A stretch of DNA of 13,698 nt from Bdellovibrionales bacterium (GTDB lineage Bacteria; Bdellovibrionota; Bdellovibrionia; Bdellovibrionales; UBA840). The position numbers were made by a program, and so were the translations under genes. Of the stretch, positions 1-13,698 are shown one piece after another. The notes under the pieces were generated by a model that worked only from the letters and a program-made list of their open reading frames with translations, was not told the origin of the DNA and searched no databases. The stretch spans positions 1 to 13,698 of the forward strand of contig JBBKWS010000136.1 in the NCBI GenBank assembly GCA_037969075.1, written 5' to 3'. Within the stretch, counting starts at the first letter, position 1; every line of letters starts with the position of its first letter.

Positions 1-255
1 GGGACTAGATCCAGAGGAAAAGGCATTGGTCCATTTAAAAAAGGCGCCTTTCATGTGGCCTTAAACACCAAACGCCCAGTCATCGGAATGGTTGCCACAA
101 AATACGATTTTGATTTAAATAAATGGAAAAGTGGAACTGTAGGATTTAAAGTTTTAAAGCCGTATTACATCACTTCAAGTGAAACGCTAGATACTGACAT
201 ACAGGCTATTCACCAAGAGTTTGTGAACTTTCAAACCTCTTACGTTAAGTCCTAA
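1..255 (+). CDS. plsC: 1-acyl-sn-glycerol-3-phosphate acyltransferase, 3' part (5' end outside window)
   Basis: Frame 1 is open from base 1 and reads GTRSRGKGIGPFKKGAFHVALNTKRPVIG, matching the (FPE)GTRS...PFKKGAF motifs of PlsC. Stop TAA at 253-255. The ORF-track start at 55 is an internal GTG. Confidence 0.85.
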   Translation, partial: GTRSRGKGIGPFKKGAFHVALNTKRPVIGMVATKYDFDLNKWKSGTVGFKVLKPYYITSSETLDTDIQAIHQEFVNFQTSYVKS

Positions 256-310
256 TAAAAAAGGCCTCTATTATATATCTCTTCTGTAATTTATAGGTTT
301 TCAAGTCAAA

Positions 311-1063
311 CTAATGCCTTTTTATATCCAAATCAACTTTACCTTGTAGAGAGCGATACGTATTTGCCCTAGCACTGGTGGTATCTGCGTGCTGCTCTTT
401 ATACATGATCAGCCGATAGTTTCCACCTTCATTGTTGTAGCCATAAAGTCTACTGCCGCCACCCTTGCCGACGATTTTTAACTCAAACAAATGGCTCTCT
501 CCCGATGAGACCGTCAACCTAATAAGTCCTGGCGTCGATTTCCCGCGGGATGCACCATGAGTGATAGCTCTTAAAAAATGCTTACTCACATGCACTGCTC
601 TATAATCTAAATCCCAAAAAACCTCTTTTACCAAAGACTCTGAAAAAGAAACTGTGATAGGTCCCGTTCTTGTTTCAACATGGTAAATACGATCCGGAAA
701 AATTAAGGCAGGGTCCTCTAGCAGCTCATTAAATTCAAAGGTATTTCTTCTTTTAGATTCTCTCGCTAAATCAAAAGAAGCGTGATCTAAATGTTTCTCT
801 ATGTCTTCAGCTCTTTTTCGAAGTTGTGGCTCAGTGATTTGGCCATTAATAACATCTGCGGTTAAATGATCTATTGCCAACACTAATCTTTCTACTTCAC
901 GTGTGTCAGGAGTATCTCGACCGAATAGGGTTGCGTATTGCTCACGTACCACCGCAAGCCTACCCTCATACTTTTCGACGACCTCTAGAGGCTCGGCAAA
1001 TAACACCTGAATATCACAGGTAAGACCTGCATATGCATTTATAAAAAGTAATGTTAAAATCAT
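311..1063 (-). CDS. Hypothetical exported protein (signal peptide, helical N-half, alpha/beta C-terminal domain)
   Basis: 250-aa ORF with a short hydrophobic N-terminus ending A-Y-A (MILTLLFINAYA). No family recognised with confidence. Confidence 0.7.
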   Translation of the reverse strand: MILTLLFINAYAGLTCDIQVLFAEPLEVVEKYEGRLAVVREQYATLFGRDTPDTREVERLVLAIDHLTADVINGQITEPQLRKRAEDIEKHLDHASFDLARESKRRNTFEFNELLEDPALIFPDRIYHVETRTGPITVSFSESLVKEVFWDLDYRAVHVSKHFLRAITHGASRGKSTPGLIRLTVSSGESHLFELKIVGKGGGSRLYGYNNEGGNYRLIMYKEQHADTTSARANTYRSLQGKVDLDIKRH

Positions 1064-1158
1064 TAATTAATCCCAAAATCCCTAATGTATTGAATACCTG
1101 CACAGTAGTGGATTTTAGGTAAATAACAAGAGACCCTAAAAAGTTTACTCGGTATTCA

Positions 1159-1980
1159 TTAAATATTAAGTGGGTTGGCAGGCTCTGCTATCATCTCTTT
1201 TGATTTAACAGCTGAAGGAGCAAAATTATCATACGCAGCTTTAACGGCTTGATGAGACTCTTCGACTAAAGCTTCAAGGCTGCGATTAGGATCAAATACT
1301 ATGGGCTGCAAAAAATCGATATCAACCACAAGGCCTGGCTGCATAACAAAAGATAAAAAGTGCAGTCCAAAGTTCATATCCCCATACCAACAAACTTTAT
1401 CACGATTTTCTTTAGTCACTGGTCTTTTTCCAAGGTATCTATAGTTAATACAAATTGGCTGCACGTCAGCTTCAGCAAAAATCGCTGCATTAAAGAGCGG
1501 ACGACGAAAACGTATGACTTCATCCCCATTGGTACTAGTGGCTTCAGGGAAGATTGTAATGGTAAGATTTTCTTTAAGGCCTTGAGTGATCTCTTGAATT
1601 TCATTTTGTATATTCACTTTATTTCGTCTCTCAACAAAGACACAAGAGGCAAGCCTACAAATCCAACCAAGAATCGGAGTGTCTCGCATCTCTTTTGAGG
1701 TTACATAAGAGGTAGGGTAAAGTGCCGCTAGAAAAAAAATATCCACATAAGACATGTGGTTAGAAACCACAAGCTTACCCTCTAACTGACTATAGTCACC
1801 ACTAACCTTTAACTTTATGTTTAAGGCTGACAACATCCACGAAGTAAACGTTTGCAGTACTCTGGATAAAGTTTTTCTTTCAGTCCATACATTCTTTGAA
1901 AACATATGTATTACCATAGCTACATGTATGAAACCCATAACTACAAAGACAGCACCAAGTAATTTAAAAATTCTTAACAT
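1159..1980 (-). CDS. Lysophospholipid acyltransferase family protein (PlsC superfamily, possibly OlsA-like)
   Basis: Catalytic HX4D motif (SNHMSYVD), VFVERR and FPEATSTNG motifs, and an N-terminal TM helix. Starts 4 nt after the ABC permease stop. Confidence 0.85.
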   Translation of the reverse strand: MLRIFKLLGAVFVVMGFIHVAMVIHMFSKNVWTERKTLSRVLQTFTSWMLSALNIKLKVSGDYSQLEGKLVVSNHMSYVDIFFLAALYPTSYVTSKEMRDTPILGWICRLASCVFVERRNKVNIQNEIQEITQGLKENLTITIFPEATSTNGDEVIRFRRPLFNAAIFAEADVQPICINYRYLGKRPVTKENRDKVCWYGDMNFGLHFLSFVMQPGLVVDIDFLQPIVFDPNRSLEALVEESHQAVKAAYDNFAPSAVKSKEMIAEPANPLNI

Positions 1981-1984
1981 AAAA

Positions 1985-2758
1985 TTACCATCTTGAGTAT
2001 GTACCCCGCTTAACTGCGCGCGATGCCAACAGCATCAATGCGATTAAGCTAAAAGTTGATATCATCAATGCAAAATTAACATTAACATCCGATACGCCAA
2101 CTAGACCATATCTGACACCGTTGATAAAATATAACATCGGATTTATTTTTGAAAGCCCCTGCCAAAAAGGATGCAACAAATCAATAGAATAAAAAACTCC
2201 ACCTAAATACATCAAAGGTAGCAATACAAAAGATCCAATGGCCGATAATTGATCAAAGTTTTTTGCCCAAAAAGAAACGCTTATCCCTAAAAGTGAGAAA
2301 CTAACACCGCCGATACATAAAAATGCAAGGAGGTATAACGGAGAATATATTCCAATAAATTCATGATATTGAATAAAGTAAAATACCGCCCCAACAGTAA
2401 ATGTAATTACTCCGACCATTAAACCTCTTGTAAGACCACCCAGTGAAAATGCCCAAAGAATTGTTTGTGTACTAAGCGGAACAATTCGCATGTCTTGTAA
2501 TTCGCCATGAAATTTAGAGTTAATGATAGAAGATGATGTGTTTTGAAATGCATTATTTAAAACTGACATCATCACTAAACCTGGTATTAAAAAAGCTAAA
2601 TAGGTAATGCCTGATTTTAACTCGATGCTAGCGCCAAGACTTACGCCAAAAATCAATAGGTATAGTGATGAGTTGATTATAGGAGTAACTACAGTTTGCC
2701 CAATAACTCTTAGAAATCGTCTAACTTCTCTTTTATAAAGGGTTGAAAAAGCAATCAT
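1985..2758 (-). CDS. ABC-2 type transporter permease (YadH-like)
   Basis: REVRRFLRV..QT..P.I...LYLLIFG, YLAFLIPGL.MM, PL.YLGGVFYS and NPMLYFINGVRYG motifs with about 6 TM segments. ATGA overlap with the ATPase gene. Confidence 0.92.
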   Translation of the reverse strand: MIAFSTLYKREVRRFLRVIGQTVVTPIINSSLYLLIFGVSLGASIELKSGITYLAFLIPGLVMMSVLNNAFQNTSSSIINSKFHGELQDMRIVPLSTQTILWAFSLGGLTRGLMVGVITFTVGAVFYFIQYHEFIGIYSPLYLLAFLCIGGVSFSLLGISVSFWAKNFDQLSAIGSFVLLPLMYLGGVFYSIDLLHPFWQGLSKINPMLYFINGVRYGLVGVSDVNVNFALMISTFSLIALMLLASRAVKRGTYSRW

Positions 2759-3651
2759 GTTTCTGCCCCTAATACTTTTAAGAACGCGTCCTCTAAATTA
2801 CCTTCTTTTATTTTGAAGTCTTTAACGGCAGTCACATCTAAGCCAATCTTTCCCATAAGTTGGCCAAACTCCATTTGAGAGGGAACTTTAAAAATTAACT
2901 TAGTATCTGTCTGAGAGATCAAATACTCACTAGTTACTTTTGATACTGCATGGGTTAGGACGATTTCAATTTCACGATCCGTGAGCTCACTAATAATTTG
3001 CTTTGTATTGCCGACTCGTAAAATTTTTCCATTACTAATGATCCCTACGCGCTCGCAAAGCTGCTCTGCCTCTTCTAAATAATGCGTAGTTAATAATATC
3101 GAACAGCCTTCTTGATTTAACTTTCTAACAAACTTCCAAAGTGAGTTTCTTAGCTCAATATCTACACCTGCTGTAGGCTCATCTAATAACAATAGCTTTG
3201 GTTTATGGACCAGTGCTTTAGCGATCAATAATCTTCTTTTCATTCCACCACTAAGTTGTGCGACTTTCTTATCTTTATGCTCCGTTAAACCTAAATTTTC
3301 TAGCAAAAAATCGATATGGTTTTTATTATTAGTGATCCCATAATAACCAGAGATAAAGGTAAGTATCTCTTCAACCGTAAAAAATCCATGACTGACGGTC
3401 TCTTGCGGTACCACACCCACTAAATATTTAGGAGTCATGTTTTGTGGATGCACGGTTTCGCCAAAAACTTTCACTTCACCTTTTGAGGCTTCTATTAAGG
3501 TGGCAATGATTGATATCAGTGTAGTCTTGCCCGAACCATTGGGTCCCAGTAGGCCAAAGATTTCTCCTTCATTCATAGAAAAAGAAATTCCCTTAAGAGC
3601 TGCAAGTTGACCATAGTATTTTTCGACTGAAATAACTTCTAGTGGTGACAT
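2755..3651 (-). CDS. ABC transporter ATP-binding protein (YadG-like)
   Basis: Walker A GPNGSGKTT, signature LSGGMKRR, Walker B LLLLDEPT, H-loop TTHY. ATG at 3651 (MSPLEV) preferred over the GTG at 3669. Confidence 0.95.
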   Translation of the reverse strand: MSPLEVISVEKYYGQLAALKGISFSMNEGEIFGLLGPNGSGKTTLISIIATLIEASKGEVKVFGETVHPQNMTPKYLVGVVPQETVSHGFFTVEEILTFISGYYGITNNKNHIDFLLENLGLTEHKDKKVAQLSGGMKRRLLIAKALVHKPKLLLLDEPTAGVDIELRNSLWKFVRKLNQEGCSILLTTHYLEEAEQLCERVGIISNGKILRVGNTKQIISELTDREIEIVLTHAVSKVTSEYLISQTDTKLIFKVPSQMEFGQLMGKIGLDVTAVKDFKIKEGNLEDAFLKVLGAET

Positions 3652-3739
3652 AAGAAAGGGATATAACACTAAATATGAGCTGAGTGTATCAGCAGGTCTC
3701 GTATGCTTGGTTTTAACGCTTTTTAATGCAGAGCTTCTT

Positions 3740-4669
3740 TTATTTTACAAGACCTGCATCTCGCAGTAATCCCTCCGCAGAGATATCAGAAAAATCTTCA
3801 GATAGATTCGTCATTAATTTTTGTAAATGCTCTATAGCATTTTTTTGTCTGGCAGTATTCTTAGATTCTAGCCCATCTGCTAAGCCTCGCCACTCGGGGG
3901 ATGCCAGCAGAAGCTCTTGCATAGACTTAGTAAATATATCAGCCCATGTCGGTTGGCTAAAGGTAAAATTTAGGGAAAGTGAATCTTCCTCGGCTGTCGT
4001 TGTATGCCAATAGCCTCTTGGCACAAACAAAACACAACCTGGCTCCATTAAAACTTCTATCGCATCATCTGGGATTTCACTTGGTAGCACATCATGAAAT
4101 TGCTTTTCAAGCGCTTTAGAAATTTCAGGCGCACCCATGGTGAACCTTTCAGTAGGGTTTACGACCGATTTATTTGGAGCTAAAATCCAGCTTTTTTTAC
4201 CTTTTACCTGTAAAATAAAATTTACATTAGCATCAAAGTGGAGCCTGGTACCTGCCCCTTTTGGCGTAGCGTAGGCAATCGATCTAGCTTTACATAAATT
4301 GTTTTCTTCCCCGCCTGTCACCAACCCTAAGTCACGACGAATATTATTTAAAGCTGTGGCAACCTTACAATCTTGTATTTGCATCGAATCAAAGACCAGT
4401 GTCATTTGATTGCGATATGCTTTTAGAGCGTCTTTTGAATCTAAGTGAATCGAAGAGTACTCATCATCAAAATCAGGAAGACAAGCACGAACTTTCAAAG
4501 TTCTAGCTGCTACAATTGACTCTAAGCTTTGAACTTGAGTAGAACCAACTAAGGCCTGCAGTTTTCCGGTTTGAGCCGCAATAAACAAAGGCTCTTTGGG
4601 CCAATGTGATTTTAAAAAATCTTCAGTGGACATCGGAGATAACAGGTCGGATAGGTTAAAACTTTGCAT
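3740..4669 (-). CDS. JmjC/cupin_4 Fe(II)/2-oxoglutarate oxygenase (RoxA/YcfD-like family)
   Basis: N-terminal F...HW..EP motif, HFD (HxD) followed by NFILQVKGKKSW, and distal MEPGCVLFVPRGYWHTT supplying the third metal ligand. ATG at 4669 preferred over the TTG at 4690. Confidence 0.88.
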   Translation of the reverse strand: MQSFNLSDLLSPMSTEDFLKSHWPKEPLFIAAQTGKLQALVGSTQVQSLESIVAARTLKVRACLPDFDDEYSSIHLDSKDALKAYRNQMTLVFDSMQIQDCKVATALNNIRRDLGLVTGGEENNLCKARSIAYATPKGAGTRLHFDANVNFILQVKGKKSWILAPNKSVVNPTERFTMGAPEISKALEKQFHDVLPSEIPDDAIEVLMEPGCVLFVPRGYWHTTTAEEDSLSLNFTFSQPTWADIFTKSMQELLLASPEWRGLADGLESKNTARQKNAIEHLQKLMTNLSEDFSDISAEGLLRDAGLVK

Positions 4670-4728
4670 GTCGCAAGGTAACAGTACCAAAGGTAATAGT
4701 CGAGATGCAAATCATCTACGGGTTTACT

Positions 4729-4756
4729 TTGACAATCTTAGCTAAATCTTTATAAG
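4729..4756 (+). promoter_or_regulatory. Candidate sigma70 promoter for the GNAT gene
   Basis: TTGACA (4729-4734), 16 nt, TATAAG (4751-4756), ending 6 nt before ATG 4763. Confidence 0.45.
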
Positions 4757-4762
4757 TGCAGC

Positions 4763-5281
4763 ATGCAATTACAGCCATTACTTAAAGGTAAGCACGTAAC
4801 ACTAAAACCACTTTCAAAAGCACACTTTGCTGATCTCTTTCTTGTGGCGTCTGACCCTAAGGTGTGGGAGCAACACCCGAGGTCAGATAGATATAAAGAA
4901 GATGTGTTTGCGGAACTTTTTGAACTTGGTTTAAAATCCGAAGGTGCCTTTGTTATCGTAGACAATATTACCGACTATATTATAGGTAGCACTAGATTTT
5001 ACGATTTTGATCCCGTAAAAAACCATGTGATAATTGGCTATACATTTATAGCGACAGAATATTGGGGAAAAGGTTTTAATCGCGAAGCGAAACATTTACT
5101 TTTAAATCACGCATTTCAGTTTGTTGATACGGTTTTATTTGAAATAGGAAAAGCAAATATAAGATCACAAAAAGCAATCGGTAAAATTGGAGCAAAGCTT
5201 TTTAATGAGTTAGTAGTAGATGATAGTCCGCATTTGATTTATAAAATTGAAAGAGCGGACTTTCAAAAATCTATTATCTAG
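4763..5281 (+). CDS. GNAT family N-acetyltransferase (RimJ/RimL-like)
   Basis: IIGSTRFY, IGYTFI...YWGKGFN (acetyl-CoA motif A) and N.RSQKAI.KIGA. Confidence 0.92.
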   Translation: MQLQPLLKGKHVTLKPLSKAHFADLFLVASDPKVWEQHPRSDRYKEDVFAELFELGLKSEGAFVIVDNITDYIIGSTRFYDFDPVKNHVIIGYTFIATEYWGKGFNREAKHLLLNHAFQFVDTVLFEIGKANIRSQKAIGKIGAKLFNELVVDDSPHLIYKIERADFQKSII

Positions 5282-6866
5282 TCGGCTGTATTGAGGTGGC
5301 AAACACCACCTCTGGGTTTTCTTTTACAGCCCAATTAAGATCCCACTCTTTTTCTAAAAGCACGACTTGCTCGCCGTAGCCATCTTCAGCTTTAAGCATG
5401 GAGCCTTTAATGTCACCCGTGTAGGGCCTATTGTCTTTTGTACGAGGCCATCTAACAACCGCATAGGGCACGCTAATTAATTTAGCCTCAAGATTATATT
5501 CTTCTTTAATACGAAACATCATCACTTCAAATTGCAAAACCCCAACAACGCCAATCACAGGATCTTGACGACCAATATGGGGCTCAATAAAGATCTGAAT
5601 ACTTCCTTCTTCAGAAAACTGTGTAAGCGCTTTTTCTAGATGCTTTCGCTTAGAGGCATCGATCAATTTAATTCTACCAAAAATTTCGGGGCTAAATCTT
5701 GGGATACCACCAAATTCAATTTTTTTACCATTACTTACCGAATCACCCACGCGAAAATTTCCGCTGTCATTAATTCCAATAATATCCCCAGAATAAGCTG
5801 TATCTACTGTTGTTCTTTCATCCGCCATAAATTGATTGGCATAGGCCAGACGAACTTCTTTATTTAGGCGCATATGCTGCACCTTCATGCCGCGTTCAAA
5901 TTTACCCGAGCAAATTCGTAAAAATGCAACGCGGTCACGGTGACGCTTATCCATATTGGCCTGCACCTTAAACACAAAGCCCGTAAAAGTTTTATTTTTA
6001 GGATCTACTATTTCTTCACCAGAAAATCTAGCAACTGGTGGTGGGGCGTATTGTTGAAAGATATCCATAAACGTAACCACACCAAAATTATATTTAGCTG
6101 ACCCCCATGTTAATGGACTAACTTTTCCGGTAAGAACATCCTCTATTTTAAGGTCCCCTAGGGCAATATCTACTAATTCGATCTCTTCTCTAAATTGTTT
6201 TAATACATCCGCTTCTGAGATCTTTTGATCAAGTATTGGATCATTATAATCACTTACCGAAAATGTCTCTGTAAGCATCTCTCCATTTTTGATTTTATAT
6301 AAGCTTACTTCTTTTTTATGACGGTGATACAAACCCTGAAACAACATTCCAATGCCAATAGGCCAAGTGATTGGATAGCATGACATTTTAAGAGTACTTT
6401 CTACCTCATCAATTAGTTCTAATGGGACCTTGCCATCTCGGTCGACCTTGTTGATAAATGTAAAAATAGGAAGTTGACGGTACCTACAAACTTCATAGAG
6501 TTTTTTAGTTTGTAATTCGACACCTTTTGCCACATCGATCAACATCACCGCAGAATCGGCTGCGGTTAGAGTTCTGTAGGTGTCCTCAGAGAAATCTTTG
6601 TGACCAGGAGTATCCAACAGATTTACATGCAAACCTTTATATTCATATTGCATAACAGAGGAAGTAATAGAGATTCCTCTTTGCTTCTCCATTTCCATCC
6701 AATCAGAGGTCGCAGCCTTTGAGCCAGCCTTTCCCTTAACTTCACCAGCAGTATGAATTGCACCGCCATGATGGAGGAGTTTTTCTGTTAATGTGGTTTT
6801 ACCAGCATCAGGATGGGAAATGATTGCAAATGTGCGTCGTCTTTCGACTTCTTCTTCGAATGTCAT
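5274..6866 (-). CDS. prfC: Peptide chain release factor 3
   Basis: RRTFAIISHPDAGKTTLTEKLL, SDWMEMEKQRGISITSS, NLLDTPGHKDFSEDTYRTL, INKVD, FKVQANMD..HRDRVAF and VGVLQFEV; 530 aa. Confidence 0.98.
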   Translation of the reverse strand: MTFEEEVERRRTFAIISHPDAGKTTLTEKLLHHGGAIHTAGEVKGKAGSKAATSDWMEMEKQRGISITSSVMQYEYKGLHVNLLDTPGHKDFSEDTYRTLTAADSAVMLIDVAKGVELQTKKLYEVCRYRQLPIFTFINKVDRDGKVPLELIDEVESTLKMSCYPITWPIGIGMLFQGLYHRHKKEVSLYKIKNGEMLTETFSVSDYNDPILDQKISEADVLKQFREEIELVDIALGDLKIEDVLTGKVSPLTWGSAKYNFGVVTFMDIFQQYAPPPVARFSGEEIVDPKNKTFTGFVFKVQANMDKRHRDRVAFLRICSGKFERGMKVQHMRLNKEVRLAYANQFMADERTTVDTAYSGDIIGINDSGNFRVGDSVSNGKKIEFGGIPRFSPEIFGRIKLIDASKRKHLEKALTQFSEEGSIQIFIEPHIGRQDPVIGVVGVLQFEVMMFRIKEEYNLEAKLISVPYAVVRWPRTKDNRPYTGDIKGSMLKAEDGYGEQVVLLEKEWDLNWAVKENPEVVFATSIQPTR

Positions 6867-6891
6867 AGAGCTTCAGACACTATTCTAGAAA

Positions 6892-7629
6892 CTAGCTGGT
6901 GGCAAGAGGCTCTGATGTAAAAAAACCATTCTCCATAAACCCCTGAAAATAGCTTTGCACCTTTTCTGGGCTTAAGTTACCTGCGGCATTAATAGCTACC
7001 TCAATTGACTCCCCAGTTTGAAGGGAGGTGATAATAGCTGCGGCGGCTGGCTCAACCTCATAATACTCAATATCTTCGTTGACCACAATAACAACATCTT
7101 GCTGCTTAGGTGGATACAGTTTTTCGTCTTCATAAATACTGGCAATTGGATATTTCGATTGAATCAATCGAACCGAAGTTTTTAAGAAAATTCTACCTGC
7201 TTCGATGTCATTGGCCGTAACTTTTGGTTGCTCTGAATAATATTCTAATTCAAAAAGATGCCATTCAAATTTGGCTAGATCACATAAATCTTCAGACATT
7301 TTTTCATCTCGCATAAATTTTGGCAGATTACGACCAAGCTCAGCTAATGTGTAGTTTGTGGATGGATAATGATAAATATAGTCTTTGAGTATATCTTGAA
7401 AAACTTTTTTGCCCAGAATTGCAAGTAACACTGGAAAATCTTCCATCAATGAATCCACTTGCCTTGCCCAGAAAGCATACGAATACACTTGCATGCGCTT
7501 TTCTTTATTGAATGCTGTCGTCTCTAACATATTATTCTTTAGATCTACCGATACAAAATCCTTGCGTCTTTGCAAATTTCTTTCTTGTAGCTCTTGATAG
7601 AATATCTTTTGCCAATCCTTAAGGAGCAA
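6892..7629 (-). CDS. DUF2063-type MNIO partner protein (BufC/HvfC-like RiPP maturation factor)
   Basis: R.QVY..A...R....L.EDFPVL..ILG...F......Y...YPS....L...G..LP.F......DLAKFEW pattern typical of DUF2063. TTG start overlaps the DUF692 gene end by 11 nt, preceded by GGGGTG. Confidence 0.85.
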   Translation of the reverse strand: MLLKDWQKIFYQELQERNLQRRKDFVSVDLKNNMLETTAFNKEKRMQVYSYAFWARQVDSLMEDFPVLLAILGKKVFQDILKDYIYHYPSTNYTLAELGRNLPKFMRDEKMSEDLCDLAKFEWHLFELEYYSEQPKVTANDIEAGRIFLKTSVRLIQSKYPIASIYEDEKLYPPKQQDVVIVVNEDIEYYEVEPAAAAIITSLQTGESIEVAINAAGNLSPEKVQSYFQGFMENGFFTSEPLATS

Positions 7630-8458
7630 TTGCCACCCCCCGGTTCACAAATTTTCTAGCTATATCTAAATGTTCTATTAATTCAGATAAAGGAGGAATC
7701 TTATCATCCCATTCAATCATTGTAGATACTGGCTTGTGGCGGCGAAGCATGGACTGATATAACTGCCAGGTTTCTTCTCTAACTGGATGATCATGAGTAT
7801 CTATCATATAATTTTTTTGGTCTGAGGGGCCCGCTAAGTGAACTTGCCCGACTCTATGCCATGGAATTTTATCTAAATAAGTTTCGGGATCAAATCCATG
7901 GTTGAATGAGCTAACAAAAATATTATTTAAATCTAATAAGATGCCGCAATCCGCTTGATTTGCGACTTCTGCTAAAAACTCAGCTTCATTCATTTCTGAA
8001 AAACTAGCCTCTACATAAGAAGACACGTTTTCAATTAATATTTTTCTCCCTAAAAAATCTTGCGCTTGTTTAATTTTTTTAACTGTATTTTCTATAGCTT
8101 CGGTTGTGTATGGTAAGGGCAATAGATCATGAGAATTTTTTGTAAGCACTCCTGTCCAACACAAATGATCAGACACCCAAGCTGGTTGAACAACTTCTAT
8201 TAACTGTTTCCATTTTTTTAAGTAATTTTGATTTAAATCATCAGTAGAGCCGATGGATAAGGATACTCCATGCAAACATATTGGATAATCGTTTCGAATC
8301 TTTAACAGATCATCTATTGAGTTTGTAAGAGTGGTATTCGATAAGCCTAGATAGTTTTCGGTAATAGCTTCAAACCAATCTACCTTGGGTTTAGTTTTAA
8401 TGATCTCATCAATGTGTTTATTTCTAAGACCAAGACCAAAACCTAAATATGGGAACAT
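7619..8458 (-). CDS. DUF692 multinuclear non-heme iron-dependent oxidative enzyme (MNIO; BufB/HvfB-like)
   Basis: GLGLR..H, WFEAITENY, LHGVSLSIG, VSDHLCW, HDLLPLP, IENVSSY, LLDLNN, VHLAG, IDTHDHPV and IEWD: the full set of DUF692 motifs. AAGGA RBS 5 nt upstream. Confidence 0.96.
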   Translation of the reverse strand: MFPYLGFGLGLRNKHIDEIIKTKPKVDWFEAITENYLGLSNTTLTNSIDDLLKIRNDYPICLHGVSLSIGSTDDLNQNYLKKWKQLIEVVQPAWVSDHLCWTGVLTKNSHDLLPLPYTTEAIENTVKKIKQAQDFLGRKILIENVSSYVEASFSEMNEAEFLAEVANQADCGILLDLNNIFVSSFNHGFDPETYLDKIPWHRVGQVHLAGPSDQKNYMIDTHDHPVREETWQLYQSMLRRHKPVSTMIEWDDKIPPLSELIEHLDIARKFVNRGVAIAP

Positions 8459-8472
8459 AAAAATCCTTAAAG

Positions 8473-8496
8473 TTAGGAGACCTTGCGGTCCCCTAA
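8473..8496 (-). terminator. Intercistronic stem-loop (leaky terminator or mRNA stabiliser) after the precursor gene
   Basis: Minus strand TTAGGGGACC-GCAA-GGTCTCCTAA: 10-bp stem with one G-U pair and a GNRA tetraloop, followed only by CTTT. Confidence 0.75.
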
Positions 8497-8503
8497 GGTA
8501 ATA

Positions 8504-8740
8504 CTACTCTTCAGTAGGCTCTTCTTCCGCACTGCAACCGTCTTTACCGTCACAACCATCTTTTGCTTTACAACTGTCTTTTTTCTCACCTTTACATTTG
8601 TGATCTTTTTTACCTTTAGCATGTTCTTTTTTAGCATGCTTTTGATCTTTTGCTGAAGCTTTATCAGCAGTAACTGTACCCGCTAATAAACCAACGATAG
8701 CAGCTGCACTTAAAATTTTGGAAATAGAATTCCCTTTCAT
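8504..8740 (-). CDS. Exported Cys-rich RiPP precursor peptide (bufferin-like MNIO substrate)
   Basis: 78 aa with a Sec-like signal (cleavage after VTA25 or ASA30). His35/40/47 lie in a Lys-rich tract; Cys49/57/63/69 lie in KKDHKCKG-E-KKDSCKA-KDGCDG-KDGCSA; acidic tail. RBS GAGGT 5 nt upstream. Directly upstream of DUF692. Confidence 0.88.
   Translation of the reverse strand: MKGNSISKILSAAAIVGLLAGTVTADKASAKDQKHAKKEHAKGKKDHKCKGEKKDSCKAKDGCDGKDGCSAEEEPTEE
8535..8581. repeat. 18-nt-period tandem repeat encoding the K-D-x-C-x-x units
   Basis: caaccgtcttt (8535), caaccatcttt (8553), caactgtcttt (8571). Confidence 0.8.
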
Positions 8741-8759
8741 TCCTTACCTCTTTTTTTGC

Positions 8760-8778
8760 AGTTCACACCATGTGAACT
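8760..8778. promoter_or_regulatory. Perfect inverted repeat, candidate operator or 5'UTR hairpin
   Basis: AGTTCACA-CCA-TGTGAACT, 19 nt upstream of the precursor ATG, in the divergent precursor/mscL region. Confidence 0.55.
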
Positions 8779-8790
8779 ATAGAGTATAAT
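8762..8790 (+). promoter_or_regulatory. Candidate sigma70 promoter toward mscL
   Basis: TTCACA (8762-8767), 17 nt, TATAAT (8785-8790). Confidence 0.5.
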
Positions 8791-8907
8791 TTTTCGCTTT
8801 GTTTGGTTGCTTGTCCAACTATATTTGCCTTTAATCAGAAGGTTTATACTTGACCGATGGGTAGGCTAGGTAGCAAAGATTATGTTTCAATTTTATAAGG
8901 AGAGCCT

Positions 8908-9309
8908 ATGTCTATGATGAAAGAATTTAAAGACTTTGCAGTTAAAGGTAATGTAATTGATTTGGCTGTTGGTGTGGTCATTGGCGCCGCTTTTGGTAAA
9001 ATTATAGCCTCTTTAGTTGCCGACATTATCACTCCGTTGTTAGGGCTAGCTATAGGTGGTGTTAGTTTTAAAGCCCTCAGCCTAACCTTAGTAGAAGCTA
9101 CCGCTGATGCGCCTGCTGTTGCCATAGCTTATGGCAGTTTTTTGCAGCAAATTTTTGATTTTACAATTATTGCATTTTCGATTTTTATGTTTATAAGAGC
9201 CTTTAATTCGTTTAAACGAAAAGAAGAGGCTACTCCTACAATTCCACCAGTGCCAACTAAACAAGAATTACTTTTAGAAGAAATCAGAGATCTTTTAAAA
9301 AAGAACTAG
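8908..9309 (+). CDS. mscL: Large-conductance mechanosensitive channel
   Basis: [42 protein letters not shown]...FDF.IIAF and [18 protein letters not shown] at 8897-8902. Confidence 0.98.
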
Positions 9310-9677
9310 AGTTCGTAATTTCCTGAGCTCACTCTTAATACCTTTACATTTATCTTACCATCTCTGGAGCCCGGAAGCGCTTCAGAGACAATTACAACAA
9401 ACGCTGATTCAGTACCCTCTTCTCCTAAATTTCCAGTAAGCTGGCAAATACCAACTTCTGGAATATAAGAATGGGAAGATAAACAAACCATAGAGTCATC
9501 TAAGTACACAATATCAGAGTCAGCATTAATGGCCGCTTCTTGTTGAATATAGCCTATGTTTTTTTGCACGTAAGCTTTTGTTAGTGCCCCTGTTTCTAAA
9601 ATCATTCGAGGGGGTTGATCGTTAGCTGTAGCGGATAGAGACAGTAGTAATATAAAAATGTAAGTAAGCTGTTTCAT
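9306..9677 (-). CDS. Small hypothetical exported protein
   Basis: 123 aa, signal peptide [18 protein letters not shown], two Cys (possible disulfide), GAGG upstream. Confidence 0.75.
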
Positions 9678-9732
9678 AGTAAAAACAGCCTCTCATGATT
9701 CTTTTTATAATTGTATTATCATTATTGTATAC

Positions 9733-9757
9733 TGGTTATGCGTTTTTTGCATAACCA
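9733..9757. other. Perfect 9-bp inverted repeat downstream of the large lipoprotein gene
   Basis: TGGTTATGC-GTTTTTT-GCATAACCA. No U-tract follows on the minus strand. Confidence 0.55.
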
Positions 9758-9775
9758 ACTGCTTGTATAATAGAC

Positions 9776-12700
9776 TTATGGGCTCAGTTTTAACTTTCTA
9801 ACAATATGGTTATATTGATCGCACACATATAAATCGCCCACATTATCAAACACGATAGAACTAGGATTATAAAGCCTTGCGTCTGTTCCGTTAGCCCCTT
9901 CTTGCGCGTAGTTCAGCGGAGAACCAGCAACTGGTGTAGATTCAAGCGCTCCTAAAACCGTAGTAATAATACCTGTAGATTTATTGATACATCTAACATT
10001 GTGACGAGCTTGCTGAGAAAAACAAATTTTTGTAGCATCTTGAGCAATCCCCTGCGGAGTATTACATCTAGCACCAATAGAGAGAACGTTTTCATTCGCA
10101 CTGCCAGTAGTTCCATTGTTACAACCTATAGTCCCAATTTGCCCTGCTGGTATTGTCACATTTGCAATTGTCACTGGAGTAGCGCCAAAATTTGCATATC
10201 TAATCTTTGCATTATTTCTATCAGCAATAATTAAATTACCTAAACTATCAGTCACAATACCTGTAGGTCTATTTAATGTAACGACTGTCAGGCCGCCTAA
10301 GTTTGACGTACCATTTGTTGTATTTCCACAAATTCCAACAACCGTAGTGACAACACCTGTGCTATCTACTTTTCTTATACAATGATTTACATGATCAGAT
10401 ATGTATAAAACTCTTGATACTCCAGTACCAAAACCTGCCACATCATTTGGATTATTAAATTGTGCAGAGGTTGCTTGCCCTGTATCACCGCCATAACCCG
10501 CGCCTAATAAATAATCACCAGCTAGTGTAGATACACTATCATCAAGTATATACTGACCAAAGAAAGTATTATCAGCACCTGTACGGTTCCAACCTCTTAT
10601 ATTATTACCAATTGAATTCACATTTACTAGAAGCCCATCACTAAAACTAAAAAGGCCTGACACATAAGTGTTACCACCAACGTTTGTTCGTAAAAACACG
10701 TTTGAAGGGATGTCATTTTCCGTTGTTGGATCCCCCGCCCCTCGTCCCATTGCCGTAGACACACGGCCATAGGCATCGACTTGTCTTACGCGGTAGTTGT
10801 TAGCATCAGTAAAAAATAATTTTCTATCTGTTACATTATACGATAAACCTGAGGGATAAATAAATAGATGCGATGTTGAAGGCAGTTCTACGTCACCCAC
10901 AAAGCCTGATCTTGCTTGCCCACTACCCACTAAATCTGTAACTTTTGAAGTAGCGCCAAGTTCTAAACGTCTAAGTCGATTATTGCTATAATCCGCAAAA
11001 ATAATTGAGTTAGTAGCTGCATAGTACACCATGCCTTGCGGATTATTTACTCTGGCGCTAGAAATTGTTACTCCAGAGCCATTATACCCAGCCATGTTGT
11101 TGGCGCCCGTAAAAAACGTCAATCGCTTTGCTCCGTTTGTTGGAACCGCTATATCCCCGTAGGTTGCCGGCGAACCAGTATTATTACCCACCGTAATCCC
11201 ATCCATATTACTGTAATTATGCGCCACAAATATTGAATTACCGACTACCAAGATTCCAGAAGGATTCGCGATAGGTATCCCCATTGGCGTTGCAGCACTT
11301 TGTACAGTAGTAGTGGCTGTTGTACCATCACCAAACATCGCACCTATTGTATTGTTATTTATAGTTGTAGTGCCCCAAAATGTTTTATTAGCTCCGGATT
11401 GATTGGCAAAATAAATTCTATTTAAATTATTTGAAGCAACATATACACCGTCAGCTGTCGCATCCAGTGCACCGATGTTTTTGGCAGCCGTACTAAACAA
11501 AGCACCTTCTCCTGCGCAAGCTAAACCGTTAGCACAAATATATGTTCTGGCTGTGTCGTTAGTTAAGTCCCAACGCTTTATACGGTTGTTATTTGCGTTA
11601 TCCGCATAGCAGCTGACATATAAATAAGTACCCTGAATGTCTACATCATACGGATTATCACATCGATGGTTCGTCGCTGGCCCATCCATTACATGCGTCG
11701 TACCATTACCTAAAACGGATGCAATTACACCTGACGAGGTTACCTTTTTAATTTTATTACCAGCGTACTCGGCAATATATAGAGTACTTGTGGACTGGTC
11801 GTACGCTAAACCTCTTGGTTGGTTTAGTGAAGATTCAATCGCAAAGCCATCTGGACCCGAAGCGGCCTCGCCAGTACCTGCAACCACTTTAATTTGTCCA
11901 GCAGGAATTAAGACATTTAATCTAGTAACGTCACTTGCCGTTCGATTCCAATACCAAATTACGTGATTGATAAAATCAGAAAAGAATGGATTACTTAAAT
12001 CATCTAAAGCCACATTAATAGGAGAAATTCGAATACCTTGCTGTGATGTGGTTGGCGTAAGCCCATCCCCAATACTAGGAGAGCCTGCATAAGTACAAAC
12101 TTTGCCCTGAGTTAACTGATTACAAGCCGTAGGAAAATAATTTACTTCAGCAGTCCATGTATAAGTATCTGAAATTGACCCGTCACTAACTGTAACACTA
12201 ATATTTACAGACCCAACAATAGAGGCGTGCCCTGTTAATACTGCTGTGCCAGTAGTCCCAACTAAATATGGGGATGCTAAACCATTTAATTTCCAAGTAT
12301 ATGTTAACACATCACTGTTTGGATCCACGGCACTAATGGTAATATTAGTTGTATCACCAACACTCACCTTCGGCGTACCAGTTGTAACAGGCGTTAATAC
12401 AGGTGGGCCGTTTACTTTTACACTCCAAGACTGCTCATCCGAAGAGGAGCTATCAGAAGCATGAACTAATAATGTCCTTGTACCAATGTTGCCAGCATTT
12501 GCTGTCATACTATAAATTGCTGAGGATCCGTTTTGTACTTCTGTAGAGTTCAAACTCCACTTATAGTTAATAGCCTGTGCTGGTGGCGCTTTAGCAACCA
12601 CAGAAAAATCTACGGTCTGTCCCTGCTGAATAACAACAATAGTATTAGATGGTAAAAACTGAGTTATGGTGACAGCATCCACATCTTCGGATCCACCACC

Positions 12701-12784
12701 TGCTAAATCGTCTAACCCACCACCACCACCACCACCGCAGGCAGAAAGTGAAACCAATGCTAATACTAGAAGTAACTTTTTCAT
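9776..12784 (-). CDS. Large surface lipoprotein: Gly linker, two Ig-like domains and NHL-repeat beta-propellers (putative adhesin)
   Basis: Start reassigned to ATG 12784 (MKKLLLVLALVSLSA-C lipobox, then G7). Two beta-sandwich repeats (YKWSLN../YTWKLN..). Many NHL blades (LNQPRGLAYD..LYIAE, FNNPNDV..LYISD, LNRPTGIVTD..LIIAD, LYNPSSIVFD..LYVCD). About 1002 aa. Confidence 0.85.
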   Translation of the reverse strand: MKKLLLVLALVSLSACGGGGGGGLDDLAGGGSEDVDAVTITQFLPSNTIVVIQQGQTVDFSVVAKAPPAQAINYKWSLNSTEVQNGSSAIYSMTANAGNIGTRTLLVHASDSSSSDEQSWSVKVNGPPVLTPVTTGTPKVSVGDTTNITISAVDPNSDVLTYTWKLNGLASPYLVGTTGTAVLTGHASIVGSVNISVTVSDGSISDTYTWTAEVNYFPTACNQLTQGKVCTYAGSPSIGDGLTPTTSQQGIRISPINVALDDLSNPFFSDFINHVIWYWNRTASDVTRLNVLIPAGQIKVVAGTGEAASGPDGFAIESSLNQPRGLAYDQSTSTLYIAEYAGNKIKKVTSSGVIASVLGNGTTHVMDGPATNHRCDNPYDVDIQGTYLYVSCYADNANNNRIKRWDLTNDTARTYICANGLACAGEGALFSTAAKNIGALDATADGVYVASNNLNRIYFANQSGANKTFWGTTTINNNTIGAMFGDGTTATTTVQSAATPMGIPIANPSGILVVGNSIFVAHNYSNMDGITVGNNTGSPATYGDIAVPTNGAKRLTFFTGANNMAGYNGSGVTISSARVNNPQGMVYYAATNSIIFADYSNNRLRRLELGATSKVTDLVGSGQARSGFVGDVELPSTSHLFIYPSGLSYNVTDRKLFFTDANNYRVRQVDAYGRVSTAMGRGAGDPTTENDIPSNVFLRTNVGGNTYVSGLFSFSDGLLVNVNSIGNNIRGWNRTGADNTFFGQYILDDSVSTLAGDYLLGAGYGGDTGQATSAQFNNPNDVAGFGTGVSRVLYISDHVNHCIRKVDSTGVVTTVVGICGNTTNGTSNLGGLTVVTLNRPTGIVTDSLGNLIIADRNNAKIRYANFGATPVTIANVTIPAGQIGTIGCNNGTTGSANENVLSIGARCNTPQGIAQDATKICFSQQARHNVRCINKSTGIITTVLGALESTPVAGSPLNYAQEGANGTDARLYNPSSIVFDNVGDLYVCDQYNHIVRKLKLSP

Positions 12785-12791
12785 AACCTTA

Positions 12792-12799
12792 TTATCGGC
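12792..12799 (-). promoter_or_regulatory. Sigma28 (FliA)-like -10 element
   Basis: Exact GCCGATAA ending 7 nt before ATG 12784. No good TAAA -35 at canonical spacing. Confidence 0.4.
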
Positions 12800-12830
12800 T
12801 AAACAATCTAAATACAATACCGTGAAATTA

Positions 12831-12890
12831 TAGATTCTTATTATGAAACAAAGATTCTTAAAATAAGCTGAGAATTCTAATAATGAGACA
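12831..12890. repeat. Three imperfect 20-bp direct repeats, each with a quasi-palindromic core
   Basis: tagattcttattatgaaaca / aagattcttaaaataagctg / agaattctaataatgagaca. Confidence 0.55.
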
Positions 12891-13023
12891 AACTCGACTA
12901 ATTGATAGCGTCATGGGGTTACCTAGACCAAACTACTGAGTCTACTATCTTACGTCTAGAATATAACGCTCCCCCTAATTCAAATCTTAAATAGATCCGA
13001 GAAATTGGGTAGTGAGGATTAAA

Positions 13024-13632
13024 ATGCGTAATATTATCAAACATCTAGGTAAACTTTATTTATTTATAGCCTTAATAGGCTGTAGCACAGCTAATTTACA
13101 AATCCAAACTGAACCAACAGAATCAGTAATTACCTCTATCGAAAATGGAGCTGAAAAGAAATTAGGCGTAAGCCCACTTATATATGATAAAAACAATTAC
13201 CCGTTTCAGGATCAAAAATTAATACGACTTGTTATTGAAAAACCAGGATATTTAAAAGAGCAAATCGTAATTGAAAATGAATACTTTATGAAAACAGGTC
13301 AAATTAATGTAAAGCTGACGCCCGTTGCAAACTGGAAAGAAGCTTCACAAGATCCACAGGCCAATAAATACTTAAATGACGTGGCCGCGATGGCAGCAGA
13401 AATACAAGCCATGACAGTCAAAAAAGATTTTGCAAACGCAGAGGCACTAACAAAGTCATTAATCAGTCGTTACCCAAAGCTTTCTGTTGGTTACATATTA
13501 ATAGGTAATATTTATTATCTACAGCGTCGAGTTGGAGATGCTACACAAGCCTACTCGAAAGCACTGGATTTAAACCCTGGTGATCAAGAAACTAAGAATA
13601 TTTTAGATAGACTTAAAGGACAAACTTTTTAA
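13024..13632 (+). CDS. Lipoprotein with PEGA-like N-terminal domain and C-terminal TPR repeats
   Basis: ATG 13024 with GAGGA RBS. Lipobox LIG-C. LQIQTEP..S.I.....LGVSPL...L.IEKPGY is PEGA-like. GYILIGNIYYLQRRVGDATQAYSKALDLNP is a TPR. Confidence 0.8.
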   Translation: MRNIIKHLGKLYLFIALIGCSTANLQIQTEPTESVITSIENGAEKKLGVSPLIYDKNNYPFQDQKLIRLVIEKPGYLKEQIVIENEYFMKTGQINVKLTPVANWKEASQDPQANKYLNDVAAMAAEIQAMTVKKDFANAEALTKSLISRYPKLSVGYILIGNIYYLQRRVGDATQAYSKALDLNPGDQETKNILDRLKGQTF

Positions 13633-13644
13633 AAAAGAGATATT

Positions 13645-13698
13645 ATGGTACATTTATTAGGTTTTATATTAGCAATATCAATGATCAAAGTCTGTTTC
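13645..13698 (+). CDS. Start of a probable membrane or exported protein (truncated by window end)
   Basis: ATG 12 nt after the previous stop, open to the window end: MVHLLGFILAISMIKVCF (hydrophobic). Confidence 0.5.
   Translation, partial: MVHLLGFILAISMIKVCF

What the first reader, a model, noticed from the sequence alone, without database searches (positions are those of the whole stretch)
6892..8740. MNIO (DUF692) RiPP cluster with a non-standard exported Cys/His precursor: candidate new metallophore variant
Seen: three co-directional genes, a signal-peptide-bearing 78-aa Cys-rich peptide, DUF692 with intact iron-ligand motifs, and an overlapping DUF2063-type gene. Known: this layout is that of bufferins (Caulobacter BufABC) and oxazolins (Haemophilus HvfABC), in which the MNIO converts Cys into thio-heterocycles that bind copper. 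Inference: the product is a periplasmic or secreted modified peptide that chelates metal. The core lacks the HvfA EGKCG repeat and does not look like DUF2282/BufA1. It is at most a shortened relative of BufA2-like CxxxxxC peptides, so it may define a new precursor family. The enzyme family itself is not new.
Basis: partly seen in the sequence, partly recalled or inferred. Interest (0 to 1): 0.85.

Follow-up and report, generated by a model that had tools for sequence, protein, structure and literature searches.

The report
Bufferin-type copper peptide, scaffold-free precursor
Three adjacent genes encode a short cysteine-repeat peptide with a predicted export signal, an iron enzyme and its helper protein, which together likely make a copper-binding peptide of an already described class; the peptide is a stripped-down form that curated family models miss.

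Summary
The three-gene cluster is real (minus strand, 8740 to 6892). The enzyme passes the curated bufferin-maturase model (352.5 bits, cut-off 310) and carries the Asp described for 'Cys-Lys' captophorin enzymes. The third gene is a DUF2063 partner whose model matches TglI and NGO1945. The 78-aa precursor hits no curated model, so it is not a BufA2, BufA1 or HvfA member. It is a BufA2 relative (profile-profile probability 98%, part of it from the signal peptide) that keeps the Cys-X5-Cys repeats but lacks the six-Cys pattern, the hydrophobic C-terminal segment and any predicted fold. Such scaffold-free precursors are common: 61 of 153 related loci. Their enzymes do not form one clade (p-AU 0.0006), and look-alikes are already listed as 'CK-style' in a published dataset (PMC13097082). 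His is not conserved. Most likely product: a periplasmic peptide with up to four 5-thiooxazoles that buffers copper; chemistry and metal are inferred, not shown. This scan noted similar clusters before on other DNA. Verdict: a new member of a known class, from an uncurated subtype for which I found no experimental study; not a new precursor family.

The parts
8504..8740 (-). Precursor peptide gene (78 aa), scaffold-free Cys-Lys type, BufA2-related
   Evidence: ORF; no curated hit; hhalign to folded BufA2 alignment (family, 98%; single sequence, 83%); top hit among 9552 genome ORFs with a scaffold-free HMM built without this genus, E 2.7e-11
8651..8740 (-). Predicted Sec signal peptide, residues 1-30 (cleavage likely after A-S-A; after residue 25 is an alternative)
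   Evidence: hydropathy and A-x-A sites, (heuristic); only helix in the AlphaFold model, residues 6-19; A13 and G17 nearly invariant in 32 relatives
8507..8650 (-). Mature core, 48 aa: 4 Cys (spacing X7, X5, X5; contexts HKCKG, DSCKA, DGCDG, DGCSA), 14 Lys, 13 Asp/Glu, 3 His, no F/W/Y/I/L/M/V; predicted disordered
   Evidence: AlphaFold mean pLDDT 51, pTM 0.15; 18-nt tandem DNA repeat at 8523-8581
8473..8496 (-). 10-bp stem with GCAA tetraloop between precursor and enzyme genes; likely stabilises or partly terminates the precursor mRNA (inferred)
   Evidence: -16 kcal/mol, z -2.9; kept in L032 with a G-U to A-U change and a GUAA loop, z -3.2
7619..8458 (-). MNIO (DUF692), BufB-type, Cys-Lys group; H63, H98, E143, D176, N179, H207, D220, H222, E249, putative base D251, specificity position D252
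   Evidence: NF050167 352.5 > 310, HvfB model 240 < 360; alignment to 3BWW and TglH; column conservation 190-193 of 193 for the first ten residues
6892..7629 (-). PME-type-1 partner (DUF2063 plus RRE-type C-terminal domain)
   Evidence: PF09836; AlphaFold pLDDT 94.9; Foldseek top hits TglI 8HCI/8HI7 and NGO1945 3DEE, E 6e-6 to 6e-5; weak hits to leader-binding RREs, TbiB1 E 0.15
8760..8778 (.). Perfect 8-bp inverted repeat (3-nt gap) 20 nt upstream of the precursor start, overlapping the -35 of a near-consensus promoter facing mscL; possible operator (inferred, weak)
   Evidence: I12; TTCACA-17-TATAAT, 11 of 12; TCAC-N5-GTGA core kept in L032 with a compensatory change of the flanking pair; found within 150 nt upstream of only one other listed precursor and not enriched in the genome, 31 sites against 29.8 expected

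Best explanation
This is a three-gene bufferin/captophorin cluster of the Cys-Lys group that likely converts cysteines of a predicted-disordered, likely Sec-exported peptide into 5-thiooxazole rings, which would then bind excess copper in the periplasm. Steps: (1, shown) precursor, MNIO and DUF2063 partner lie in the canonical A-B-C order. (2, inferred) The precursor is made in excess, helped by the stem-loop after its stop codon. (3, inferred from BufBC, FonBC, HvfBC) The MNIO-partner heterodimer binds it in the cytoplasm and removes 4 H per Cys with O2 and a multi-iron centre; Cys49 and Cys57 (Cys-Lys) are the safest targets, Cys63 and Cys69 (Cys-Asp, Cys-Ser) probable. (4, inferred) Sec export and signal peptidase release the 48-residue core. 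(5, inferred) Lacking the BufA2 disulfide-stapled scaffold, it would bind Cu through several thiooxazole thiols on a flexible chain, more like the EGKCG repeat peptides than like folded bufferin.
For: Enzyme over the BufB cut-off and under the HvfB, MbnB, ChrH and ApyH cut-offs. D251-D252 align with the D-F of 3BWW; PMC13097082 reports the Phe-to-Asp change as the mark of Cys-Lys MNIOs and loss of the second Arg in non-Lys-Cys enzymes, and this enzyme has R12-N13. Partner fold matches TglI and NGO1945. This is the only MNIO found in the genome, and the upstream ORF is the top hit to both of my precursor HMMs among 9552 ORFs. The core order is non-random for the scaffold-free profile (0 of 1000 shuffles reach 38.5 bits) and weakly so for the folded BufA2 profile (16 of 1000 reach 14.7 bits). 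Cys-X5-Cys is the commonest spacing and Lys then Gly the commonest +1/+2 residues in both folded and scaffold-free precursors. PMC13097082 states that all characterised MNIO-PME1 products carry 5-thiooxazoles and generally bind Cu.
Against: No biochemical or expression data for this cluster. No scaffold-free Cys-Lys peptide is characterised in the paper sections I read, and PMC12452194 says the Buf2 modification itself was not identified chemically. Two of four Cys lack the following Lys. No DoxX gene is adjacent and NrsF was not found in this 90%-complete genome, so the SigF copper regulation known from Caulobacter is not evident. In Microbulbifer a related cluster was not detected under copper stress. 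The spacer hairpin is common in the whole set (70 of 105 at z < -2, control 24 of 120) but not within this order (9 of 33).
Confidence: 0.8

Rival explanations
1. Same chemistry, different job: the thiooxazole peptide mainly handles another soft metal (Ag, Au, Hg, Zn) or oxidative/HOCl stress, or acts as a sacrificial aggregating sink, not as a copper buffer.
For: No SigF-type partner NrsF found and no copper gene beside the cluster; MerC fusions of bufferins and induction by gold or oxidative stress are reported; the fold that contributes to Cu binding in Buf1 is absent here.
Against: Unfolded EGKCG peptides with the same ring bound up to four Cu; Buf1 and Buf2 are induced by Cu and not by Fe, Zn or Mn.
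Confidence: 0.1
2. A distinct new precursor family with its own enzyme lineage and possibly a different modification (for example cross-links between Cys or to Lys).
For: No curated model matches the precursor or reaches its cut-off in any of 51 scaffold-free relatives tested; enzyme identity to the nearest non-orthologous MNIOs is only about 56%; the smallest well-supported wider group holding it is 9 scaffold-free plus 1 folded.
Against: One clade of scaffold-free enzymes is rejected (p-AU 0.00058; at least 7 label changes, 4 forced by well-supported branches); 17 of those 51 relatives have sub-threshold BufA2 hits; profile-profile match to BufA2 98%; look-alikes are filed as CK-style in a published dataset; active-site residues are the standard set.
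Confidence: 0.07
3. A decaying or bystander ORF: the peptide is a degenerate remnant that is no longer modified, or only forms disulfides.
For: Low complexity, repeat slippage (the orthologue has 5 Cys where this has 4), no close homologue in the word-indexed protein search.
Against: Intact frame, RBS and signal peptide in two genomes with mostly synonymous change; intact enzyme and partner; the same architecture in 25 of 67 loci from this order; odd Cys counts in 11 of 61 scaffold-free cores against 3 of 90 folded ones argue against fixed disulfide pairing.
Confidence: 0.03

Closest known systems
Bufferin 2 (BufA2/BufB2/BufC2, Caulobacter vibrioides; Buf_6/12Cys; NCBIfam NF050166 and NF050167), the 'Cys-Lys' captophorin group
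   Same: Gene order A-B-C without DoxX, BufB-type enzyme with the Cys-Lys Asp, DUF2063-RRE partner, similar signal peptide motif, Cys-X5-Cys repeats with [ND]xC[KA]G contexts.
   Different: 4 Cys instead of 6 or 12; no hydrophobic C-terminal segment with a distant last Cys; no predicted fold; Asp where BufA2 has Asn at -2; no hit to NF050166; Lys/Asp/Glu-rich low-complexity core.
Scaffold-free 'CK-style' ORFs in Data set S2 of PMC13097082 (for example the rows listed under partner accessions WP_083270191.1, WP_129046240.1, WP_348217638.1 with KDGCK repeats and WP_153419320.1 with KDGCG)
   Same: Signal peptide with the AAxxG motif followed by a Lys-rich core with KDGC/DSCK repeats and no hydrophobic scaffold, next to an MNIO-PME1 pair.
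   Different: Those are list entries only, from other taxa; this peptide's own motifs (KHKCKG, GCDGK) were not found in that file.
Oxazolin (HvfA), fontiphorin (FonA), gonophorin, bulbicupramide (MmrA): the Lys-Cys/EGKCG captophorins
   Same: Exported, repeat-built, flexible multi-Cys substrate; MNIO-PME1 pair; likely the same 5-thiooxazole.
   Different: No EGKCG; enzyme under the HvfB cut-off (240 < 360), with Asp in place of Phe250 and no second Arg.
Bufferin 1 (BufA1, DUF2282/PF10048)
   Same: Four Cys, Sec signal, BufB-type enzyme.
   Different: No DUF2282 hit, no beta-sheet scaffold, no DoxX, SigF or NrsF beside the cluster.

Membership tests
Captophorin (MNIO-PME1) cluster | MNIO of the large bufferin cluster with intact metal ligands and base | tested here: met
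   NF050167 352.5 > 310; residues conserved in 190-193 of 193 rows; that these are the iron ligands is recalled from MbnB/TglH literature, base position
Captophorin (MNIO-PME1) cluster | PME-type-1 partner (DUF2063 fused to RRE-type domain) after the MNIO | tested here: met
Captophorin (MNIO-PME1) cluster | Cys-rich precursor with Sec signal peptide before the MNIO | tested here: met
   (signal peptide by hydropathy heuristic only)
Captophorin (MNIO-PME1) cluster | Cys converted to 5-thiooxazole (-4 H, about 305 nm) | not testable with these tools
   needs co-expression, MS and NMR
Captophorin (MNIO-PME1) cluster | Product binds copper and is made under metal stress | not testable with these tools
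   needs metal titration and expression data
Cys-Lys captophorin group (PMC13097082) | Multiple Cys-Lys motifs in the precursor | tested here: met
   two of four Cys (C49-K50, C57-K58); the paper's exact threshold is in a supplement PDF that could not be read
Cys-Lys captophorin group (PMC13097082) | Asp at the FonB-Phe250 position; second Arg not conserved | tested here: met
   E249-W-D251-D252 aligned to E-R-D-F of 3BWW; R12-N13; rule
BufA2 / Buf_6/12Cys precursor | Six (or twelve) conserved Cys | tested here: not met
   four Cys; six in 65 of 90 folded relatives
BufA2 / Buf_6/12Cys precursor | NF050166 score over 60 bits | tested here: not met
   no hit at E <= 1 or in a six-frame genome search; folded controls hit 9 of 9, 7 of 9 over the cut-off
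BufA2 / Buf_6/12Cys precursor | Small protein-like fold | tested here: not met
   AlphaFold pLDDT 51, pTM 0.15 with a 32-row alignment; no hydrophobic residue in the core. Low confidence alone is not proof of disorder.
HvfA / Buf_EGKCG (oxazolin) | Repeated EGKCG motif; HvfA models | tested here: not met
BufA1 / DUF2282 | PF10048 match | tested here: not met
'CxxxxC' precursor family (PMC12452194) | Conserved Cys-X4-Cys motifs | tested here: not met
   spacings are X7, X5, X5; the family's alignment (Fig. S3, PDF) and HMM could not be seen

The most novel reading that the evidence does not exclude
Scaffold-free Cys-Lys precursors are a distinct functional grade that has been reached or left several times within the BufA2 lineage: by dropping the disulfide-stapled fold and expanding 6-residue Cys repeats they converge on the flexible, multivalent, aggregating metal sponge of the EGKCG peptides, with a different metal stoichiometry or selectivity from folded bufferin 2, and, having no hydrophobic residue in the core, they would have to use their conserved signal peptide as the RRE-binding leader, unlike BufA1 and HvfA where it is dispensable.
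Probability: 0.3. Interest if true: 0.5.

Novelty: new member of a known kind. Interest (0 to 1): 0.25.

Why it matters
Little as a single locus: captophorins number over 20,000 in RefSeq by the count of PMC13097082, and PMC12452194 already reports hundreds of unclassified small Cys ORFs before such enzymes. Its value is practical. A 48-residue, four-Cys core with two Cys-Lys and two non-Lys sites is a minimal natural substrate to settle what Cys-Lys MNIOs install (not yet structurally assigned for Buf2 in what I read), whether the +1 Lys is needed, and whether a fold is needed to bind copper. It also shows that curated models miss a large share of precursors in Bdellovibrionales-like genomes (25 of 67 loci from this order in my set).

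Tried and rejected
Word-indexed homologue search with the precursor: 1 candidate, none at E <= 0.1; the full HMMER scan then gave 19 relatives at E <= 0.001, whose genomic context was not checked. ESM Atlas: best scores 0.86 to unnamed low-complexity clusters, recognition under threshold, a lead only. Sequencing runs: no RNA holder listed. Two DNA runs of one sample, possibly the source of this DNA, cover the stretch with one substitution and no indel; not independent support. Complex prediction of enzyme, partner and precursor: the queue was full, no result obtained, so binding was not modelled. Sequence search of the partner against PDB: no hit; the fold search did find relatives. Sigma-70 scan: 9 sites against 8.2 expected, none convincing for the precursor strand. 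The upstream palindrome as a general operator: rejected for lack of spread and enrichment. His as a conserved ligand: rejected. My first folded/scaffold-free rule mislabelled six folded precursors; it was corrected by sequence after I had seen that first tree, and the test uses the corrected labels. Literature searches: 'bufferin + MNIO + precursor', 'captophorin', 'MNIO + Bdellovibrio' (one irrelevant paper); none of the listed titles or abstract starts concerns a scaffold-free Cys-Lys product. Look-up of earlier scan findings by sequence gave nothing.

Full report
Observation. The minus strand carries three consecutive ORFs: 8504-8740 (78 aa), 7619-8458 (279 aa) and 6892-7629 (245 aa, TTG start, overlapping the enzyme gene by 11 nt). 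They lie between a divergent mscL (8908-9309) and prfC (5274-6866, 25 nt downstream). A related locus whose record title names a Bdellovibrionales bacterium (L032, enzyme 82% identical) has the same five-gene order. The host is therefore most likely an uncultured Bdellovibrionales-like bacterium (inference).

The enzyme. It scores 352.5 bits on NCBIfam NF050167 (bufferin maturase, cut-off 310) and stays under the cut-offs of the HvfB, ApyH, MbnB and ChrH models. PMC13097082 (parts 1-4 of 6 of the main text read) names FonB Asp249 as the base, says the next residue is Phe in Lys-Cys enzymes and Asp in Cys-Lys enzymes, and that the second Arg of an N-terminal Arg-Arg is lost outside the Lys-Cys group. 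Here E-W-D251-D252 aligns with E-R-D-F of 3BWW and R12 is followed by N13: a Cys-Lys-type enzyme. The Asp is not universal in my set (100 of 193 rows). It is the only PF05114 match in the 90%-complete genome.

The partner. DUF2063 at residues 6-106. An AlphaFold model from an 81-row alignment (pLDDT 94.9) has TglI (8HCI, 8HI7) and NGO1945 (3DEE) as its only 3 matches at E <= 0.001, with weak matches to leader-binding RREs such as TbiB1. This is the PME-type-1 architecture that PMC12452194 (parts 1-5 of 8 read) links to signal-peptide precursors.

The precursor. Residues 1-30 look like a Sec signal (heuristic). The 48-residue core has 4 Cys, 14 Lys, 13 Asp/Glu, 3 His and no large hydrophobic residue; AlphaFold gives no confident fold (pLDDT 51, pTM 0.15). 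No Pfam or NCBIfam model passes its cut-off, and NF050166 (BufA2) finds nothing in the genome. In a scan of 64 proteins, 0 of 51 scaffold-free precursors (39 from loci, 12 of the 19 proteins) reached the BufA2 cut-off, 17 of 51 had sub-threshold hits, and 9 of 9 folded controls hit (7 over the cut-off). Yet it is related to BufA2: an alignment of 32 scaffold-free precursors matches 28 folded BufA2 at 98% probability over 69 columns, from the signal peptide through the N-x-C-K-G repeats, and stops where the hydrophobic C-terminal segment of BufA2 begins; the single sequence gives 83%. Part of that signal comes from the signal peptide and from composition: the core alone scores 14.7 bits on my folded-BufA2 HMM, reached by 16 of 1000 shuffles, and 38.5 bits on a scaffold-free HMM built from 56 sequences without this genus, reached by 0 of 1000.

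How common. I collected 240 loci with an enzyme match (genomes of the same order, GTDB genomes, metagenomes); a heuristic found an upstream precursor in 188 and missed some real ones (for example L005, L008). Of 153 loci with both a near-full enzyme and a precursor (near-duplicates not removed; L031, L032, L081, L105 and L200 left out as duplicates, frameshifted, truncated or mis-picked), 90 have the folded BufA2 pattern, 61 are scaffold-free and 2 are BufA1-like; within this order the split is 41, 25 and 1 of 67. Both groups favour Cys-X5-Cys and Cys-Lys-Gly. Folded cores nearly always have 6, 10 or 12 Cys; scaffold-free ones range from 2 to 12, 11 of 61 odd. The orthologue has 5 Cys through repeat slippage. 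On a 73-row enzyme tree (thinned at 68% identity within class; L025, L100 and L171 left out) the label needs at least 7 changes, 4 forced by well-supported branches, and one clade of scaffold-free enzymes is rejected at p-AU 0.00058. Caveats: quick LG+G4 tree without the mixture model, which over-rejects somewhat; labels of six rows were corrected after the first tree; unrooted, so loss and gain cannot be told apart; the scaffold-free class is heterogeneous; and enzyme history need not equal precursor history.

Already in print? PMC13097082 sorts precursors into DUF2282, Lys-Cys repeat and multiple Cys-Lys types. A search of its Data set S2 for KDGC gave 59 places; among them are scaffold-free signal-peptide ORFs with KDGCK, SCKGK, SCKAK or KDGCG repeats, most flagged CK-style, while 23 places are unrelated formate-dehydrogenase-like proteins. 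This peptide's own motifs were mostly not found there. PMC12452194 reports hundreds of unclassified small Cys ORFs with signal peptides before enzymes of the same large cluster. The supplement PDFs of both papers (alignments, logos, thresholds) could not be read, one spreadsheet was cut when stored, and bioRxiv supplements are closed; they may describe this subtype further. [quoted passage not shown] From PMC11252979 and PMC12538549 I saw passages only. Earlier notes of this scan describe similar uncurated precursors on other DNA; they agree with, but did not shape, this reading, and are not independent evidence.

Non-coding anatomy. A 10-bp stem with a GCAA loop lies at 8473-8496 between precursor and enzyme (z -2.9) and is kept in L032 with a G-U to A-U change and a GUAA loop. 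Across 105 precursor-enzyme spacers of 25-200 nt, 70 fold at z < -2, against 24 of 120 control spacers from this genome; within this order only 9 of 33 do, and kin are not independent. A role in raising precursor over enzyme levels is inferred. An 8-bp inverted repeat at 8760-8778 is kept in L032 with one compensatory change but is neither widespread nor enriched. Four DoxX matches lie on other contigs and NrsF was not found with this query.

Mechanism. Most likely (0.8): cytoplasmic MNIO-partner complex oxidises the core Cys to 5-thiooxazoles, Sec exports the peptide, and the flexible product binds excess periplasmic copper through several rings. Shown: genes, family assignments, residues, relationship and spread. 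Inferred: substrate pairing, chemistry, export, metal. Rivals: another metal or stress (0.1), a separate family with other chemistry (0.07), a remnant (0.03).

Verdict. It works like bufferin 2 and meets every testable criterion of the Cys-Lys captophorin group, but is not a BufA2 member by Cys count, HMM or fold. New member of a known kind, from a common uncurated subtype.

Noticed in passing
window 9776-12817 (-): 1013-aa predicted lipoprotein with an Ig/cadherin-like N-terminal part and NHL/teneurin-type repeats; no curated full-length family.
   Followed up: no
window 311-1063 (-): 250-aa ORF with no Pfam or NCBIfam hit over cut-off.
   Followed up: no
window 3740-4690 (-) and 1159-3669 (-): JmjC/cupin dioxygenase-like gene followed by ORFs that look like an ABC-2 transporter pair (by eye, not scanned) and an acyltransferase.
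   Followed up: no
L057, L065, L068, L074, L103, L146, L229 and others: 33 of 240 loci have an enzyme ORF over 500 aa, apparently MNIO fused to its partner domain.
   Followed up: no
L017, L023, L024, L028, L154: MNIO-partner pairs in several genomes of this order have no small Cys precursor directly upstream; a YceI-like ORF (by eye) precedes the enzyme in L024.
   Followed up: no
P0003: A relative with an almost identical signal peptide whose core mixes Cys-Lys motifs with GKCG/GECG motifs, a possible bridge between the Cys-Lys and Lys-Cys types; genomic context not checked.
   Followed up: no
L004, L119, L124, 75-100 nt upstream of the precursor start: GTAAC-N16/17-CGAA, resembling a SigF/ECF16-type promoter (motif recalled), seen before several folded BufA2 genes but not before this one.
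   Followed up: partly
window 8762-8790 (+): Near-consensus sigma-70 promoter (11 of 12) facing mscL, overlapping the inverted repeat upstream of the precursor.
   Followed up: partly
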